Positions 1-64,000 of a stretch of DNA of 64,000 nucleotides are shown in pieces. The number at the start of each line of letters is the position of its first letter. Position 1 is the first letter of the stretch. The position numbers were made by a program, and so were the translations under genes. Source of the stretch: Minisyncoccia bacterium (lineage in GTDB: Bacteria; Patescibacteriota; Minisyncoccia; UBA6257; 2-01-FULL-56-20). The notes under the pieces were generated by a model. The model was not told the origin of the DNA. It did not search any database and saw only the letters and a list, made by a program, of their open reading frames with translations. The stretch is taken from positions 1,679 to 65,678 of the forward strand of contig JBEKRC010000005.1 of the NCBI GenBank assembly GCA_049997875.1, read 5' to 3'.

Positions 1-147
1 ATCCAGCACCATCTTAAAAAATGGTGCTGGATTGTTTTTTGGAGGGCTTTGTGATATAATATAATGGAAGTGCTGCTGGCGTTTGGTCTCCTCTGAGGAC
101 GAAGTCGGCAAAACGCCAGCAGTACTTCCTAAGCGTTATTTAAGGAG

Positions 148-1131
148 ATGTTCAAGAAACTAAAGCGTTATTTTATTCCGAACGAGGGAAACGATCACAG
201 GCCGCACATCCTGCGGCCGCAGGCGGTTGCTTTTGTGTGCCTTATCGCGATTGCCGCGGAGGGCGTTTTTCTCTTCGGTTCGTCATTCGTGATTCCGCGC
301 GTGAAGCTTTTCGGACTGATCATCGCGAATGCGCTCGTTGACAGTACGAACCAGGCGCGCGCTGCCGCTGATCTCCCTGCGCTTCGCGAAAGCGGGCTTT
401 TGGACGCGGCGGCGCAAGAGAAGGCGAACGACATGGTGACGAACAATTACTTTGCGCACACGAGCCCGTCTGGGCTCACGCCGTGGTATTGGTTTCAGAA
501 TGTAGGCTATCAGTTTGCCGTTGCAGGGGAGAATCTTGCGGTGGATTTTGCCGATTCGTCGGACGTGACGAATGCGTGGCTCAACTCCCCCGAGCACCGC
601 GCGAATATCATGAACGCCGGTTTCTCCGAGATCGGCATGGCGACGGCGCAAGGTGAATTTGAAGGCCATCCCGCAGTGTATGTGGTGGAACTCTTCGGTA
701 CGCCGCCGGTTTCGGTCATTCCTTCCGTGGCGGCTGCGCCGCTCCTCGTCGCAACAAACACAACAAATTCCGCTTCGCAGCAGAATCTTGCGGTGGTGAA
801 GGGTGCGCAAACAGAAGCGGTTTCCGCGACAACGGCCGGCACGGCGACGACCGCGGGAAGATCGCTCGCGTCTACACAAGCGCCCGCCCAGTCCCCATCG
901 CCGCAAACCAACCTCGTCCAGGGCGCCTTCGCCGATCCGCGCCGAACCGTGGATTATTTCTACTTCGGCATTGCGATCTTTTTTGCCATTGCCCTCTTCC
1001 TTAATATCTTTATCAAGATCCGCATTCAGCACCCGCAGCTCATTCTCGGAGGAATGTTGGTTATCCTCCTTGCGGGGCTTTTCATTGTTCTTAACCAGCA
1101 CTTCGGCACTTCGGGAGGCGTTATTGTATAG
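148..1131 (+). CDS. CAP/SCP (PR-1-like, YkwD-type) domain protein with N- and C-terminal hydrophobic segments
   Basis: Central CAP-domain signature NNYFAHTSPSG...NAWLNSPEHRANIMN...SEIGMA. A predicted TM helix lies near the N-terminus and another at the C-terminus. Confidence 0.6.
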   Translation: MFKKLKRYFIPNEGNDHRPHILRPQAVAFVCLIAIAAEGVFLFGSSFVIPRVKLFGLIIANALVDSTNQARAAADLPALRESGLLDAAAQEKANDMVTNNYFAHTSPSGLTPWYWFQNVGYQFAVAGENLAVDFADSSDVTNAWLNSPEHRANIMNAGFSEIGMATAQGEFEGHPAVYVVELFGTPPVSVIPSVAAAPLLVATNTTNSASQQNLAVVKGAQTEAVSATTAGTATTAGRSLASTQAPAQSPSPQTNLVQGAFADPRRTVDYFYFGIAIFFAIALFLNIFIKIRIQHPQLILGGMLVILLAGLFIVLNQHFGTSGGVIV

Positions 1132-1190
1132 TTTATCAGCTCCGCCCCATTGCGGGTCTATTTTTTTTGGCATAAGCTCAAAGCATAGCG

Positions 1191-2921
1191 ATGCCGTCGC
1201 CCACCACCGAACTCATCAAGAGCAAGCTGGACATTGTGGATTTCCTCCGCGGCTATTTGACGCTCACGCCCGCGGGAAAAAATTTCAAGGCGCTGTGCCC
1301 GTTCCATAAGGAGAAGACACCATCGTTCATGGTATCGCCCGAGCGGCAGTCGTGGCACTGCTTCGGGTGCGGCGTTGGCGGCGATATCTTTGGCTTCGTG
1401 ATGCGTTACGAGAACATGGAGTTCGGCGAAGCGCTCCGCCTGCTTGCGGAAAAAGCGGGTGTGGAACTGCGCCGCGAGAACCCCGCCGAGTACCGCTATG
1501 CGGGCTTGCTCTACGATCTGAACGACGCAGCAAAAAATTATTTCAGGAAGGCGCTTGCGGCGGCGCCCGTCGCAAAAAAATATCTGGCTGAGCGCGGCCT
1601 CACGCCGGAAACGGTTGAAGAATTTGAACTCGGCTGGGCGCCGAACGAACCGGAGGCGCTTTCCATGTTCCTCCTAAACTCCGGCAGCGCGCCGCAGGAC
1701 CTCATTCAGGCGGGACTCTCCATTAAAACCGAGCGAGGGCTCATGCTTGACCGCTTCCGCGGGCGCATCATGTTCCCGATCCATAATCATCAGGGCAAGG
1801 TGGTCGGCTTTACCGGGCGTATCCTGCCGCAGATAGAAAAAACACTCGCTGCAAACAAAGGCCAAGAGGTCGCGAAATATGTGAACAGTCCCGAGACGCC
1901 GATTTTCCAGAAATCGCGCCTGCTCTACGGATTTTGGAAAAGCAAGGATGCCATCCGCGAGGCGAAGTCGGCGTTCCTCGTGGAGGGCCAGATGGACTTT
2001 TTGATGAGTTGGCAATCCGGGGTGAAAAACGTGATTGCGAGCTCGGGCACCGCGTTGACCGCCGACCACCTGCGGTCGCTTCGCCGCCTCGCTGACGAAT
2101 TAATAGTGAGTTTTGACAACGATACTGCCGGTTCCGACGCTGCCGAGCGGGCGATTGACCTTGCCGAGGCAAACGACTTTGCGGTGAAAGTGGCCATCGT
2201 GAAAGATTTTAAAGATGCGGCCGATGCTGCGCAGGCGGACCCTCTGAATGTGCAAAGGGCGGTGAGCGGCGCCGTGGCCGCTCCGATTTTCTATTTTGAG
2301 AAATATCTTCCAAAAGATCCTGAAAAATTGAAAACGCGCGAAGGCCTGCGCGAGCTCCGCGTCGTGCTCGGAAAATTGAAGAACATCGCAAGTCCCGTGG
2401 AGCGCGGGTTTTGGCTGAAGGATCTTTCTGCACGAACGGGTATCGCGGAAAAGATATTGGAGGAAGAAGCAGCGAGGGCAAGCGCCACGGGCATTCTGGC
2501 CGCCGCGCCAAAAGAAGAAGCAGCGGCAAAGCGCGAAGTAGGACGCGCCGAGCTCATCGTTGAAGCGTTGCTTGCCGCCGCGCTCGCAAAAAATGATTTC
2601 ACACTATTTGATGACTGCGCGGCATTTTTGGATCCTGTCCAAAAAGAAATTCTCCGCATACTGAGGAGCGGAGAGACAAAGAGCGAAGACCCGTCGTTAG
2701 ACGAGACGATCGGACTCATCGTACTCCGCGCCCCGGGCGACATCGCGCCCGAAGAAATTGAGGCACTCAAGGCCGAGCTCTCAAAAGAATATTATAAAGA
2801 GCGCCGGAAAATCCTTTCGCTGGCGATAAAGAACGCCGAGGCTCGCGGCAATGAGGTGGAGCTCAAAGCGGCGCTTGAGGAATTGAAAAACCTGCCGGTG
2901 GCCTGGGCAGGGGAGTCCTAG
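1191..2921 (+). CDS. dnaG: DNA primase DnaG
   Basis: CHC2 zinc finger (CPFHKEKTPSF...WHCFGCGVGGD) followed by a TOPRIM region (EGQMDFL...SFDND). Length 576 aa is typical. Lies upstream of rpoD. Confidence 0.9.
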   Translation: MPSPTTELIKSKLDIVDFLRGYLTLTPAGKNFKALCPFHKEKTPSFMVSPERQSWHCFGCGVGGDIFGFVMRYENMEFGEALRLLAEKAGVELRRENPAEYRYAGLLYDLNDAAKNYFRKALAAAPVAKKYLAERGLTPETVEEFELGWAPNEPEALSMFLLNSGSAPQDLIQAGLSIKTERGLMLDRFRGRIMFPIHNHQGKVVGFTGRILPQIEKTLAANKGQEVAKYVNSPETPIFQKSRLLYGFWKSKDAIREAKSAFLVEGQMDFLMSWQSGVKNVIASSGTALTADHLRSLRRLADELIVSFDNDTAGSDAAERAIDLAEANDFAVKVAIVKDFKDAADAAQADPLNVQRAVSGAVAAPIFYFEKYLPKDPEKLKTREGLRELRVVLGKLKNIASPVERGFWLKDLSARTGIAEKILEEEAARASATGILAAAPKEEAAAKREVGRAELIVEALLAAALAKNDFTLFDDCAAFLDPVQKEILRILRSGETKSEDPSLDETIGLIVLRAPGDIAPEEIEALKAELSKEYYKERRKILSLAIKNAEARGNEVELKAALEELKNLPVAWAGES

Positions 2922-2982
2922 TTTTGAGTCGTTAGTTCCAATCCTTGTGCGCTACCAATGTTAATGTTGTATAATCATTATT

Positions 2983-3360
2983 ATGGATGGAGAGAAGAAA
3001 CTTGAATTTGGACATGTGGAATATCCGTATGAACAGAGGATAGACAATGGAGCTAGCCCCGTCCGGCTTCGCGTTGAAAGATTGGCCAGAAATCTTGAAT
3101 TCTGTGGCTTAGAACAAGCTTCCATTCTGAAGATAGTGAATGCAATAGCCGAGTTTTCTGCGGCGGTTTCTCGTGATCGTGCGAGAGGCATGCATCTTGG
3201 TTCTACCAACCCAGAAACCACTCTCATGGGCGAAATATTAAAAAACGACCCTTCCTACTATGGGCTGCAGACGCAGACAGAGTTGAGGTTAATAGCAAAA
3301 CTGATAGAAGCATCTTGTATAAACGAGAACGATATTAAAGAGCTGGCAGGGAATTTGTAG
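2983..3360 (+). CDS. hypothetical protein (low-GC islet between dnaG and rpoD)
   Basis: 125-aa ORF in an AT-rich segment with TATAAT roughly 15 nt upstream of the ATG. No recognisable motif. Confidence 0.4.
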   Translation: MDGEKKLEFGHVEYPYEQRIDNGASPVRLRVERLARNLEFCGLEQASILKIVNAIAEFSAAVSRDRARGMHLGSTNPETTLMGEILKNDPSYYGLQTQTELRLIAKLIEASCINENDIKELAGNL

Positions 3361-3531
3361 ATTTATATCTTGAGGATTATCCAAATCGGTGCGTTCTCGC
3401 AATCATTAAATTTTTATTAAATGATTCTTGACACTTTCGCCTTGGACGCTACACTGATAGCAGCGAAAGAGTTCAGTCTTTTGTGGAGTTGAAATGCAGG
3501 AAGGCTCTACTGCGGGGCGCTCCCGGGAGCG

Positions 3532-4026
3532 TTACGATGGAGGGTTAGCCGTCCTCCCGCTCCACAAAAGATTGAACTTTTTCAGATATCGCTCTCTTGT
3601 AAAAGATGCGGATACTATTTCTATGGAAGTATCTTCTTTATTAACCACTATTTCGACCGATATCAAATATGTTCTTTGATGTATGTTTTTGACGAGCAGA
3701 AAATCACCTCGTTTGTCGGGATTGTTGCGGTATATACGGTCGGGACGTTTTATTATATCCGTGAGATTCTCCAAAATCAGCAAAAAATCTTCCGGCGTAT
3801 GTTTATCAAAAATATGCCGATCGTAAACATGCTTCAGTGCTTTGGTGCTGATATAAACGCGTCGGTTCGTGCTTCTTTTCCGTCGGCGCATGATTTTTCC
3901 TGACGTTCGCCGTACGTTGCATAAATATAGTTTCTTAGTCGGTGTCAATGCCTTGGGTCCTGTATGCGCTATATATTTTTTGTAGAGATCGCGGATGGCA
4001 GACATGGCGCATTCACCATAGGACAA
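3532..4026 (-). CDS. hypothetical protein (low-GC islet); possible start at Met8
   Basis: 164-aa ORF convergent with the 2983 gene. It has a basic N-region and a conserved-looking ALKHVYDRH segment. Function unknown. Confidence 0.4.
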   Translation of the reverse strand: MSYGECAMSAIRDLYKKYIAHTGPKALTPTKKLYLCNVRRTSGKIMRRRKRSTNRRVYISTKALKHVYDRHIFDKHTPEDFLLILENLTDIIKRPDRIYRNNPDKRGDFLLVKNIHQRTYLISVEIVVNKEDTSIEIVSASFTRERYLKKFNLLWSGRTANPPS

Positions 4027-4100
4027 AGGGCATTAAAAAAAGCTAAAACGGGGCGCGCTTGCCAAACGGCGAAAAATAGTCAATAATAAAACATTCTCTG

Positions 4101-5327
4101 ATGCCCACCCATCGCAAGAAGCCCAAGAAGAGGCCGCAAAAAAAAGGCGGCATGAGGAAGCGCGCCCTCAAACGAAGGGCGGCGAAAACGAAAGCCGCGA
4201 AACGCCCAAAAGGCAAAAAAAAGCCGCTTTCAAAACTGGAGAAAGCCGTCAAGGCCAACGCGGCGGAGATAGAGGAGCTCATTGAACGCGGCCGGCCGCG
4301 CGGATTCGTGACGGACAACGAGATTCTTTACTATTTCCCGAAGATAGAGGACAGCGTGGAGTTGCTTGATGAGATTTACGATCGGCTGGAAAAAGCCGGT
4401 ATTAAAGTGATTGAAACGAGCGCGCTCATAGATTTCTCGAAGGACGAAGGAGAAAAGAACATTGACGAGTCGCTCGCGTTTGAAGGCGATGTGCCGGACG
4501 CCGTACAGATGTATTTGAAGGAAATAGGGAAAACGCCGCTTCTATCAAAAGACGAAGAACGCGAGCTCGCGAAGCGCGCGGAGAAAGGAGACGAGGAAGC
4601 GCGGCAGAAATTGATGAAGGCCAATTTACGGTTGGTGGTCTCCATCGCAAAGCGTTACGTGAACCGCACGCCGCACTTGAGCATTCTTGATCTCATCCAA
4701 GAGGGGAATATCGGCCTCTCTCGCGCGGTGGAAAAATTCGACTATCGGCGCGGGTTCAAATTCTCTACGTACGCAACGTGGTGGATCCGCCAAGCGATCA
4801 CGCGCGCGCTTGCCGACCAATCGCGCACCGTCCGCATTCCGGTGCACATGGTGGAGACAATTTCCAAATACACGCAGGTGCGTCGGCAGCTGATTCAGGA
4901 ATTGGGCCGCGATCCACTGGCCGAAGAGATCGCCGCGGAGATGGGAATAGACGTGGACAGGGTGCGCCACATCCAGAAGATTTCGCAGGAGGTGCTTTCC
5001 ATTGAGACGCCGATCGGCGACGAGGAGGACTCCACGCTTTCCGATTTCATTCCCGACGAGCGGAACGCGACGCCCTCGCAGCTTACGGCGCGCGCGATGC
5101 TCCGCGACCTCATCCGTGAGATCATGGTGGACCTCACCGAACGCGAACAGCAGATTTTAAAGATGCGGTTCGGCCTTGATGATGGCATCAGCCACACGCT
5201 TGAGGAAGTGGGGAGGGCCTTCGGCGTCACGCGCGAGCGCATCCGGCAGATTGAAGCGAAGGCGCTGGAGAAGATCCGCGAGCACGGCAAAGCGCCGGCG
5301 CTGGAGGGCTTTGAGAGCCTCACCTGA
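4101..5327 (+). CDS. rpoD: RNA polymerase sigma-70 factor RpoD with a Lys-rich N-terminal extension
   Basis: Region 1.2/2 ([15 protein letters not shown]...[11 protein letters not shown]...IQEGNIGL...[18 protein letters not shown]) and region 4 ([24 protein letters not shown]). Confidence 0.9.
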
Positions 5328-5479
5328 TCTTTTGTCCTGACCCGCTTCGGACTCGAGAAATGTAATTCGCTCACAACGAAAATGTGCCACCCTCTCGCCT
5401 TCGGCGGGGGTCCCGGCACATTTTCTGCTCGCTCAAACATTTCTTTCTCGTCCTTCGCTAGGTTGCGGACAAAAGATCA
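5325..5479. ncRNA. structured RNA-like element, copy A: core GAAAATGTGCC-ACCCTCTCGCC-UUCG-GCGGGGGTCC-GGCACATTTTC enclosed by a 13-bp long-range helix
   Basis: Perfect 13-bp inverted repeat tgatcttttgtcc (5325-5337) / ggacaaaagatca (5467-5479). The inner 11-bp stem has A/T tracts on both sides and encloses a UUCG-tetraloop hairpin. The same core recurs at 24773-24820 with compensatory g/c swaps. It may also act as the rpoD terminator. Confidence 0.4.
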
Positions 5480-5498
5480 GGTTCGGCCCTTGCTGAAT

Positions 5499-5533
5499 CA
5501 TTTAATAATTTTTTAATGTCCCGCGAGTATAAT
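5499..5533 (+). promoter_or_regulatory. AT-rich promoter motif TTTAATAATTTTTTAATG plus gagTATAAT; near-leaderless for the 5541 gene
   Basis: Motif at 5499-5518 and TATAAT at 5528-5533. The ATG follows 7 nt later. The motif recurs upstream of accessory genes across the window. Confidence 0.5.
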
Positions 5534-5540
5534 ATTCGTA

Positions 5541-6071
5541 ATGGACATTATAGGGATCTTGAATTATCTCGGCATAACGCACGACAGGGCGCTTCCTTTC
5601 GCCATACTTATAGTGGCGATGATTTATATTAGCTATGCTTTTACCGCGCCGATAAAACGATCTGTCTCAAAAATATCCAACGCGATATTGGAGATACAGA
5701 CGATATTTCACCAGGATGGCGTGGAATTGAAATGTCATCTTGCAGAAGGAACAGGCAGCCCGCTACAGCCCACTCATTATGGGAAACAGCTCATTGTGGA
5801 GAGCGGCTTGGAAACCATCCTGAATGATAAGAAGGATTTTTTGAGGACGGTGCTGGCCAAGAAACTTCCGGAGAACTATACAGAGTACGATGTGCAGGAA
5901 AAGGCCCGCGAGCTTTTGATTGGGTTGAAAAGAGATCAGTTGATGAATCCCGTCAAAACATACGCGTACGAAAATGGAAAAGATATAGATATTATTTTGC
6001 GGGTTGGAGGTCTGTGGCTGAGGGATGATTTTATCGGGCAGGAAAGAAAGATAGTGCCCGAAAAAGGGTAG
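5541..6071 (+). CDS. hypothetical protein (low-GC)
   Basis: 176-aa ORF with an N-terminal hydrophobic segment. No recognisable domain. Confidence 0.45.
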   Translation: MDIIGILNYLGITHDRALPFAILIVAMIYISYAFTAPIKRSVSKISNAILEIQTIFHQDGVELKCHLAEGTGSPLQPTHYGKQLIVESGLETILNDKKDFLRTVLAKKLPENYTEYDVQEKARELLIGLKRDQLMNPVKTYAYENGKDIDIILRVGGLWLRDDFIGQERKIVPEKG

Positions 6072-6076
6072 GGTTG

Positions 6077-6110
6077 TTTTAATAATTTTTTAATGCACGG
6101 TGAGTATAAT
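6077..6110 (+). promoter_or_regulatory. AT-rich promoter motif TTTTAATAATTTTTTAATG plus gagTATAAT upstream of hicB
   Basis: Motif at 6077-6095 and TATAAT at 6105-6110. Confidence 0.5.
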
Positions 6111-6147
6111 ACTTTGCAAAGGTCGCAAAGCAAGTATTGTTATTTTT

Positions 6148-6399
6148 ATGGAGATGCCTACAATGGAATCTGTGAAGACAAAGTATAAATTTCCGTACAT
6201 CATTGAGCCGGACGAAGGCGGGTTTTATGCTACCTGTCCGGCCCTCAAAGGGTGTTCCACGCAGGGCGATACGTACGAAGAGGCACTCGCAAATATCAAA
6301 GAAGCAATCGAGGGCTATTTAGAGTGTCTTAAAAATGACGGAGAAGAAATTCCAACATCATCACATCATGGCTTGCCTACGGTAGAGATCGCCATCTAA
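6148..6399 (+). CDS. hicB: HicB-family antitoxin (UPF0150)
   Basis: YATCPALKGCSTQGDTYEEALANIKEAIEGYLE matches the HicB/UPF0150 signature. Start chosen at an internal Met of ORF 6100. Confidence 0.6.
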   Translation: MEMPTMESVKTKYKFPYIIEPDEGGFYATCPALKGCSTQGDTYEEALANIKEAIEGYLECLKNDGEEIPTSSHHGLPTVEIAI

Positions 6400-6402
6400 T
6401 CT

Positions 6403-6609
6403 ATGCCAAAACTTCCACGCCTCACCGCACGACAAGTAGCGGCTCGGCTAGAAGCGTGCAAGTTTTCGCTTTCACATCAGCGCGGGAGCCATAGATTTTA
6501 TCGTAATGCCGTCGGAAGATTGGTGACGGTCCCATTCCATGGCTCGCGCATCATCTGCCCCAAAACCCTGAAAGACATCATGCGCCAGGCGGGGATTGCG
6601 GAGTGGTGA
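6403..6609 (+). CDS. hicA: HicA-family mRNA interferase toxin
   Basis: 68 aa. LTARQVAARLEACKFSLSHQRGSHRFY...VTVPFHG...KDIMRQAGI is the YcfA/HicA pattern. Lies 4 nt after hicB. Confidence 0.7.
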   Translation: MPKLPRLTARQVAARLEACKFSLSHQRGSHRFYRNAVGRLVTVPFHGSRIICPKTLKDIMRQAGIAEW

Positions 6610-6650
6610 CGCGTTGCAATTCAGCCGGTTTTATTTTAACTTTGAGATAC

Positions 6651-8396
6651 ATGGATTCGGCAGAAATTCGCAGGAGATTTCTAAAGTTTTTTGAGGAACG
6701 CGGGCACGCGATCGTGCCTTCTTCATCTTTGATTCCCGATGATCCGTCGGTGTTGCTCACAACTGCCGGCATGCAGCAGTTTAAGCAATACTACACAGGC
6801 GAGCTTGACGCGGTGAAAGATTTCGGGAGCAAGAACACGGCCTCCATCCAAAAGTCGTTCCGCACCTCCGACATTGATGAAATAGGCGACGAAACGCACA
6901 ACACGTTTTTTGAGATGCTCGGCAGTTTCAGTTTCGGCGGTTACTGGAAAAAGGAGGCGATCGCGTGGGCGCATGAGTTTCTGACAAACGAACTGGGGCT
7001 TTCCATCTCATACGTGGTTATTTTCAAAGGATCATCCCTGATACCAAAGGACGGAGAGTCGGAACGCATTTGGCACTCCCTCGGCGTCATGGATGTCAGA
7101 GAAGGGGGGATGGACGATGTGTTTTGGGGGCCCACCGGAACATCCGGTCCTTGCGGACCGACGACCGATATTTACTGCAAAGCCGGCGACGGAAGAGAAG
7201 TGGAAAACTGGAGCATCGTTTTCAACGAGTTCTTTTGTAGCGGTTCGCGCGAGGAATTGCGCGCGGGCAAGGCGGAGCTTACGCCGCTCAAAACACGGGG
7301 CATTGATACCGGCATGGGCTTGGAGCGGCTCGCCATGGTTGCGCAGAAGAAGGGAAACATTTTTGAAACGGACCTTTTCGCGCCGCTCGCCCGCGCATTG
7401 CCGGAGAATCTCAGCACAAGAACGAAGCGCATCGCGGTTGATCATGGGCGGGCAATGGCATTTTTGATCTCTGACGGCGTCCGTCCTTCTAATAAAGAGT
7501 CGGGATATATCTTGCGCCGCCTCATGCGTCGCACTATGGTGCACGAACATCTTTCGGGCACCCCCTTCATGGAAAATATTCTTAAAGAAGTTTGCAAACA
7601 TTACCGCGCTTACTATTCAGAACTGAATGTCGATCTTGTGACAGGGGAGTTTAATAAAGAAAAAGAACGGTTTCAGAAGACACTCGTTGCCGGCCTAAAG
7701 GAATTAAAGAAAATCCCGATCATTGATACTACAAGCGCCTTCCGGCTTTACGAGACATATGGCTTGCCCTACGAGATTATTACGGAGTTAGGCGGCACCA
7801 TAGATGACGGATTGACGCGCGAAGCATTTAATGCCGAGTTCAAAAAACATCAGGAACTCTCCCGCGCCGGAGCCACGAAGAAATTCGGCGGGCACGGGTT
7901 GGTTTTGGACACGGGCGAGCTTAAAGCGGGGAGCGAAGAAGAAATGCAAAAGGTGCTGCGCTTGCACACGGCGACGCACTTGCTGCAGCAGGCGCTCCGG
8001 GAGGTACTCGGGCCCGACGTGCATCAGATGGGATCGGATATCACGCCCGAGCGCACGCGCTTTGACTTTTCCTTCCCGCGCAAAATGACGCCTGAAGAGA
8101 TCAAAAAAGCAGAGGAGATTGTGAATCAAAAGATAGGAGAAAATCTGCTGGTGGGTTTCAGGGAAATGCCGAAAAGCGAGGCGGAAAAACTGGGCGCACT
8201 CCACTTCTTCAAAGAGAAATATCCCGAAAAGGTGAAAGTGTATTACGTGGGCAGCGACCTCGCGCACGCGTGGAGCAAGGAGTTCTGCGGCGGGCCGCAC
8301 GTTGCGCACACGGGGGAGATTGGCCATTTCAGAATTGCGAAGGAAGAAGCGGTGGGCTCGGGCATCCGGCGCATCCGCGGGATGTTGGATGATTGA
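6651..8396 (+). CDS. alaS: alanyl-tRNA synthetase, short form lacking the C-Ala domain
   Basis: N-terminus RRRFLKFFEERGHAIVPSSSLIP and catalytic core present. Editing-domain metal motifs HTATHLL...CGGPHV are present. Only 581 aa. Confidence 0.8.
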   Translation: MDSAEIRRRFLKFFEERGHAIVPSSSLIPDDPSVLLTTAGMQQFKQYYTGELDAVKDFGSKNTASIQKSFRTSDIDEIGDETHNTFFEMLGSFSFGGYWKKEAIAWAHEFLTNELGLSISYVVIFKGSSLIPKDGESERIWHSLGVMDVREGGMDDVFWGPTGTSGPCGPTTDIYCKAGDGREVENWSIVFNEFFCSGSREELRAGKAELTPLKTRGIDTGMGLERLAMVAQKKGNIFETDLFAPLARALPENLSTRTKRIAVDHGRAMAFLISDGVRPSNKESGYILRRLMRRTMVHEHLSGTPFMENILKEVCKHYRAYYSELNVDLVTGEFNKEKERFQKTLVAGLKELKKIPIIDTTSAFRLYETYGLPYEIITELGGTIDDGLTREAFNAEFKKHQELSRAGATKKFGGHGLVLDTGELKAGSEEEMQKVLRLHTATHLLQQALREVLGPDVHQMGSDITPERTRFDFSFPRKMTPEEIKKAEEIVNQKIGENLLVGFREMPKSEAEKLGALHFFKEKYPEKVKVYYVGSDLAHAWSKEFCGGPHVAHTGEIGHFRIAKEEAVGSGIRRIRGMLDD

Positions 8397-8449
8397 GATT
8401 ACAGGAAGCGTTGCTTAACAAGTTCCGGCTTGGGCGCTAAAATGAGAGC

Positions 8450-9643
8450 GTGAACTTGGATTTCTTCCGGCCGAGGGAAAAATTTTTGATATTGGAGATC
8501 ACGCCCAAAGGCACGAACGGATTGTTCTTAAGCGTGGACGAGGGCCGGAATGTCGTCACGGAAAAATTCGTGAGGCAGGACAATCCCAAAAAATTTTTGA
8601 GGACGCCCGCGCGGCGCGTTTCTGAAACAACATGGGAGGGGAAACACCTCTTTCGTTCGCGGCGGCGCGTGGTCGCGGTGGCGGATGCGGCGCTCGCGAC
8701 TACGATTCCCATTCCCCTTGCGCTTCCCCGCGAACGCGCGAACGCAAAGACAAAAATCACGATCGCGGAACTTGAGAATCTGATTGCGCAGGCGATGGCA
8801 AAGATTTTCAACGGCTGCCGGAGCGAGGCGGCGAAGCGGTTCGGGGCGGATGAGTTAAATGCGGTCCTCGTCGGCGCGCATGCGAAGCATTTCATGGTGG
8901 ACGGCAAAACGCATACAAGCCCTGTAGGCGCAACAGGAAAGAAAATCTCGCTGCTTTTGGAACTTACCTTTACGACGCGCGCGATTTTTGAGGACCTCAA
9001 ACCACTCTTCAACTCCCCGGAAGGATTTTTCTTCAGAGAAGCTCCGCAGACGCACCTCCGCGCGCTCGCGCGCATGCGCCCGTTGCCGCTCAACGTAATT
9101 GCGGCGGACGGCGAAGGCGCCTCGCTCTATGTGCTTGAAAGGCCAAAGGGGAATTATGCGGTGCTCTATCGCGAGAAGCTGGATTGGTCCTTTTCGTCGC
9201 TCATTAAAAAAGTGGCGGAGGCTCTCGCGGTGACGGAGGCAGCCGCGCAAGAGCTCTATTGCCGTTATCATCAAAAAGCAATGTCGGCGCATGCGGCGCG
9301 CGCATTCAAACGCATCGTGGAGTCCCCACTGCGCGATTTTCTGGAAACGATAGAAAAGCGAAGGATCAAAGGAGCGACATATGTGGAGATGCCGCATGCA
9401 TTACCGTTCACGTTGCCCCACAAACACGGCAAAGCGACACTCGCGGAATATCCCGTGGAAGAGTTGATGGAAAAATTCGGGTTCAATCTTTCTCTGGCAG
9501 CGCGGGGGAAGGTGCGGGAAGAGGGCGAAGGCGAACGTGCCATCCTCCGGTCGCTCTTCTACTTTGTAGAAGCTTATATTGACGAGGACCGATCTCTCAT
9601 CAACCAAAAGCTCCGCCGCCGGCTTCATTGGCTTGCGGAGTGA
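8450..9643 (+). CDS. hypothetical protein (GTG start)
   Basis: 397-aa ORF preceded by TTGCTT-17-GCTAAAAT. No confident domain. Confidence 0.4.
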   Translation: MNLDFFRPREKFLILEITPKGTNGLFLSVDEGRNVVTEKFVRQDNPKKFLRTPARRVSETTWEGKHLFRSRRRVVAVADAALATTIPIPLALPRERANAKTKITIAELENLIAQAMAKIFNGCRSEAAKRFGADELNAVLVGAHAKHFMVDGKTHTSPVGATGKKISLLLELTFTTRAIFEDLKPLFNSPEGFFFREAPQTHLRALARMRPLPLNVIAADGEGASLYVLERPKGNYAVLYREKLDWSFSSLIKKVAEALAVTEAAAQELYCRYHQKAMSAHAARAFKRIVESPLRDFLETIEKRRIKGATYVEMPHALPFTLPHKHGKATLAEYPVEELMEKFGFNLSLAARGKVREEGEGERAILRSLFYFVEAYIDEDRSLINQKLRRRLHWLAE

Positions 9644-9703
9644 CGCGATACAGGCATGGCGGCCTGCCGAGAATATGGTATACTTTTCGTAACGTGCGAC
9701 CAA

Positions 9704-11401
9704 ATGAAAAAAATAACCGTTCTTAAAGAGGAAGGCGTTGCGGAGGTCATTGACCGCGTCCTTGACGAACCAGACGAAGAGATTGTGCTTGTCGTCCCGA
9801 CCGGGTCCGTGCTCGGGCGTTCGGTGCGCAATTTCCACCTTTTGAAGCGCGAGGCCTCCGCGGAGGGAAAGACGGTGGTCGTAGAATCCGTAGATGAGAC
9901 AATTCTCGCCTTTGCGAAAGAAAGCGGTCTTGAAGGAAACCATCCGCTCTGGCGCGGCGTGCGTGGTGCAGGCGGCGTTTCGGATATCGTTCCTGTAGGC
10001 GAGGAAGCAGGAGAGACACGACCGCCGAAGAAGCACGGCAGGAAAAAGGCAGAGGGGACGAAGCTCGTCGTGCGCGGGGAGCCGCCCGTGGACGGGGGTG
10101 AGTCCGATGAGGGCGAGGTTGCAGAGGAAGCGGTCGCCATTGAGGAAGCGGAGCACAGGTTTTTCAGAAGAAGAAGCCCTGCGGAACTCGCGGAACCGTC
10201 CGGACGAGAAGAAGAGGAAGAAGAGGAAGAAGTGGAAAAGAGGGTCCACCGCTCAATGCCCCGCAAGTTCGTTGTTTGGGGTCCGGGCGTGGTTATCCTT
10301 GTGCTTATCATCCTTGGCGTGATGACGTGGTATTTCGGGCGCGTCACCATCGCCATTGATTTCCAAAAAACGCCGTGGACCTATAGCGGTGCCCTCATGG
10401 CAGATAAGTCTGTTACGACAACGACGCAGAAGGCGGGCGTGATCACGATTCCGGCACAGATATTCTCCGCGCAAAAGAACACCACTCAACTTTTCCCGGC
10501 ATCCGGCAGTGCGAACGTGTCGATCAGGGCGCAGGGAACCATCACGATCTACAACGCCTACAGCTCTTCAAAGCAGGATCTTGTGGCTACCACGCGCTTT
10601 GTGACGCCGGACGGAAAACTGTTCCGGCTCGTGAGCGGCGTCACCGTGCCGGGCGCGCAGGTGACGAACGGCGCGATCGTACCGTCATCCATTGATACGC
10701 AGGTCGTCGCCGACCAGCCGGGGGCCGATTATAACGTGGGCCCCGTAGACAAATTGACCATTCCCGGTTTCCAAGGTTCTCCAAAGTATAATGCGTTCTA
10801 CGGTCAGTTGAAGAATGGAACGAGTGGCGGTTTTGTGGGAGCAAAAGCAGTGCCTACCGCGGCGGACATCGCGAGTGCGAAAACGAAGGTGACGAGTCTC
10901 CTGCAGGCGAGTCTCGCGAGCAACATCGCGACGAGCTACCCCAGCAACTTCAAGATTCTGGATGGCGCAACGAACATTAGCGTGACAAAACTCACCGCGA
11001 ACACCTCAACGGACAGCAACGGCAACTTCAGCGTTTTCGGGGAGGCTTCGCTCCAGGCGATTGGCTTTGACGAATCGGCGCTCAAGGCATACTTCCTCGC
11101 GCAGGCAGAGACGCAGACGGCAAGTTTAACCTTCGGCTCGATCCCGTCGCTGCAGTACGGCGGCGTGCATGCGGATTTTACGAAAGGCACCGTAAGCTTC
11201 TCGGTCACGGGCGAGGGGTCGCTTGAGCCTGCGTTTGATGCGGATGCGTTCAAGGCAAGTATTGCGGGAAAGAGCATCAATGATGCCCGCCAAGCGATTG
11301 CGGCGCTTCCTGAGCTTGCGGACGGCAAGATTTCCGCGTGGCCCATGTGGCTCTGGAACATCCCTTCCGATCCCAATAAGATCCGGTTGACCGTAGATTG
11401 A
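9704..11401 (+). CDS. hypothetical membrane-anchored protein with acidic cytoplasmic region and a large extracytoplasmic domain
   Basis: Start MKKITVL. Glu run EEEEEEEE, one TM helix (VVWGPGVVILVLIILGVMTWYF), then roughly 350 aa rich in Thr/Ser/Gly. Confidence 0.5.
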   Translation: MKKITVLKEEGVAEVIDRVLDEPDEEIVLVVPTGSVLGRSVRNFHLLKREASAEGKTVVVESVDETILAFAKESGLEGNHPLWRGVRGAGGVSDIVPVGEEAGETRPPKKHGRKKAEGTKLVVRGEPPVDGGESDEGEVAEEAVAIEEAEHRFFRRRSPAELAEPSGREEEEEEEEVEKRVHRSMPRKFVVWGPGVVILVLIILGVMTWYFGRVTIAIDFQKTPWTYSGALMADKSVTTTTQKAGVITIPAQIFSAQKNTTQLFPASGSANVSIRAQGTITIYNAYSSSKQDLVATTRFVTPDGKLFRLVSGVTVPGAQVTNGAIVPSSIDTQVVADQPGADYNVGPVDKLTIPGFQGSPKYNAFYGQLKNGTSGGFVGAKAVPTAADIASAKTKVTSLLQASLASNIATSYPSNFKILDGATNISVTKLTANTSTDSNGNFSVFGEASLQAIGFDESALKAYFLAQAETQTASLTFGSIPSLQYGGVHADFTKGTVSFSVTGEGSLEPAFDADAFKASIAGKSINDARQAIAALPELADGKISAWPMWLWNIPSDPNKIRLTVD

Positions 11402-11405
11402 ATGG

Positions 11406-11435
11406 TTGACAAACAATGGGAAGGAGCGCTATAAT
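11406..11435 (+). promoter_or_regulatory. consensus sigma-70 promoter (TTGACA-18-TATAAT) for the infA-rpmJ-rpsM operon
   Basis: ttgaca at 11406-11411 and tataat at 11430-11435. Confidence 0.55.
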
Positions 11436-11476
11436 CGTTCGGTTGCTTCCATTATGAGCATGAGCTCGGTTTTTAT

Positions 11477-11689
11477 TTGGGAATGACGGAAGGCGCAAAG
11501 GAAGGAAGAGTCCTGGAGGCCTTGCCGAGCTTGACGTTCCGGGTACAGCTCCCGGGAAGCGAGGCGCCCGTTCTCGCGCACCTCGCGGGAAAGATGAAGA
11601 TACACAATATCCGGGTTCTTCCCGGAGATCGGGTGCTCGTCACGCTTTCTCCCGATGGCACGCGAGGGCGTATCGTACGCCGGCTCTAG
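11477..11689 (+). CDS. infA: translation initiation factor IF-1
   Basis: S1-like IF-1 signature [10 protein letters not shown]...[35 protein letters not shown]. Confidence 0.85.
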
Positions 11690-11720
11690 ACGGGGCACAG
11701 TACCAACGTGCACGCTATCC

Positions 11721-11834
11721 ATGAAAGTGCGAAGTTCGGTAAAAAAAATTTGTGCGAGTTGCCAGGTCGTCAAACGCCGCGGCAAAATTTATATTGTGTG
11801 TAAAAATCCGAAACATAAACAGCGGCAGGGTTAG
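11721..11834 (+). CDS. rpmJ: 50S ribosomal protein L36
   Basis: Hand-translated 37-aa [40 protein letters not shown], below the ORF-track length cutoff. Zinc-ribbon L36 signature. Confidence 0.85.
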
Positions 11835-11849
11835 TCCTTGCGTTTCCTC

Positions 11850-12233
11850 ATGCGCATTCTTGGCGTTAACATTCCAGACAATAAAAGAACGGAAATCGCG
11901 CTCACATACCTTTATGGCATCGGGCGGTCTTTGAGCGAGAAGACGCTTGCGGCAGCGAAGATAGACGGAGGGAAACGCGCGAAGGACCTTACTGCCGACG
12001 AGGTCGCGCGCATCCAGGGCTTCATAGAAAAGAATTTTGCGGTGGAGGGAACGCTTCGCCAGCGTATCAAGACCAACATCAGCCGGCTGAAAGATCTGCA
12101 GACCTATCGCGGCATGCGGCACCTCCGCCGCCTGCCCGTCCGCGGTCAGCGCACGCGCACGAATTCCCGCACTGTCCGCGGGAACGTAAGAAAGACCGCC
12201 GGCAGCGGCAAGAGAAAGGTTGAACTCAAGTAA
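11850..12233 (+). CDS. rpsM: 30S ribosomal protein S13
   Basis: MRILGVNIPDNKRTEIALTYLYGIG...GMRHLRRLPVRGQRTRTNSRT. Confidence 0.9.
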   Translation: MRILGVNIPDNKRTEIALTYLYGIGRSLSEKTLAAAKIDGGKRAKDLTADEVARIQGFIEKNFAVEGTLRQRIKTNISRLKDLQTYRGMRHLRRLPVRGQRTRTNSRTVRGNVRKTAGSGKRKVELK

Positions 12234-12238
12234 TATCC

Positions 12239-12694
12239 ATGGGAAAGAAAAAGATCACGACGCCGTCGGCGGAAGAAGCCCAGAAGACGCATGAAGGGGC
12301 GGATTCGGCTGCGGCAAAGGCGGCCGCTCCCGCGAAGCGCGCGAAGAAGGTCACGCAGGGGAGGGTATACATCAACGCTTCCTATAACAACACAACGATT
12401 ACGGTGACTGACGAGCGGGGCGACGTGCTCACATGGGCGTCGGCGGGTTCGCTTGGTTTCTCCGGACCGAAGAAGGCGACGCCGTTCGCTTCGTCAAAGG
12501 TGATCGCCGCGATCGCCGAGAAGATCCAAGCCACGGGTCCTACGGACATCAATGTGATCGTAAAGGGCATTGGCTCCGGCCGCGATTCGGCCATCCGATC
12601 GCTCATCAACCAAGGATTTAATATTCTCTCCATAAAAGATGCTACGCCGATCCCGCACAACGGGCCGCGGCCGCCGAAAGTTCGCCGTGTGTAA
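12239..12694 (+). CDS. rpsK: 30S ribosomal protein S11
   Basis: RVYINASYNNTTITVTDERGDVLTWASAGSLGFSGPKKATPFA. Confidence 0.9.
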   Translation: MGKKKITTPSAEEAQKTHEGADSAAAKAAAPAKRAKKVTQGRVYINASYNNTTITVTDERGDVLTWASAGSLGFSGPKKATPFASSKVIAAIAEKIQATGPTDINVIVKGIGSGRDSAIRSLINQGFNILSIKDATPIPHNGPRPPKVRRV

Positions 12695-12706
12695 CCAAAA
12701 ACCAAC

Positions 12707-13324
12707 ATGATCGGTCCCAAAGAAAAAAGAGAACGGGCGCTTGGCACTCACCTTGGACTGAAGGGCGAGCGCGGCATGTCGCCGAAATCGGCAGTTTTGC
12801 GGAAGCCGTACCGGCCGGGCGTACACGGTCCGAGGTCGCGCCAACGTCCGCTTTCGGAGTTCGGCCTCCAGCTCCGCGAGAAACGGAAGTTCAAGCTGAG
12901 CTACGGCGTTGACGAACGCGGCTTGAAGCGGCTTTTCAAGATGGCAGTAGCGGCCAAGGGCGCTTCCGGCGCGAAGATGTTGGAGTTCCTTGAGAGCCGC
13001 TTGGACAACGTGATATATCGCCTTGGTTTCGCCCCCACGCGGCTCGCCGCGCGGCAGCTCGTCGTCCACGGCCACATTGCCGTGAATAAAAAGAAGGTGC
13101 ACTCGCCGGGCTTCATGGTGAAGAGCGGGGACGTCGTCGCCGTGCGCGAAGGTTCCGAGACGAACATGGCGATCGCAAAGCGCAGGGAACTGCTTAAAAA
13201 ATTCGATCCGCCTTCCTGGCTTTCGCTCCACCCGGAGAAGATGGAAGGCACGGTGCTTTCCCCGCCCACGGACTCCGACATTCCCTTTGAAATAAACCTT
13301 TTGGTCGAATCATTCTCAAAATAA
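12707..13324 (+). CDS. rpsD: 30S ribosomal protein S4
   Basis: YRPGVHGPRSRQ...LSEFGLQLREKRK...RLDNVIYRLGFAPTRLAARQLVVHGHI. Confidence 0.9.
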   Translation: MIGPKEKRERALGTHLGLKGERGMSPKSAVLRKPYRPGVHGPRSRQRPLSEFGLQLREKRKFKLSYGVDERGLKRLFKMAVAAKGASGAKMLEFLESRLDNVIYRLGFAPTRLAARQLVVHGHIAVNKKKVHSPGFMVKSGDVVAVREGSETNMAIAKRRELLKKFDPPSWLSLHPEKMEGTVLSPPTDSDIPFEINLLVESFSK

Positions 13325-13329
13325 AAACT

Positions 13330-14106
13330 ATGGAATACGCATACTTAAGCTCAACAGTTTCCGTAAAGACCGTCTCCGAGGACGCGAAGAAAGGCGTGTT
13401 TGAAGTAGAGGGCCTTTTTGCCGGTTACGGGCTTACCATGGGGAACGCGCTGCGGCGGGTGCTTCTCTCCTCCCTTCCCGGCGCCGCAGTGACGGAGGTC
13501 AAAATCAAGGGCGTGCCGCACGAGTTCTCCACCCTGCCCGGCGTTAAGGAAGACATCGTGGAGCTCATGCTCAACTTTAAAAAACTCCGTTTTCGCCTGC
13601 ACGTGGACGAGCCCCAGATACTTGCCTTGAAGGTAAAAGGCGAGCGGGCGGTTACCGGAAACGACATTGCGCTGAATTCCAGCGTGGAATTGATGAATCC
13701 GGACGAGGCGCTTGCGATGCTCACCGCGGAGGATGCGGAGCTTGACATGGAAGTGAAAGTGGAACGCGGTCTCGGCTATGTGCCCGTGGAGGCCCGCAAA
13801 ACCGAAGGGCGCCTTGCCATCGGCACGATCGCGATAGATGCGATCTTCACGCCCGTCACGCGCGTGAACTACACGGTGGAAGACATGCGCGTGGGCGACC
13901 GGACGGACTACAACCGCCTGCGCCTTGAGATTGAAACCGACGGCACTATAAGTCCTTCTTCGGCGCTCCACAAAGCGGCGAACGTCCTGAGGGACCACTC
14001 TGAAAAAGTGGCGGCGGTCGCCGTCGCGGAGTTTGAAGCGCCGAAGGCCGCGGCGCATGCCGAACCGAAAAAGAAAAGTCGTTCAAAGAAAGCGAACGAA
14101 AAATAG
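13330..14106 (+). CDS. rpoA: DNA-directed RNA polymerase alpha subunit, short form (258 aa)
   Basis: Alpha N-terminal domain GYGLTMGNALRRVLLSSLPGAAVTEVKI...KEDIVELMLNFKKL. Conserved position between rpsD and rplQ. Confidence 0.85.
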   Translation: MEYAYLSSTVSVKTVSEDAKKGVFEVEGLFAGYGLTMGNALRRVLLSSLPGAAVTEVKIKGVPHEFSTLPGVKEDIVELMLNFKKLRFRLHVDEPQILALKVKGERAVTGNDIALNSSVELMNPDEALAMLTAEDAELDMEVKVERGLGYVPVEARKTEGRLAIGTIAIDAIFTPVTRVNYTVEDMRVGDRTDYNRLRLEIETDGTISPSSALHKAANVLRDHSEKVAAVAVAEFEAPKAAAHAEPKKKSRSKKANEK

Positions 14107-14118
14107 CCGGCGGATCCC

Positions 14119-14472
14119 ATGCGTCACTTGAAGAAAGGCAAAAAGTTCGGTCGTTTGCGCGGAGCGCGGATTTCCTTCATGCGTAATTTGGCGAACGACC
14201 TCATCCGCGCGGGCCGCATCACGACGACGGAGGCGCGCGCGAAGGCGATCCGCCCGCAGATGGAGCGTTTGGTCACGTTTGCGAAGAAACAGACGCTTGC
14301 CGCCCGCCGCGAACTTTTGAGCCGCGTGCACAACGAGAAGATCGTGAACAAGCTTTATTACGACATCGGTCCGCGCTACGCGGAGCGCCATGGCGGATAC
14401 CTGCGCATCACGAAGCTCGCGAAGAGCCGCAAACGGGACGGCGTACGCATGGCACGCATAGAATTTGTCTAA
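14119..14472 (+). CDS. rplQ: 50S ribosomal protein L17
   Basis: MRHLKKGKKFGRL...ITTTEARAKAIRPQMERLVT...GGYLRITKL. Confidence 0.9.
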   Translation: MRHLKKGKKFGRLRGARISFMRNLANDLIRAGRITTTEARAKAIRPQMERLVTFAKKQTLAARRELLSRVHNEKIVNKLYYDIGPRYAERHGGYLRITKLAKSRKRDGVRMARIEFV

Positions 14473-14484
14473 CGCGCAATTTTT

Positions 14485-14832
14485 ATGGACTACCACATTG
14501 ACGCAAAAAATAAAGTACTGGGACGCGTGGCATCGGAGATCGCACTCATGCTCCAGGGCAAGAAGAGCGCTTCGTACGCGCGGAACCGCGTTTCGGGCGA
14601 TAAGGTGTATGTGAAGAATTACAAGGACATCATGGTGACCGGCGCGAAGCGCACGCAAAAGATTTACTACCACCACACGGGCTACGTGGGACACTTGAAG
14701 GAACTCACGTTTGAGCAGAAGTTCGCGAAGGATCCGAAGTCGGTCCTCCGGCGCGCGGTCCGCAAAATGCTTCCCCGGAATTTCCTGACGCAGAAAAGGT
14801 TGAACAATTTGATATTTGTGGACGGCGAATAA
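14485..14832 (+). CDS. rplM: 50S ribosomal protein L13
   Basis: IDAKNKVLGRVASEIALMLQGK...YYHHTGYVGHLKE. Confidence 0.9.
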   Translation: MDYHIDAKNKVLGRVASEIALMLQGKKSASYARNRVSGDKVYVKNYKDIMVTGAKRTQKIYYHHTGYVGHLKELTFEQKFAKDPKSVLRRAVRKMLPRNFLTQKRLNNLIFVDGE

Positions 14833-14858
14833 TAACCCGCGCAAAAAGATCTAAAACC

Positions 14859-15398
14859 ATGCCTAGCGAAAAAGAAACCAAGCATACTCCAGTGCACACC
14901 GCGCCGCGCGCGCATCGGGTGCCTGCAGCGGCAGCGCGTACGGCCGTCCTGCACTCGGCGCACGCTGCTGCTGCCGAAGTGCATAGGCCCCGCCCAACAC
15001 GTGCCGCCCCAGAGGGGCGCTACAGCGAGGCCATCGGCCGCCGCAAGACCGCCGTTGCGCGCGTGCGGATCATGGCGGGCAAAGGAAAAGTGACCGTGAA
15101 CGGCAAAGAACCAACGCAATATTTCGTGCTGCCGCGGCTTCTTGCGATCGCGCTTGCTCCGCTTCGCGAACTGAAGCTTGATGACATTGACGTGAGTGTG
15201 AAGATCGGGGGCGGTGGCATAAGCGCCCAAGCCGAAGCCGTGCGCCACGGCATCTCCCGCGCGATCGTCGTCCGGACGTCCGAATGGAAACCGCGCCTTC
15301 GCGCGTTGGGCTACCTCACCCGCGACTCCCGCATGGTAGAGCGCAAGAAGTACGGCCTCAAAAAAGCGCGCAGGGCTCCACAATGGGCCAAGCGTTAG
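14859..15398 (+). CDS. rpsI: 30S ribosomal protein S9 with N-terminal extension
   Basis: C-terminal S9 signature GGGISAQAEAVRHGISRA...RDSRMVERKKYGLKKARRAPQWAKR. Confidence 0.85.
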   Translation: MPSEKETKHTPVHTAPRAHRVPAAAARTAVLHSAHAAAAEVHRPRPTRAAPEGRYSEAIGRRKTAVARVRIMAGKGKVTVNGKEPTQYFVLPRLLAIALAPLRELKLDDIDVSVKIGGGGISAQAEAVRHGISRAIVVRTSEWKPRLRALGYLTRDSRMVERKKYGLKKARRAPQWAKR

Positions 15399-15404
15399 AG
15401 AAAA

Positions 15405-15432
15405 TGAAAAACCCCAAAAGGGGTTTTTCATT
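15405..15432 (+). terminator. Rho-independent terminator after rpsI
   Basis: aaaaacccc-aaaa-ggggttttt hairpin followed by a T run. Confidence 0.7.
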
Positions 15433-15638
15433 TTCAGCTTAGCCCATTGTGGCGAAGGAGGGGTCGGGAGGAACGTTAGGTTCCTCCCGTGCGGGAGAGA
15501 GGTTGAGAACCGAGGGTTCTCAAGGAGCGAGCCGGTCTGACCGGCGAGCGACCCTCAGTGGGCGGAGCATTGAACCTGTACAGGTATCTATGAAAAGGTC
15601 GGCTTGGACAAGCACTCGTTATTCACGAGCTGACAATC
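15433..15638. ncRNA. candidate structured small RNA of unknown class
   Basis: About 200-nt GC-rich, ORF-poor segment with several perfect hairpins: gggaggaacgttaggttcctccc, gagaaccgagggttctc, gccggtctgaccggc. It is bounded on both sides by intrinsic terminators. Confidence 0.3.
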
Positions 15639-15666
15639 AAAAAAGCCCCCTCAGGGGCTTTTTTGA
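15639..15666. terminator. bidirectional Rho-independent terminator (A-tract / hairpin / T-tract)
   Basis: aaaaaagccccc-tca-gggggcttttttg between convergent transcription units. Confidence 0.7.
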
Positions 15667-15667
15667 T

Positions 15668-16873
15668 CTACAAGGCGTCGTAGCACATACGCCATGTTGC
15701 AGCAGCCTTCCCAAGCTTATTTGCATTTTGTGAGAAGTTTACTGCATCCTTGATTGCAGATGCCACATCGTGCTGTTTCTGTTTCCAGATGTTGAACGGA
15801 TTCTCCGTCCAAGACCAATCACCAGTGTGATTGATATACTTTCGGAATCCAGCGAGGATTGGATAGATGAAGCCGTCAGGATAGTCGTATTCTGTGGTTC
15901 CGTCAGTGAATCTGAGAGGTTCGGGTTCTCTATATTTTGAAACCCCCATGGTTTCCAAAGCGCCGAATTTGCCAGGAAGCTCGTTGTAAGCGCTTGGAAG
16001 GTCGCGATAGATCGCATCCCGGAGCTCAAGTATTTCCGGCAGAATCTTGCTGGCCCTGGCGAGCACATCCTTGCGGTCTCTGCCTCTGTCATCTTTGTTC
16101 GCATAGAAGTCCACAACGGCACCCTTAGAAGAATAGGCTTGGATAGGGTGCGTATTCTTGTTGAAGGATCCATCAAGACAGTAGACGTACGAAAGAATTT
16201 CACGAATTGAGATATCCTTCCGCCTATCATCGAGCCCAACCTCATATTCTGAGTACGCGATCCGGTCCCTATAGCGTGGATCAGTAAGCGCCCGCTTTAT
16301 CGGTTCGTAGGATTTGGCGAGATTTTCCAACGAGATTTCCTGAGCAGCGCGGGAGCGATTTCGTCCATCAACTATGTCGACAAGTTCGTCTGGGTCGAGT
16401 TCTCCGACAATACATTCCACTTTAATCTCTGCGTTCACGTTGGCCGTCCGGAGTACCTCTCGTATCGCGGAAAAAGTATGCCCGCCGTTCGCTATGCCAT
16501 GCTTGTTCTTATCGGAGAATGTCACGGTGACCATGTTCATCTTGTTGTCGAAGTCGATCGCTGGCGCCAGGATGGTGATGCCCAGATTTCGAAAGATCAT
16601 CTCACTGGGCTCATTCCTGAGGGTATCAAGAATGGCGTTGTAGACATCGCCGCGAACGTTGGTATCGCGGACGTTCACATCACGCCAGTCTTCCCACTCT
16701 GCCGGAATGTTGGCAATCGGGGCGGCGAAAACGCAGATTCGCCGACTATCTTCTGACTCGTACAGATTCCTAAATGAATCTACTTTAAATTTGAAGACCA
16801 TATAATTCTTACTTTTGTATCGCTTTTCGACTAAAAAAGCGCTTGTTGTAAGCGCTAACAGATACAACCCCAA
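15668..16873 (-). CDS. hypothetical protein, low-GC; possible abortive-infection/defense-type gene
   Basis: 401-aa ORF in a segment of about 47% GC. Flanked by terminators with no operon partners. Segments such as GIANGGHTFSAI were recognised, but no family could be assigned by eye. Confidence 0.5.
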   Translation of the reverse strand: MGLYLLALTTSAFLVEKRYKSKNYMVFKFKVDSFRNLYESEDSRRICVFAAPIANIPAEWEDWRDVNVRDTNVRGDVYNAILDTLRNEPSEMIFRNLGITILAPAIDFDNKMNMVTVTFSDKNKHGIANGGHTFSAIREVLRTANVNAEIKVECIVGELDPDELVDIVDGRNRSRAAQEISLENLAKSYEPIKRALTDPRYRDRIAYSEYEVGLDDRRKDISIREILSYVYCLDGSFNKNTHPIQAYSSKGAVVDFYANKDDRGRDRKDVLARASKILPEILELRDAIYRDLPSAYNELPGKFGALETMGVSKYREPEPLRFTDGTTEYDYPDGFIYPILAGFRKYINHTGDWSWTENPFNIWKQKQHDVASAIKDAVNFSQNANKLGKAAATWRMCYDAL

Positions 16874-17105
16874 AAGTTGTTGGTTGATTACGGAGTTTCG
16901 ACCCGTATCTGTCTGCGAGAGAGTATTTCATCCCGTCGCCCGCTAAAGCGGATTGGCAGCGCGCTTGGCTAACCAATACTTTAATTATAGATCTGCATAT
17001 ATAATCTTGTCAAGTGGAAATCGTGTAAAGTCGCGCTACGACCCTATTTCCCGTCCAGAAATAAGGCTGTTTTTATTCTCTGCGGTCCGTACTATACTTT
17101 GCTCA

Positions 17106-17969
17106 ATGGGAATGCCCGTTAAAAAACTTAAGAATGGTTTTGCGATGCCGGTGTTTGGCATAGGCACGTGGTATATGGGCGGCGGACTGGAGGCGGATAC
17201 CAGGAATGACGAGAAAGATATTCACGCCCTGCGCGCATCTATGGATGTGGGCATCACGCATATAGATTCGGCTGAACTCTATGGCCGCGGACACGCGGAG
17301 GAGCTGGTTGGTCAAGCCATTCAGGGACGCAATCGGTCTACGCTGTTTCTCGTGTCCAAGGTTTTTAAGGAACACCTGAAACATGAAGACGTCTTGGCCT
17401 CCTGCAGGGCATCCCTCGGACGTCTCGGGACGGAATATCTGGACCTTTATCTTGTCCATGCGCCAAATCCCGATATTCCCATCCGGGAAACTATGAAAGC
17501 ATTTGACGAGCTCAAGGAACAAGGGTTGATAAAAAACATAGGGGTGAGCAATTTTAATGTTGAGCAACTTGAAGCGGCGCGGGCCGCCACGAAGAATCCT
17601 ATCGTCGTTGACCAGCTTCATTACAGTCTCGCGTACAGGACATGGCAAGATGCGGTGGAATATTGCGAGGAGAACGATATCCTTATAACCGCATATCGTC
17701 CCGTTGAAAGAGGGGTTCTTACCACTCCCGGCGTGGCGATTCTCGACGCAATGTGCCGCAAGTACAAAAAGACGCCCGCACAAGTTGCTATACAATGGCT
17801 TATCTCTCAGGACAATGTCGTTACGATCGCAAAAATGAGCAGTGCCGACCATCTGAACGAAAACCTTGGAGCGCTTGGCTGGAACATGGACATAAGGGAC
17901 GTGGAGAAATTGAAGAAGGAATTCCCAGAGGTGGAACTCCCGCGCACAGTGGTCAAATTCGAAAAGTAG
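17106..17969 (+). CDS. aldo/keto reductase family oxidoreductase
   Basis: MPVFGIGTWYMGG...IHALRASMDVGITHIDSAELYGRGHAEELVGQA...LDLYLVHAPNP. Confidence 0.8.
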   Translation: MGMPVKKLKNGFAMPVFGIGTWYMGGGLEADTRNDEKDIHALRASMDVGITHIDSAELYGRGHAEELVGQAIQGRNRSTLFLVSKVFKEHLKHEDVLASCRASLGRLGTEYLDLYLVHAPNPDIPIRETMKAFDELKEQGLIKNIGVSNFNVEQLEAARAATKNPIVVDQLHYSLAYRTWQDAVEYCEENDILITAYRPVERGVLTTPGVAILDAMCRKYKKTPAQVAIQWLISQDNVVTIAKMSSADHLNENLGALGWNMDIRDVEKLKKEFPEVELPRTVVKFEK

Positions 17970-17987
17970 CAATATAATCTTTGCATC

Positions 17988-18869
17988 GTGGGAAAAGTTA
18001 AAAAAGAAAACGGCTATGAGAAGATCGGTCCTATGGCATGGGCCGTGGCGTATTTCCGGACATTCTCGGATATCAAATACGCCAAGGAGATCTTTGAAGA
18101 ACTTGACAGTGTAGTGAAGCCAGCCGATCCTGTTCGGCTGGAATATATGGAAAGCGCAAAGCGGTTCAATTTCGCGCCGCAATTTGAAGCCCGTTATAAA
18201 CTTATCAACCGGCTGCTGAAGGAAAACAAGACAAACCAAATCTTAGAACTCGCGGCGGGCCTTGCGGGACGGGGGCTCGCGATGGCAGAAGAAGATCCAT
18301 CGTTACAATATGTGGAGGTTGATCTTCCGGCAATGGCGGCGCATAAGAGGAGAATGCTTCAAAACCTGTTTGCAAAGGGCAAGGCGAAACCTCAAAGCAA
18401 CCTCCACGTGGAGGACGGGAATGCCCTGGATGAGAACTCTCTCTTCGCCGCCACTCGCTATTTCAAGGACGAGCCCATCTCGGTGGTTAATGAGGGGTTG
18501 TTGAGATACCTGACCCTTGATGAGAAGAAGATCGTGGCGGAGAATGTGTGCTCCTTGCTTCAGAAATTCGGCGGCGTATGGATTACTTCCGACATCACCA
18601 CCAAAAAGGTATTGGCGTATGAGGAGGAGAGAACAGACAACCTTGCGAGGGTGAAGGCGATGGCGGGAATTGACGTTGAAGCAAATCGCTTTGAGGATCA
18701 AGACGCGGCGCAGAAGTTCTTTGAAGACCTCGGGTTCAGTGTTGAACGGCACAGTTTCCTTGAGGCCGCGAACGAATTAGTTTCGCCTAAAAAATTAGGA
18801 CTTTCGGATCAAGAAGTGGAAAACATGATTAAACATGCTACGGTGTTTGTGATGAGGCTGCGGCAGTAA
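17988..18869 (+). CDS. putative class I SAM-dependent methyltransferase (LCM/TcmP-like)
   Basis: Motif-I-like ILELAAGLAGRGL, then acidic and aromatic residues at positions expected for SAM binding. Weak assignment. Confidence 0.4.
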   Translation: MGKVKKENGYEKIGPMAWAVAYFRTFSDIKYAKEIFEELDSVVKPADPVRLEYMESAKRFNFAPQFEARYKLINRLLKENKTNQILELAAGLAGRGLAMAEEDPSLQYVEVDLPAMAAHKRRMLQNLFAKGKAKPQSNLHVEDGNALDENSLFAATRYFKDEPISVVNEGLLRYLTLDEKKIVAENVCSLLQKFGGVWITSDITTKKVLAYEEERTDNLARVKAMAGIDVEANRFEDQDAAQKFFEDLGFSVERHSFLEAANELVSPKKLGLSDQEVENMIKHATVFVMRLRQ

Positions 18870-18902
18870 CCATTTTAGGGCGAAGCGGTATAATGAGAGA
18901 AA

Positions 18903-19340
18903 ATGCTCGATATACATATAAAGACTATTCCTCATAAGGAGCAGCGCTATCCGACGCTTGGAGATTATTGGCGCAACAATGAGGGAACACAGGAGATGCG
19001 TATATCCGAGATGGGGAATGACGATTATGCATTTATGATTGCCGTTCACGAGTTGATTGAGTGGTATCTTACGGAAAAACGCGGCATCAAGGAAGAAGAC
19101 ATCAAGGCTTTTGATGAAGCGTTTGAAAAAGAACGATTGCAAGGCCTCCATACTGAGAAAGATGAGGCGGGTTTTGACCCGCGGGCGCCATACATGAAAG
19201 AACACGCTTTCGCTACGAATATTGAGAAACAGCTTGCGAAAGAGCTCGGCGTGGATTGGAACAAATACGATGCGGAAATCAAGGCTCTTTTTGCACGGCT
19301 TGAGACATCGGGAGACACTAAAGCCGGAACGGGAGTATAA
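18903..19340 (+). CDS. hypothetical protein
   Basis: 145-aa ORF ending immediately before the SPFH gene. Confidence 0.35.
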   Translation: MLDIHIKTIPHKEQRYPTLGDYWRNNEGTQEMRISEMGNDDYAFMIAVHELIEWYLTEKRGIKEEDIKAFDEAFEKERLQGLHTEKDEAGFDPRAPYMKEHAFATNIEKQLAKELGVDWNKYDAEIKALFARLETSGDTKAGTGV

Positions 19341-19347
19341 TGGCCAT

Positions 19348-20112
19348 ATGGATTGGCTCACCTACATAGTGCTCGTCATTGTCATCGTTCTTCTCGCGGG
19401 GATCAAGGTGATAAAGGAATATCAGCGAGCGGTCGTATTCCGCTTGGGGCGCCTTGTGGGTGCGCGCGGCCCCGGCTTGATCTATGTCCTCCCTATCTTT
19501 GAAAAGATGGTGCGGGTCGGCCTTCGCACCGTCACCATGAACATCCCGTCGCAGAAGATCATCACGAAGGACAATGTTTCCATAGACATCGCGGCGGTGG
19601 CGTACTACCACGTGGTGGATGCGCAAAAATCCGTGGTCGCGATTGAGAACGTCCACGACGCGGTGAACCAGATCAGCCAGACGACGGTGAGGAACGTCGT
19701 GGGGCAGTTCATGCTTGACCAATTTTTGTCGCAGACGGTTGATATAAACGAAAAAATAAAAAATGTGATTGACGTCCATACGGAACCATGGGGCATCCAG
19801 GTGACCGCGGTTGAGATCAAGGACGTCATCCTGCCCGACAACATGCAACGGGCGATGGCGAAGGAGGCCGAGGCCGAACGCGAGCGGCGGGCGAAGATCG
19901 TCGCTGCACAAGGCGAATTCCAAGCGGCTGAAAAATTGGGGCAAGCGGCCGAGATCATTGCCGCACATCCCGTCGCCCTCCAACTTCGTACGCTCCAAAC
20001 GATGGCGGAGATCGCCACCGAAAAGAACTCCACGATCATCTTCCCGGCACAGTTCATGACGACGGTCAAAGAAGCCCTTGAGACGCTGCAGCTGGATAAG
20101 AAGAATAAGTGA
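19348..20112 (+). CDS. SPFH/band-7 (stomatin/prohibitin-like) membrane protein
   Basis: N-terminal TM helix followed by the SPFH core YQRAVVFRLGRLVGARGPGLIYVLPIFEK...GIQVTAVEIKDVILPDNMQRAMAKEAEAERERRAKI. Confidence 0.8.
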   Translation: MDWLTYIVLVIVIVLLAGIKVIKEYQRAVVFRLGRLVGARGPGLIYVLPIFEKMVRVGLRTVTMNIPSQKIITKDNVSIDIAAVAYYHVVDAQKSVVAIENVHDAVNQISQTTVRNVVGQFMLDQFLSQTVDINEKIKNVIDVHTEPWGIQVTAVEIKDVILPDNMQRAMAKEAEAERERRAKIVAAQGEFQAAEKLGQAAEIIAAHPVALQLRTLQTMAEIATEKNSTIIFPAQFMTTVKEALETLQLDKKNK

Positions 20113-20154
20113 GCGGGGTGGGCGAAGCGGTAGGGGTAGTGGTAGCGCCGCGCG

Positions 20155-20676
20155 CTACGAGCGCTTCTCCAGGCTGAGGTTTGAAAACGCCAAAAGTAGG
20201 GCGGGCATCATGAGGTCCTTCCTCGTGAGCGTTTTCCCGGAAAAGTATATGACGGGGTCTTCCTCTCCTGCGAGGCTTTGGGTAAGGGCGTCAATTTTGA
20301 TGTGGCTATCCTGTATTTCTTTGATCATCCACAGCGGCACGCGTATGCCGGGGGTGAAGCTTTCTGCGGTCCTGCCTTCCTTGGTCTTCACGGCGGTGCA
20401 GATCACGTAATACCATTCGTTCGCGTTGAAGATAAAAACAAGCGAATTTTCTATTCCCACGCCCACGTCTATGCCTGCGCGTCCGACCGCTTCCTCGGCG
20501 CAGGACCTCGCCCTTTTGAAGAGCTCTTCAAACCCGAATGTCTGCGCGGGGAGGGACGGACGGAAGGCGTTGTCGGCGGCGACGGTCGCTTCAATGCCGA
20601 GCCGCTTCACGGCCTCCTCCACTGCAGCTTTCTTGAAATCAAAATAACGCTTTGAGGTATAGAAACCGATGGTCAT
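20155..20676 (-). CDS. putative non-canonical purine NTP phosphatase (YjjX/DUF84-like)
   Basis: Pattern FGFEELFKRARSCAEEAVGRAGIDVGVGIE...GKTLTRKDLMMPALLLAF resembles inosine/xanthosine triphosphatases. Confidence 0.45.
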   Translation of the reverse strand: MTIGFYTSKRYFDFKKAAVEEAVKRLGIEATVAADNAFRPSLPAQTFGFEELFKRARSCAEEAVGRAGIDVGVGIENSLVFIFNANEWYYVICTAVKTKEGRTAESFTPGIRVPLWMIKEIQDSHIKIDALTQSLAGEEDPVIYFSGKTLTRKDLMMPALLLAFSNLSLEKRS

Positions 20677-20698
20677 TCGTCCTACCAGTATAACATTC

Positions 20699-22987
20699 CT
20701 ACGTTTTTACGGTCGCTTCGGCGGGAATGTCTTCTATCTCGCAGACGCCGCCCACGCACGCGAGTTCTTTTTTCACGTCGGTCGTATCTTCCCGTTCATA
20801 GAGGATGATCTGCGAGAAATCAAGCGCTGGCATTTTGGCGAGCATCTCCTCGTAGTGTTCCTTTGCGATTTCCTCGTAGGGCGCCAAGAGGTAGGCGTGG
20901 TCCTCGCGCGGAAGGAAGGAAACGCCGCCAATGATATCCCAGTTCTCGTAGACCCAATCCGCGACGCCGATCCATTCGTTCTCGCCCACGGAAATCGTGA
21001 CCGAAGGATTATGTTCGGTATAGTCCGTTTTCACTTTCTTCCAGTACTCAAGCTGATCGAGCGCCGTAAGGTCGTTTTTTGTCACCGCGCCCTCGGGGGC
21101 CTTCACGGGGAATTCCACCACATAGAGGTTCGCCGAGGAGAGCGACTGGCCCACCTCGGGGAAGTATTGCACCTTTTGGTCCTTCATCATCTGGAAAAGC
21201 GCGTCGGATGCCGCGATGCGCACGCGGCGGATGTAGTACTTTGCGTGGCGCGGGTGAAGCCCGGAAGAGGAATCCACCGTTTGTGAAAGATTGCCGGACG
21301 GCTTCACGCAGGTGATCGCCATGGAAGGATTGATGCCGAAGCGCTTGGCGTACTCGGCGTTCACCTGAATCGCGCAGTCGCGGAGTTTCCGGAACACATT
21401 CAGGTCGCGCACCGCGGCGCAATCCCACTGGCCGGTTACGGAAACGCCCAAGAGCCGCTCGCGGTCGCAATTTTGTTTCCATTCTTTGGAAAGATAGGGG
21501 AAATTGGTGAGCGTGGATTGGTAGGTGCCCAAGATGGTCGCGAGCCGCATCTTTTTCATTAAGGTTGCTTCGGTATCCTCGGCGCGGGCCACGACCTCGG
21601 AGAGATTGCAGAATTCCTTCGGCTGGAGGATGATCTCGCCGCACGGATTCGTGCCCAGCCGGTTGATCTCTTCCTTCAGGAATTTCTTGCGGCGCTCGGG
21701 GAGCTGAAAGGCCATGCCGCCGCGATTGAAGATGCCCCGCTCGCCCGTGCCGCTCTTTGCGAGCGAAAGCCATTCTTCAAGGAATTGCGTGGAATTTGGC
21801 CTCTCGGTATAGACCGCGGAGTTGTTCGCCATGGAACGCTGGGGTTCCGTCATCCAGAATTGCCCCGTCTTTGCTTGCCGCATTTCCGGGTCGTCGAGAT
21901 CGGAAAGGGAAATCGTGGCGCTCCGGCGCACGCCGCCCGCGACGACGATCTCGCCGATCTTGCAGCAGATGTCGTGCACGTCAATATTCGCAAGCCGCCG
22001 TCCCTGCTTCGCAAGAATTTTTCTCCGTGCGAAAGAGAGTAATGCACGCAGGGGTTCGGGCCCCGAACTTTTACCGCCCATTGTTTTCAAGCGTGCACCC
22101 GCGGGACGCAATTGCGAAAAATCAAACTCAATGTCCTTGCCGTCAAACCATGTTTTGAGGCCCAAGGTGAGCGCATCGCACCATCCTTCTTTGCTGTCCG
22201 CGATCATGTGCGCCGGCAACTTCTTCCCGGTCTGCCTTTTGATCTGCGGAAGTTTCTGGACGTTCTGGCTTTCCACGCTGAACCCCACACCCGTGCCGCA
22301 CATGGAGATGTACATCATCTCGGCGAAATCCTCCGGTTTCTGCGGAGCGAGATACGAGCAATTGAATGCCGAGACGTTCGTGGAACGGGCCGCGACGCCC
22401 GCGAACTGCAAGAGCCGCATGGACGGCATCGCTTCCTGTTTCAGGATCCCTTCGCGCACTTCCGCATATTCGGCGTCGGTGAGCTTCCCGCCGAGATTTT
22501 CTTTCATGAAATTCACATAACGGTCCACTGTCTCTATCCACGTTTCGCGGCGGCCCTCCTCGGGGATCCACTTGGAATACGTCCGGTAGTACACGAACTC
22601 GGCGAGCTGGTTCCTGAAATATTTTTTGCTCTCTTCGGCAAGCATACGCACGCGTTCCGGGATCTCGCGTTTCATTTCGCGGATTTGCGCGCGGTCGGCA
22701 CGGTACAAAATGTACGCCTTCGCGGTCTTTGAGTAGTCCATGAGGATCAGCTGCGTCTCCACGGTGTCCTGGATTTCCTCAATCGTGGGAATATGCTCCT
22801 TCGGGAGCTTTTTCTCAAGCGTAGCCACCACTTGTTCCGAAACTTTCTCCGCATCTTCCTTTGATTTGGCCTCCCCGGTCACGTTCATCGCTTTCGCGAT
22901 GGCGTTCGTGACCTTGTTCTGGTCAAATGGCACGATGCGACCGTCCCTTTTTCTTACCTCCGCGAAGTGGTGTTTCCCAAAAATCAT
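20699..22987 (-). CDS. nrdJ: class II (adenosylcobalamin-dependent) ribonucleotide reductase with N-terminal ATP-cone
   Basis: ATP-cone start MIFGKHHFAEVRKRDGRIVPFDQNKV. Active-site NPCGEI. C-terminal Cys pair CVGGVC. True start placed at Met19 of the ORF-track entry. Confidence 0.8.
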   Translation of the reverse strand: MIFGKHHFAEVRKRDGRIVPFDQNKVTNAIAKAMNVTGEAKSKEDAEKVSEQVVATLEKKLPKEHIPTIEEIQDTVETQLILMDYSKTAKAYILYRADRAQIREMKREIPERVRMLAEESKKYFRNQLAEFVYYRTYSKWIPEEGRRETWIETVDRYVNFMKENLGGKLTDAEYAEVREGILKQEAMPSMRLLQFAGVAARSTNVSAFNCSYLAPQKPEDFAEMMYISMCGTGVGFSVESQNVQKLPQIKRQTGKKLPAHMIADSKEGWCDALTLGLKTWFDGKDIEFDFSQLRPAGARLKTMGGKSSGPEPLRALLSFARRKILAKQGRRLANIDVHDICCKIGEIVVAGGVRRSATISLSDLDDPEMRQAKTGQFWMTEPQRSMANNSAVYTERPNSTQFLEEWLSLAKSGTGERGIFNRGGMAFQLPERRKKFLKEEINRLGTNPCGEIILQPKEFCNLSEVVARAEDTEATLMKKMRLATILGTYQSTLTNFPYLSKEWKQNCDRERLLGVSVTGQWDCAAVRDLNVFRKLRDCAIQVNAEYAKRFGINPSMAITCVKPSGNLSQTVDSSSGLHPRHAKYYIRRVRIAASDALFQMMKDQKVQYFPEVGQSLSSANLYVVEFPVKAPEGAVTKNDLTALDQLEYWKKVKTDYTEHNPSVTISVGENEWIGVADWVYENWDIIGGVSFLPREDHAYLLAPYEEIAKEHYEEMLAKMPALDFSQIILYEREDTTDVKKELACVGGVCEIEDIPAEATVKT

Positions 22988-23085
22988 GTTATGAAAAGTT
23001 AATGGATATTTAATTTCGACGTAAACCAATTGTACCACCACGCCTTGTCAAAAGGGAGGTGTGGATAGCAATTCTTTCATCAACT

Positions 23086-24399
23086 TTACGACGGAAAGTC
23101 AAACTGTGCGAGTTTGCTCACGGAATTTATGAGATAGAAAGTATTTTCCTGCGGTTTGTAAAGGGGAGAGGTCCCTTTTGCGACGGCGACAAAGTTGCGG
23201 AGGCCAAGGTCGTCAATGTCCAGGAAGGAAACGGAATCGGGATACGCGACAAAAAGATGATTCATATCCTTATACCAGATCGTGCGGACGGCGTCCTTTA
23301 CGTCGGGGAGGTTAAACCGGTGGTAGGTTTGCGCATCCGCGAGCGGGAGCACTTCCAAGCTCTTCTCTTCCAGAGCCGCGATCGCCGAACCGTCGTCCGC
23401 GACCGAAAATGTTTTCACGGAGTCAGCTAATTTTTGGAACGTTGCGGCGTTACTGTCGTAAAGGTACAGTGCGCCGTCATTTTGAAGGACGGCGAGAAGG
23501 CCGGGGGTTGCCCACGCGAGCGCGAGGGTCTTTCCCGGGACAGTCAACGCACTTTTCGTCATCGTTTTCGTGAATTTGTCGTAGAGGACGACGTTCGTGG
23601 TATCGGAAGCGTTTCTGAATCTTGTCCAGGCAATGAGGGCGGGGGAGGGCGCCGGCGGTGCGGTTCCCAAAACGGTGCCCACGGGCACCTGCTCAATCAT
23701 GGATGATGACGTGAGCGCCGTGTCAAAGATCCATATCCGCCGGTCGTCCGTGGCGACGACCTTGGTTGCGTCGGACGGATCAATCGCGATGCTCCTGATC
23801 GCGCCGGCGAAGAACGCCGAAAGATTAGTGGAGGTGCCAGCGTCAAAATCATAGAGGAGGTACGCGCCGGTTCTCGCGCTTTTGAAAATAATATTTTTAA
23901 AATTGCTGCTTTCGCTTACCAGGCCTCCGTGGCCGATCGTATTGCCGCGCCAGACGATGGCGTCGCTCGCCGTCTGCGAAATAAGTTCCCCCGACGCGAC
24001 GAAAAAATTTTTAAAGGAGGCCGCCGAAGTGGTCGCGGGCGCATCAGGAACGAGGACCGCATACTTGAGTGCGGCGACGAGCGAAGGAAGCACTTCGGCG
24101 TCCTCGTGCCAATCAAGATAGCCGTTCTCTTTGAGCGTCAACGAATAGTTGCGCGGGAAGAGTTCGGAAATGAGCGTGCCGTAGGAAAGAAATCCTGACT
24201 GGTTCGGGACCGGCTTGCCGTTCAAAAAAATGCTGGCATCGCGCGGAAAGGATTGCACGTAGATCGCCCCGACTTTTTTCGCGCGCCATAGGGCGAAATC
24301 GAATCGCCATCCTTGGGCATAGAGCACTACGCCCGCGCCGAGGACGACAAAGACCACGACAAGCGCGTAAAAGATGGCCCTTCTTGTCCTTTTTGTCAT
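23086..24399 (-). CDS. membrane-anchored protein with PEGA-like domain
   Basis: N-terminal TM helix (AIFYALVVVFVVLGAGVVLYA), then SFPRDASIFLNGKPV, which is PEGA-like. Otherwise unassigned. Confidence 0.5.
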   Translation of the reverse strand: MTKRTRRAIFYALVVVFVVLGAGVVLYAQGWRFDFALWRAKKVGAIYVQSFPRDASIFLNGKPVPNQSGFLSYGTLISELFPRNYSLTLKENGYLDWHEDAEVLPSLVAALKYAVLVPDAPATTSAASFKNFFVASGELISQTASDAIVWRGNTIGHGGLVSESSNFKNIIFKSARTGAYLLYDFDAGTSTNLSAFFAGAIRSIAIDPSDATKVVATDDRRIWIFDTALTSSSMIEQVPVGTVLGTAPPAPSPALIAWTRFRNASDTTNVVLYDKFTKTMTKSALTVPGKTLALAWATPGLLAVLQNDGALYLYDSNAATFQKLADSVKTFSVADDGSAIAALEEKSLEVLPLADAQTYHRFNLPDVKDAVRTIWYKDMNHLFVAYPDSVSFLDIDDLGLRNFVAVAKGTSPLYKPQENTFYLINSVSKLAQFDFPS

Positions 24400-24572
24400 G
24401 GGTGAGGTACGAGGTAGATTGTAGCACACGGCGGTTTGCGCATAAGGCCGTATACAGCTTGCGCCAAACCGTTCTCGGATGGGGTATATACGCTGCGCGT
24501 ATATACCTGGTTCGCTCGGTCAAAAGGAAAGCTTGCTTTCCTTTTTCCATCGCTGCCAGGTATAATGATAGT

Positions 24573-24715
24573 GTCCCGCCGCAGATCTCGGATCAAATAA
24601 TTATAAAAGGGAGGGCGAATCGCTGCGATCCGTGGATTGCAGCTGAGCCCACCCACTTGGCGTGAAGCCAGAGATCAGGCGGGATAGGCAAGGAGCCGGC
24701 AAACGCCGGCTTTTT
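24573..24715 (+). ncRNA. candidate small RNA: promoter-like TATAAT at 24561-24566 to intrinsic terminator gccggc-aaac-gccggc-TTTTT
   Basis: ORF-free segment with internal hairpin gctgcgatcc-gtg-gattgcagc. The terminator lies at 24695-24715. Confidence 0.3.
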
Positions 24716-24888
24716 GCGCCTTTGCCTTTCTTGAACCCGCTCGTGGCTTCGGAAAATCTAACGACCGCACGACGAAAATCTGCCACCCTCTCGCCTTCGG
24801 CGGGGGTCCCGGCAGATTTTCTGTTCGCTCGTTGATTTTCCTCGCCACTCCGCTAGGTTCTGCGAAAGCACAAAGGCGCAAAAAGCCG
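24707..24888. ncRNA. structured RNA-like element, copy B, sharing the UUCG-hairpin core with copy A
   Basis: Core 24773-24820 GAAAATCTGCC-ACCCTCTCGCC-UUCG-GCGGGGGTCC-GGCAGATTTTC. Enclosed by a perfect 18-bp inverted repeat, cggctttttgcgcctttg (24707-24724) / caaaggcgcaaaaagccg (24871-24888). This closing stem has a different sequence from copy A. Confidence 0.4.
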
Positions 24889-24922
24889 ACCTAAGCGTTG
24901 GTCGTTCTGATATAATTTAATT

Positions 24923-25294
24923 GTGATAGAAAATAAAGGGAAGTTCATTGTGGGTAAAATAGCTGACTTTGAAAAACGTAAAGGATGGTTCTTCGGTCGG
25001 TTCTCGGAACACCCGTTATTGCGATCTGATTTAGTAGAAGTCGCTTTTCAGGATATTTCTCAAAAAGAAGCATCTCCCAATGACAAACATCTGCACACGT
25101 CATCAATTGAGATTAATATTGTGTTGAGCGGAAAAGTTTCGCTAACTATCAATGGACAAAAATTTAAAGTCGGCGAAGGCGAATTTTATGTCGTATGGCC
25201 CGAGTCCGTCGTGGAAGATTTACGCACAACGGAAAATACAAAGTTAATTGTGATAAGAGCCCCGAGCGTGAACGACAAAAGGGCGATTGAGTAA
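24923..25294 (+). CDS. cupin-fold small protein (GTG start)
   Basis: 123 aa with double-stranded beta-helix-like motifs (HLHTSSIEINIVLSGKV...GEGEFYVVWP). TATAAT lies 7 nt upstream of the start. Confidence 0.5.
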   Translation: MIENKGKFIVGKIADFEKRKGWFFGRFSEHPLLRSDLVEVAFQDISQKEASPNDKHLHTSSIEINIVLSGKVSLTINGQKFKVGEGEFYVVWPESVVEDLRTTENTKLIVIRAPSVNDKRAIE

Positions 25295-25300
25295 AATCGA

Positions 25301-25624
25301 TCAGAGGAGAGCGTTGATCTTCGCCGCGAGGATGAAATCGTTTTCCGAGAGGCCGCCGATGGCGTGCGTCGTGAGTTCAAAACGGACGAGGTTATAGAAG
25401 ACGTAGATGTCGGGGTGATGCCCTTCGGATTCGGCGAGGTCGGCTACCTTATTCACGAACAACATCGCTTCTTTGAAATCTTTGAATTTGAATTCCTTCG
25501 TTATTTTCCTGCCGTCGGACGAGGTCCATCCGGGCGCGTACTTTAAATAATTCGGCACGCGTTCGGGGTCCAAAGGCGGCATGCCGCCTTCGCACGGGAT
25601 ACAATGTTTTTTCGTGAGGTCCAT
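25301..25624 (-). CDS. phhB: pterin-4a-carbinolamine dehydratase (PCD/DCoH)
   Basis: KFKDFKEAMLFVNKVADLAESEGHHPDIYVFYNLVRFELTTHAIGGLSENDFILAAKI. Start at an internal Met. The upstream extension in the ORF track overlaps a tRNA-like element. Confidence 0.75.
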   Translation of the reverse strand: MDLTKKHCIPCEGGMPPLDPERVPNYLKYAPGWTSSDGRKITKEFKFKDFKEAMLFVNKVADLAESEGHHPDIYVFYNLVRFELTTHAIGGLSENDFILAAKINALL

Positions 25625-25682
25625 GGTTATATTAATACAATATTTAAGTTGTAAATCAAATTTCTCGGTTTCCTGCGAACGG

Positions 25683-25751
25683 TGGAGGCTAGGGGAGTCG
25701 AACCCCTCGGATTCTGAATGTCGAATCAGCTCCGGCGACCGCGCAACCCCC
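25683..25751 (-). other. tRNA-like fragment: canonical T-arm and 3' acceptor strand with G3-U70, but a degenerate D/anticodon half
   Basis: Minus strand reads ...AGGGG-TTCGACT-CCCCT-AGCCTCC-A-CC. A 5' GGGGGTT can pair with the acceptor strand. The D-arm and an 8-nt anticodon loop are non-canonical. Confidence 0.3.
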
Positions 25752-25873
25752 ACCGCGCAAACATTGTAGCGAAGCGACATTAAATAATTCTTAAAAGAAG
25801 TTTGACAAAGTGTTTGAGTCGCTTATACTTTACAATAAGAATGTCGAGTCAGATCCGGTCTGCGTTCGGATTC

Positions 25874-25906
25874 GCAAAAGGCCCGAGTGATCGGGTCTTT
25901 TGCTTT
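25874..25906. terminator. bidirectional intrinsic terminator downstream of the VIT-family gene
   Basis: aaaaggcccga-gtga-tcgggtctttt. Confidence 0.6.
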
Positions 25907-25956
25907 TTGCGGAGTGCGGGAAGGACGTCGCAGAAGTGGATGCTTCCTTTTCTTAT

Positions 25957-26844
25957 CTAAAAACTCTGCGAGCCGATGTGGAATGTGGCGCCAACGACTT
26001 TTCCCAAAAGATAGGTTGCGAGTGCGGTGCCGAGCATGAGCGAAGCTGACTCGGCGAATTCGCGGACGAATTTCCGGTCAAAGATAATCGCGCCGTAGAA
26101 TGTGAATGCGGCGAGGAGAACGATGCCGACCGAGGCGGAGGTGACGAATGCCGCGAGCATCGTGTGGATGAGGAAATAGGGAAGTGCGAGGCAAATTACG
26201 GAGACCATGTAGGAGATGCCGGTGATGAACGCGGAAAGGACCGGTGATTTGTCCGGATCTTGCTTCGCTTGGAGGTATGCCGCCGAGCCCATGGAGATCG
26301 CGGCGGCGAATCCGACGATAACGCCCGAGATACCGGCAATGAGCGTGGAACCCGTGACGCCGAGGAATCCCGCATGCACGCCCGTGATCTCTACGATCGC
26401 GTCGGCGAGTCCGAGGGCCACAAACCCGACGTAAGCGACGCGTTTTTCCCTCAACTGTCCGATGAACAACTGCTCATGCGATTGTTCATCTTCAATGATT
26501 TTTTGCAAACGCTCTTTGTGCGGAGCGGGGAGGGCGGGGAGCATCGCTCGGTACGTCGCGGTTGAATTCTTTTCGTGCGATTCCATCCACTTTGCCGTAA
26601 AGGTGACGCCGAAGACGCTTGCAAGAAGCGGCGTGGCCCAGCGGCCGAACCAATGTGGCTTCGGATCAATGCCCGGCAGGAGCTCCTTCCAGAATTCGTA
26701 ATGTGTTTTTTCGTGCGCGGAAAGTTTTTGGAGCAGCGCCTTGTTTTCCGGTTTTTTCTCGCGTCGCGCAAGCGCATGATACACGTAATGTTCCGTGATC
26801 TCGTTCCGCGCGTGGGAGAGGTATTGTTCTTCGTCGTTGTTCAT
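25957..26844 (-). CDS. VIT1/CCC1-family iron/manganese transporter with N-terminal ferritin-like (rubrerythrin-type) domain
   Basis: N-terminal EHYVYHALA...HEKTHYEFW...EDEQSHEQLF motifs, which are ferritin-like. A C-terminal multi-TM VIT domain follows. Confidence 0.75.
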   Translation of the reverse strand: MNNDEEQYLSHARNEITEHYVYHALARREKKPENKALLQKLSAHEKTHYEFWKELLPGIDPKPHWFGRWATPLLASVFGVTFTAKWMESHEKNSTATYRAMLPALPAPHKERLQKIIEDEQSHEQLFIGQLREKRVAYVGFVALGLADAIVEITGVHAGFLGVTGSTLIAGISGVIVGFAAAISMGSAAYLQAKQDPDKSPVLSAFITGISYMVSVICLALPYFLIHTMLAAFVTSASVGIVLLAAFTFYGAIIFDRKFVREFAESASLMLGTALATYLLGKVVGATFHIGSQSF

Positions 26845-26846
26845 TG

Positions 26847-26917
26847 TCGGGCCGCCGGGAATTGAACCCGGTCTAAACGCACCCCATGCGCTTGTACTAC
26901 CGGTATACTACGGCCCG
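26847..26917 (-). tRNA. tRNA-Pro (anticodon GGG)
   Basis: Hand-folded 71-nt cloverleaf. Acceptor CGGGCCG/CGGCCCG, U8 A9, D-arm GTAT-ACCGGTA-GTAC, anticodon arm AGCGC-ATGGGGT-GCGTT, variable TAGA, T-arm CCGGG-TTCAATT-CCCGG, discriminator A. CCA is not encoded. Confidence 0.6.
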
Positions 26918-26948
26918 CCTTGAATGGAACTATTGTACCTCGTTGCGT

Positions 26949-27968
26949 TTACTGCTGTCGAGTTAGGGGTATTTTTTCTACTAGGCCGGATTTTTCTCCG
27001 AAACGGGCAGATTTTTCCAGAATCATTTGGTATATGATATCTTGCTTTGATTTCTCATCTAATTTATTGATGGCCGCTCCCTTCTCACTCATCACCCGAT
27101 AGATAACGGCGAGAACTTGCGCATACCTAGATGCCGCCTCGTATTTTTCCTTTGCTTGGGCATAGCGCAAGAACGATTCAAGTTGCACCTTGATCTCGGT
27201 AAGGAGTATGGCTTGGAAGGGATGCTCGGCGATTTCATCCCTCACTTTTGTGAATTCTTTAATCGCGCCCTGGACAGAAGCTGACCTTTCTTTTTCGCGA
27301 CGCCCCGCAGAGATAGTTTCTTTGAGACGTCGGAAGCGCAAAAGGAGCCCTGCAATGCTGTCAACTACCTCTTTGTCGGCGCCAACAACGACGCGGGGGA
27401 GCAGCGTGAGCGGTTCGCAGAGATTTTCTGACTTGAAGTATTTCACCGTCGAAAGCGATTCAGTGATGATAGAATTCGTCACGGCATCGAATTTTTCCTC
27501 CAAGTCCTTGTCGTTCCCCGTTGCGTCTATGCCCAGCGCGAGATGAAGAAATTTTCCCTCTTTCTCTTCCTCTTCTCTTTCAAATTCAACGATACCATCA
27601 ATGTGGTGGATGAAATCGTCGAAGCGAGAAGGAACAAAAAAATTTGCCCTCCCTCCCATCCAATCGCTCTCTGCAATCCCGTTGTTCACAATGGCTTCAA
27701 GGAGATCGTTCCGCTTTTTGGCAACGTGCATGGCTTCAGATCCACGTTCACGCGCAGCGAAGCGATCGGTCAATTTTTTGACAAGCGCTTTGTCATCGGT
27801 TATTTCGGATTGTTTATAGCCCGGAACGTTAAGAAAATCATCCAGGTTAACTGCCTTTGCCTTCATTTCCGGCACCAAAAAGTTATACAGCGCTTCTTGC
27901 ACGTCGCTCAGTGCTTCGCGGGATTCATTCCGAAAAAATACTTCTTCGGGGTTCTGGGGTTGTCTCAT
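26949..27968 (-). CDS. hypothetical protein, acidic
   Basis: About 340 aa. Start at Met15 (MRQPQNPEE) abuts the rpmB stop. Confidence 0.45.
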   Translation of the reverse strand: MRQPQNPEEVFFRNESREALSDVQEALYNFLVPEMKAKAVNLDDFLNVPGYKQSEITDDKALVKKLTDRFAARERGSEAMHVAKKRNDLLEAIVNNGIAESDWMGGRANFFVPSRFDDFIHHIDGIVEFEREEEEKEGKFLHLALGIDATGNDKDLEEKFDAVTNSIITESLSTVKYFKSENLCEPLTLLPRVVVGADKEVVDSIAGLLLRFRRLKETISAGRREKERSASVQGAIKEFTKVRDEIAEHPFQAILLTEIKVQLESFLRYAQAKEKYEAASRYAQVLAVIYRVMSEKGAAINKLDEKSKQDIIYQMILEKSARFGEKSGLVEKIPLTRQQ

Positions 27969-28162
27969 TTTGCCTTCGTCGCCTTGCCCTTGCTCTGCGT
28001 CTTCAGGCAATTTGTGCAGATGAGCTTCCGCACGCCGTTCACTTTGGCGTATTGCAAATTGGGGTACTTGCGGCTCCAGTTCACGGGGTTGTAGTGGCCG
28101 CGAAGCAGGCGGCGCGCGCCGCCCATTTGCGATCCTTTATGGCAGATGGCACATTGCCTCAT
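27965..28162 (-). CDS. rpmB: 50S ribosomal protein L28
   Basis: MRQCAICHKGSQMGGARRLLRGHYNPVNWSRKYPNLQYAKVNGVRKLICTNCLK. Zn-ribbon L28 pattern with the ...PNLQ... motif. Confidence 0.65.
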   Translation of the reverse strand: MRQCAICHKGSQMGGARRLLRGHYNPVNWSRKYPNLQYAKVNGVRKLICTNCLKTQSKGKATKAK

Positions 28163-28269
28163 GGCGATTATGATACGCGAAAATAGGACTTTTTGCAACT
28201 CCGCATTGTCGCTTGTTGGGCACCGCACGGGCACGGGGCGTAACGCAGGGAACCGGTCGTCGTCGCGCG

Positions 28270-28761
28270 CTACTCCGCCTTCACATTCAGTTTTTTTGAC
28301 TTCTTCTTGTTCACTTTTGGCAGGTGTACGGTGAGGATGCCGTTCTTGAAATTTACACTCGCGCCCTCCGGGTCAACTTCCTGGGGAAGGATGATGGAGC
28401 GCGTGAACCGGCCCCAGTAGCATTCTTGATACAGATAATCCTCGCTCTCGGCGCTTTGCACGCGCTCGCGCGTGCCGCGGATAGTAATGGAATCGGGCGT
28501 CGCGCTCACGTCAATATCCTCCGGTTTCACGCCCGCGATCGCGGATTCAACCACGATCTCCGAGGGCGTCTGATACACGTCTACGGTGAGCTGCCCTTCC
28601 GGTTCGTTCGCGGGCTCCGGTTTCGGCCGCGCCGTCTTTGGCCGCGCGGCAAGTACGCTCGCGTCGGCTTTTGCGAGCTCAACCTCGTAGCGCGCGTCGG
28701 CGTCCGACTTCGCGCCCGCAAGTGTTTCAAAAAATTTTTCGTCTTGTACGTCCATGATCAT
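28270..28761 (-). CDS. Hsp20/alpha-crystallin family small heat-shock protein
   Basis: Alpha-crystallin domain ...YWGRFTRSIILPQEVDPEGASVNFKNGILTVHLPK. Confidence 0.8.
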   Translation of the reverse strand: MIMDVQDEKFFETLAGAKSDADARYEVELAKADASVLAARPKTARPKPEPANEPEGQLTVDVYQTPSEIVVESAIAGVKPEDIDVSATPDSITIRGTRERVQSAESEDYLYQECYWGRFTRSIILPQEVDPEGASVNFKNGILTVHLPKVNKKKSKKLNVKAE

Positions 28762-29447
28762 GCGGGCAATACTTTCAGTTTCTCAAAATCGTTCAGTACG
28801 AAGAAGCCGACGATGAGAAGAAATACAACTACATACGTGATATCCCCGTAATTCAGTATAAGATAGTTGAAAAATGTGTGCAAGGCAGTAGCGATCACAA
28901 AACCAATCGTAAGATTCCGCCCCACCTTCTTCCGTGCAATGCCGAGTGCCCAGTGGTATCCCACGATGCCCGACGTGAGCGAGTGGAGAAGGGTGGCGCC
29001 TACGAACCGGAGCGAGGAAGCTTCAAAGAACGCACCAACAAACGCTGCCTGCGAAGTCATGAAAGAAGTATTGGAAATCGCGCCGATGTTTTCCAGCGTT
29101 GCGAATCCCATCGCGGCCACGACCATGTAGAGCATCCGCTCCACCGGTTCGTCAAGCAGGGGACTTTTTCCGACTGCGAAATACGCCGCGCCGAACTTCA
29201 TTACTTCTTCAATGAGCGCGAGTCCGGCGAGCGAAATGAGGGAAAGCCCCTCAATGCCCCATTGTCCTTCGGCGTGGCTGAACATCTGTTCGGTAACGAT
29301 CGCGAAGAATCCGAACGCGATGCCGCACACGAACGTAAGGACGATCAGGCGCTTAGGCTCGGGATGGGGCTCTTCGGTGAAATAAAACATGAGCCACGCG
29401 AATCCGGGCAGGAGTCCGAACACGAGTGTGGCGACGAGGAGGGGCAT
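28758..29447 (-). CDS. PrsW-family intramembrane metalloprotease
   Basis: Multi-TM protein with EEVMKF (E-E-x-x-K), FATLEN and HTFFNY motifs. Confidence 0.6.
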   Translation of the reverse strand: MPLLVATLVFGLLPGFAWLMFYFTEEPHPEPKRLIVLTFVCGIAFGFFAIVTEQMFSHAEGQWGIEGLSLISLAGLALIEEVMKFGAAYFAVGKSPLLDEPVERMLYMVVAAMGFATLENIGAISNTSFMTSQAAFVGAFFEASSLRFVGATLLHSLTSGIVGYHWALGIARKKVGRNLTIGFVIATALHTFFNYLILNYGDITYVVVFLLIVGFFVLNDFEKLKVLPA

Positions 29448-29456
29448 TATTTTATT

Positions 29457-32042
29457 TTACCACCTCGTGACCATCAGCATTTTCCCCGGGCAGAATATGT
29501 CGTAGATTTCTTCGGTGACGAACGGCATAAATGGGTGGAGTATTTTAAGAGATTCCAAAAGAAGATGTTCAAGAAGGGCGTAGCTTGCCGCTTTTTCTTC
29601 GGCGCTCCCGTCGCGGAGCTTATCCTTTTCTGCTTCCACGATCTTGTCCGCAAGCGTGTGCCAGACGTAGTGATAAAGCTTTTCGGCGGCGAGGTGGAAA
29701 TCAAAGTGCTCTAGGTGCGCCGTCACTTCTTTTTTGAGCGCGGCGAGCTCCTTTATTTCTTTGCGCTTCGCGAGTGCGGACTTATCCGCGCGCGCGGCGG
29801 CGCTCGCGGTGCCTATTTCCGCGGGTTTGTTCATATTGATAAACCGCGCGATGTTCCAGATTTTCGTGGAGAAGTTCCGGTAGCCCTTCACTTTTTGCTC
29901 GTCAAACGTGACGTCGTTGCCCGATGCCGCGCCCGCGACGAGTGCCATGCGCAGGGCATCCGCGCCGTATTTATCGGCGAGCTCCAGTGGGTCCACGCCG
30001 TTGCCGAGCGATTTGCTGAACTTGCGGCGTTGTTCGTCACGCACGATACCGTGGAGATAGACCGTCCGGAAGGGGATCTGCCCGAGGAGCGATCCGCTCA
30101 TCAAAATCATGCGTGCGACCCAGAGGAAGAGAATCTCATAGCCAGGTCCCATAAAAGAAGTGGGATGATATGTTTTGAGATCTTTGGTTTCCTCTGGCCA
30201 GCCAAGCGTGCTGAATGTCCACATTGCGGACGAGAACCACGTGTCAAACGTGTCTTCGTCCTGCACAAGCTTCACGCCGCCGCACGCCGGACATTTTTTC
30301 GGCGGCTCGTTGCCCGTGGAAATATTTCCACATCCCTCCGCCGCATCCTTTTTCGTGAACGGATGAAATTCGTATGCATACAGATATGCCGCTGATTTCG
30401 ATGTGACCGTTTTTTCCGGATTCCTCAATTTGAAGGCCGCTATTAATTCCTCAAGGCTCTCATAAGTTTTGTAATGGGTCTTGTCGCGGTAGTCAATTTT
30501 TTCCACCGTTGTTTTCTCCACTTCGGTTATGATGCCGTAGCCGAACAATGTCTTGGTCTCTGAGTTTTCAAAAAGGACTTTGTCTCCCGCCTTAAAGCCG
30601 TAATCTTTCAATCTATACGTTTTTGTTTTTCCGTCAAAAACCTGCGGCACTACCTCTTCGTGCCATCCCATTTTCGGCTGGTCCGCCCTCGCCGCACTGC
30701 CGCAGTACCATGCAGGGATGCGGTGTCCGAACCAGATTTGCCGCGAAACGCACCAGTCGCGGAGATTGTCTATCCAGTGGAAATAGATCTTCTCAAAGCG
30801 CTCTGGGAGAATCGTGATCTCGCCGCTCTGAACGACGTGCCGCATGATCTCTTTGAGCGTGGTGGTTGCGCAACTTTTTATTCCTTTCAGTTCCGAATGG
30901 GGGATTGTGAACTGCTTATTTGCCGCCACGAACCATTGCTTCAGGATCTGGGGCTCAATGATGCCGCCGCCGCGGCTGTTCGTCGCCACGCGGTGAACGT
31001 AGTGCTCGTCCACCTTCGCGAGAAGCCCCTTCTGCCGCAATTTTTCCACGATGAGCGGCCGCGCTTTTTTGATATGCATGCCGGCGAACTCGCCCGCGAT
31101 GGGAAGAAGCTTCCCGTGGAGATCAATGATCTGTTCCCTGTCCAGCCCGTGCCGCTCGGCGATGTCAAAGTCCACCGCGTCGTGCCATGGCGTGATCGTC
31201 ATCACGCCCGTGCCGAACGCCATGTCTATGGAAGGGTCCTTCACGACCGTCGCGGTAACCGGCCCGTTGATCCATTCCAGTTCCAGTTTCTCTCCGTGCC
31301 GGTACTTCGCGTAGCGCTTATCGTCCGGATGCATTACGACGTACTTGTCGCCGAATTTTGTTTCCGGCCGGGCCGTCGCGATCGCGAACGGGCCGTATTT
31401 AAGGTAATAGAAGGGCTCTGTCTTTTCCACCCATTCCACCTCGTCGTCGGAAACAGTTGTTTGAAGTTCAGGATCCCAGTTCACAATGCGTCCGCCGCGA
31501 TACACGAGCCCAAGATCGTACAATCGCTTAAACGCGGTGCGCACGGCAAGGTTCCTTGCTTCATCAAGCGTGTAGGCCTCGCGGCTCCAATCAAGCGACG
31601 CGCCCAACCGCTTCACCTGGCGGACGATCGTATCGTGGGAGGCCTTGGCGAACGCATCCACCCGCTTCAAAAATTCTTCACGCCCGAGGTCGTGACGCGT
31701 TTTTTTCTCTTTCTTATATATTTCTTTCTCTACCTTCGCCTGTGTTGCGATTGCGGCATGGTCTGTGCCGGGGATCCAAAGTGTCCGCTTTCCCTTCATC
31801 CGTTCGTAGCGGATAACGATGTCCTGAATGGTGTCCTCAAACGCGTGGCCGATGTGCAGCGTCCCCGTCACGTTCGGCGGCGGCAGGACCACGCAAAATG
31901 GCTCCGCGTCGTTTTTTGTAACGCCCTTCGCGACGCACTCATCCGGATTGAAATACCCGGACCTTTCCCAGCGCTCGTAAATTTTTGACTCAACTTCTTT
32001 TATGTCGTAGCGCGGTTCCATGGAGCTCAATAATCCCATCAT
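29457..32042 (-). CDS. valS: valyl-tRNA synthetase
   Basis: HIGH motif PPPNVTGTLHIGHAFED, KMSKS motif KFSKSLGN, and editing and anticodon-binding regions. 861 aa. Confidence 0.9.
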   Translation of the reverse strand: MMGLLSSMEPRYDIKEVESKIYERWERSGYFNPDECVAKGVTKNDAEPFCVVLPPPNVTGTLHIGHAFEDTIQDIVIRYERMKGKRTLWIPGTDHAAIATQAKVEKEIYKKEKKTRHDLGREEFLKRVDAFAKASHDTIVRQVKRLGASLDWSREAYTLDEARNLAVRTAFKRLYDLGLVYRGGRIVNWDPELQTTVSDDEVEWVEKTEPFYYLKYGPFAIATARPETKFGDKYVVMHPDDKRYAKYRHGEKLELEWINGPVTATVVKDPSIDMAFGTGVMTITPWHDAVDFDIAERHGLDREQIIDLHGKLLPIAGEFAGMHIKKARPLIVEKLRQKGLLAKVDEHYVHRVATNSRGGGIIEPQILKQWFVAANKQFTIPHSELKGIKSCATTTLKEIMRHVVQSGEITILPERFEKIYFHWIDNLRDWCVSRQIWFGHRIPAWYCGSAARADQPKMGWHEEVVPQVFDGKTKTYRLKDYGFKAGDKVLFENSETKTLFGYGIITEVEKTTVEKIDYRDKTHYKTYESLEELIAAFKLRNPEKTVTSKSAAYLYAYEFHPFTKKDAAEGCGNISTGNEPPKKCPACGGVKLVQDEDTFDTWFSSAMWTFSTLGWPEETKDLKTYHPTSFMGPGYEILFLWVARMILMSGSLLGQIPFRTVYLHGIVRDEQRRKFSKSLGNGVDPLELADKYGADALRMALVAGAASGNDVTFDEQKVKGYRNFSTKIWNIARFINMNKPAEIGTASAAARADKSALAKRKEIKELAALKKEVTAHLEHFDFHLAAEKLYHYVWHTLADKIVEAEKDKLRDGSAEEKAASYALLEHLLLESLKILHPFMPFVTEEIYDIFCPGKMLMVTRW

Positions 32043-32093
32043 ACGCGATTTTCTCCTGTTTTTGAAGGCATATATAGTGTTGCCGCCCGAACT

Positions 32094-32519
32094 CTATGGA
32101 GAGCCCGGGCGGGTGAATTTGCGGATGAATTTATCATGGACCACAAGCATGATCTTACCTATTCCTGCGCCCATAACTGCCCAGGTGCCGGTTTGTAGGT
32201 CTTGCCACAGGTACGACCAAAAAATAATAACCAGAAGCCACGCATTGCTGAGCACTCGGTCCGTTCCCCAATATTCTGAACTGACCGAAATAAACAGTGT
32301 CGTGAGTGCTACTGCGTCAGCCGGAAGTGTTCGCGACACGTTGAATAGTCGTAGTATCCAGACAAGTGGCCCGATTAGGCAGAGACTGGAGAGACCCAGT
32401 GCGGCACCCAGGGCCGAAAAGACCAAGAGATTAGACCATTCCTTGTGCCACCATTTCTGCAAACGATGGCTGGAAACGTGCAAGCGTCGGAAAGTCCGCC
32501 AACCCTTTTTCTTTTGCAT
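32094..32519 (-). CDS. hypothetical small membrane protein
   Basis: 141-aa ORF with about 4 hydrophobic helices in a lower-GC stretch upstream of valS. The coding strand is uncertain. Confidence 0.3.
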   Translation of the reverse strand: MQKKKGWRTFRRLHVSSHRLQKWWHKEWSNLLVFSALGAALGLSSLCLIGPLVWILRLFNVSRTLPADAVALTTLFISVSSEYWGTDRVLSNAWLLVIIFWSYLWQDLQTGTWAVMGAGIGKIMLVVHDKFIRKFTRPGSP

Positions 32520-32578
32520 AAATCCCCCTCTACCTGTTTTGTAAGCCAGGGTTTCAACATTGTCAATCTACCGCCGGC

Positions 32579-33712
32579 CTACCGCACTGATTGGAGATAT
32601 GCGACGAGTGAATTCCACGCGTCGTGCACGGCGGGGAAGAGTGCGACCGCAGTATAGATGAAGAGGACGAGGAAGATCAGCGTGAAGAGCCCGCTCTCAT
32701 GACGATGGTAGTAATAGCCGTGATGGGCATGGTAGCGAGCATCGTGGATGAGATGCCGGAAGGGGAGCGAGACGAGCCAGAAAAGCGCGATAAGAAACAC
32801 AACGGAAACCCAGAGCGGATGTCCGGCGCCCAAGGGATGTCCGAAGACCATACTGTGGAGAACGAGCGACCAGAGTGCGACAACGAATAGCACAAAGAAC
32901 GTAACGCTCACGATCGCTCCGATGAGCGTGCCGAATCCCCCGCCGCACGCATCGCAGCCGTGATGCTCCGCGTACGCTTCCTCGCGCCGCATTGCCCGTT
33001 CCTTCCGCCGTTCGTCCCGCCACGCATGGCGCTTCGCGCGCATCTCATATTTCCACGCCCGCACTTTTTGTTTCCATTCCTGCTTGCTCTCGTCCGGATT
33101 GGTTTTATATTTATCGTATTCCACCCGCGCCCGGTCAATAAAATCCTGCGCGGTAAGCGGCAGTTCGCCGTGCGCCTGTGCGATCTCATCTTCCGTGTGC
33201 GCGATAGGCATCACGAGCGCGAGGACAATATATGCGACGATCCACCCCCCGCCTGTAAATATAGCGAGCAGCACAAAAAGCACGCGGACGAGCGTAACGT
33301 CAATGTTAAAGTACGCCGCGAGGCCCGCGCAGACGCCTTTCAGCATTGATCCCTCAAAGATGCGATAGAGCCGCTTCGGCGCCGCGGATTTTTTTTGAGC
33401 GCCGGACGCGGCTGCGCCTGCGCCCGTACCCGTGCTTGCTCCCGCAGCGCCCGCGTGCGTTCCCGTGACGGGTCCCATCTTCGCGATAATCTCTTCAACC
33501 TCTTTTTCCGTGACTATGTTTTTCCCACCGCGCAAATAGCTTTCGCACTTGTCCGCAATCGCCTGTTCAAAATCCGCCACGATCTCATCCTTGTCCGGAT
33601 TGTCTTTAAGCGCCGTGGCAGCATGGTCAAGGTATTTCCGCAAAGCTTCATAACCCGCCTCTTCCAGCTGGTAGGCTCTTCCATTCAGATTAATTGTGAT
33701 CACTTTGTTCAT
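32579..33712 (-). CDS. PspC-domain membrane protein
   Basis: RLYRIFEGSMLKGVCAGLAAYFNIDVTLVRVLFVLLAIF is a PspC domain. Further TM helices follow. The start overlaps the padR stop by 4 nt. Confidence 0.65.
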   Translation of the reverse strand: MNKVITINLNGRAYQLEEAGYEALRKYLDHAATALKDNPDKDEIVADFEQAIADKCESYLRGGKNIVTEKEVEEIIAKMGPVTGTHAGAAGASTGTGAGAAASGAQKKSAAPKRLYRIFEGSMLKGVCAGLAAYFNIDVTLVRVLFVLLAIFTGGGWIVAYIVLALVMPIAHTEDEIAQAHGELPLTAQDFIDRARVEYDKYKTNPDESKQEWKQKVRAWKYEMRAKRHAWRDERRKERAMRREEAYAEHHGCDACGGGFGTLIGAIVSVTFFVLFVVALWSLVLHSMVFGHPLGAGHPLWVSVVFLIALFWLVSLPFRHLIHDARYHAHHGYYYHRHESGLFTLIFLVLFIYTAVALFPAVHDAWNSLVAYLQSVR

Positions 33713-34071
33713 TTTTTTGTTTTGATCTGTTTTGCGCCGACTTTTTTGATGAATTTGTCCAGGATTTCCCAATATGCTTCCAATTCCTCAAGCTGCTCCT
33801 TGCCCCCGTCCGTGAGGCGGTAATATTTTCGCGGCGGTCCCGCAGCGGATTCCACCCACTCGTAGTCCACGCTTCCTTCGCGCCGGAGCTCGCTCAAAAG
33901 GGGATAGAGCGTGCCCTCCTGCGTTTCAAACTCGGAGTCCGCGAGGAGCTGCAGAATATCCGCGGCATAGACCTTGTGCGCCCCGATGATCTTTAAGACC
34001 ACGAGTTCAAGAAGACCCTTCCGTATCGGAGTGAATTTGTCTTTAACTTTCGGCGCCTTTTCCGTCGGCAT
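33709..34071 (-). CDS. PadR-family transcriptional regulator
   Basis: LLELVVLKIIGAHKVYAADILQLLADSEFETQEGTLYPLLSELRREGSVDYEW. Confidence 0.8.
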   Translation of the reverse strand: MPTEKAPKVKDKFTPIRKGLLELVVLKIIGAHKVYAADILQLLADSEFETQEGTLYPLLSELRREGSVDYEWVESAAGPPRKYYRLTDGGKEQLEELEAYWEILDKFIKKVGAKQIKTKK

Positions 34072-34168
34072 AGTCCCATTGTAGCAAGCTACCTTGTTGT
34101 GTCAAGGTACTACCTGTGGATAGCACAGAGTGGGGCGTAGTGTGCTATACTCAACCCTACAACTGAAC

Positions 34169-34318
34169 AGATTATCTTGAGCGTGGCGAGGGAACTGGCC
34201 CAATGACCCACCGACAACCCCCGGCAATGCGCAATGGCGCGGCGACGAAAAGGTGTCACATCCAGCCCGCAAGGGAAAGATAAAGGTCGCAACGCTTTTC
34301 TTTCGGGAGGGGCGTTTT
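34169..34318 (+). promoter_or_regulatory. SAM-I (S-box) riboswitch with terminator-type expression platform, upstream of metK
   Basis: UUAUCUUGAGCGUGGCGAGGGAACUGGCCCAAUGACCCACCGACAACC...AAAAGGUGUCACAUCCAGC...AAGAUAA matches the S-box core (GAGGGA, UGGCCC, AUGA, GCAACC-like, AAGGUGC..AUCC.GC) and has a complementary P1 strand. A hairpin plus U-run follows at 34290-34318. An extended -10 TGcTATACT lies at 34142-34150. Confidence 0.6.
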
Positions 34319-34365
34319 TATTCTGTTCGGTTGAAAATAATTAAATAAAAATAAAATCAATAATA

Positions 34366-35349
34366 ATGAGCACGATCATAAAAACCGCAGAGTTCGTTTC
34401 GCCAAAACATCCGGACAAGGCCTGCGACCAGATCGCAGATGCGCTCCTGGACGCCTACCTCGCAGGCGACAAGCCGGGCAGACCGCGGAGCCGCGTGGCG
34501 GTTGAGGTGATGGGCGGCCACGGGCACATCACGATCTCGGGCGAGGTGACGAGCGGGACGCAGGTAGACATCCCGAAAGTGGTGAAGGGCCTCGTGGGAG
34601 AGGAATATGCCGTGCACCCGTACCTCACGAGGCAAAGCCCGCAGATCGCGCATGGCGTGGACACGGGCGGTGCGGGAGACCAGGGGATTATGATGGGCTA
34701 CGCGACGCGCGAAACGGAAAATTTCATGCCGGTGGAATACGAACTTGCGCGGAAATTGTGCCGGCAGATTTACGAAAAATATCCGTACGACGGGAAAACG
34801 CAGGTGACGGTGGAATGGCCGAACGGCGCGGGGAACGGAAAGCCAAAGGTGAGCACGGTCGTCGCGAGCTTCCAAAACACGAAATCGCCCGAGCTTGAAA
34901 AGTTCGTGCGTGGGATCGTTGCCGCGGACGAATATTTGATAAATCCCGCGGGCGAGTGGACGCTTGGCAGCTTTGATGCGGACTCTGGGCTTTCCGGCCG
35001 GAAGATCGTAATAGACAACTACGGGCCGGAGATTGGCGTGGGCGGCGGTTCGTTCTCAGGGAAGGATTACACGAAGGTGGACCGGTCGGGCGCGTACATG
35101 ACGCGGCGAATCGCGGTGGATTATCTAAAGAGCCATCCCGCGGCGAAGACCGCGCGCGCGAAGCTCGCCTACGCGATCGGAAAGGCTGAGCCCGTGATGG
35201 CGGTCGTAGAGGTGAATGGCGAAGAGTTCCCGATAGAAGGATACGATCTTACGCCGAAAGGAATTTTCGCGTTCCTGAAATTGAGCGAAGTGAAATGGAT
35301 AGAGACGGCCGCATGGGGCCACTTCGGGCGGGAATTCAGCTGGGGGTAG
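34366..35349 (+). CDS. metK: S-adenosylmethionine synthetase (short form)
   Basis: KHPDKACDQIADALLDAYL and GGAGDQGIMMGYA motifs. Confidence 0.85.
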   Translation: MSTIIKTAEFVSPKHPDKACDQIADALLDAYLAGDKPGRPRSRVAVEVMGGHGHITISGEVTSGTQVDIPKVVKGLVGEEYAVHPYLTRQSPQIAHGVDTGGAGDQGIMMGYATRETENFMPVEYELARKLCRQIYEKYPYDGKTQVTVEWPNGAGNGKPKVSTVVASFQNTKSPELEKFVRGIVAADEYLINPAGEWTLGSFDADSGLSGRKIVIDNYGPEIGVGGGSFSGKDYTKVDRSGAYMTRRIAVDYLKSHPAAKTARAKLAYAIGKAEPVMAVVEVNGEEFPIEGYDLTPKGIFAFLKLSEVKWIETAAWGHFGREFSWG

Positions 35350-35359
35350 GAACCGCGCG

Positions 35360-35836
35360 CTAGTTCAGCGTCCAGACGGCGTAATTCAGATATCCGGCAA
35401 AGCTGACCCAGAGGATATAGGGCAGAAGAAGATATGCGGCCGCGGGAGAGATTTTATAGAACGTAATAATAGTGGCGAGGATCGCGAGCCAGAGAAGAAC
35501 GATGTCCGCGAATGCACCCGCGGGATTGTGGGCGCCGAAAAATATCACTGACCACGCCACATTCAAGAGCAGTTGAATGCCGAAAATGATGAGCGCAGTC
35601 CGCACATCTTTTTGCGAAAGGCCCTTTCGCCACACAAGGAACGCCGCGATGCCCATTAAAAAATAGAGCGTTGTCCAGACGGGACCAAAGATCCAGTTCG
35701 GCGGATTGAGCGCGGGCTTTATAAGCCCCGCGTACCAGCCGGGAATGGCGGAGAGGGTGAAGAGCGCGCCCGCGCCGCCCGCGAGTTCGCAGATGATGAT
35801 TGCGAGAACCAAGAGGGGGATTTCGCTTGTTGCCAT
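35360..35836 (-). CDS. tspO: TspO/MBR family tryptophan-rich sensory protein
   Basis: PGWYAGLIKPALNPPNWIFGPVWTTLYFLMGIAAFLVW plus 5 TM helices. Confidence 0.7.
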   Translation of the reverse strand: MATSEIPLLVLAIIICELAGGAGALFTLSAIPGWYAGLIKPALNPPNWIFGPVWTTLYFLMGIAAFLVWRKGLSQKDVRTALIIFGIQLLLNVAWSVIFFGAHNPAGAFADIVLLWLAILATIITFYKISPAAAYLLLPYILWVSFAGYLNYAVWTLN

Positions 35837-35986
35837 ATCACAATTGTAATCCAAAGCCCGTTGGCCAGCATCTTTCTGGGCGGCAGCTTGACAATTTGAT
35901 GAAAATATAATACGATTCTGGTCGGAATTCAGCACTACAATTCAATTGTCTGGAGCCCTAAGCTCTGAGACCGAAAGGACGTACGT

Positions 35987-37225
35987 ATGAACTATGGTTA
36001 CCAGTGGTACAGTCTACCCCGCGATGATGACGCCGATGCCATCTATGGTGGGCTCTGCAGCTTGTTCCTCATCGCGGTGATTGCCAGCGCTGCCAAGTAT
36101 GGTCCGTGGCCCATGAATCTTGGGTGTGGGCTTTATTTAGCAGGGATGGTCGGCTACGTAGCGTTCGTAATGTGGATCGGGCCCCGCCGCGATCCGGAGA
36201 CCACCATGTTCCGGGAGTTCGCATATTTCTGGCGGAACGCGGGATTGTTGAAATTAACCGGTTGGCCGGCTTTTCTTCTCGGAGATTTGATTTCGCCGCA
36301 ATCCGAGCGGGGCGTTTTCATCTCGATGACCGCCAGTGGTTTGCGGAGAAAAAGCCACACCATCCACGCGAATACGGCATATGAAATCGGCTGCGACGAC
36401 GCACGGAGGTTCGACGGGCATTGCGATTCCGTCGCGCTCGCCGCGAATCGCATTTCCGACACCGCTGTGGATCTTTCCGCGGCGGCATGCCGGACGACGG
36501 CGCTCACTGCAGCCCTCGCCGGTGCCACGAATGCGGCGCTCGCGCAAACCCCTGGCGGCACCACGGTCGTTGTCACCACCAAGTTTCTGAACGGCTACGA
36601 CCGAAAGAACGACAACATGGTGCACGACGGCCCCGTGGTCCAATCGGACGTTCTCGTGACCTTCGGGAACGGCGCCTTCTTCGATCTCTGGGGTTCGACC
36701 GGCCTGGACTTCAGGCCGAACGGAGGAAGGGAGATCGATTGGACGGTCGGCTGGGGAGGAAAGCACATCTCCGCCGGGCTCACATACTTCGATCTCGCAC
36801 CGCTGTTCTCGCGCGGAGGGAACGGAGATATGTTCTTTCCGTTCTTCGAGACGAGAAAGAAGTATTCCTTCCGCGATTCGCACCACGCACTCACCCCGTT
36901 CTTCATCGCGGAGGGGGTAATACTAACAAAAGGCACGTCCCGCAACTCCGGCGCTTTCATCTCCGGCGGGTTACGCCACCGATGGACGATCTCAAAGCGG
37001 GTCGCGTTCGGCGAGGAGTGGAAGACGCTCCTTGATACGGGCGTATTCAGACGGAACCGCGGATTGGTGCCGAGCTGGTCCGCCAGCCTGGACGTGAAGC
37101 TCGGGAAGCGCATCACACTCACGCCGGCGAGTGTCCGGCTGATCGGTCCGGGACCCTGGATCCATGACCAACGAAAGTTTCATGCCGTACTTGGCTTCGG
37201 CATGAGCACCCGTTTTGGTCCCTAG
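35987..37225 (+). CDS. hypothetical protein; real coding status uncertain
   Basis: 412-aa ORF in a GC-rich segment with overlapping ORFs in other frames. The C-terminal half has alternating beta-strand-like pattern. Confidence 0.3.
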   Translation: MNYGYQWYSLPRDDDADAIYGGLCSLFLIAVIASAAKYGPWPMNLGCGLYLAGMVGYVAFVMWIGPRRDPETTMFREFAYFWRNAGLLKLTGWPAFLLGDLISPQSERGVFISMTASGLRRKSHTIHANTAYEIGCDDARRFDGHCDSVALAANRISDTAVDLSAAACRTTALTAALAGATNAALAQTPGGTTVVVTTKFLNGYDRKNDNMVHDGPVVQSDVLVTFGNGAFFDLWGSTGLDFRPNGGREIDWTVGWGGKHISAGLTYFDLAPLFSRGGNGDMFFPFFETRKKYSFRDSHHALTPFFIAEGVILTKGTSRNSGAFISGGLRHRWTISKRVAFGEEWKTLLDTGVFRRNRGLVPSWSASLDVKLGKRITLTPASVRLIGPGPWIHDQRKFHAVLGFGMSTRFGP

Positions 37226-37317
37226 CAGTTCGACACAGTACAAGCCAAAAGTGGAGGCCCAAGCTCAATTAATGCAAGCGAGCGAGGGCCTCTATATTTT
37301 TGTTGTATACTGACCAT

Positions 37318-38001
37318 ATGAAAAAGCTCGCCATTTTTGACATTGACGGGACGATCTTCCGGTCCAGTCTGCTCATTGAACTTGTGGACGCGTTGATTCA
37401 CGAGGGGATTTTCAAGCCAAGCGTGATGCGGATCTACGAGCGGGATAAACGCGCATGGCTTGACCGGAAGGGGGACTACGACGCCTATATTGAAAGCGTC
37501 ATCAGGGCGTTCCTCAAAAATATCAAAGGCGTGCCGTATGCCCGTTTCGCGCGCGTGGCGAAAAAAGTGGTCGCGCTCCACAAGAACCGCGTGTACCGCT
37601 ATACCCGCGATCTCGTTCGCGCTTTAAGGCGCAGGGGATATTGGCTCGTCGCGATCTCGCACTCGCCGCGCGGCGTTGTGGGACCGTTCGCCGCGCAGAT
37701 GGGATTCAATAAAGTGTACGGGCTGCTGTACGAACTCGGCCCCACGAGGCGGTTCAACGGGAAGGTGATGTTTGAGGATCTGATTTTTGACAAGGCGAAG
37801 ATCGTGGCGCGCGTGCTTGCGAAAGAGGGCGTCACGCTCAGCGGTTCCGTGGGCGTGGGGGATACGGAGAGCGACATTCCTTTTTTGAAGCTCGTCACCC
37901 GGGCGATCTGCTTCAATCCGAACGGAAAGCTTTACCGCGCGGCACGCCGCCACGGTTGGGAGATTGTCGTGGAGCGGAAGGACGTGGTGTATCGGATGTA
38001 G
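37318..38001 (+). CDS. HAD-superfamily hydrolase
   Basis: MKKLAIFDIDGTIF is HAD motif I. A downstream GVGDTESD segment is HAD motif IV. Confidence 0.7.
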   Translation: MKKLAIFDIDGTIFRSSLLIELVDALIHEGIFKPSVMRIYERDKRAWLDRKGDYDAYIESVIRAFLKNIKGVPYARFARVAKKVVALHKNRVYRYTRDLVRALRRRGYWLVAISHSPRGVVGPFAAQMGFNKVYGLLYELGPTRRFNGKVMFEDLIFDKAKIVARVLAKEGVTLSGSVGVGDTESDIPFLKLVTRAICFNPNGKLYRAARRHGWEIVVERKDVVYRM

Positions 38002-38009
38002 ATTTGATT

Positions 38010-38286
38010 TGGATTCTTAACGCTGGAAGCAACCAGGAGGACTGGGTTAAGGCCTTACCTGGAACTTAGCGCGGTGTGGTACTGCCCCTTTTTCGATTGT
38101 AAGTCGTGTAGGAGTTGCGCCTCGCACTCTCCCTCCTCCTGCCTCAGGCACTTGCCCGTCGGCTTAGACGGCGGCGTTTCAGCCACCGGCGTCAGGCGTT
38201 CGGAATCACCCTACTTGCCACGGGGGAGATGCTTTATCCCATACCACGAGGATTATTCAGCCACTACTTCCAGCGTTAAGAATCCA
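38010..38286. repeat. 277-bp element bounded by perfect 20-bp inverted repeats (MITE-like or long closing helix of a structured RNA)
   Basis: TGGATTCTTAACGCTGGAAG at 38010-38029 and its exact reverse complement at 38267-38286. The interior is GC-rich and ORF-poor with several hairpins. Confidence 0.4.
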
Positions 38287-38322
38287 ATAAAGATAACGGC
38301 GGCTCATTGCCGATGGTTACTA

Positions 38323-38360
38323 CTTTTTTAATATTTTTTTAATGCTCCGCGTGCAATGCT
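38323..38360 (+). promoter_or_regulatory. AT-rich promoter motif variant CTTTTTTAATATTTTTTTAATG upstream of paralog A
   Basis: Motif 38323-38344. Candidate -10 tgcaatgct at 38352-38360. Confidence 0.4.
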
Positions 38361-38366
38361 TGGCGG

Positions 38367-38792
38367 ATGGTACATCGTTATCGCGTGGATGAGAAAGGAG
38401 CAAAAAAGCTTTATAAGAAGATAGGAAGCGTATCTTGCAGTCTATTCGGCGGGGAGGCAGTATATTTCAATAGCATCGGATTTCGTCATCTTATTCTGAA
38501 GCATGGTGTCCAGAGGTCATCGCGTGAAATAAAAAGGCGCTTTGCCCTATTGCCTTACGTGGCGGAGATCGTCGAGAAATCGGGCAGGCTTATTTCTCGC
38601 AAGGAAAAAATCACGAATCGGCCAATCCATCGCCATGGAAAGCGGACCTATTCGCCTTCAAGAGCGACCTTCTGGACGCTTCGAGCAGGAGTGGACGGCA
38701 GGGACGTGACGGTAATTGTCCGGCAATTTCAAGGCGGCAAAAAACATTTTCTCAGCGTATACGATAAGAAAAACAAAAAACTCCCTTCGTAG
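38367..38792 (+). CDS. hypothetical small protein, paralog A of a two-member family in this window
   Basis: 141 aa. Shares VYFNSIGFRHLI...RRFALLPYV...FW...VIVRQ..GGKKHFLSVY with the 40346 gene (roughly 40% identity by eye). Confidence 0.5.
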   Translation: MVHRYRVDEKGAKKLYKKIGSVSCSLFGGEAVYFNSIGFRHLILKHGVQRSSREIKRRFALLPYVAEIVEKSGRLISRKEKITNRPIHRHGKRTYSPSRATFWTLRAGVDGRDVTVIVRQFQGGKKHFLSVYDKKNKKLPS

Positions 38793-38803
38793 GGGAGCTT
38801 TTT
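38781..38803 (+). terminator. intrinsic terminator overlapping the paralog A stop codon
   Basis: ctccc-ttcgtag-gggag followed by cttttt. Confidence 0.5.
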
Positions 38804-38804
38804 G

Positions 38805-38866
38805 ATATGCCCGCTTCAACGATATAGCCGAATGGGACTGACGCCCCGCGGGCATGGTTTTATTGT
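38805..38866 (+). other. conserved hairpin element, copy 1: outer stem atgcccgc/gcgggcat, core GCCGAATGGGAC-TGAC-GCCCC
   Basis: Family member. Compare 40737-40800 and the inverted copy at 40221-40270. The outer stems differ while the core is conserved. Confidence 0.45.
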
Positions 38867-38890
38867 GGGCGATTTTTCACACAAGTCAAG

Positions 38891-38913
38891 TTTCTTTTAA
38901 TAATTTTTTAATG
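38891..38913 (+). promoter_or_regulatory. AT-rich promoter motif TTTCTTTTAATAATTTTTTAATG upstream of xseA
   Basis: Exact motif copy. Confidence 0.45.
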
Positions 38914-39019
38914 TGTATGTTGTACCATGGATGCGGGCGTGATGCCTTTCACCATCGGCATGCCCCGAACTCCCGCAAGACCGCTCGCAAGAGCGGTTTT
39001 GTGCTGCTACAATAACCAT

Positions 39020-40168
39020 ATGAAGCCGCTGAACGCAGCCGACCATGTCTTCACGATTGGCGAATACATAGAGATCCTGAATACGTTCTTCAAGGCGCAG
39101 GCGGCGAGGATCAGGGGAGAGATCTCGGAGCTGCACCGTGACGCAAAGGGCCACGTCTACTTCGCGATTAAAGATAAAGATGACGGTAGTGTTTTAAGCT
39201 GCATCATCTGGAACCGCAATTACGATCTCTGCGGGGTAGTGCTTGAGGTGGGAATGGAGCTGATCCTCTCGGGGCACCCGAACATTTACGCGCCGAATGG
39301 GCGGCTGTCTTTCATTGCGGATACGGTGGAGCTCGTAGGCGAAGGAGCCTTGAAGAAAGCGTACGAAGCGCTTAAGCGAAAACTGGAAGCGGAGGGCGTG
39401 TTCGCGCCGGAGCGGAAGAGGCCGCTTCCGGAATATCCGACGCAGATCGGAGTTGTGACGTCCATGAAGGGCGCCGTGATCCACGATTTCCTGAATAACC
39501 TTGGGAAGTTCGGGTTCAGGGTGCGCGCGACGGATTCGCGCGTGGAGGGGCAGCAAGCGGTGGTACCTCTTTTGAACGCACTTGCCCTCATGCGGCGCGA
39601 GGCGCAGGCGGGGCGGCTGGACGTGCTCGTTTTGATCCGGGGCGGCGGGTCGCTCGAATCATTGCAGGCATTCAATAACGAAAAGCTTGTGCGCGAGATC
39701 GTGCATTTTCCGGTGCCCGTCGTCGCAGGGATCGGGCACGACAAGGATGTCCCCTTGTCGGCGCTCGCGGCGGATATTATGGTTTCCACGCCGACTGCCA
39801 CGGCGCATCTTTTGAGCAAGCCATGGGAGGAGGCGTACGCGAAAGTGAGGGAGGCGGCGTATCTTTTTTCCCGGGTGGAATCGCGATTTGAACGGATTCG
39901 CGCGGATCTGGACGCTGCGTGGAGTTCGGTGATTGACCACACGGCGCAGGGGATAGCGCATGCAAAGGAGATTTTTGCGAACGCCGAACGGCTGATTGCG
40001 CTCCATGATCCGCGCAGGCAGCTGCGACTCGGCTATGCGATCGTGCGGCACGGCGGCGAAGGAGGCGAGGCCGGTAAGCTCGTGCGGAGCATGCGGGATG
40101 TGGCCGCGGGAGATGTTTTGAACACGGAACTTGCGGACGGGGTGGTGAAGTCAAGGGTGGAGGAGTAG
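39020..40168 (+). CDS. xseA: exodeoxyribonuclease VII large subunit
   Basis: N-terminal OB-fold FTIGEYIEILNTFFKAQAARIRGEISELHRDAKGHVYFAIKD and catalytic core GGGSLESLQAFNNE...VAGIGHDKDVPLSALAAD. Confidence 0.8.
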   Translation: MKPLNAADHVFTIGEYIEILNTFFKAQAARIRGEISELHRDAKGHVYFAIKDKDDGSVLSCIIWNRNYDLCGVVLEVGMELILSGHPNIYAPNGRLSFIADTVELVGEGALKKAYEALKRKLEAEGVFAPERKRPLPEYPTQIGVVTSMKGAVIHDFLNNLGKFGFRVRATDSRVEGQQAVVPLLNALALMRREAQAGRLDVLVLIRGGGSLESLQAFNNEKLVREIVHFPVPVVAGIGHDKDVPLSALAADIMVSTPTATAHLLSKPWEEAYAKVREAAYLFSRVESRFERIRADLDAAWSSVIDHTAQGIAHAKEIFANAERLIALHDPRRQLRLGYAIVRHGGEGGEAGKLVRSMRDVAAGDVLNTELADGVVKSRVEE

Positions 40169-40180
40169 AAGTCAAATTTA

Positions 40181-40214
40181 TTTTAATAATTTTTTAATCT
40201 CTGCGTGCTATAAT
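40181..40214 (+). promoter_or_regulatory. AT-rich promoter motif TTTTAATAATTTTTTAAT plus gcTATAAT driving the small RNA at 40221
   Basis: Motif 40181-40198. TATAAT at 40209-40214. Confidence 0.5.
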
Positions 40215-40220
40215 AATCGT

Positions 40221-40299
40221 GTGCTTGGGGGACTAACGTCCCGTTCGGCCACCAAGCTGAGCCCAAGCACATCAAAGTCACCGCGCACGCGGTGTTTTT
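40221..40299 (+). ncRNA. candidate small RNA carrying an inverted copy of the hairpin family, with its own promoter and intrinsic terminator
   Basis: gtgcttggg-ggactaacgtcc-cgttcggcc-...-cccaagcac. Its reverse complement has GCCGAACGGGAC-GTTA-GTCCC. Ends with accgcg-cac-gcggtg plus a T run at 40280-40299. Confidence 0.4.
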
Positions 40300-40300
40300 G

Positions 40301-40338
40301 ATATTTTTTAAATATTTTTAATGCTCTTTTTTATATGA
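40301..40338 (+). promoter_or_regulatory. AT-rich promoter motif variant plus TTATATGAT -10; leaderless for paralog B
   Basis: atattttttaaatatttttaatg, then ttatatgat 7 nt before the ATG at 40346. Confidence 0.45.
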
Positions 40339-40345
40339 TGCGGCG

Positions 40346-40699
40346 ATGGGCTACCGCGAAACAAAAAAGAAGGCAAGAACGTTCTACTCAAATATGAAAC
40401 CAGCCATACCTCCCAGATTAGAGAAAACAGTTTTCTTCAACAACATAGGGTTTAGGCACCTCATTTGGAAAGGTGGAAAACATCGACCGAAAAGCGAGCA
40501 GACGAGGCGTTTCGCTCTGCTTCCTCACGTAGAAAAGATCATAAGCAATCCTGACGCAACGGTTCTTCGCAAGGTGAAGCACTACAGACCCGTCCGTGCG
40601 GAATTTTGGATCTTTAAAGAAAGGGTGGGGAAGATGATGATCACGGTGGTGATAAGGAGGATTGGGAACGGGAAAAGACATTTTTTCAGCGTTTATTAA
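40346..40699 (+). CDS. hypothetical small protein, paralog B
   Basis: 117 aa, VFFNNIGFRHLIW...RRFALLPHVEKII...FWIF...VVIRRIGNGKRHFFSVY. Inserted between xseA and xseB. Confidence 0.5.
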   Translation: MGYRETKKKARTFYSNMKPAIPPRLEKTVFFNNIGFRHLIWKGGKHRPKSEQTRRFALLPHVEKIISNPDATVLRKVKHYRPVRAEFWIFKERVGKMMITVVIRRIGNGKRHFFSVY

Positions 40700-40712
40700 G
40701 GGCATCAAAAAT

Positions 40713-40736
40713 CCGCTCAGGATTGAGCGGTTCTTT
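40713..40736 (+). terminator. intrinsic terminator after paralog B
   Basis: ccgctc-aggatt-gagcgg followed by ttcttt. Confidence 0.45.
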
Positions 40737-40800
40737 GATATGCCCGTTACCAGCCATGTAACGCCGATTAGGGACTTCCGTCCCACGGGCATACTCCCAT
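40737..40800 (+). other. conserved hairpin element, copy 3: outer stem atgcccg/cgggcat, core GCCGATTAGGGAC-TTCC-GTCCC
   Basis: Same architecture as copy 1. Confidence 0.45.
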
Positions 40801-40833
40801 TTTAGGGCAATCTATTCTTGAAAGTCAACTTTC

Positions 40834-40874
40834 TTTTAATGATTTTTTAATCTTTCGGCGATAAGGAGTATAAT
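40834..40874 (+). promoter_or_regulatory. AT-rich promoter motif TTTTAATGATTTTTTAATC plus gagTATAAT; leaderless for xseB
   Basis: TATAAT at 40869-40874. ATG at 40882. Confidence 0.5.
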
Positions 40875-40881
40875 AAACCCA

Positions 40882-41088
40882 ATGGCTGCGAAACCCGCGA
40901 AAGACGATTTCAAACATCATTTGGAGGAGATCGGAAAGATCCTTTCCTGGTTTGATGCGCAGGAGGAGCTGGATGTGGAAGCCGCGCTTCTGAAGATAAA
41001 AAAGGCGGCGGAGCTTATTAAGGCGAGCCGGAAGAGGCTTAAGGAGATTGAGAATGAATTTGAGGAGATAAAGGGGGAGACGGAGTAG
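40882..41088 (+). CDS. xseB: exodeoxyribonuclease VII small subunit
   Basis: 68-aa coiled-coil protein FKHHLEEIGKILSWFDAQEELDVEAALLKIKKAAELIKASRKRLKEIENEFEEI. Confidence 0.7.
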   Translation: MAAKPAKDDFKHHLEEIGKILSWFDAQEELDVEAALLKIKKAAELIKASRKRLKEIENEFEEIKGETE

Positions 41089-41094
41089 GGCGCA

Positions 41095-41382
41095 TTAACG
41101 GTCAACAAGCGCGATCTGCTTATTGAACACGTGCGCGATCCTGTACAGGGTTGCGAGAGATACGGGGTGTTTTCCAGATTCTATCCGCGCAACGACTGAT
41201 TGTGGCATAGATGCTTTCGCCGCCACTTGTTTCTGCGTCATGTTTTTCTTTTGCCGAAGCACCTTTATCTGATAGGCAAGGCGGAGGCGATTCACTTCTT
41301 CGGTGAACCCCTTTCTGAAGGCGGGGTTTTTAAGTTCTTCTTTTAGAACTTTCTCAAAGGGAATAAATTTCAGTTTTTCCAT
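41095..41382 (-). CDS. HTH XRE-family antitoxin (HigA-like)
   Basis: KNMTQKQVAAKASMPQSVVARIESGKHPVSLATLYRIAHVF is a helix-turn-helix. Overlaps the upstream toxin gene by 13 nt. Confidence 0.65.
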   Translation of the reverse strand: MEKLKFIPFEKVLKEELKNPAFRKGFTEEVNRLRLAYQIKVLRQKKNMTQKQVAAKASMPQSVVARIESGKHPVSLATLYRIAHVFNKQIALVDR

Positions 41383-41714
41383 GGCAGCTGTTTGAATGTT
41401 TTATATATTGCTTCCGCTTTTCTTATGATGCGGAGCGGTGTCTTTTGGGATTGTTTTTTGAACAAGGAGACAAAATAGATTGCCTCGCCGCTTTTGAAGA
41501 AAATCAGGCGATAGCGATGAACGATGAGTTCCTGAATGCCGCCACGGAGGGTTTTTATCGTAAGCGCCCCCACTTCTCCTTCTCGCAATAGTGTGAGATG
41601 CGCATAGATTTTGTCCTTCTCGTGCACGGGGAGGTCGGATAGTGCCCTGTAGAAATCATGAAGGAAATGAAGGGTGGTCATCAAGCGCCCTTCTCCCGGA
41701 TAGGAGTATAGCAA
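41370..41714 (-). CDS. RelE/ParE-superfamily toxin (HigB / phage Gp49-like); alternative start at Met12
   Basis: GIQELIVHRYRLIFFKSGEAIYFVSLFKKQSQKTP is the Gp49/HigB-like pattern. Toxin-first gene order with the XRE antitoxin. Confidence 0.6.
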   Translation of the reverse strand: MLYSYPGEGRLMTTLHFLHDFYRALSDLPVHEKDKIYAHLTLLREGEVGALTIKTLRGGIQELIVHRYRLIFFKSGEAIYFVSLFKKQSQKTPLRIIRKAEAIYKTFKQLPWKN

Positions 41715-41819
41715 AATTGCTATACCATTGTCAACGGTCCATTCAGAGAGGCCGGGCGTGGCTGCATGGTATCAAATAAGGGATTAAAACAATCTAAAGG
41801 CGCCTGCTATCAATGCGGC

Positions 41820-42401
41820 TTAAACCGCCTTCACCGTGAGCTCGTTGCGATAGGGCTCAAGGAGCTCAAGCCGGCCATCGGGCGCGATCCATTCCTTTTC
41901 CCTGCCCGGCGGAAGGATGGCGGGCATCCGGTCGTGGATGGGGGACATGGTCTTGTTCGCGGGCACGGTGATGATGGAGAAGAACGGCCGCATGGCGTCG
42001 GAAAGCGTTTTGGTCCTCCATTCGTAGATCCCTGCGAAGGCCATCGGGCGGTGTTCCAGCGTGAAGCGGTACTTCTCTCTCGCGCCGCCGGTCCTCTTCC
42101 ACTCGTAGAAGCCGTCCGCAAGGACAATGCAGCGATGGTTCTCCACGGCCTTGCGGAAGTAGGGCTTGCCGAGGATGCTTTCGGCCCTGATATTGATGAG
42201 CTCCTTCTTTCTGCCCTTGACCTCGGTGGGATAGCCCCAATGGCCGAGGATTATTTGGTTCGGCTCGCTCGCGAGCACGACGGGCAGGTTTTCGCTCGGG
42301 CGGGCGTCGTCCGTCACGAGATACGCCTCGTGGGGAGGGAGGACGCCGAAGTATTCGGCCAGATTCTTCACGGGGGTGGTGATGGCGTAGCGGCCGCACA
42401 T
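41820..42401 (-). CDS. yedK: SOS-response-associated peptidase (SRAP/YedK, abasic-site crosslinking protein)
   Basis: Starts MCGRYA, with the invariant Cys2. DUF159 pattern throughout. Confidence 0.8.
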   Translation of the reverse strand: MCGRYAITTPVKNLAEYFGVLPPHEAYLVTDDARPSENLPVVLASEPNQIILGHWGYPTEVKGRKKELINIRAESILGKPYFRKAVENHRCIVLADGFYEWKRTGGAREKYRFTLEHRPMAFAGIYEWRTKTLSDAMRPFFSIITVPANKTMSPIHDRMPAILPPGREKEWIAPDGRLELLEPYRNELTVKAV

Positions 42402-42676
42402 GAGGTAACTATAGCGCTCGCCATCAATTTCGCCATTTTCCTGCGCTCCTCTCTGACGTCCATGCACCAGGCGTGGCCTCTCACGGTGATCACAAGTTCA
42501 AGGAATTCGGGGAGGTTTTTCTTGAGAGTTTTGTGGGGAGATTTTTGGTAGAGGGCGAGCTTTTTCTTGGCGCGGTAGTATTCGTCGGGAGACATAGGGT
42601 GATCTTTGATCGGGAGGGGAGGGTGAGTCAAGGGGGTAAGGCCCCAATTGAACATTAAGGAGGAAAGAGGTAGGGT

Positions 42677-42706
42677 TTTAATAAAGATTTAATGATTTTT
42701 TAATCT
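42677..42706 (+). promoter_or_regulatory. AT-rich promoter motif variant TTTTAATAAAGATTTAATGATTTTTTAATC upstream of the NucS-like gene
   Basis: Shares the TTTAATAAAGATTTAATGA variant with the copy at 48041. Confidence 0.4.
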
Positions 42707-42710
42707 TTCC

Positions 42711-43700
42711 ATGGAAAAGGTGGGGCAGCCTATGAACCATTCTTTGTTTGTGCTTACCGCCAGTAATCCTGAAGCGTATCAGCACTATATCGATACGATT
42801 GAGCGTGGCTTTCCTATTAACGATATTAAGGAGTTTCTGAGTGAAGATCAGTATATTGCCCTAAGGAATCTTTGCGGGGAAGAGCATCTTAAGGCTTGGG
42901 GTGCTACCCCGGGGAAGGGTAATATTGCCACTTGGAACAAGATGAATATCGGCGACCCGATCCTTATTTATAGACAAGGTAATTTTGAATATTACGCTTT
43001 TATTGCATTCAAGTTGCATAATGTTGAAATAGCAAAAAAGTTATGGCGGACGAACATAAAGGGAGAAACATGGGAATATGTCTACTTTTTAGATAAGCTG
43101 ACAGAAATTTCGGTTCCGGTGAAAATATTTAACGAAAGCATTGGTTATAAAGACAACTTTACGCCACAGGGTTTTAGTTCTGTTGATAAGAAGAAAGTGG
43201 ATTATTTGAAGGAGAAATTTGGATCGATTGAATCATTTCTTAATTATCTGGCAGAAGGGAAATGGATAGAGAGGGAAACCGCATATCCAAGGGAGGTTAA
43301 GGAGACCATTATTCAAGAAAGAGTTTCTCGACAGCTTGGACGCACCTCTTTACTTGAAGCGAACCTCGAAAATTATTTAGCGGATCGTGTTGCCCAGATT
43401 GAACCCGGTTTGAAATTAATTGGTCGACAGTTGGATACAAAAGAAGTCGGGCGGTTGGATCTGCTTTGTGAAGATAAGGATAAAAATTTGGTGGTCGTTG
43501 AATTGAAGCGGGGAACCGCAGGTTCATCAATTATTGATCAGATTCAGCGATACATGGGTTGGATGATCGCTCATAAGGCTCAGCCGAATCAAAAGGTGAG
43601 AGGCATTGTTATTGTGGCGTCCAAAGATACTGCGCTTGAATATGCGGTCAAAGCTAACCCGATGGTGCAGATAAAGACGTTTAATATCAGCGTGCAATAA
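42711..43700 (+). CDS. NucS/EndoMS-like PD-(D/E)xK nuclease (DUF91) with a non-NucS N-terminal domain, possibly PUA/EVE-like; candidate modification-dependent or defense nuclease
   Basis: C-terminus IEPGLKLIGRQLDTKEVGRLDLLCEDKDKNLVVVELKRGTAGSSIIDQIQRYMGWM...KVRGIVIVAS matches the NucS C-terminal nuclease (IEPGFK...GIVDVLGRDSDGNIVVLELKRRRA...KVRGILVAPS). The N-terminal 190 aa (W..N.GDPILIYRQGN..YYAFIAF) differs from the NucS N-domain. GC is about 38%. Confidence 0.6.
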   Translation: MEKVGQPMNHSLFVLTASNPEAYQHYIDTIERGFPINDIKEFLSEDQYIALRNLCGEEHLKAWGATPGKGNIATWNKMNIGDPILIYRQGNFEYYAFIAFKLHNVEIAKKLWRTNIKGETWEYVYFLDKLTEISVPVKIFNESIGYKDNFTPQGFSSVDKKKVDYLKEKFGSIESFLNYLAEGKWIERETAYPREVKETIIQERVSRQLGRTSLLEANLENYLADRVAQIEPGLKLIGRQLDTKEVGRLDLLCEDKDKNLVVVELKRGTAGSSIIDQIQRYMGWMIAHKAQPNQKVRGIVIVASKDTALEYAVKANPMVQIKTFNISVQ

Positions 43701-43760
43701 GTTTCAGTAAGTGAAGCGTTAGGATGGTATTGTGAGTAAATAAAACCGTAGAAAGATAAG

Positions 43761-44081
43761 ATGATTCATAATAAAAATATTTCTTGGTTGCCTCTAACGA
43801 GTTTCATCTGTCTACTTAGTCTTGTGTTTAGTGTCGGCACAATAATGAACCCTTATATTGGCATTTTCTTTGGTGCGTCGTTTACTATATTAGGCGCCGC
43901 AACAGCAGTTTTCCCTAAAGAGATAGCAGAACTTGGAAGAATGTGGTCGCAAAATATCGAAAGAGAGACACATATTTTCCTTATTGCATTTTCTGTTGCC
44001 TGTGCATTAATATTCTTTTGGGCGCGGTATATCGAAGGCTGGAGAATAAAGATCTATAACATTAATTATTCAAATGAATAA
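43761..44081 (+). CDS. small membrane protein (2-3 TM)
   Basis: 106 aa, very AT-rich. Overlaps the next ORF by 8 nt. Confidence 0.4.
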   Translation: MIHNKNISWLPLTSFICLLSLVFSVGTIMNPYIGIFFGASFTILGAATAVFPKEIAELGRMWSQNIERETHIFLIAFSVACALIFFWARYIEGWRIKIYNINYSNE

Positions 44082-44757
44082 ATATTTAAAAGCAATCATT
44101 CAGGGATTATTTATATTAGGGATTGCTGCATTTGCGATATGGTTTCTCAATCTTTTTATTCCAAAGAACCAAGGTGCAGATGTAGCTAACCGAGTTGCTG
44201 ATCAAGTGAAGCAAATTATCTTAAAAAGGCCGACATGTGCTGGAACGTCCGCAGAATTTGAGCAGTTGAAAGAGCAGGGCGGTTATATCCCGCTTCTGCA
44301 GAGTTCAACTGGCATGTATGGAATAGCAGGCGGCGATTTCGTGAATGAGAAACAAGTTACCGTAAATCGTACAGGGAGTGGTTCAGAGGTTGCTTGTGGA
44401 TATTTATATATCAATGCTGGCGTGGGGAAGAGAGCGCTAGATAATGAAGATGTCTACATAGTTCCGGGGGGATTCGGCGGACATCTACAATCTAGCGCCG
44501 CGATTATTAATCAAATCGTAAATTCGAGTACGGAAATGATTTTTTCCTTGGATAACATACAATACCGCAGCAATAAAAACATGTATACTGCAAACTGGGC
44601 TGCGTTACTAAACGTGTCAAACGAAATTAATTTTGAAATTGCATTGAACACCACTGACCCAAGGGGTTTCATTAATGAGGTCGGAATTGCATACAAATGT
44701 TGGAATCCTCAAACTGGCGATGTAACGACGGACTGTCGCTTAAGTGCTCAGCAATAG
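44074..44757 (+). CDS. N-terminally anchored or secreted protein
   Basis: 227 aa. An N-terminal hydrophobic helix is followed by a Cys-containing domain. Confidence 0.4.
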   Translation: MNKYLKAIIQGLFILGIAAFAIWFLNLFIPKNQGADVANRVADQVKQIILKRPTCAGTSAEFEQLKEQGGYIPLLQSSTGMYGIAGGDFVNEKQVTVNRTGSGSEVACGYLYINAGVGKRALDNEDVYIVPGGFGGHLQSSAAIINQIVNSSTEMIFSLDNIQYRSNKNMYTANWAALLNVSNEINFEIALNTTDPRGFINEVGIAYKCWNPQTGDVTTDCRLSAQQ

Positions 44758-44777
44758 CATATTAAAAGATCTCGAGA

Positions 44778-44803
44778 AATCGTGGCTTTTGCACTTTTAC
44801 GAG
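44778..44803 (+). promoter_or_regulatory. promoter-like TTGCAC-14-gagTATAAT upstream of the large structured RNA
   Basis: ttgcac at 44778-44783 and tataat at 44798-44803. The gagTATAAT -10 form is shared with the cassette promoters. Confidence 0.35.
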
Positions 44804-44811
44804 GAGAGTAT

Positions 44812-45165
44812 AATGAAGCTCGTAGTAGTTCTTTAAAAGCTGGCGGAGAAAACCATCGGGGCCTTATTTAGTTATTCAGAGTTTTTCCCACTCCCCCTCG
44901 TTAGGGCGTTAGAGAGCTAGTGCCTTAACCGGGGGGGGTTGTAGTCGGAACTCTCCGAACAAATTAATCTAACCAACCCTAATGGTTACCTTAACTACGG
45001 GGCAGACGGTGGTTATTTCGGGCATCTACCAGGTGCGCGGAACCAACTACCAGGTTACTCTCTCGCGCGGAGATCGCGTGCCACCCTACAACGGGAGGGC
45101 AGCGACCTTCGTTCTGGTCGTTTCGGCCAGACACGAACAGTAATGTTCTGCCGTTCTTCGCCAGC
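44812..45165 (+). ncRNA. roughly 350-nt structured non-coding RNA of unknown class
   Basis: 435-nt ORF-free interval between convergent genes. GC is higher than the flanking genes. Perfect 12-bp long-range helix taaaagctggcg (44824-44835) / cgccagctttta (45149-45160). Many internal hairpins (tcgga-actct-ccga, aacca-accctaa-tggtt, tctgg-tcgtttcgg-ccaga, cgcg-gagat-cgcg) and repeated CTACCAGG segments. No RNase P, tmRNA or 6S hallmark motifs were found. Confidence 0.5.
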
Positions 45166-45192
45166 TTTTAGAGAGATACTTTGATAAAAGAG

Positions 45193-46092
45193 TCAGCCGA
45201 TCGGACTATTTTTCGGAGCTTCAATTTTTAACGACAACTCAGTCATCGCGTAGTGAACAAATTGTTGTCCGATGCCAGTTAATTCATATTGTTCCTCTTC
45301 GTCGAATGCAGATTTGGCAGTATGCGTCCCTGAACTTTTTGGTGTTCTCCCTGTAGCTCTTGATACAATTATATTTCCCGCATAATCTCTATCTTTATGT
45401 TGTCGAATTATGGCACCAGTGCTTAAGTCGCGGAAAAGAAGCTTGAACAAATCTGCTTCTGGGGAATCTTCTCTAACGGGTTGTTTGCCTAGCTGTCTCC
45501 AAACTTCTCCTCTGGTTATTCCATTTTTGTTATAAATTACTCCTATAACTTTGAAATGAAGTTCAGAATAATTTTTGAGCCAATCGAGAAAGAGCTTTAT
45601 GACATCATCGCTCACTAGCGCGGTTGCCGCGGCATTAGAAAGAATATTTCTTATTAATTTCCTTTTCTCTTCACTTTCAGCTCCGGACCATTCCCGAAAT
45701 GCTTTTTTAACAATGGACTGATATTCCGGACTCTTCATTCGTTCTCCGATCTTTGCATCGTGCATATCAAGGCGAGCCATGATCTCTACGATGGTTTGTT
45801 CTTTTTCCCGCATTTCATCAAAGAGCATTCGTAGCCAATGTTTAAAGAAGGCATTCGCTCTTTCCTGATCATGACCTTCCCACGCGCTCGCGGCCGCAGA
45901 GAAGATTCCGCCTATGACGGGAATTGCCCCTCCTGCAATTTCCATACCTGCTTGCAAGACTTTCTTGCCGAGTTTTGGTTTGTGGTCGGAAGCAATCGTC
46001 GCAATCACTTTGCCACAAAACGGACAATTTTCGGATAAGTAAGGTATTTCCTTGCCGCATTCGCCACACTTTATTGGTTCCATGTTTTCCAT
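45193..46092 (-). CDS. hypothetical protein with N-terminal zinc-ribbon
   Basis: KCGECGKEIPYLSENCPFCGK at the N-terminus, then a roughly 270-aa soluble domain of unknown function. Convergent with the ncRNA. Confidence 0.5.
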   Translation of the reverse strand: MENMEPIKCGECGKEIPYLSENCPFCGKVIATIASDHKPKLGKKVLQAGMEIAGGAIPVIGGIFSAAASAWEGHDQERANAFFKHWLRMLFDEMREKEQTIVEIMARLDMHDAKIGERMKSPEYQSIVKKAFREWSGAESEEKRKLIRNILSNAAATALVSDDVIKLFLDWLKNYSELHFKVIGVIYNKNGITRGEVWRQLGKQPVREDSPEADLFKLLFRDLSTGAIIRQHKDRDYAGNIIVSRATGRTPKSSGTHTAKSAFDEEEQYELTGIGQQFVHYAMTELSLKIEAPKNSPIG

Positions 46093-46162
46093 CCTATACC
46101 CCCGTCGGGGTTCGTCAATCCAAACGATTTACAAAACCGTTCTGAGGTGATACCATCCGGCC

Positions 46163-46642
46163 ATGAGCACAAAGGAGCTTGTCGCGGAAATAGAGAAACG
46201 CTTTGAGATTATATTGCCCATATCAATCTTTTTTCCAGTTCTGATGGCCACGTATTTTGATATTGTTGGTGGACCGGACAAAGATTATCATACCGCGTTC
46301 ATATTTTTTGCCCTGCCGGCGCTCTATATCGCAAGCTATGTTATCTTCGAGCTTCGTAAAATTTTACCACCTATCCCGCCGTTGGCGCTTCAAGTATTGG
46401 ACTGGAGCCTGTTGCTGAACATTCTTTGTTTCGCTGCACCCGTCATATTCGTTGTCATGGCATATGCTCATGTGACGCTCTCGCGGTGGACTTATTTGGT
46501 TGATCTGTGGACTTTCATCGGCTCAGGGTGGGGAGTAGTTACTTTGCCGTTTGCCATTTTCCTTTTTGTTATCGCGAGTGAAGCGATTGCTATAGCAGCG
46601 AAAGTTATAGGTAAACAGTGGGCAAATAAAAAGATTTTCTAA
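46163..46642 (+). CDS. hypothetical membrane protein (4 TM)
   Basis: 159 aa, hydrophobic. Confidence 0.45.
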   Translation: MSTKELVAEIEKRFEIILPISIFFPVLMATYFDIVGGPDKDYHTAFIFFALPALYIASYVIFELRKILPPIPPLALQVLDWSLLLNILCFAAPVIFVVMAYAHVTLSRWTYLVDLWTFIGSGWGVVTLPFAIFLFVIASEAIAIAAKVIGKQWANKKIF

Positions 46643-46669
46643 TTAAAGACAGGCTTGGACATGGATTCG

Positions 46670-46790
46670 TCGCGGGGCCGGTAAGACCGGCCCGCTCCTG
46701 CGGAACCTCTCGGTTCCGCACTGTGCCGCCGCAAAACGGTGCGAGCGGCACCTTCCTACACGGGGCACCTCCCGGTGCCCCGACCCCCTC
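46670..46790. other. cluster of four consecutive perfect GC-rich hairpins upstream of dinB
   Basis: gcgg(g)gccgg-taag-accggcccgc, gcggaacc-tctc-ggttccgc, gtgccgc-cgcaaaacggtgcga-gcggcac, ggggcacc-tccc-ggtgcccc. Possible outer pairing cgcgggg/ccccgcg. Confidence 0.3.
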
Positions 46791-46829
46791 CCCGCGTCTA
46801 GGTCTAGTGCGGTGTAGTATGGTTATGAG

Positions 46830-47939
46830 ATGAGAATTGTTGCGCACATAGACCTAGACGCTTTCTTTGCGGCGATAGAAGAAAGAGACAGAACGCGGTT
46901 GAGGGGGTTGCCGATTGTGGTGGGCGCGGATCCGGAGGAGGGGCGGGGACGGGGGGTTGTGTCTACGGCGAATTATAAGGCGCGGGAATATGGGATCCGG
47001 TCTGCTTTGCCGATCGCGACGGCGTGGCGATATTCGGAGGCGGCACGGAGGAAGGGGCTCGCGCCTGCGGTCTTTCTTGGGGTTGATATGGAAAAATATG
47101 CGGAGGAGTCGCGGCGCGTGATGGGGATCGTGCGCGAGGTTTTGGGGGCCACGGCGCTTGTGGAAGAGGCGTCGGTGGACGAGGCGTTTATTGATCTATC
47201 CTTTGCGGGTACCTACCTGCGCGCGGAGGCGGTGGCGCGTGAGGTGAAGCGCGCGATCAAAGAAAGAACGGGACTCACGGCATCCGTGGGCGTGGGGCCG
47301 AACAAGCTTATTGCGAAGATCGCCTCGGACCGGGAGAAGCCGGACGGGTTCACGCTCGTGCGCGAAGAGGATGCGGAAAAATTCCTTGAGCCCTTGCCGA
47401 TCCGCACGATCCCGGGCGTGGGACCGAAAACCGAGGCGCGGTTCAGGGAGCTCCGCGTGCGCACGGTGGGGGATGCAAAGCGCTTCTCGCGTGAGGAGCT
47501 TACGGAGATGCTGGGCAAGTGGGGCGCGGAACTTTATGAAAAACTGCGCGGGCGGGACGAGTCGCCGCTCGTTACGGAGTGGATCGCGAAGTCTGTGGGG
47601 GAGCAGGAGACCTTTCCGCACGACACGCACGATCCGAAGTTCCTGCGCGAGCGGCTGGCGGCGCTTGCGGCGGGGGTCTACGCGCGGTTCGCGGCCGAGG
47701 CCCGGGCGGGGCACTTTAAAAGCTTCCGCGGCGTCACGATCACCGTCCGCTTCGCGGATTTCACGACCGTCACGCGCGCGGCGACGCTTGATGAGCCCGT
47801 CGTGGCCCGCGACCCCGCGGCGCTTCAAACACTCCAGTTCCAGGCCTTGCGCCTCTTCATGCCCTTCCTTGACCGCCGCGAGAATCCCGCGCGCAAGGCC
47901 TTCCGGCTCCTCGGGGTGCGCGTGGAGAAGCTGGGTTAG
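46830..47939 (+). CDS. dinB: DNA polymerase IV (Y-family translesion polymerase)
   Basis: MRIVAHIDLDAFFAAIEERDRTRLRGLPIVVG...STANYKAREYGIRSALPIATA. Confidence 0.85.
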   Translation: MRIVAHIDLDAFFAAIEERDRTRLRGLPIVVGADPEEGRGRGVVSTANYKAREYGIRSALPIATAWRYSEAARRKGLAPAVFLGVDMEKYAEESRRVMGIVREVLGATALVEEASVDEAFIDLSFAGTYLRAEAVAREVKRAIKERTGLTASVGVGPNKLIAKIASDREKPDGFTLVREEDAEKFLEPLPIRTIPGVGPKTEARFRELRVRTVGDAKRFSREELTEMLGKWGAELYEKLRGRDESPLVTEWIAKSVGEQETFPHDTHDPKFLRERLAALAAGVYARFAAEARAGHFKSFRGVTITVRFADFTTVTRAATLDEPVVARDPAALQTLQFQALRLFMPFLDRRENPARKAFRLLGVRVEKLG

Positions 47940-48040
47940 GGTTGGTCCCAAAAATCGAAACCCCTCTCGGGGAGAGGGGTTTCTCGGAGGCCGAAGCCCA
48001 TTGTGATTCCAGTATAGCAGAAATGGAGCAACCGTCAAAT

Positions 48041-48078
48041 TTCTTTTAATAAAGATTTAATGACCGTTGTGCTATGGT
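48041..48078 (+). promoter_or_regulatory. AT-rich promoter motif variant TTCTTTTAATAAAGATTTAATG plus extended -10 TGcTATGGT
   Basis: Upstream of the 48097 gene pair. Confidence 0.4.
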
Positions 48079-48096
48079 TATTCGAGAAAATTATCC

Positions 48097-48429
48097 ATGC
48101 CCGACGATCATATCTTTGAAATTGTTGATTACAGAGGGAAAGCGGTGGTTTTTTCTAAAGCAAAATGGGAGGAAAAACGATCCCGTCATCCGGAGTTGAA
48201 TAATGCGGCTTTTCTGAAGCGTCTTCGGCGGGCAATCATTGACCCGGACGAGGTTTGGGAAGATTATGAAGATAGAGAAAACAGGGCGTGCTATTATAAG
48301 AAATATTCTGATGCTTCTTATGCAAAGATTGTCGTGTGGACGGGCGCTCGCGGTAGCAGGGTGGTGACGGCGTATGAAACCAGTCATATCAAGGAAGCGG
48401 AATATCCGGAGCTAAGGCGCATAAAATAA
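48097..48429 (+). CDS. small protein, possibly RelE-like toxin of a two-gene module (DUF4258-like?)
   Basis: 110 aa. Lies 4 nt from the next small gene. Confidence 0.3.
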   Translation: MPDDHIFEIVDYRGKAVVFSKAKWEEKRSRHPELNNAAFLKRLRRAIIDPDEVWEDYEDRENRACYYKKYSDASYAKIVVWTGARGSRVVTAYETSHIKEAEYPELRRIK

Positions 48430-48433
48430 TCGC

Positions 48434-48850
48434 ATGAAAAAAGTATTGAACAAAAAAAAGATATTACACTTCATTTCCCACTTTCCAGAGATCGCCCAGC
48501 GGGAACGTTGGGTATCCGATTACGATACCGACGACGATTCGCTTGCGATCCGGACGCCGAAGCTTTCCGTGGATTCGCGCAAGCGATACATAAGCGACGA
48601 TTTTGATTTTTATGTAAATCCCAAGAACGAGGTTGAAGGAGTGTTTATAGAATATTTTGTGAGCAATTTTGTTGCGCATCATGGGGATTTTAGGAAAATC
48701 GCACAAGGGCTGAGGCGTGAGCGATTGAAAGAAAAAAAAGGCCTGATCGCGCTCAATAAAAACGAGGTGAAAAAGATCGTACCTGAACTTCAGGAGGCAA
48801 TCGTCAATTCGCTCATCTCGGATAGGAGTGTTAAAAAGGCGATATCATAG
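48434..48850 (+). CDS. small protein with DUF2283-like YD.(D/E)D.L motif; putative cognate partner of 48097
   Basis: WVSDYDTDDDSLAIRTPK resembles the DUF2283 signature. Weak assignment. Confidence 0.3.
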   Translation: MKKVLNKKKILHFISHFPEIAQRERWVSDYDTDDDSLAIRTPKLSVDSRKRYISDDFDFYVNPKNEVEGVFIEYFVSNFVAHHGDFRKIAQGLRRERLKEKKGLIALNKNEVKKIVPELQEAIVNSLISDRSVKKAIS

Positions 48851-48884
48851 GCGCTTGGATTTTGCACGTAGAGAAAGCTACAAG

Positions 48885-49118
48885 ATGCGAATCTTTGTGA
48901 AGGCAAAACCGGGCGCGAAGGTGGCGCGGGTCACGCGCGTGGATGCGCTGGATGGTTCGGCGCACTTTTTGGTTGCGGTCAAGGAACCCGCCATAGACGG
49001 CCGCGCGAACCGTGCAATAGAAAAAGCGCTTGCAGAGTATTTTAAAGTGCCGCCGTCGCGCGTGCGGATCACGCGTGGCCATTCCGCGAAGCAAAAAGTG
49101 GTGGAGATTGCAGAGTAG
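48885..49118 (+). CDS. DUF167 (YggU-family) protein
   Basis: MRIFVKAKPGAKVARVTRVDA...FLVAVKEPAIDGRANRAIEKALAEYFKVPPSRVRITRGHSAKQKVVEI. Confidence 0.6.
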   Translation: MRIFVKAKPGAKVARVTRVDALDGSAHFLVAVKEPAIDGRANRAIEKALAEYFKVPPSRVRITRGHSAKQKVVEIAE

Positions 49119-49130
49119 GTTGCCCGAGCG

Positions 49131-50186
49131 TTACACGTCCAATGTCCCGTTTGCGCGGAGCGGGTAGCGCTTTTTACGGAGATGCGCCATGTAGCCTGCG
49201 GCGCCTATCATGGCGGCATTGTCCAAGTTGTATTTGAAGTCGGGGACGAAAAAATTGCAGCCGATGAGTCCCGCGGTGCGTGCGAGGGCGCGCCGTAAGT
49301 GCTTGTTCGCCGCGACGCCGCCGCAGAGGAGGATTGATTCCGCCGCGCACTCTTGCGCCGCGCGGCGCGTTTTCGCAACGAGGACGTCCACGACGGCTTG
49401 TTCAAATCCGGCGGCGACATCGGCTTTGTTCACTTTTTGTTTCGCAAGCTTGGCATCGCGCAAGTAATAAAGTACGGAAGTTTTGAGCCCGGAAAAGCTG
49501 AAGTCGTAATTTTTTTGGTCCAGCATGGGGCGCGGGAAGGTAATGGCGAAGGAATTGCCGCGTGCGGCAAGCTTTTCTATTTCCGGTCCGCCGGGATAGG
49601 GGAGGTCAAGCAAGCGCGCCACTTTGTCAAACGCCTCGCCCGCCGCGTCGTCGCGCGTTTCGCCGAGCCGCCGCCATTTCACGAACGATTCCATGCGGAG
49701 AAGGATCGTATGGCCGCCGGAGACGATGAGCGCCACGGCGGGGAATATTTTTTTAGGGAGCAAGGCCGACGCATAGGCCTTGGAAGACCGCGATGGCAAA
49801 AGAAAGCTGTAAAGATGCCCTTCCAGATGATTCGCGCCCACGAGCGGGACTTTATATTCCTTTGCGAGTTCTTTCGCGAAGCCGATGCCGGTCCAAAGCG
49901 CGGGCTCAAGGCCGGGGCCGACCGTGACTGCGATAAGGTCCGGTTTCAGGGCGTGGTGTTCCGCGCGCAGCGCTTTTTTTAGTCTTTCAAAAAGGATCGG
50001 CAGATTTTTCAAATGCTCGCGCTTCGCGAGGTTCGGCACGACGCCGCCGAACGGCCGGTGGATCGGGATCTGCGACGCGACGAGATTTTCAATAACCTCA
50101 AAGCGTGGTGCACGGAGGCCGCCGGTCACCCGGAGCAACGCGATCCCCGTTTCGTCGCACGAGGTTTCAATGGCAAGGATGTTCAT
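49131..50186 (-). CDS. tsaD: tRNA N6-adenosine threonylcarbamoyltransferase TsaD (Kae1/Gcp)
   Basis: MNILAIETSCDETGIALL plus HxEGH-type motifs. Confidence 0.9.
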   Translation of the reverse strand: MNILAIETSCDETGIALLRVTGGLRAPRFEVIENLVASQIPIHRPFGGVVPNLAKREHLKNLPILFERLKKALRAEHHALKPDLIAVTVGPGLEPALWTGIGFAKELAKEYKVPLVGANHLEGHLYSFLLPSRSSKAYASALLPKKIFPAVALIVSGGHTILLRMESFVKWRRLGETRDDAAGEAFDKVARLLDLPYPGGPEIEKLAARGNSFAITFPRPMLDQKNYDFSFSGLKTSVLYYLRDAKLAKQKVNKADVAAGFEQAVVDVLVAKTRRAAQECAAESILLCGGVAANKHLRRALARTAGLIGCNFFVPDFKYNLDNAAMIGAAGYMAHLRKKRYPLRANGTLDV

Positions 50187-50327
50187 GGCGCGTGGTTATA
50201 TCATGCGGCAGAAAGGCGGCTGACCGCAACCCGCGCCGCCCTGCACCAAGCGGCACTTGACAGCCGTACTATAATATAAGAATGGTTATCCAAAGGTCGT
50301 TGTTTTTCTAAAGATTCTACAAAGAAC

Positions 50328-50660
50328 ATGGACAATAAAGACAATCAAAGCGGTCACCCGGAGGGATGCAAGTGCTCTGCGTGCCGCTGCGAGCAGTGCA
50401 ATTGCGGGCAGTGCGGTTGCGGGCATTGGGGAGGCAGGTTTTCCTGGCTCCGGATCCTCATCGCGATTATCATCCTTATCTTCGTATTTGGGGTCGGTTT
50501 CAAGCTCGGCGAGCTCAAGGGTTCGCTTGGATACGGTCGGCACAACGGTTACTACATGATGGGAGCGCCGTACTACACGGGTTCTCCGGCCGGCATGATG
50601 GGAGGGCGCTACTATAACAATGTGGGCGGTACAGCCAGTTCAACGCCAGTCACGAAATAA
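50328..50660 (+). CDS. small Cys-rich membrane protein (metallothionein-like N-terminus, one TM helix, Gly/Tyr/Met-rich tail)
   Basis: HPEGCKCSACRCEQCNCGQCGCGHWGG, then the TM helix WLRILIAIIILIFVFGVGF, then GYYMMGAPYYTG...MMGGRYYNN. Confidence 0.4.
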   Translation: MDNKDNQSGHPEGCKCSACRCEQCNCGQCGCGHWGGRFSWLRILIAIIILIFVFGVGFKLGELKGSLGYGRHNGYYMMGAPYYTGSPAGMMGGRYYNNVGGTASSTPVTK

Positions 50661-50668
50661 GAGTTGGA

Positions 50669-51208
50669 ATGAAAATTTTAGGCATCGTAGGGAGTTTGCG
50701 GAAAGGGTCGCTGAACCGCATGCTCATGCAGGCTATCCAAGAGCTCGCGCCCGAGGGGATGACGGTTGAAATAGCAGAGATCGGAAACTTGCCGCTCTTC
50801 AATCAGGACCTTGAAGCGAGTTTTCCGAAGGAGGCAGAGGAGATGAAGGATAAGATCCGTGCGGCAGACGGCGTGATCATCGCGACACCGGAATATGACC
50901 GTTCCATTCCCGGCGTTTTGAAAAACGCGCTTGATTGGACCTCGCGGCCGTACGGCCAAAGCGCATGGCCGGGAAAGGTGGTCGCCGTCGTCGGCGCCTC
51001 GGGCGGCGCCATCGGCACCGCGGTCGCGCAGTCGCATTTGAAGCAGATCCTGCTTTATCTTGATGCCCGCGTGGTCGGCCAGCCGGAGTTCTACCTCGGC
51101 GGTGCCGTGGCAAAGTTTGATAAGGACGGGAAGCTCACCGACGAAGCGACGAAGGAACACATTGCGAAGCTCCTCGGCGTGCTCGGGGAGAAAATTCGTC
51201 AAAAGTAG
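50669..51208 (+). CDS. NAD(P)H-dependent FMN reductase (flavodoxin-like fold)
   Basis: MKILGIVGSLRKGSLNRML...ADGVIIATPEYDRSIPGVLKNALDW. Confidence 0.75.
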   Translation: MKILGIVGSLRKGSLNRMLMQAIQELAPEGMTVEIAEIGNLPLFNQDLEASFPKEAEEMKDKIRAADGVIIATPEYDRSIPGVLKNALDWTSRPYGQSAWPGKVVAVVGASGGAIGTAVAQSHLKQILLYLDARVVGQPEFYLGGAVAKFDKDGKLTDEATKEHIAKLLGVLGEKIRQK

Positions 51209-51227
51209 TGCGCTGGGCCGTGTAACC

Positions 51228-51272
51228 GTTTTTCCTTGCGGCGTTTTTCCTTGCGGCGTTTTCCTTGCAGGG
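51228..51272. repeat. 3 tandem copies of a 15-bp unit (CGTTTTTCCTTGCGG) in the rplY promoter region
   Basis: cgtttttccttgcgg / cgtttttccttgcgg / cgttttccttgcagg. The rplY ATG follows at 51292. Confidence 0.5.
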
Positions 51273-51291
51273 GTGGCTTGGTTCTGCTAGT

Positions 51292-52041
51292 ATGACCCCT
51301 ATGGATTTGTTGGTGCAAAAAAGGGAAAAATTCGGGAAGCAGGTGAAGGCACTCCGGAGGGAGGGCCTTATTCCCGCCGAGCTCTACGGTCACGGCCTTG
51401 CGAACGTCCATCTTGCAGTGCCGGCGCGGGACTTTGGAAAAGCGTTCAAGGAGGCGGGTACAAATACGGTGATCACGCTCGTTATTGATAAGGAGAAAAA
51501 ACCGGCGCTCATTTATGACGTTGTACGCGACGCGTTGACGGACGAGGTGGCGCACGTTGATTTTTATCAGGTGAGGATGGATGAGAAAATTAAGGCGAAG
51601 GTGCCGCTTACGTTTGTGGGTGAGTCGGCGGCGGTGAAGGAGAAGGGGGCGATTCTCAACAAATCAGTGTCCGAAATTGAGGTGGAGGCGCTGCCGCAGG
51701 ATCTGCCACACAGTTTTGCTGTCAACCTTTCGCTCCTTGATGATATCGGGAAGAGCGTGTACGTGCGCGACCTTGCAGTGCCGGAAACAGTGAAGCTTCT
51801 TATTGACGGGAATATGGCGATCGCGACGGCGACGCCGCCCGCGCCGAAGGAGGAGGAAAAAGTGGTGGAGGAAGTGGTGCCGGACGTGTCTGAGGTGAAG
51901 GTGGAGACGGAGGAGAAAAAAGCGGAACGGGTTGCGGAGAAGGGGGAGAAAACGGAGAAGTCGGAGAAAGCCGAAAAGGCGGAAAAGGCAGGCAAAGAAG
52001 GAAAAACCGAAGTGAAAACGGGGAAGCCCGATACCAAATAG
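51292..52041 (+). CDS. rplY: 50S ribosomal protein L25 / general stress protein Ctc with Lys/Glu-rich C-terminal tail
   Basis: REGLIPAELYGHGLANVHLAVPARDF...EVAHVDFYQV and a C-terminal EKxEK repeat tail. Confidence 0.8.
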   Translation: MTPMDLLVQKREKFGKQVKALRREGLIPAELYGHGLANVHLAVPARDFGKAFKEAGTNTVITLVIDKEKKPALIYDVVRDALTDEVAHVDFYQVRMDEKIKAKVPLTFVGESAAVKEKGAILNKSVSEIEVEALPQDLPHSFAVNLSLLDDIGKSVYVRDLAVPETVKLLIDGNMAIATATPPAPKEEEKVVEEVVPDVSEVKVETEEKKAERVAEKGEKTEKSEKAEKAEKAGKEGKTEVKTGKPDTK

Positions 52042-52064
52042 CCCCCGTTTCCGTTATAATGTGA

Positions 52065-53537
52065 ATGATGCAAAGACCTTTGCGGCCAAGAGTTTTAGGT
52101 GACGTTACGCCGCGGCAGGGAACGCGCGGAGGGCGATGGAACGCATTCGCCGGGGTGCCCGCGCGGATCAATTTGTCTTACAAAAAGACGCTGCAGCTTC
52201 CCGTCGTGAAACTGTTCAAAACGGCGGTCATTTTCTGCGGGGCGATTTTTCTGGTCGTGGGATCGGTCGTGGCGCCCGCTATTTTCACCCGTGCCTCGGG
52301 CGACGCGGCGACAACGACTGACACAACGGCGGAGCGCGCCCAGCTGCAGGACCAGCTTCAGCAGCTTGAGTCGCAGATCAACCAATATGAGGGACAGATT
52401 CAGAGTTACGAGAAGCAGGGGAATACGCTGAACGGCGAGATCGCCACATTGAACGCCAAAATCGCGAAATTAAATTTACAAATCCAGGCGACCAACCTGA
52501 CCATCTCCCAATTGAACGGTCAGATCGCGAACACCCAAACGCAGATTGCGACTACGCAGGCGGACATCGTGGGCAAGAAAACGGCGATCGGAGGGCTCAT
52601 GCAAGGTTTGTACGAGAACGACCAGGTGAACCTGCTCCAAATGTTTTTAAAGAACCCGCACCTTTCGGATTTTTGGAACGACACCGAGAATATCACGCTT
52701 GCGCAGGATAGTCTGCGCGTGACCGTGCAGCAGATTACGGATCTTCAAAGCCAACTGCAAGACCAAGAGCAGCAATTCCAAGCGTCCAAGGCGGACGCGG
52801 CGAGCGCGGCGGCGTACCAGCAGGCGCAGGCGAGCGAAGTGGCGGGTACGAAGAGTGAGAAGTCGGAGCTTCTCGCGGAAACCAAAGGACAGGAATCAAA
52901 ATATCAGACGCTCCTCGCGCAAACGAAGGCCACGGCGGCGGATATCAGGAACCGGATCTTCCAATTGCTGGGCGGGGGACAGCTTACCTTTGAGCAGGCG
53001 TATCAGTACGCCAAGCTTGCCTCAAGCGCGACGGGGATAGATCCCGCTTTTATCCTTGCGATTTTGGACCGCGAGTCGGCGTTGGGCGAGAACGTGGGGA
53101 AATGCAGTTACCAGACGGCGATGCGGCCCTCGGACATTCCCATTTTTCTTCAAATTACCCAGTCGCTCAATCTTGACCCGAATACAATGACGGTATCCTG
53201 CCCGAACGCGGATGGTGCGTACGGCGGCGCCATGGGACCGGCGCAATTCGTCCCTTCCACGTGGATGTTGTATACGAACGAGGTGCAGAGTATCACGAAC
53301 GACAATCCTCCGTCGCCGTGGAACAATGCGGATGCGTTCGCGGCGACCGCGCTCTACTTGCAGGATGCGATGACCGGCTGCAAATCGGTCTACAGTTCCG
53401 CCGTGAGCCAGGAGCGGTGCACGGCGGCGAAGTATTACGCGGGGAGCCGCTGGAAGAACTATTTATGGACTTATGGTGAGGCCGTCGTGGAGCGCGCGCA
53501 GAGCTTCGCGGGCGACATTCAGACGATCACGTCATGA
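52065..53537 (+). CDS. membrane-anchored coiled-coil protein with C-terminal lytic-transglycosylase (SLT)-like domain
   Basis: N-terminal TM helix, a Q/L-rich coiled coil, then ILAILDRESALGE...GAMGPAQFVPSTW, an SLT-like E-S...GAxGxxQFxPST pattern. Confidence 0.5.
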   Translation: MMQRPLRPRVLGDVTPRQGTRGGRWNAFAGVPARINLSYKKTLQLPVVKLFKTAVIFCGAIFLVVGSVVAPAIFTRASGDAATTTDTTAERAQLQDQLQQLESQINQYEGQIQSYEKQGNTLNGEIATLNAKIAKLNLQIQATNLTISQLNGQIANTQTQIATTQADIVGKKTAIGGLMQGLYENDQVNLLQMFLKNPHLSDFWNDTENITLAQDSLRVTVQQITDLQSQLQDQEQQFQASKADAASAAAYQQAQASEVAGTKSEKSELLAETKGQESKYQTLLAQTKATAADIRNRIFQLLGGGQLTFEQAYQYAKLASSATGIDPAFILAILDRESALGENVGKCSYQTAMRPSDIPIFLQITQSLNLDPNTMTVSCPNADGAYGGAMGPAQFVPSTWMLYTNEVQSITNDNPPSPWNNADAFAATALYLQDAMTGCKSVYSSAVSQERCTAAKYYAGSRWKNYLWTYGEAVVERAQSFAGDIQTITS

Positions 53538-54811
53538 GGCCCGCGAAAAAGATCGTTCTTAAAAACGGTTTGCGCCTGATCCTTGTGCCGCAGCCCTCGG
53601 GGCTCGCGGCAAGCGTTTTGATACTGGTCACCGCCGGGTCGGAATACGAGACGAAAGACAAGAACGGCATCTCGCATTTTTTGGAGCATATGACCTTTAA
53701 GGGTACGGCTCGCCGGCCGCAGCCCGGGATGATCGCCGAGGAAATTGCGGCCTTGGGCGCCCAGGCCAATGCGTTTACGACACAGGAGTTCACGGGCTAT
53801 TGGGCAAAAGCGGAAGCGCGGAAGCTCCCCCAAATTTTTGACATCGTGACCGATCTCTATTTGCATCCGCTTTTTTCGCCTCCGGAGATAGAGAAAGAAC
53901 GGGGAGTGATCATTGAGGAAATGAACATGTATGAGGATATACCCATGCGGAGGGTAGAGGATGTGCTGCGCTCCCTCCTCTATGGCGACCAGCCGGCCGG
54001 ATGGAAGGTGGATGGCGAGAAGGAAATTGTGAAAAAGCTTTCGCGGGAAGATTTTGTCGCGTACCGCAACGAACGATACGTAATGCCGGGAACGGTGGTG
54101 GTCGTTGCCGGAAAGTTCAACGAGAAGAAGGTGGTGGGCGATGTGCGCCGCGCGTTCGGCGGGACTCCGCGGCACCACGTTCGGAGGAAAACGGAGACCC
54201 GCGAGCGCCAATCGGGGCCGCGGCTTGCGGTGAAGTTCAAAAAATCCGACCAGGGGCACCTTGCGTTCGGGTTCCGGGCGTTCAATATCTACGACCCACG
54301 GCGCTACGCGCTCCAGGTGCTCGCGGACGTTCTTGGAGGGGGTACGAGCTCGCGGCTTTGGAAGCGCGTGCGCGAGGAGCTTGGCGCGGCGTATTACGTG
54401 CAGGCAGAGGCCGATCTTTCCCTTGACCACGGCATGCTCGGAATATCCGCCGGCGCGGATCGCACGAGAATCGGGGCCGTCGTAGAAGCCATTCTTGCGG
54501 AATGCCGGAAACTCGCCAGGGAATCGATTCCCAAAAAAGAACTTCAGAAATCAAAAGACCATCTTATAGGGAGCCTTATCCTTGGCCTTGAGACCTCGGA
54601 TGAGCTCGGCAGCTTTTACGGGGGGCAGGAGATCCTCACGAAGGCCCTTTTGCCGCCGGAGCGGATTATAGATAGAATAAAGGCGACGACGGCGGAGGAA
54701 GTGCGGGCGGTCGCCCGGACCATCTTCAAAAATCAAGGGCTCAATCTTGCCGTCATCGGTCCCTACCGCAACCGGGCCATGTTCAAAAAAATTCTCACGT
54801 TACCACGATGA
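53534..54811 (+). CDS. M16-family zinc peptidase (insulinase-like)
   Basis: Inverted zinc motif GISHFLEHMTFKGT. Confidence 0.8.
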   Translation: MRPAKKIVLKNGLRLILVPQPSGLAASVLILVTAGSEYETKDKNGISHFLEHMTFKGTARRPQPGMIAEEIAALGAQANAFTTQEFTGYWAKAEARKLPQIFDIVTDLYLHPLFSPPEIEKERGVIIEEMNMYEDIPMRRVEDVLRSLLYGDQPAGWKVDGEKEIVKKLSREDFVAYRNERYVMPGTVVVVAGKFNEKKVVGDVRRAFGGTPRHHVRRKTETRERQSGPRLAVKFKKSDQGHLAFGFRAFNIYDPRRYALQVLADVLGGGTSSRLWKRVREELGAAYYVQAEADLSLDHGMLGISAGADRTRIGAVVEAILAECRKLARESIPKKELQKSKDHLIGSLILGLETSDELGSFYGGQEILTKALLPPERIIDRIKATTAEEVRAVARTIFKNQGLNLAVIGPYRNRAMFKKILTLPR

Positions 54812-55821
54812 TGGAAAACCGCCTCTCTGAAATTTCCTGGGCAAGCTTGTGGCGGATACTTCTCTTCGTCGTTTTAATCGCGATTTTGTACGAGGGAAGG
54901 CAGATCGTCCTCGGGCTTTTCCTTGCCATCATCATTTCATCCGGCCTTGAGTGGTTCGTGGACCTCTTAGAGCGAGTAGGGCTCCCGCGCAGCGTGGGGG
55001 TAATCCTCATATTTCTCGCTGCGGTATTTCTGCTTGTCTTTATCATTTATTCCCTTGCGCCCGTCATCATCGTGGAATTGAACACGATTTTCTCCGGCAG
55101 CGGGCAGGGGGCGGCTGGCAGCTGGGGGACGCTCATAAGTTTAAAGGCATCGCAGTCCGTGAGCGGATTTGTGAGCAAGTTTTCCTCATCGCTCTTTTCG
55201 GGCAGTGCCTCGCCCTTGGATCTCTTTTCCAATGCCGTAGGGAGCGTAGGGCTCGTCGTGGCCGTCATTCTCTGCTCGTTTTATCTGAGTTTGAGCAAAG
55301 ACGGGGTGGAGCGTTTCCTCCGGGTGGTCGTTCCGCCGACGTATGAGGCAACGGCCCTCACCATCTACGAACGCTCGCGAAAGCTCATCAGTAACTGGTT
55401 CCGCATGCAGATCCTTTTGAGCTTCATCTTCGGATTTACGGTATGGGCCGGCCTCGCCCTCCTCGGCGTGAAGTATAGTTTCCTTATCGCATTCCTCGCG
55501 GGCATTTTTGAGCTCGTGCCGTTCGTGGGGCCGTTTCTTTCCGGCGCGCTTGCCGTGATCTCGGCGCTCTCCACGTCTACGACGCTCGCGATCTACACGC
55601 TGATATTCTTCGTCATTGCCGAACAGTTTGAGGCAAACGTTCTTGTGCCGCTCCTGAACCAGCAGATCGTGGGCATCCATCCGGTCATCGTGATCGTCGC
55701 GTTGCTCATCGGCGCCGAGGTGGGCGGCATTTTGGGCATCATCATTTCGGTTCCTGCCGCAGGCATCTTCCAAGAGGTCATTCGGGAGTGGTCAACCAAG
55801 CGGCGCAGCGTGGCGACATAG
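54808..55821 (+). CDS. AI-2E family transporter (PerM/UPF0118)
   Basis: Multi-TM protein with ...FELVPFVGPFLSGALAVISAL.... Confidence 0.75.
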   Translation: MMENRLSEISWASLWRILLFVVLIAILYEGRQIVLGLFLAIIISSGLEWFVDLLERVGLPRSVGVILIFLAAVFLLVFIIYSLAPVIIVELNTIFSGSGQGAAGSWGTLISLKASQSVSGFVSKFSSSLFSGSASPLDLFSNAVGSVGLVVAVILCSFYLSLSKDGVERFLRVVVPPTYEATALTIYERSRKLISNWFRMQILLSFIFGFTVWAGLALLGVKYSFLIAFLAGIFELVPFVGPFLSGALAVISALSTSTTLAIYTLIFFVIAEQFEANVLVPLLNQQIVGIHPVIVIVALLIGAEVGGILGIIISVPAAGIFQEVIREWSTKRRSVAT

Positions 55822-55822
55822 C

Positions 55823-57271
55823 ATGGACCGATTTTACGTTACGACCCCAATTTACTATGTGAACGACAAACCGCATATTGGCACTGCGTATACGACGATC
55901 GTCGCGGACATGCTTGCGCGATGGCGGCGTACGTACGACGAGGATGTGCGCTTCCTTACCGGCACCGACGAGTTCGCGCAGAAGACCGTAGATGCGGCGA
56001 AGAAGGCAGGAGAAGAAACGCAGGCGTACGCCGACCGGATGGCCGCAGTATGGCGCTCCACGTGGAAAAAACTCGGCATCTCCAATACGGATTTCATCCG
56101 CACGACCGAGCCGAGGCACATTGAGGTCGTGCAAGAGATTTGGAGGCGCGTGCAGGCGGCCGGGGATATCTACAAAGGGCAATACCAAGGGCTCTATTGC
56201 GAAGGCTGCGAGGCTTTCAAGAACGAGGACGAATTGGTGAATGGCCTCTGTCCGGATCACAAAACAAAACCGGAATTCGTATCCGAAGAGAATTATTTTT
56301 TCAGACTTTCCAATTATCAAAAGAGACTTTTGGATTTCTACGATACGCAGAGCGATTTCGTGGTTCCCTCATATCGCTTGAATGAGGTGAAGAGTTTCGT
56401 TGCGGCGGGCCTTGAGGATATCAGTATTTCCCGCGCGAAACGCTCGTGGGGGATCCCGGTGCCGGACGATCCGGGACAAGTGATCTACGTTTGGTTTGAC
56501 GCACTCGTCAATTACATTTCGGCGGTCGGCATTGAGGGATGGGAAGCGCATCCGGCTGACGTCCACGTGATGGCAAAAGATATCATCCGATTCCACGCAG
56601 TCATATGGCCCGCGATGCTCATGTCTGCAGGGCTGCCGCTTCCGGGACAAATCGTCGCGCACGGGTTCCTTACCATGAATGGCGTGAAGATTTCCAAATC
56701 GCTGGGCAACGTGATCAATCCTTTGGACATCACGGAAAAATATGGCGTGGACGCCCTCCGCTATTTCCTGCTCCGTGAGATACCGTTCGGAGAGGACGGT
56801 GATTTTTCGGAAGCGAAGGCGGGGGAGCGATATCGAAGCGACCTTGCGAACGGGCTGGGCAATTTTGCCGCGCGCGTGCTCACGCTCGCGGAAAAGGAGA
56901 AGGAACTCGCCTGCGCGTTGCCGAGCCACGAATTTGAGCAGCGGATCGCGGAGATGAAGCGCCTCGTGCACGAAAAGATGGGCGAGTACAAGTTTTCGGA
57001 GGCGCTTGCGGCCGTTTGGGCGGCGGTCGCGTTCGGCGACCGCTACATGGAAGAAAAGAAGGCCTGGGGGATAAAGGACGAGGCGAAGCGGAGGCTGGTG
57101 CTCTGCAATCTCACGCTCCTCCTGGAGGGCGTTGCCGAGGCGCTCGTGCCGTTCCTGCCGGACGCGGCCGCAAAGATACGCCAGGCGATCGTGCGGGAGG
57201 GGGAGGTTCTCAACGTGAAGAAGACGGAGATCCTTTTTCCGCGGCTCAAAATCCCGCAGCTCAAAAAATAG
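55823..57271 (+). CDS. metG: methionyl-tRNA synthetase, minimal form without C-terminal tRNA-binding domain
   Basis: PIYYVNDKPHIGTAYTTIVADMLAR is the HIGH region. KISKS. Zn knuckle CEGCEAF...CPDH. Confidence 0.9.
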   Translation: MDRFYVTTPIYYVNDKPHIGTAYTTIVADMLARWRRTYDEDVRFLTGTDEFAQKTVDAAKKAGEETQAYADRMAAVWRSTWKKLGISNTDFIRTTEPRHIEVVQEIWRRVQAAGDIYKGQYQGLYCEGCEAFKNEDELVNGLCPDHKTKPEFVSEENYFFRLSNYQKRLLDFYDTQSDFVVPSYRLNEVKSFVAAGLEDISISRAKRSWGIPVPDDPGQVIYVWFDALVNYISAVGIEGWEAHPADVHVMAKDIIRFHAVIWPAMLMSAGLPLPGQIVAHGFLTMNGVKISKSLGNVINPLDITEKYGVDALRYFLLREIPFGEDGDFSEAKAGERYRSDLANGLGNFAARVLTLAEKEKELACALPSHEFEQRIAEMKRLVHEKMGEYKFSEALAAVWAAVAFGDRYMEEKKAWGIKDEAKRRLVLCNLTLLLEGVAEALVPFLPDAAAKIRQAIVREGEVLNVKKTEILFPRLKIPQLKK

Positions 57272-57272
57272 C

Positions 57273-58148
57273 ATGGAGTTCTTTGACGCGCATGCGCATA
57301 CGCAGTTTTCCGCTTACGACGCCGACCGCGAGGCGGTGATCCGTCGCGCGGAGGATGCCAGTGTTCGCGTGGTAAACGTGGGCACCCAGCGCGACACCTC
57401 CGCGCGCGCCGTCGCACTTGCGGAACAGCACGCCGGTTTCTATGCCGCCGTAGGACTTCATCCTATTCATACGAGCAGGTCCTATCATGATACGGACGAG
57501 CTTGGCGGAGGAGAAACGGCGAAGGGCTTCGTTTCTCGCGACGAGGTGTTTGATCCCGACCGTTACAAAGCGCTCGCCCTCCATCCAAAGACCGTTGCGA
57601 TCGGGGAATGCGGACTGGATTACTTCCGCTTCAACAAGGACGAGAGCCGCGAGGAGCAAATAGAAAGGCAGAAAGCGGCGTTCCTCGCGCAGATAGCATT
57701 CGCGCGCGAAGTGAAAAAACCGCTCATGATCCACTGCCGCGACGCCTTCGCGGACCTCATTCAATTATTGAAAGAGAATACATTTGGATTTCCCGCCGGC
57801 GGCCCCGGCGTCATCCACTTTTTTACCGGTACCGCCGTGGACGCAAAACAACTGCTTGACCTCGGATTTTATTTCACATTCGGCGGCGCGGTCACATTTC
57901 CGCCGCGGAAAGGAAAAACCGAAGGCGACTACGATGCGATCGTAAAAATGATTCCGGCGGACCGCTTGCTTTCTGAGACCGACGCGCCCTATGTCGCGCC
58001 CGCGCCCTATCGCGGCAAGCGCAACGAGCCCGCGTACGTCGTGGAAGTGGTGAAAAAACTCGCCGAGCTGAAAAATGTTTCGCCCGATGCGATGAAAGAA
58101 CGTATTTATCAAAACGCAGTGAAAGTGTTCAATCTATTGCAAAATTAG
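57273..58148 (+). CDS. tatD: TatD-family metal-dependent hydrolase
   Basis: FDAHAHTQF...IGECGLDY.... Confidence 0.85.
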   Translation: MEFFDAHAHTQFSAYDADREAVIRRAEDASVRVVNVGTQRDTSARAVALAEQHAGFYAAVGLHPIHTSRSYHDTDELGGGETAKGFVSRDEVFDPDRYKALALHPKTVAIGECGLDYFRFNKDESREEQIERQKAAFLAQIAFAREVKKPLMIHCRDAFADLIQLLKENTFGFPAGGPGVIHFFTGTAVDAKQLLDLGFYFTFGGAVTFPPRKGKTEGDYDAIVKMIPADRLLSETDAPYVAPAPYRGKRNEPAYVVEVVKKLAELKNVSPDAMKERIYQNAVKVFNLLQN

Positions 58149-58173
58149 AGCTGATCCAGTAGGCTATCCTTGG

Positions 58174-58908
58174 TTGTTAATCCGTCGCGAAGGGGTTACG
58201 ATGAGACCACTATTAGTAGGGCTTGAAAGGATAGCGGAGAAGGAACTTGTAGCAAAGGCGCAGCAGGGCGATGAACGAGCATTCGAAGAACTGCACGCCC
58301 TGTATGGTGCGCGTATCTATTGTCTCTGCTACAGGATGGTGAAGAACCGTCATGATGCAGAAGACCTTACTCAAGAAGTCTTTCTGCTACTTCACAGAAG
58401 GGTCAAAACCTTTCGTGGCAAGTCGGCTTTCGGGACGTGGTTCTACCGGCTCGCGGCGAATGTGGCACTGATGTGCCTTCGCGAAAAGCGTAGGCGGGAG
58501 AGAATATTGCCCACGTCGTCGCTGGACGAATTCATGGCCGGGGATGACGGCGACGAATTTTCGCACAAGATCGGAGCACCTGACCCTCGGCTGAAGTTTG
58601 TTGGAGAGCGCCTCGACCTTCGGGAGGCGGTTGCGCAACTCCCGCCTGGATATCGTGCCGCTTTTTACTTGCGGTACGTAGAAGGGTACAAATACAGAGA
58701 GGTCGCCAAGATTCTCGGCGTCACCGTGGGCACTGTCAAATCCCAATCGCACAGGGCGAGACTGAGACTCCGTGAAAAACTCTCGCAATCAAAAAAACGG
58801 AGGGAACAGAAAGGGGAACGGTTCGTGATGGGGCGTGCAGGTCAACGCTACGTTGATCACCTGTACGCCCCATTTGTCTTTTGGGAAATATGTCATTCAT
58901 CAGGTTGA
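58174..58908 (+). CDS. ECF-type sigma-70 family sigma factor with C-terminal extension; possible start at Met10 (58201)
   Basis: Region 2 EELHALYGARIYCLCYRMVKNRHDAEDLTQEVFLLLHRRVKTF and region 4 YREVAKILGVTVGTVKSQSHRARLRLRE. Confidence 0.7.
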   Translation: MLIRREGVTMRPLLVGLERIAEKELVAKAQQGDERAFEELHALYGARIYCLCYRMVKNRHDAEDLTQEVFLLLHRRVKTFRGKSAFGTWFYRLAANVALMCLREKRRRERILPTSSLDEFMAGDDGDEFSHKIGAPDPRLKFVGERLDLREAVAQLPPGYRAAFYLRYVEGYKYREVAKILGVTVGTVKSQSHRARLRLREKLSQSKKRREQKGERFVMGRAGQRYVDHLYAPFVFWEICHSSG

Positions 58909-58948
58909 GAAAACGCGGAAATCGCCTTAGAATGGGAATATCTATACT

Positions 58949-61936
58949 ATGCCTGCATATGACCATAATGAGGTTGAGGCGAAGTGGCAGAAGAAATGGC
59001 GTGAAGAGGGAATTTACGAACCAGATTTAGACAGGGCGAAAAAACCGTTCTACAACTTGATGATGTTCCCGTACCCCTCGGCGGAGGGGTTGCACGTGGG
59101 GAACATGTACGCGTTCACGGGTGCGGACATCTACGGGCGGATGAAGCGCATGCAGGGCAACGACGTGTTTGAGCCGATCGGCCTGGACGGCTTCGGCATC
59201 CACTCGGAAAATTATGCGTTGAAGATCGGCGCGCATCCGATGGACCGGGCAAAGGTTTCGGAGGAGCGTTTTTACAAGCAGCTCGCCGCCATCGGCAACG
59301 GGTTCGCGTGGAACGAGCGATTGGAGACCTATGACCCCGAATACTACCGCTGGACGCAGTGGATTTTCGTCCAAATGTGGAAACACGGCCTTGCGTACCG
59401 AAAGAAACAGTCAGTCAATTGGTGTCCGAAAGATCAAACCGTGCTTGCTGATGAGCAAGTGGTCGCGGGCGCGTGCGAGCGTTGCGGGACGCAGGTTATT
59501 CAAAAGGACCTTGAGCAGTGGTTTTTCAAAATTACCGAGTATGCCGACCATCTGCTCAAGAATCTGGAAACGTTGGATTGGTCGGAAAAGGTGAAGATCG
59601 CGCAGAAGAATTGGATTGGAAAATCGGAGGGGGCACTCCTCAAATTCCCGATTTCTCATGAAAGAATTTCTAATGACAAGTTGTCCATCGAGGTGTTTAC
59701 AACGCGGCCGGATACGCTCTTCGGCGCGACCTACATGGTGCTCGCGCCCGAGCATCCGCTTGTGAAAGAACTCGAACCGCGCATTACAAATTTCACGGAA
59801 GTAAAAAAGTATCAAAAAAGCGCGAAGGATAAAACCGACGCCGAGCGCATCGCGGAAGGAAAGGAGAAAACTGGCGTTGAGTTGAAAGGCATCAAGGCCA
59901 TCAATCCTGCCACTAAAGAAGAAATACCGATTTGGGTCGCCGATTACGTTTTGGCGAGCTACGGCACCGGCGCCATCATGGCCGTCCCGGCGCACGACGA
60001 GCGCGACTTTGAGTTCGCAAAGAAATTCAAGCTGCCCATGAGGGAGGTGGTGGCGCAGGAAACCGGAGTTGCGCATCCCGGCGAAGAGCGCCGCGACGGC
60101 GGATGCGGCGTGATATTTGATCCGGAAGCCCAGCGCTATGCAGTCGCGCTTCATACCGACGATATTGTGCGCCTGTTTGCCGGAGGCGTGGAGGACGGCG
60201 AGGATCAGGAACAAGGCGTGCTCCGCGAGATCACGGAAGAAAGCGGTCTCTATGATTTCGGCCACACAGAAAAGGTGAAAACATGTTCCGCGCATTATTA
60301 CAACCGAAGAAAGAAAATATACCGGTCGGCGCTCGCGAGCTGCTTCCTTGTGGTGCTCAAAAGCAGGAAAGAGAAAGAAAGAAAATTGGAACCGCACGAG
60401 GCAAACCTGCGTCTCGCGTGGATGACGCCGAAGGAGATCATTGGGAATTGGGAGGCGCAGAACAAGGATGGGGGATTGAGCCATTGGCTTATCTTCCTGC
60501 GAGAGGCCGTTGCGCGGGCGATTGAACTTGGTCACGACACGACGAACGATCGCGGTCAGTTCCTCTCGTCAGCATACAGCGGCGAAGGGATTTTGATTGA
60601 TTCGGCTAGGTTCAGCGGCACGGACTCCGAGAAGGCGAAATGGGAAATCACGAAATTCGTGGGCGGCGAGCGGGTGACAAAGTTCCGATTACGCGACTGG
60701 CTCATCTCGCGCCAGCGCTATTGGGGGCCGCCGATCCCGATGGTGCACTGCGAAGTGTGCGCGCGTGCGAAAAAAGGCGAGCATGCGGATATGCCCGGCT
60801 GGTATGCCGTGCCGGAGGAAGAATTGCCTGTGAAACTTCCCTATGTGAAAGATTTCCGCCCAACGGGGACCGGCGTTTCGCCTCTCGCCGCGGTAAAGGA
60901 ATTTTATGAAACCAAGTGTCCGGCGTGCGGCGGCACGGCACGTCGGGAGACGGATGTCTCGGATACATTTCTGGATTCGGCGTGGTACTATCTCCGCTAT
61001 CTTGATCCGCAGAATACAAAAGGGGCGTTCAATCACAAACGATTGGAGAAATGGTTGCCCGTAGAAAAAGAAACTACCACGCGGCTCTACACGGGCGGCG
61101 CGGAGCACTCGGTCCTTCACTTGCTCTATGTCCGGTTCGTGGCAATGGCGCTCTCGGAATGGGGATTCGTCGTCTCGCCGGAACCGTTCAAAAAATTCCG
61201 CGCGCACGGGTTGCTCATTAAAGAAGGCGCCAAAATGTCCAAATCCAAGGGCAACGTCATCAATCCTGACGAATATATCCAGAAGTTCGGCGCGGACACG
61301 CTACGGATGTATCTCATGTTCCTTGCGCCGTTTGAGGACGGCGGCGATTTCCGGGACCAGGCGATCCCCGGCATCCTCCGCTTTTTGGAACGCGTTTGGA
61401 AACTGGGCGAGGTGGTCTCCTCCGGGAAACGGACAGAAGGCATCCCCGCGAACGCAAAAAGAAAAGGAAGCAGGGCGGTCGCCATTGCAGTGAAAAAAGT
61501 GTCCGAGGACATTGAGCGGCTGCACTATAATACCGCCGTGAGCGCGCTCATGGTGTGCCTGCGCGCGCTTGAGGAGGAACGCGAGGAGGGACGTGTCGCC
61601 CGCGGGGATTTCGCAACATTCCTGAAACTGATCGCGCCGTTCGCGCCGTACATCACGGAGGAACTTTGGCGCAGCGCCTTCGGCGAGGTTGCCTCAATCC
61701 ATCGCGCCGCATGGCCCACATACGATCCGGCGCTCATTGCCGAGGAAACGATCACGCTCGTGATCCAAGTGAACGGCAAGGTGCGCGACGTGATTGCGAC
61801 GGACGCGTCCCTCACCGAGGCAGTCGCGAAGGAACTCGCGCTCCGGAGCAAAAAGGTGCAAAATGTTCTGGGGGGCCGGACGCCCGCAAAGGTCATCTAT
61901 GTAGATAAAAAACTGGTGAATATCGTACTTCCATAA
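58949..61936 (+). CDS. leuS: leucyl-tRNA synthetase carrying an internal Nudix-hydrolase-like insertion
   Basis: HIGH-region PYPSAEGLHVGNMYAF. CP1 TTRPDTLFGATYMVLAPEHP...GTGAIMAVPAHDERDFEFA. KMSKS. The roughly 160-aa insertion at nt 60055-60560 contains a perfect Nudix box GGVEDGEDQEQGVLREITEESGL. Confidence 0.9.
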   Translation: MPAYDHNEVEAKWQKKWREEGIYEPDLDRAKKPFYNLMMFPYPSAEGLHVGNMYAFTGADIYGRMKRMQGNDVFEPIGLDGFGIHSENYALKIGAHPMDRAKVSEERFYKQLAAIGNGFAWNERLETYDPEYYRWTQWIFVQMWKHGLAYRKKQSVNWCPKDQTVLADEQVVAGACERCGTQVIQKDLEQWFFKITEYADHLLKNLETLDWSEKVKIAQKNWIGKSEGALLKFPISHERISNDKLSIEVFTTRPDTLFGATYMVLAPEHPLVKELEPRITNFTEVKKYQKSAKDKTDAERIAEGKEKTGVELKGIKAINPATKEEIPIWVADYVLASYGTGAIMAVPAHDERDFEFAKKFKLPMREVVAQETGVAHPGEERRDGGCGVIFDPEAQRYAVALHTDDIVRLFAGGVEDGEDQEQGVLREITEESGLYDFGHTEKVKTCSAHYYNRRKKIYRSALASCFLVVLKSRKEKERKLEPHEANLRLAWMTPKEIIGNWEAQNKDGGLSHWLIFLREAVARAIELGHDTTNDRGQFLSSAYSGEGILIDSARFSGTDSEKAKWEITKFVGGERVTKFRLRDWLISRQRYWGPPIPMVHCEVCARAKKGEHADMPGWYAVPEEELPVKLPYVKDFRPTGTGVSPLAAVKEFYETKCPACGGTARRETDVSDTFLDSAWYYLRYLDPQNTKGAFNHKRLEKWLPVEKETTTRLYTGGAEHSVLHLLYVRFVAMALSEWGFVVSPEPFKKFRAHGLLIKEGAKMSKSKGNVINPDEYIQKFGADTLRMYLMFLAPFEDGGDFRDQAIPGILRFLERVWKLGEVVSSGKRTEGIPANAKRKGSRAVAIAVKKVSEDIERLHYNTAVSALMVCLRALEEEREEGRVARGDFATFLKLIAPFAPYITEELWRSAFGEVASIHRAAWPTYDPALIAEETITLVIQVNGKVRDVIATDASLTEAVAKELALRSKKVQNVLGGRTPAKVIYVDKKLVNIVLP

Positions 61937-62835
61937 TGACGCGCGTTATCTTTGTGGTAGTGGCCATCTTCATCCTCGGCGCATTAGTCTATGTCTTCAG
62001 CACGAGCCATACCAACTTCAAGCTGTTCCCTCTTCTTCCTCCGGCGCCTTCGTCTTCATACCAAGCCGCTTCTTCGACGCAGTCGTACGCGGTTTCCAAT
62101 CCCGCTTCCACCACCATAACGGCGACGCCCACTTCCTCTTCTTATCAGGGGAACGTTCCCGCAGGGTTTACGGCGGACGAACTCTCGCCGTACTATGGGC
62201 AAGTTAGCTTCGGCGGCGTATCCCCCGCGTATTCTTATTACGACGGTTCCTACGGTGAGATTTCGCTCGATGCGTATTCTAACGACCAGTCATCAAGCAT
62301 TGACGTGACGGGATGGGAGATCAAAGGGAACGAGGGCGGCGAATACATTCCCCAAGCCGTCAATATTTACGACCCGCTGGGGTTAAATCCCTCCACGGAC
62401 ATTTTTTTGAAGAGCGGCGACTATCTGAATCTTTACTCGGGCTCCGCGCCAGTGAATCTCCGGCTCAACGAATGTGTCGGCTATCTTCCGAATCAGAGCC
62501 AGTTCAATCCAGCGTTGCCAGAGAATTGTCCCTCCATTGACCAGTCGGAGATCCAGACGTTCAGCGGCGCATGCCAGAATTACATTCTTTCGCTCGGCAG
62601 CTGTGAGAGCCCCGACTTCAACAGTTTTTCCATTCCGCAAAACGATTCTGCCTGCCTGAATTATTTAAATACCCACTTCAACTATCTTTCGTGCTTCAAC
62701 GCGCACTACAGCGATTCCAACTTTCTTTCCAATGAAGTGCGCGTATGGATGGGGTCCAGCCCCATTGACCAGTTCCACGACCGCGTGGAGCTATTGGATA
62801 GGAACGGCCTCCTCGTGGACCTTTACACCTACTAA
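61936..62835 (+). CDS. membrane-anchored secreted protein with Ser/Thr-rich linker and Cys-rich C-terminal domain
   Basis: N-terminal TM helix, STQSYAVSNPASTTITATPTSSS linker, then a domain with 8 or more Cys. Confidence 0.4.
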   Translation: MTRVIFVVVAIFILGALVYVFSTSHTNFKLFPLLPPAPSSSYQAASSTQSYAVSNPASTTITATPTSSSYQGNVPAGFTADELSPYYGQVSFGGVSPAYSYYDGSYGEISLDAYSNDQSSSIDVTGWEIKGNEGGEYIPQAVNIYDPLGLNPSTDIFLKSGDYLNLYSGSAPVNLRLNECVGYLPNQSQFNPALPENCPSIDQSEIQTFSGACQNYILSLGSCESPDFNSFSIPQNDSACLNYLNTHFNYLSCFNAHYSDSNFLSNEVRVWMGSSPIDQFHDRVELLDRNGLLVDLYTY

Positions 62836-62850
62836 CGAGGCCTCCTGTCG

Positions 62851-63900
62851 TTATTTTCTTTCCGCAAGCGAGACCTTCGTCACGAGTTCCTTACCGTCGC
62901 GGAGTATGGCGAGCGTCACCTCGTCGCCCACGTTCAAATTTTCCAGAAAGTCCTGGATGGGGTGGTCGCGGTCAAGTTTTGCGCCGTTCAAAGTGAGCAC
63001 GATGTCTTTTTCTTTAAGGCCCGCCTTTTCCGCAGGGCTTTCGGGGACCACGGCGCTATCGTGCTCGCTCTCGCGCACAACAAGTGCGCCGTAGTTCACG
63101 GGCAGGTTCATTTTCGCCTTCGTGTCGTCGTCAATCATCATATAGCGGAGACCGAGAAGCGGCCGGCGGATGCGGCCATATTTTTTGATGTCGTCCAGGT
63201 CCCGCTTCGCAGCGTTCACGGGGATTGCAAATCCGATGCTCTGCGCGCCCGAGACGATCGCGGCATTCACGGCGACGACGTTCCCATCCGCGTCTACGAG
63301 CGGTCCGCCGGAATTACCCGGATTGATCGCGGCGTCGGTCTGGATAAGGCCCCGCATCTCCTGTGGCGGCGCATCCGGCTCCGCCTGTGCGGTGATCGCG
63401 CGCGAGAGGCCGGAAACGATGCCTACCGATACCGTGTTTTTGAAAACGCCGAGCGCGTTCCCGATCGCGATCAAGCTCTGGCCGAGCTGTAACTTCGTCG
63501 CATCGCCAAGTTTCAGACAGGGGAGCCCCTCCGCTTTTATTTTCAAAATCGCGACGTCATTGATCGGGTCGCGGCTCAAAATCTCCGAGGGGAAACGCCG
63601 CCCGTCGTTCAGGATCACCGTGTATTCCGCTTTCGGGTCGCTTATCACATGCTTGTTCGTAAGGATAAGACCATTCGCGTCCACGATAAATCCCGATCCG
63701 CCGCCCACCTGCACCATGCCACGCTTGTCAATCAAATCCTCTGGGATCTGCAGCTTCTCGCCGCTCGGACTGCTCGGAATGAACGGATACAACTCTTTCG
63801 GCAGCTCTTTCTCTAAATCCTCCAGATGCTTCGCAATAGCGATGGAGACCACCGCCGGCATCACCTTCTTCACCGTCGCAATCACGCGCTTGTCGTCCAT
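62851..63900 (-). CDS. htrA: HtrA/DegP-family serine protease with PDZ domain
   Basis: GSGFIVDANGLILTNKHV contains the catalytic His, and GNSGGPL the catalytic Ser. A C-terminal PDZ domain follows. Confidence 0.85.
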   Translation of the reverse strand: MDDKRVIATVKKVMPAVVSIAIAKHLEDLEKELPKELYPFIPSSPSGEKLQIPEDLIDKRGMVQVGGGSGFIVDANGLILTNKHVISDPKAEYTVILNDGRRFPSEILSRDPINDVAILKIKAEGLPCLKLGDATKLQLGQSLIAIGNALGVFKNTVSVGIVSGLSRAITAQAEPDAPPQEMRGLIQTDAAINPGNSGGPLVDADGNVVAVNAAIVSGAQSIGFAIPVNAAKRDLDDIKKYGRIRRPLLGLRYMMIDDDTKAKMNLPVNYGALVVRESEHDSAVVPESPAEKAGLKEKDIVLTLNGAKLDRDHPIQDFLENLNVGDEVTLAILRDGKELVTKVSLAERK

Positions 63901-64000
63901 GGGTTTATTGTAACACGCTGGCGGAAGCGGGAGGATTCCGTCGCTCGCTGCGCTCGCTCCTAGAACCTTACGCGCCGCCCCGACCCCCGTTTCGGAAACC

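Follow-up and report, generated by a model that had tools for sequence, protein, structure and literature searches.

Low-GC sequence in one stretch of a Minisyncoccia (Patescibacteria/CPR) chromosome, a 64,000-nucleotide piece that we call the window, forms a compositionally foreign patch that probably, at about 70%, holds four or more accessory modules that function independently of one another and not a single system. The GC content is 0.34 to 0.47 between about 42650 and 46550, compared with 0.60 to 0.69 in the flanks within the window, in line with the low GC given in a preliminary description of this DNA. That description ended the island at 46100, but the island runs on to about 46650 and takes in one more membrane ORF.

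A low-GC island and its genes

The features of the island, apart from those of the transcript between sec227 and zn299, are as follows.

42676..42695, + strand: TTTTAATAAAGATTTAATGA, AT-rich motif of 20 nt that precedes the nuclease gene nuc329
42711..43700, + strand: nuc329, predicted modification-dependent (type IV) restriction endonuclease
43761..44081, + strand: mem106, small membrane protein of 106 aa with three hydrophobic segments by hydropathy, first of a two-gene pair
44074..44757, + strand: sec227, membrane-anchored extracytoplasmic protein of 227 aa, with an 8-nt overlap with mem106
45193..46092, - strand: zn299, convergent protein of 299 aa with a C4 zinc ribbon, a glycine-rich hydrophobic segment, a helical region, and a winged-helix domain
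46163..46642, + strand: mem159, membrane ORF of 159 aa with low GC, at the right edge of the island

The AT-rich motif is present at the island start, as described earlier. Its 17-nt core, TTAATAAAGATTTAATG, lies at 42678 and recurs identically at 48046, within a second identical copy of the 20-nt motif at 48044 to 48063. Including five degenerate copies, the core has seven matches where 0.14 is expected, and the motif may be a promoter or operator common to accessory genes. No reverse transcriptase, Cas, or TnpB was found among the island ORFs with Pfam and PADLOC profiles. mem159 had no family in any profile library searched (Pfam, PADLOC, NCBIfam, and PHROG) and, in a tblastn comparison with the 57 loci of nuclease relatives, was seen solely on contigs identical to the window.

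The preliminary description proposed that the nuclease, two membrane proteins, a structured RNA, and the zinc ribbon protein constitute one defense or RNA-guided module. The genes are indeed adjacent, all low in GC, and all unannotated, and their order is repeated on 18 metagenomic contigs, all of which are identical copies of one genome. A scan of the 60-nt gap between nuc329 and mem106-sec227 detected no terminator, so cotranscription of these genes is possible. Against a single module, none of the five other island proteins was found by tblastn within 8 kb on either side of the nuclease at any of the 57 loci of its relatives, the full-length relatives L007 to L014 included, and covariance model R1, representing the leader hairpin of the RNA, detected no copy at those loci. 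Neighborhoods of close nuc329 homologs (L007 and L009) also differ from one another. Conversely, the other copy of the RNA unit, at L064, sits among unrelated genes without the nuclease or zn299, zn299 and mem106-sec227 each recur alone, and the RNA encodes a protein under purifying selection. Since the homologs are scattered without a common neighborhood, which the preliminary description had itself named as grounds for rejection, and the RNA is the mRNA of a small protein, the proposal of one module is unsupported; it is largely refuted, and we give it almost no credence.

mem106 and sec227 are a conserved overlapping pair in which a small membrane protein partners an envelope protein. At L078 to L080 and L081, a mem106 counterpart of 107 to 111 aa runs into the beginning of the sec227 homolog, and the pair recurs elsewhere in unrelated contexts without the nuclease or other island genes. 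sec227 has four invariant cysteines (C55, C108, C209, and C221) and 70 cluster representatives among 1.84 billion proteins, with no family in Pfam, PADLOC, NCBIfam, or PHROG. Both proteins are membrane or secreted proteins, as first reported, but the second, at 227 aa, is not tiny.

The convergent zinc ribbon protein was recovered as previously described. Its ribbon (CxxC...CxxC, residues 9 to 26) is a clade-specific N-terminal addition. The protein itself stands alone and has a winged helix, and its family, which is uncharacterized, mobile, and widespread, has more than 2,400 members. Relatives of zn299 adjoin CBASS, ubiquitin-like, PemK, resolvase, Schlafen, or ordinary genes and occur alone in other defense islands and on viral contigs.

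A nuclease with a putative reader of modified DNA

nuc329 is likely a single-protein, modification-dependent (type IV-like) restriction endonuclease, as was first proposed from its architecture. This view is supported by its modeled structure, by a search for similar folds, and by the exchange of its reader domain among nuclease types. Translation probably begins at M8 (42732), which follows a GGTGG, and the AlphaFold2 prediction has a pLDDT of 85.9. Residues from about 213 to 325 form the anticipated NucS-like PD-(D/E)xK nuclease (D250, E264, K266, Q277, and Y281), with a match to NucS_C in Pfam at 2e-12; the catalytic D/E/K and the Q...Y align with Pyrococcus abyssi NucS, and the D-ExK site is intact. 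Residues from about 10 to 190 are a PUA-superfamily (YTH/EVE-like) reader domain by structure prediction and fold search, with matches to the McrB N-domain, EVE, and YTH and not to the NucS N-domain, which upholds the earlier view that this region is of PUA/EVE type and unrelated to the NucS DNA-binding domain. The reader matches no Pfam EVE, YTH, or ASCH model, and its sole library match is phrog_14240. The fold search gives its nearest structure with m5C DNA, whereas Bell, Wolf and Koonin (2020, PMC7641849) describe that structure as an m6A DNA binder.

The N-domain has 43 relatives across many phyla, among which 11 carry HNH_2, 4 HNH, 1 AAA_5, and 1 NucS_C. P0064 and P0066 share 39 to 40% identity with nuc329 over the N-domain only, plasmid-borne relatives are annotated as HNH or restriction endonucleases, and one in an Archaeoglobus provirus is fused with an AAA ATPase. 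The reader is thus exchanged among HNH, McrB-type, and PD-(D/E)xK effectors. Full-length members of the family occur only in CPR bacteria and DPANN archaea, with a patchy distribution. nuc329 is neighbored by SRAP, a Gp49/HTH pair, and the membrane protein pair, and no DNA methyltransferase of a restriction-modification pair adjoins the nuclease gene here or at L007 or L009.

nuc329 might instead be a housekeeping DNA repair variant of NucS/EndoMS that cleaves mismatched or branched DNA and has had its DNA-binding domain replaced. By sequence and by structure, the C-domain matches NucS/EndoMS best, and nuc329 has a DNA damage gene on either side, SRAP and a DinB-type polymerase. However, the score against NCBIfam NF003270 is far under the NucS equivalog cutoff (58 versus 216 bits), with residues 214 to 304 alone matching, and the N-domain is a PUA/YTH/EVE reader of the type swapped among unlike effectors. 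The patchy occurrence in CPR bacteria and DPANN archaea and the foreign GC also speak against a housekeeping role, which we regard as very improbable.

As a restriction endonuclease, nuc329 would use its YTH/EVE-like PUA domain to recognize incoming DNA by flipping a modified base into a pocket of aromatic residues. If the reader has a pocket like that of 6p0g, it may be formed by W63, W75, W112, W121, and Y123, which vary little or not at all in the two alignments. The NucS-like domain (D250, E264, and K266), probably dimeric, would then cleave the DNA nearby, and no methyltransferase partner should be required.

A structured transcript with a small open reading frame

The features of the region between sec227 and zn299 are as follows.

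44809..44814, + strand: conserved TATAAT box, candidate -10 element of the sm53 transcript, at the left edge of the similarity between the window and L064
44820..44850, + strand: 5' strand of the terminal 28-bp helix (inverted repeat I1), pairing with 45154-45184
44851..44861, + strand: anti-start segment AACCAU.GGGG, pairing with CCCU.AUGGUU at 44977-44987
44865..44972, + strand: long, irregular hairpin in the leader of the sm53 mRNA (consensus helices 3 to 5)
44982..45143, + strand: sm53, protein-coding ORF of 53 aa within the RNA first taken for an ncRNA
45154..45184, + strand: 3' strand of the terminal helix (inverted repeat I1 and RNAalifold), where the similarity to L064 stops

The RNA of about 350 nt had been described as a dedicated, separately promoted, highly structured ncRNA. 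Because it contains a conserved protein-coding ORF, it is, on the sequence evidence, the structured mRNA of a 53-aa protein. The homolog P0242 is 89% identical to sm53, and 47 of the 53 residues are identical between the two copies. Differences within the ORF cluster at codon position 3 (16 of 25; P = 0.0016), with 13 synonymous and 6 nonsynonymous codon changes, a pattern indicating purifying selection. The protein is soluble and beta-rich (GRAVY, -0.03; best 19-aa window, 0.75), with no membrane-spanning window. Both copies fell below threshold against YjzC (PF14168) in Pfam (12.3 to 12.5 bits versus 25; E about 0.2), and no more than two copies of sm53 were found across all collections searched. 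As for the separate promoter, a sigma-70 consensus scan found none upstream of this RNA and no -35 element to match the TATAAT box, which is conserved.

The claim of strong structure was borne out: the region from 44812 to 45165 folds far better than shuffled sequences (z = -5.8), and a second z-score for the sm53 fold is -9.8. Nothing in Rfam 15 matched the island at gathering thresholds (best subthreshold match, mir-324, 22.7 bits versus 70). The consensus fold has 118 pairs, all retained in both copies, and 11 double changes compared with at most 1 in slid controls, although these pair counts are inflated because the consensus was derived from the same two sequences. In the terminal helix (RNAalifold helix 1), compensatory double changes affect 3 of the 28 pairs, and the leader hairpin has three such changes, one in helix 3 and two in helix 5. 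Covariance model R1 matches the window and L064 alone. The anti-start pairing is present in the separate minimum free energy folds of both copies and has one G-C to A-U compensatory change. Its second strand, 44977 to 44987, holds the sm53 start codon, which the pairing is predicted to sequester, with a pairing probability of at least 0.9 in both copies. No Shine-Dalgarno sequence precedes the AUG.

Could the region from 44812 to 45165 be an ncRNA or a miniature inverted-repeat transposable element in which the ORF is fortuitous? In favor are the inverted repeats of 27 nt around a 303-nt core, the strong fold z-score, the covariation in the hairpin, and the lack of an above-threshold family match for the protein. 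The clustering of ORF changes at codon position 3 and the identity of most residues argue against a fortuitous ORF. Moreover, the similarity with L064 begins at the TATAAT box, beyond the left repeat; the flanks show no target site duplication, and each sequence has the unit only once. On the + strand, every mismatch between the repeats is a G.U, as are all non-Watson-Crick pairs of the helix, which fits RNA pairing and not DNA ends. We consider this explanation highly unlikely.

These features of the mRNA of sm53 suggest how it might be controlled. The full-length transcript, with its end-to-end helix and buried AUG, may be stable yet translationally locked, so that reading would need processing or melting. 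One specific form of this idea is a type I toxin-antitoxin-like module with a locked mRNA that 3' or 5' processing would activate, an unseen antisense RNA in control, and a growth-inhibiting protein. The helix and the buried start are kept with compensatory changes in the two copies, the unit is autonomous in variable contexts, and the same locked-mRNA logic is documented for aapA1 and hok (PMC5416894, PMC6733600). In contrast, the sm53 protein contains no membrane segment and is not hydrophobic, a scan of the minus strand from 44800 to 45190 showed no promoter-like site (with the caveat that CPR promoters are poorly defined), and the protein is limited to two copies in all searched collections. 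A toxin-antitoxin module is therefore a doubtful reading, if a conceivable one. Two further readings, one of the sm53 unit and a separate one of zn299, are likewise tentative and, in our estimation, unlikely. By the first, the unit of about 370 nt (44809-45184) would be a new kind of self-contained, posttranscriptionally locked small-protein gene of CPR bacteria, in which the 28-bp end-to-end helix and the buried AUG lacking a Shine-Dalgarno sequence would silence sm53 until a nuclease (e.g., RNase III) or stress opens the structure. The sm53 unit would then work much as type I toxin mRNAs do, yet it would encode a soluble, beta-rich effector. By the second, zn299 would found an unrecognized family, very widespread, of single-gene defense systems or mobile elements.

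Comparison with known systems

An RNA-guided or RNA-associated module of the CRISPR, OMEGA/TnpB, or retron-like kind was considered and rejected, since L064 has the RNA unit without the nuclease or zn299, and tblastn and the covariance model found no RNA unit at the loci of nuclease relatives. For the sm53 unit, the nearest parallels are the hok and aapA1 mRNAs, in which 5'-3' pairing occludes the translation start (PMC5416894, PMC6733600). The sm53 mRNA is predicted to share the long-range 5'-3' pairing and the occluded start, which suggests that its primary transcript is translationally inert. Unlike type I toxins, which are hydrophobic peptides, the product of sm53 is soluble and beta-rich, and no antisense RNA is evident.

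nuc329 resembles NucS/EndoMS (PDB 2vld and 5gke) in its C-terminal RecB-like PD-(D/E)xK fold and catalytic residues but lacks the N-terminal dimerization and DNA-binding domain of NucS. It is also similar in total length to the PADLOC candidate single-gene system PDC-S02, with the C-terminal nuclease at the same position. Full-length membership in PDC-S02 was rejected, however: the match to the HMM (E = 1.2e-20) is confined to profile positions 210 to 302 of 308, at residues 235 to 327, so that the nuclease third alone matches and the first 209 profile positions have no counterpart in nuc329. The closest systems are PUA-superfamily modification-dependent endonucleases, namely, the EVE-HNH enzyme VcaM4I, the SRA-type enzymes MspJI and AspBHI, and the fusions of YTH-like domains to PD-(D/E)xK nucleases, which have been described together with fusions to McrB GTPases (PMC7641849). 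Compared with these enzymes, nuc329 has a nuclease of the NucS/EndoMS subtype at its C terminus and a reader that falls outside the Pfam EVE, YTH, and ASCH models. The reader of McrB serves a motor that is driven by GTP and recruits McrC, whereas that of nuc329 is fused directly onto the nuclease.

Island content and the single-system reading

The preliminary description had proposed that a nuclease, membrane effectors, a structured noncoding RNA (ncRNA) of approximately 350 nt and a zinc-ribbon protein together form a single defense or RNA-guided module. An ORF listing showed that all of the ORFs it named are present in the sequence, as well as two that it lacked, sm53 and a 159-aa membrane ORF. 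The island (approximately 42650-46550) has a GC content of 0.34 to 0.47 and both flanks 0.60 to 0.69; elsewhere in the window most 1-kb bins lie at 0.52 to 0.60, and there are several further low-GC patches.

ORFs of the island (numbers in names are lengths in amino acids)
42711-43700, +, nuc329
43761-44081, +, mem106
44074-44757, +, sec227, overlapping mem106 by 8 nt
44982-45143, +, sm53, a 53-aa ORF inside the proposed ncRNA (44812-45165)
45193-46092, -, zn299, a 299-aa ORF
46163-46642, +, 159-aa membrane ORF

The flanking genes encode an SRAP peptidase, a Gp49/HTH pair and a DinB-type polymerase, so that the island, with the peptidase to its left and the polymerase to its right, lies between DNA damage genes. 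The Gp49-like/HTH genes, a HigB-HigA-type toxin-antitoxin pair, and the SRAP peptidase gene stand directly left of the island, at 41095-41714 (-) and 41820-42467 (-), and the pair falls within another low-GC patch.

Eighteen metagenomic contigs carry the same sequence, identical across the region. For two of the proteins, the names given at source assign the organism to Minisyncoccia, a group of the Patescibacteria/CPR. With identical contigs excluded, tblastn searches of 57 loci carrying nuclease relatives (mostly ±8 kb) found none of the five other island proteins. The close nuc329 homologs P0003 and P0037 are surrounded by unrelated genes; one of two close-homolog neighborhoods contains tRNA modification and Mrr-like genes and the other TPR and isomerase genes. 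The partner genes were not found in these loci and the modules recur apart; the reading as a composite or RNA-guided system therefore lacks support, and the island should not be pursued as one. What it offers instead is two small, well-defined leads, each testable separately: the mRNA of sm53 and the protein family of zn299.

The AT-rich motif said to open the island is real, with TTAATAAAGATTTAATG found exactly at 42678 and 48046. The motif TTAATAAnnnTTTAATG has seven matches in the window, two exact and five degenerate, versus 0.14 expected.

Copies of the AT-rich motif
42678-42694, exact
48046-48062, exact
3404-3420, -, degenerate
5502-5518, degenerate
6079-6095, degenerate
25778-25794, -, degenerate
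38897-38913, degenerate

No similarity beyond the motif itself was found around the copies. Downstream of the exact copies lie nuc329 and a PBECR2-like gene, both of them low-GC accessory genes, and the motif may be a common promoter or operator of accessory genes in this CPR genome. Scans for sigma-70 promoters and for terminators returned island sites at no higher a frequency than shuffled sequences did.

A small-protein gene with a structured mRNA

The region described as an ncRNA is a structured mRNA, which contains a conserved 53-aa ORF whose changes fall mainly at codon position 3. A protein search returned one other cluster, and its member P0242, 89% identical, is the only relative of sm53. 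P0242 lies on a relative's contig, L064, between unrelated genes encoding a DUF3761 protein, a membrane protein and a HEPN-like protein. The alignment of the window with L064 runs from a TATAAT box (44809-44814) to just past 45184 and does not extend outside. Codon position 3 accounts for 16 of the 25 nucleotide differences in the ORF (binomial P = 0.0016); 13 codon changes are synonymous and 6 are not, 4 of the latter being at the protein ends. This pattern suggests that sm53 is translated. The protein is not hydrophobic, and its sole family match, YjzC, is subthreshold (E value of 0.2).

Only two copies of the unit are present in all collections searched. Leader, peptide and ends-only patterns gave nothing real in IMG/VR and JGI metagenomes, the ends-pattern matches in L071 and L072 being chance matches to one sensor-kinase coding sequence, and no additional copy turned up when 345 kb of fetched loci were searched with a covariance model built on the leader hairpin. 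In L078, the gene for the sec227 homolog is followed by a 53-aa ORF that seemed to be a conserved partner for sm53; this was rejected, as the ORF encodes an unrelated helical protein.

The claim of strong structure held: the region folds far better than shuffled sequences on the plus strand (z = -5.8), with z = -4.4 on the minus strand and z = -9.8 for the L064 copy. No Rfam match was found within the island at the gathering threshold or at an E value of ≤10. The only Rfam or ARAGORN matches within the window are a SAM riboswitch (34169-34286, +; 51.7 bits), which apparently lies upstream of the gene for S-adenosylmethionine synthetase that the identical contigs carry, and tRNA-Pro(GGG) (26846-26917, -; ARAGORN). 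Readings of the region as RNase P, tmRNA, 6S RNA or a riboswitch were rejected.

RNAalifold predicted 118 pairs, and each of them forms in both copies. Eleven were changed on both sides, compared with at most 1 when partners were slid by 1 to 3 columns. A 28-bp helix joins 44820-44850 with 45154-45184, and its non-Watson-Crick pairs are all G·U on the plus strand. It continues with AACCAU (44851-44856), which pairs with AUGGUU at the start codon (44982-44987); in each copy the start codon is paired with a probability of at least 0.9, and one compensatory change replaces a G-C by an A-U pair. Three double changes fall in the long leader hairpin (44865-44972), and a hairpin within the ORF keeps its pairing through two synonymous changes. 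Because there are two sequences and the structure was derived from the same two, the covariation evidence is only suggestive. No Shine-Dalgarno sequence precedes the AUG, and a sigma-70 scan saw no antisense promoter at the unit. The unit is thus a small-protein gene complete in itself, with an mRNA that is probably translationally locked, and expression would be controlled by opening the terminal helix or by processing it. The mRNA resembles type I toxin mRNAs such as aapA1 (PMC5416894), but the sm53 protein is not toxin-like.

The mem106-sec227 pair and the zn299 family

mem106 is a small membrane protein with three hydrophobic segments, and sec227, with 70 cluster representatives among 1.84 billion proteins, has an N-terminal anchor and four invariant cysteines; both are predicted to localize to the envelope. 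In L078-L080 and L081, an overlapping membrane ORF of 107 to 111 aa, 32% identical to mem106 over 82 residues and of the same position and topology, precedes the sec227 homolog. Given this recurrence, the pair is a module of its own. It adjoins a methyltransferase gene or Peptidase_M78 and DUF4411 genes in these loci, and never the nuclease gene of the island.

Loci of the two families
mem106-sec227 pair: window 43761-44757; L078, 3681-4687; L081, 261-1308
zn299 family: window 45193-46092 (-); L065-L070; L073-L077

The family of zn299 is unannotated and numbers more than 2,400 proteins, which share 60 to 70% identity even between distant phyla. zn299 combines a winged helix with a glycine-rich hydrophobic segment and is predicted to bind nucleic acid. 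Pfam, PADLOC and NCBIfam assigned it to no family, zinc-ribbon and histone H1 matches being weak, and BFVD gave no significant match. Relatives adjoin CBASS, ubiquitin-like, PemK, resolvase or Schlafen genes and also occur on viral contigs. This genomic company suggests a role in defense or mobile elements, and zn299 is possibly an unrecognized single-gene protein of either kind.

A predicted modification-dependent nuclease

The nuclease reading of nuc329 proved right, as judged by domain architecture, conservation and exchange of the reader among effectors. Residues 216 to 305 match Pfam NucS_C (2e-12), and the NucS equivalogs match far under the cutoff (58 versus 216 bits). Alignment of the family profile to Pyrococcus abyssi NucS paired D250, E264, K266, Q277 and Y281 with the catalytic and QxxxY positions of NucS; all five residues are fully or almost invariant across 37 relatives.

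Full-length homologs number approximately 60 (50 to 69% identity; approximately 321 aa). Their hosts are the bacterial groups Paceibacterota, Parcubacteria and Minisyncoccota as well as DPANN archaea, Aenigmatarchaeota among them. The predicted enzyme is thus common to CPR bacteria and DPANN archaea, groups that are small celled and probably episymbiotic. Full-length homologs from CPR (Paceibacterota, Parcubacteria, Minisyncoccia) and from DPANN or uncultured archaea are 50 to 53% identical (L012, L013 and L014 versus L007, L011 and the window), which suggests gene exchange between these groups. In the Paceibacterota locus L007, a gene for a 281-aa ATP-cone/Mrr_cat-like protein (5103-5948) precedes the nuc329 homolog (6001-6966), with PDDEXK_1 and UDG genes nearby; these genes may form a small restriction or DNA repair cluster.

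The N-terminal domain alone is 39 to 40% identical to the N-terminal half of proteins named HNH endonucleases at source and matches phrog_14240. A set of 43 relatives covers Bacillota, Bacteroidota, Cyanobacteria, Proteobacteria, Actinomycetota, CPR and archaea; the fusion partner of the domain is HNH_2 in 11 of them, HNH in 4 and AAA_5 in 1. Annotations of plasmid-borne relatives read HNH or restriction endonuclease, and an Archaeoglobus provirus carries the domain within an AAA ATPase. NucS_C domains are elsewhere paired with EVE, Nmad3 and AlwI-type N-terminal domains.

We propose that the PUA-like domain would recognize a flipped modified base in foreign DNA and that the NucS-like domain would then cut, probably as a dimer like NucS; the host would escape self-cleavage because the mark is absent from its own DNA. 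CPR bacteria have tiny genomes and few recognized defense systems, so a predicted stand-alone modification-dependent restriction enzyme in this group is worth knowing. The protein could also serve as a reagent to detect a modified base.

Modification-dependent restriction enzymes are defined by one reader domain with interchangeable effectors. An earlier publication (PMC7641849) noted fusions of YTH-like domains to PD-(D/E)xK nucleases or McrB GTPases. END nucleases use an inactive EndoIII as sensor (PMC12191111) and were rejected as the identity of nuc329, being a different family. The match to the PADLOC candidate PDC-S02 is confined to the nuclease third of the protein. On these grounds, nuc329 is credibly a predicted type IV enzyme of a known architecture class, a YTH/EVE-like reader with a NucS-type nuclease, and would add a NucS-type effector and an unmodeled YTH/EVE-like reader to the type IV architectures.

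Follow-up and report, generated by a model that had tools for sequence, protein, structure and literature searches.

A probable small-gene cassette with an end-paired mRNA in Patescibacteria

The structured interval described here lies in a 64,000-nucleotide stretch of DNA from a Minisyncoccia bacterium (the window), and is best explained as a self-contained small-gene cassette with an end-paired mRNA rather than as a noncoding RNA gene. As an account of the whole feature, this reading is given a probability of about 0.6. The original prediction had described a discrete, independently promoted, structured unit closed by a long-range helix, and this description is supported for a transcript unit of ~360 nt. 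The same prediction labeled the unit an ncRNA, which is contradicted by the finding that its 3' half is a conserved gene encoding a protein of 53 amino acids. The closing helix, referred to here as P1, had also been likened to the P1 of large ribozymes. This is a resemblance only; the architecture is that of an mRNA with paired 5' and 3' ends. The features of the unit are collected in Table 1.

Table 1. Features of the unit, numbered from the first nucleotide of the window.
Feature	Coordinates	Strand	Basis
Promoter-like site, TTGCAC (-35), 14-nt spacer, TATAAT (-10)	44789-44814	+	sequence
P1 5' arm	44824-44850 (core 44834-44845; conserved in the family 44825-44847)	+	inverted repeat, minimum free energy (MFE) helices, alignment
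5' leader ("domain A"), irregular hairpin of ~130-135 nt	44851-44981	+	MFE, covariance model
ORF, 53 codons plus stop, MVTLTTGQTVVISGIYQVRGTNYQVTLSRGDRVPPYNGRAATFVLVVSARHEQ	44982-45143	+	translation, homologues, codon conservation
Stop-to-3'-arm spacer	45144-45153	+	10 nt to the extended helix of the window, 13 nt to the family-level P1
P1 3' arm	45154-45180 (core 45159-45170; conserved in the family 45157-45179)	+	inverted repeat, MFE helices, alignment

Several local observations made earlier on the interval hold. The gap of 435 nt between convergent genes, at positions 44758-45192, contains no ORF of 60 codons or more, and its GC content exceeds that of its AT-rich neighbours (0.55 at 44900-45199 versus 0.36-0.44 in the flanks). 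The promoter motif was found as described, with TTGCAC at 44789-44794, a 14-nt spacer and gagTATAAT, whose -10 hexamer occupies 44809-44814. The claim that this form of the -10 element recurs is borne out by GAGTATAAT, which occurs five times in the window when 0.14 occurrences are expected. The -10 box ends 10 nt 5' of the family-level P1. The 14-nt spacer is off-consensus, and a promoter scan of the window copy called no site. Among the homologues, a TATAAT-like box is present in 27 of 36, with a median of 10 nt from the end of the box to P1, and several of them carry TTGnnn-N17 upstream of that box. The window copy sits in an AT-rich accessory island.

Homologous units occur in Patescibacteria metagenome contigs. 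A locus scan with nhmmer, seeded with an alignment of seven sequences, covered the entire element in ~45 loci. The whole ~360-nt unit has 36 distinct full-length homologues, whose gene neighbourhoods are all unrelated, and no neighbouring gene is conserved across the loci. Homology between the window and its relative L157 starts ~10 nt before TATAAT and stops at the P1 3' arm, and the flanks are unrelated. Their parts come in a fixed order, with a sigma-70 promoter followed by the P1 5' arm, the leader, the ORF, a spacer and the P1 3' arm. The distance from P1 to the ATG is tightly constrained across homologues (122-151 nt), and in 33 homologues the stop codon is separated from P1 by 10-20 nt (median 13). 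Across homologues, a median of 6 of the 12 tail positions after P1 are T. Tails of the majority clade are U-runs of the GGGGAUUUUU type, whereas the window tail, TACTTTGATAAA, has no U-run, and a terminator scan of the window copy found no site. Sequence comparison establishes the unit as a discrete module that is present in many different gene neighbourhoods of Patescibacteria contigs. Genes near the units are often defence or restriction genes.

The 12-bp helix of the original prediction exists as the perfect inverted repeat taaaagctggcg / cgccagctttta, but its coordinates were ~10 nt off; the pairing segments had been placed at 44824-44835 and 45149-45160 and not at the core positions listed in Table 1. 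By our own estimate, ~0.006 perfect 12-bp inverted repeats are expected by chance in 435 nt. An inverted-repeat search showed that the core sits inside arms of 27 nt that are 85% complementary. Covariation in P1 was assessed on a MAFFT alignment of homologues that was built from sequence only and not fitted to structure. In this alignment columns 35-57 pair with columns 426-448, and 95.2% of the cells are paired versus 42-57% in slid controls. Double-change cells number 254, versus 34-53 in the slid controls, and none of 500 shuffles matched the observed values. Compensatory changes affecting both sides are seen at 20 of the 23 pairs. G-U pairs make up 114 of 828 cells (14%), and two pairs of columns are mostly G-U, with UG at columns 42/441 in 22 of 36 sequences and GU at columns 37/446 in 23 of 36. 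Read as the plus strand, the arms pair in 96.0% of cells, versus 82.2% when read as the minus strand. Because 14% of the cells are G-U, selection on P1 is attributed to plus-strand RNA and not to DNA repeats. The closing helix is conserved, with abundant covariation. Loci whose DNA matches the unit over the ORF only also have a helix, of ~17-25 bp and different sequence, which joins a segment ~80-145 nt 5' of the ATG to the region just after the stop.

It could be argued that the unit is a mobile cassette at the level of DNA, either a MITE or a mobile insertion cassette, with the arms as terminal inverted repeats, a transposase acting in trans and a fold that is incidental. The complementarity of the 27-nt arms, the recurrence of the same unit with sharp boundaries in many unrelated contexts and its location in an AT-rich accessory island would all agree with such an origin. 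However, the G-U pairs in P1 break the identity of a DNA repeat and keep the pairing of plus-strand RNA, and the sequence of the arms is free to covary from one lineage to the next, unlike a conserved binding site. The promoter is not enclosed by the arms and keeps a constant distance from them, and there is a single copy of the unit in the 64-kb window. No transposase family was found among the ORF clusters shared between loci, a sample of which was scanned against Pfam, and reading of the window flanks revealed no target-site duplication. A mobile cassette is considered very improbable.

The ORF falls just below the 60-codon cut-off used for the original prediction. In 33 of 36 unit homologues the frame remains open over 50-59 codons, and searches with the protein alone recovered 18 representative homologues, mostly of 50-57 amino acids. 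One relative, P0175, is 89% identical. Conservation follows the codons, with entropies of 0.46, 0.41 and 1.40 bits at positions 1, 2 and 3. The window and L157 differ by 13 synonymous and 6 non-synonymous codon changes, and the differences include AGG to CGC with Arg kept. These patterns show purifying selection on the ORF. The repeat CTACCAGG is present at 45026-45033 and 45047-45054 as had been reported, but the pseudoknot role suggested for it does not stand, as the two copies are the codons of I-Y-Q-V and N-Y-Q-V.

The protein is at best a distant relative of YjzC. The Pfam family YjzC (PF14168) matches the window protein with 12.3 bits and an E value of 0.23, where the gathering cut-off is 25, and it matches 12 of 16 family members weakly at E<=1, with a best E value of 4.9e-4. 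B. subtilis YjzC probably shares with the window family the pattern G-x(5)-SG-x-Y ... L-x-x-GD-R-x-PP. The AF2 model of the window protein is all-beta, with a pLDDT of 94.5. Eleven of 12 family members have a pI of ~10. GRAVY values range from ~-0.8 to 0.05, and the top 19-residue Kyte-Doolittle window does not exceed 0.77. These predictions suggest that the product is a basic, soluble-looking, all-beta, YjzC-like small protein. A Foldseek search of the model against the PDB gave no significant match, with nothing below E = 0.79, a sequence search of the PDB with the window protein returned noise only, and the large proteins that match the peptide (P0182, P0185 and P0190) gave no functional clue. 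Because it has homologues, codon-periodic conservation, weak YjzC matches and a confident model, the 53-codon ORF is a genuine gene.

These results bear on the earlier view that the unit is a noncoding structured RNA of ~350 nt and of a new class, in which the 53-codon ORF is fortuitous. This view could draw on the strength of the fold (z = -7.9, see below), on the covariation of P1 and the leader, on the lack of a match in Rfam and on an ATG that is not preceded by a Shine-Dalgarno (SD) motif. It does not account for an ORF that is kept open in nearly all homologues, for codon-periodic conservation with mostly synonymous changes, for the recovery of the family by protein-only searches or for the confident protein model, and the ORF half has no conserved RNA structure. 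A noncoding RNA with a fortuitous ORF is therefore held to be extremely unlikely.

Known RNA classes gave no match. A cmscan search against Rfam, which had been proposed as a check, found no family, and the description of the class as not recognisable stands. Nothing was found in the region at the gathering threshold with Rfam 15, whose families include RNase P, tmRNA, 6S, SRP, OLE, GOLLD, ROOL, HEARO and hok/sok-type entries, and at E<=10 only chance matches to eukaryotic families (mir-324, DLEU2_6) were obtained. Rfam also returned nothing for the element at 15 homologous loci, nor at E<=1 for locus L168. The earlier failure to find tmRNA features agrees with ARAGORN, whose sole call in the window is a tRNA-Pro at 26846-26917. 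No reverse transcriptase occurs among the neighbours and the enclosed RNA is coding, which speaks against a retron.

The searches with flanking genes and other collections were also negative. The 299-aa downstream gene has more than 2400 homologues, and no DNA similar to the unit was found beside it in 80 loci (L012-L091) or in L092-L097. The element is absent from the loci of relatives of the 227-aa upstream gene (L103-L108). One of these, L107, with 79% protein identity to the upstream gene, shares only a decayed terminator and TATAAT before the contig ends. No real match came from BLAST searches of the region in phage and plasmid collections. In viral contigs, exact-pattern scans matched the closing helix 5 times, an internal hairpin 0 times and the arm sequence 48 times; every match was due to chance, being limited to the seed or located inside coding sequence.

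The plus strand of 44815-45185 folds with an MFE of -163.4 kcal/mol, versus -115.2 +/- 6.1 kcal/mol for shuffled sequences (z = -7.9), and the minus strand folds with z = -5.1 versus its shuffles. The leader has a conserved apex at 44890-44939, in which a C-run (44893-44897) pairs with a G-run (44931-44938), and this apex carries a variable tip hairpin at 44900-44929. The C5/G5 helix is invariant across the family and both of its strands are extremely conserved. The covariance model R1 matches 44852-44985 on the plus strand with 54.6 bits (E = 6e-8), versus 29.9 bits on the minus strand, and the best match of the model scores ~131 bits on the plus strand versus 38 on the minus strand. The apical helix is 93.9% paired, with changes on both sides at 11 of 15 pairs, and a conserved G-U pair is found at columns 73/99 in 36 of 49 sequences. 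The lower stems are paired in only 59-75% of cells, even in the model-fitted alignment; the MAFFT alignment was unable to resolve them and the covariance model improved them partly. The covariation is strong evidence that both P1 and the apical helix of the leader have been kept by selection on plus-strand RNA. The dense interior hairpins noted earlier fared differently, as those predicted in the 3' (ORF) half show no conservation, and the homologue alignment contains no conserved RNA structure over that half.

Start-codon sequestration is not consistent among the homologues. The unpaired probability of the start-codon region is 0.2-0.6, versus ~0.3 overall, and in most homologues this region is no less open than the rest. 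Among the homologues folded, the AUG is paired with a segment after P1 in the window and L157 only, and occlusion of the AUG by this segment was dropped as a family feature as it is absent from the other homologues. These folding models do not support a hok-like translational lock in the unit. No SD motif precedes the ATG of the window copy. The missing SD was considered as an anomaly and dropped, as SD motifs are also missing from most genes of this genome. A leader ORF after the G-run was considered as well. The sequences show none; in the window clade the UUG-UAG is too near the G-run and in the majority clade that position lacks a start codon.

Ribosomal-protein leaders provide a precedent in which a protein binds its own leader and represses translation. 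The small protein of the unit, or a ribosomal or other RNA-binding partner, might bind the C5/G5 hairpin in this way, with P1 serving as a stabiliser or terminator. A basic, beta-rich protein of 50-57 amino acids is of a size and charge usual for small RNA-binding proteins, an invariant helix with a conserved G-U pair is typical of protein recognition sites, and the length of the leader is held to 122-151 nt. RNA binding by the protein is conjectural, however. The structural homologue search (Foldseek, PDB) came up empty, the YjzC family is uncharacterised (PMC3912914), and autoregulation leaves the enclosure of the whole mRNA by P1 unexplained. An autoregulatory leader is regarded as unlikely.

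The nearest analogy for an end-paired small mRNA would appear to be that of the type I toxin mRNAs, as in hok (fbi/tac) and H. pylori aapA1. The key determinants of such mRNAs listed by T1TAdb are 5'-3' long-distance interactions, 5' stem-loops and terminator stem-loops (PMC8594479), and mRNA end-pairing in type I toxin mRNAs is also described in PMC5416894 and PMC9841398. Like hok and aapA1, the unit stands alone, has its own promoter and an ORF of fewer than 60 codons, and has a 5'-3' helix that compacts the full-length transcript (PMC8594479, PMC5416894, PMC9841398). Unlike them, it shows no sequence or Rfam relationship to these genes, and its predicted protein is basic, soluble and all-beta where theirs is a hydrophobic membrane peptide. 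It also differs in having no SD/anti-SD sequestration and no identified antitoxin RNA, and its P1 is much longer (23-27 bp) and apparently compatible with ongoing translation.

A lexA gene adjoins the unit in 8 distinct loci. It lies immediately 5' of the unit and in the same orientation in L172, L180/184, L188, L216 and L226, and divergent from the unit in L178, L183/185 and L200. A 19-nt motif is common to the divergent lexA promoters and is absent from the window, and there is no lexA in the 64-kb window. The TAGAAAATAAATAGAAAGT motif may be a LexA site.

LexA controls the type I toxins tisB and dinQ as well as symE, which is SOS-induced. The unit could itself be similar to a type I toxin-antitoxin system, in which a stable end-paired mRNA encodes a growth-inhibiting protein and is controlled by an antisense RNA from inside the unit or by 3' processing, on the model of hok/Sok or aapA1/IsoA1. 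The hallmarks of type I toxin mRNAs (PMC8594479) are seen in its small ORF, its long-distance helix between the 5' and 3' ends and its organisation as an independently promoted module, defence or restriction genes are frequent nearby, and the lexA adjacency and the extreme conservation of both strands of the C5/G5 helix would fit as well. In addition, the YjzC-like Rv1954A of M. tuberculosis heads the higBA-TAC operon (PMC3912914). Against this, the protein is not hydrophobic and its model is all-beta and soluble-looking, and reading of the alignment gave no convincing, consistently placed antisense promoter. There is no SD/anti-SD lock in a genome that mostly does without SD motifs and with an AUG region that is fairly open, and the spacing from the stop codon to P1 suggests that translation is compatible with an intact P1. 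A toxin-antitoxin role seems improbable on balance.

For the end-paired cassette, the preferred reading, the following mechanism is proposed. By pairing the 3' end of the mRNA with its very 5' terminus, P1 would hide both ends in a near-blunt duplex, and the transcript would fold into a compact three-way junction. The hidden ends would give a long-lived mRNA that is independent of genomic context. In most members a U-run follows P1, which may then also act as a terminator; because the window copy has no U-run after P1, this role would not be general to the family. A P1 of at least 23 bp is also a plausible RNase III site that would release the module from read-through transcripts, which would be useful, for example, where the module sits directly 3' of lexA. 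At 23-27 bp, P1 exceeds the ~20 bp of near-perfect dsRNA expected of an RNase III substrate, and it would be a candidate for cleavage. The constrained spacing between the stop codon and P1 would leave P1 zipped when a ribosome arrives at the stop codon to terminate, so that translation could proceed on the closed loop, and the leader hairpin would tune initiation. For the transcript ends, mRNA stability, RNase III cleavage and the level of translation, these proposals are what we infer. In the subgroup downstream of lexA, P1 lies away from the transcript 5' end, which counts against this reading.

Other known systems share parts of this architecture. RNase III processing stems bracket rRNAs and phage T7 early mRNAs, and by analogy P1 is a long near-perfect helix of flanking sequences that encloses a functional RNA and, at 20 bp or more, would suit RNase III. 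Unlike the rRNA and T7 stems, the unit encloses one small mRNA with its own promoter, and its cleavage is only predicted. As in intrinsic terminators, a U-run comes after the 3' arm in most family members, and as in 5' stabiliser hairpins (e.g. the ompA leader), the P1 5' arm begins a few nt after the predicted transcript start. Unlike both, the P1 arms are ~300 nt apart and one helix would fill the two roles. The YjzC proteins (PF14168; B. subtilis YjzC and M. tuberculosis Rv1954A) are similar in size, at ~55 amino acids, but the unit differs from YjzC genes in its structured end-paired mRNA, none of which is reported for YjzC in the papers found.

It is possible, though doubtful, that the family represents an undescribed "closed-loop" class of Patescibacteria mRNA, in which a covarying helix of at least 23 bp joins the transcript ends around a small ORF and its leader. 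Such a class could be a new SOS-linked, RNA-locked soluble effector, wired to lexA in several lineages and acting in the manner of a type I toxin except that the toxin is soluble. Another possibility is a device for ribosome re-initiation in SD-poor organisms, in which terminating ribosomes are kept beside the start codon.

The finding corrects an annotation trap, in that a structured "intergenic" region holds a 53-aa gene just below common ORF cut-offs. The end-pairing helix and the ~135-nt leader together make up a conserved, strongly covarying cis-acting RNA architecture that has no Rfam entry and is widespread in Patescibacteria, a group in which, to our knowledge, almost no RNA regulation has been studied experimentally. 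The recurrent adjacency of lexA points to a connection with the DNA-damage response of these reduced genomes that can be tested. mRNA end-pairing, hitherto a hallmark of type I toxins, would be extended to a soluble, basic, YjzC-like protein.

The 435 nt between the convergent genes at 44074-44757 (+) and 45193-46092 (-) contain a coding module. The original prediction had described a structured non-coding RNA of about 350 nt, and had correctly pointed out that the interval has no ORF of 60 codons or more. The longest ORF, however, has 53 codons, homologues and codon-periodic conservation, and the non-coding interpretation is wrong. Apart from shifted coordinates, the observation behind it is largely right. 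The GC content of the element region reaches 0.55, compared with 0.36-0.44 in the flanks, and a perfect 12-bp closing helix exists, but 10 nt away from where it had been placed. It is the core of P1, a long-range helix that would join the two ends of the mRNA. The plus strand of 44815-45185 has a minimum free energy of -163.4 kcal/mol, with 143 pairs of which 20 are G-U. Dinucleotide shuffles give -115.2 +/- 6.1 (z = -7.9), and the minus strand has z = -5.1. The proposed promoter sequence, TTGCAC-N14-TATAAT, is present upstream of P1, but its 14-nt spacer is too short for the consensus, and a promoter scan gave no match there. The motif GAGTATAAT occurs five times in the window (5525, 6102, 19333, 40866 and 44806, all on the plus strand; 0.14 expected). 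The copy at 40866 is preceded by a G, giving GGAG about 10 nt upstream of the ATG called for a 68-aa gene, and may be a Shine-Dalgarno-like site instead of a -10 box.

Coordinates of the module and its surroundings in the window, and of the 19-nt motif in the lexA-divergent loci
Feature	Position	Strand	Remark
AT-rich stretch	42600-46650		contains the element
SRAP (SOS-response-associated peptidase) gene	41820-42467	-	borders AT-rich stretch
329-aa protein, C-terminal NucS_C/PD-(D/E)XK nuclease	42711-43700	+	PADLOC candidate defence family PDC-S02, E = 1e-20
106-aa membrane protein and 227-aa protein	43761-44757	+	overlapping gene pair
P1 full arms	44824-44850 / 45154-45180		27 nt, 85% complementary
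P1 core	44834-44845 / 45159-45170		perfect 12-bp inverted repeat
53-codon ORF	44982-45143	+	translation MVTLTTGQTVVISGIYQVRGTNYQVTLSRGDRVPPYNGRAATFVLVVSARHEQ
299-aa protein gene	45193-46092	-	
159-aa membrane protein gene			within AT-rich stretch
dinB	46830-47939	+	borders AT-rich stretch
TAGAAAATAAATAGAAAGT, locus L178	2059-2077		
TAGAAAATAAATAGAAAGT, loci L183/L185	2285-2303		
TAGAAAATAAATAGAAAGT, locus L200	1353-1371		

The protein encoded by the ORF is YjzC-like, and a distant relative at best. YjzC (PF14168) is its single Pfam match, a weak one at E = 0.23, and 12 of 16 family members also match it weakly. A word-indexed search returned one relative, 89% identical, encoded on a 3.2-kb contig (L157) between DUF3761 and HEPN genes, unlike the neighbours in the window. 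Homology between the two DNAs extends from about 10 nt before TATAAT to the P1 3' arm, and the flanks outside the element are unrelated. Of the codon differences between the two ORFs, 13 are synonymous, AGG to CGC among them, and 6 are non-synonymous; the changes in P1 and the leader hairpin are compensatory. An exhaustive HMMER search (E<=1e-3) yielded 18 representative homologues, most of them 50-57 aa long, that share the motif TGQ...SG.Y...EITL.KGDRVPPY..(A)A.F.LV. The family peptides are basic, 11 of 12 having a pI of ~10, and lack hydrophobic segments. A confident AlphaFold model (pLDDT 94.5) is all-beta and has no significant structural neighbours in the PDB. The M. tuberculosis YjzC-like gene Rv1954A lies at the head of the higBA operon (PMC3912914), and B. 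subtilis yjzC has been recorded with a cis-antisense RNA (PMC4374534).

Most of the 80 metagenome loci recovered with patterns back-translated from the protein alignment come from groundwater and aquifer samples. With the 391 nt of the window as nhmmer query, about 45 of the 80 match from the 5' arm through the 3' arm, beyond the ORF. Thirty-six distinct full-length copies were aligned with MAFFT without structure fitting. In this alignment the entropy at codon positions 1, 2 and 3 is 0.46, 0.41 and 1.40 bits, and RNAalifold finds a 23-bp P1 (columns 35-57 / 426-448). Covariation among homologues, named in the original prediction as a check, is strong in both P1 and the leader helix. At columns 48/435, 20 copies have UA, 14 have AU, one has CG and one GC, and no copy breaks the pair; columns 52/431 read AU in 20, GC in 15 and GU in 1. 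When P1 and the apical leader helix are taken together, 95.2% of cells pair, compared with 42-57% after shifting the partner by 1-3 columns, and 254 cells carry double changes, compared with 34-53 in the shifted controls; none of 500 shuffles matched the observed values. P1 pairs better on the plus strand than on the minus strand (96% vs 82%) because 114 of its 828 cells are G-U. P1 and the leader helix are thus under selection at the RNA level. A MITE is rejected by the G-U pattern, the freely covarying arms and the single copy in the 64-kb window, and a retron by the lack of an RT among the neighbouring genes.

The apical leader, a C5/G5 helix with a variable tip, is 93.9% paired and shows double changes in 11 of 15 pairs. 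The lower stems are 59-75% paired and are modelled less well by the leader covariance model, which matches immediately before the ORF in 48 loci, including 17 from outside the seed, and scores much higher on the plus than on the minus strand. The layout and spacing of the unit are fixed. P1 begins a median of 10 nt after the -10 box, the ATG follows P1 by 122-151 nt, and the stop codon precedes the 3' arm by 10-20 nt (median 13). A U-run follows the 3' arm in most copies but not in the window copy. Loci without a DNA match outside the ORF mostly still have a helix of ~17-25 bp with a different sequence, in which a region ~80-145 nt upstream of the ATG pairs with the region just past the stop codon; among these diverged loci the long helix is missing in L161, L208, L210, L228 and L232. 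Three copies deviate in the ORF, by an in-frame TAG in place of GAG (L224, 394-561), an apparent GTG start (L212) and a deletion (L236); decay of the copies or faulty assembly may account for this.

It is proposed that P1 pairs the first nucleotides of the transcript with the last and so hides both ends, folding the mRNA into a three-way junction of P1, leader hairpin and ORF loop. This pairing would stabilize the mRNA and render it independent of its context. P1 could double as a transcription terminator in most members, and it offers a predicted RNase III site. A terminating ribosome covers about 10-20 nt, as known from ribosome footprints. Because the distance from stop codon to P1 is similar, translation could proceed with P1 left closed. 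A translational lock would require pairing of the AUG region, and such pairing is not consistent among the family copies. Most of 21 gene starts between 38.3 and 50.7 kb of the window have no recognizable Shine-Dalgarno motif, which suggests low usage in this genome, and its absence before the ORF is therefore normal. Protein binding, an antisense target and a sensor are candidate roles for the leader.

End-pairing has been described for the mRNAs of type I toxins (PMC8594479, PMC5416894, PMC9841398), and these provide a working analogy. However, type I toxins are hydrophobic and their mRNAs sequester the Shine-Dalgarno sequence, and the element shows neither property. No Rfam family matches it. 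Rfam (gathering and E<=10) and ARAGORN are empty over the element, in line with the original prediction that its class is not recognizable, and over the whole window they report a SAM-I riboswitch (34169-34286, plus strand, 51.7 bits) and tRNA-Pro(GGG) (26846-26917, minus strand) only.

The window copy lies in a ~4-kb stretch of ~40% GC, compared with 55-65% in the surrounding genome, that looks like an accessory or defence islet. The window belongs to a Minisyncoccia (Patescibacteria) MAG that occurs in peat metagenomes, and an identical copy of the region is present on eleven contigs, of which one is truncated. The 299-aa protein carries a zinc ribbon at its N terminus and a membrane segment of the glycine-zipper type, and Pfam recognizes no domain in it. 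Its more than 2400 homologues (55-70% identity) come from many very distant phyla, including Patescibacteria, Planctomycetes, Bacteroidales, Shewanella and Rhizobium, and are mostly encoded by a solitary gene amid defence-type genes (Cap17-like, ThiF/E2, toxin-antitoxin). It looks like an uncharacterised single-gene system that spreads horizontally. The element does not travel with it, as similar DNA was found beside none of the homologues in 86 fetched loci. Nor does it travel with the 227-aa gene; the 53 homologues of the 106-aa/227-aa pair are confined to Patescibacteria-type contigs, with an N6/N4 DNA methylase gene next downstream instead. In L107, a relative with 79% identity, a clean terminator hairpin, CCCTCGA-GAAA-TCGGGGG-TTTT, comes after the 227-aa gene (region 865-905); its counterpart in the window (44765-44790) is decayed (TCTCGA-GAAA-TCGTGG). 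A TATAAT box lies downstream of the hairpin in both, and the L107 contig ends after it. BLAST against phage and plasmid collections returned chance matches only, as did three scans of viral contigs for exact patterns.

No gene is common to all loci. Methylase, Mrr and ResIII genes are among the neighbours, and SRAP and dinB flank the window copy beyond the AT-rich stretch. In 10 loci, representing 8 distinct sequences, lexA adjoins the element, and at least three arrangements occur. It is directly upstream and co-oriented, with no separate promoter, in L172, L180/184, L188, L216 and L226, and divergent in L178, L183/185 and L200. The three independent divergent loci carry an exact 19-nt motif, TAGAAAATAAATAGAAAGT, with a TAGAAA direct repeat, right after a -10 box. 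The motif faces the element in two of these loci and lexA in the third; it is absent from the window. Since the divergent promoters share this motif, common control of lexA and the element is suggested. A TTCGG-N7/8-TTCGG repeat lies inside the lexA promoters of L172, L180, L188 and L226, and both motifs are candidates for the LexA operator in these lineages of Patescibacteria.

The element is an uncatalogued mRNA architecture, end-paired and strongly covarying, around a small YjzC-like gene. This architecture occurs widely among Patescibacteria and has a recurrent link to lexA. It would be of greater interest still if either an SOS-linked, toxin-like role or closed-loop translation proved true.
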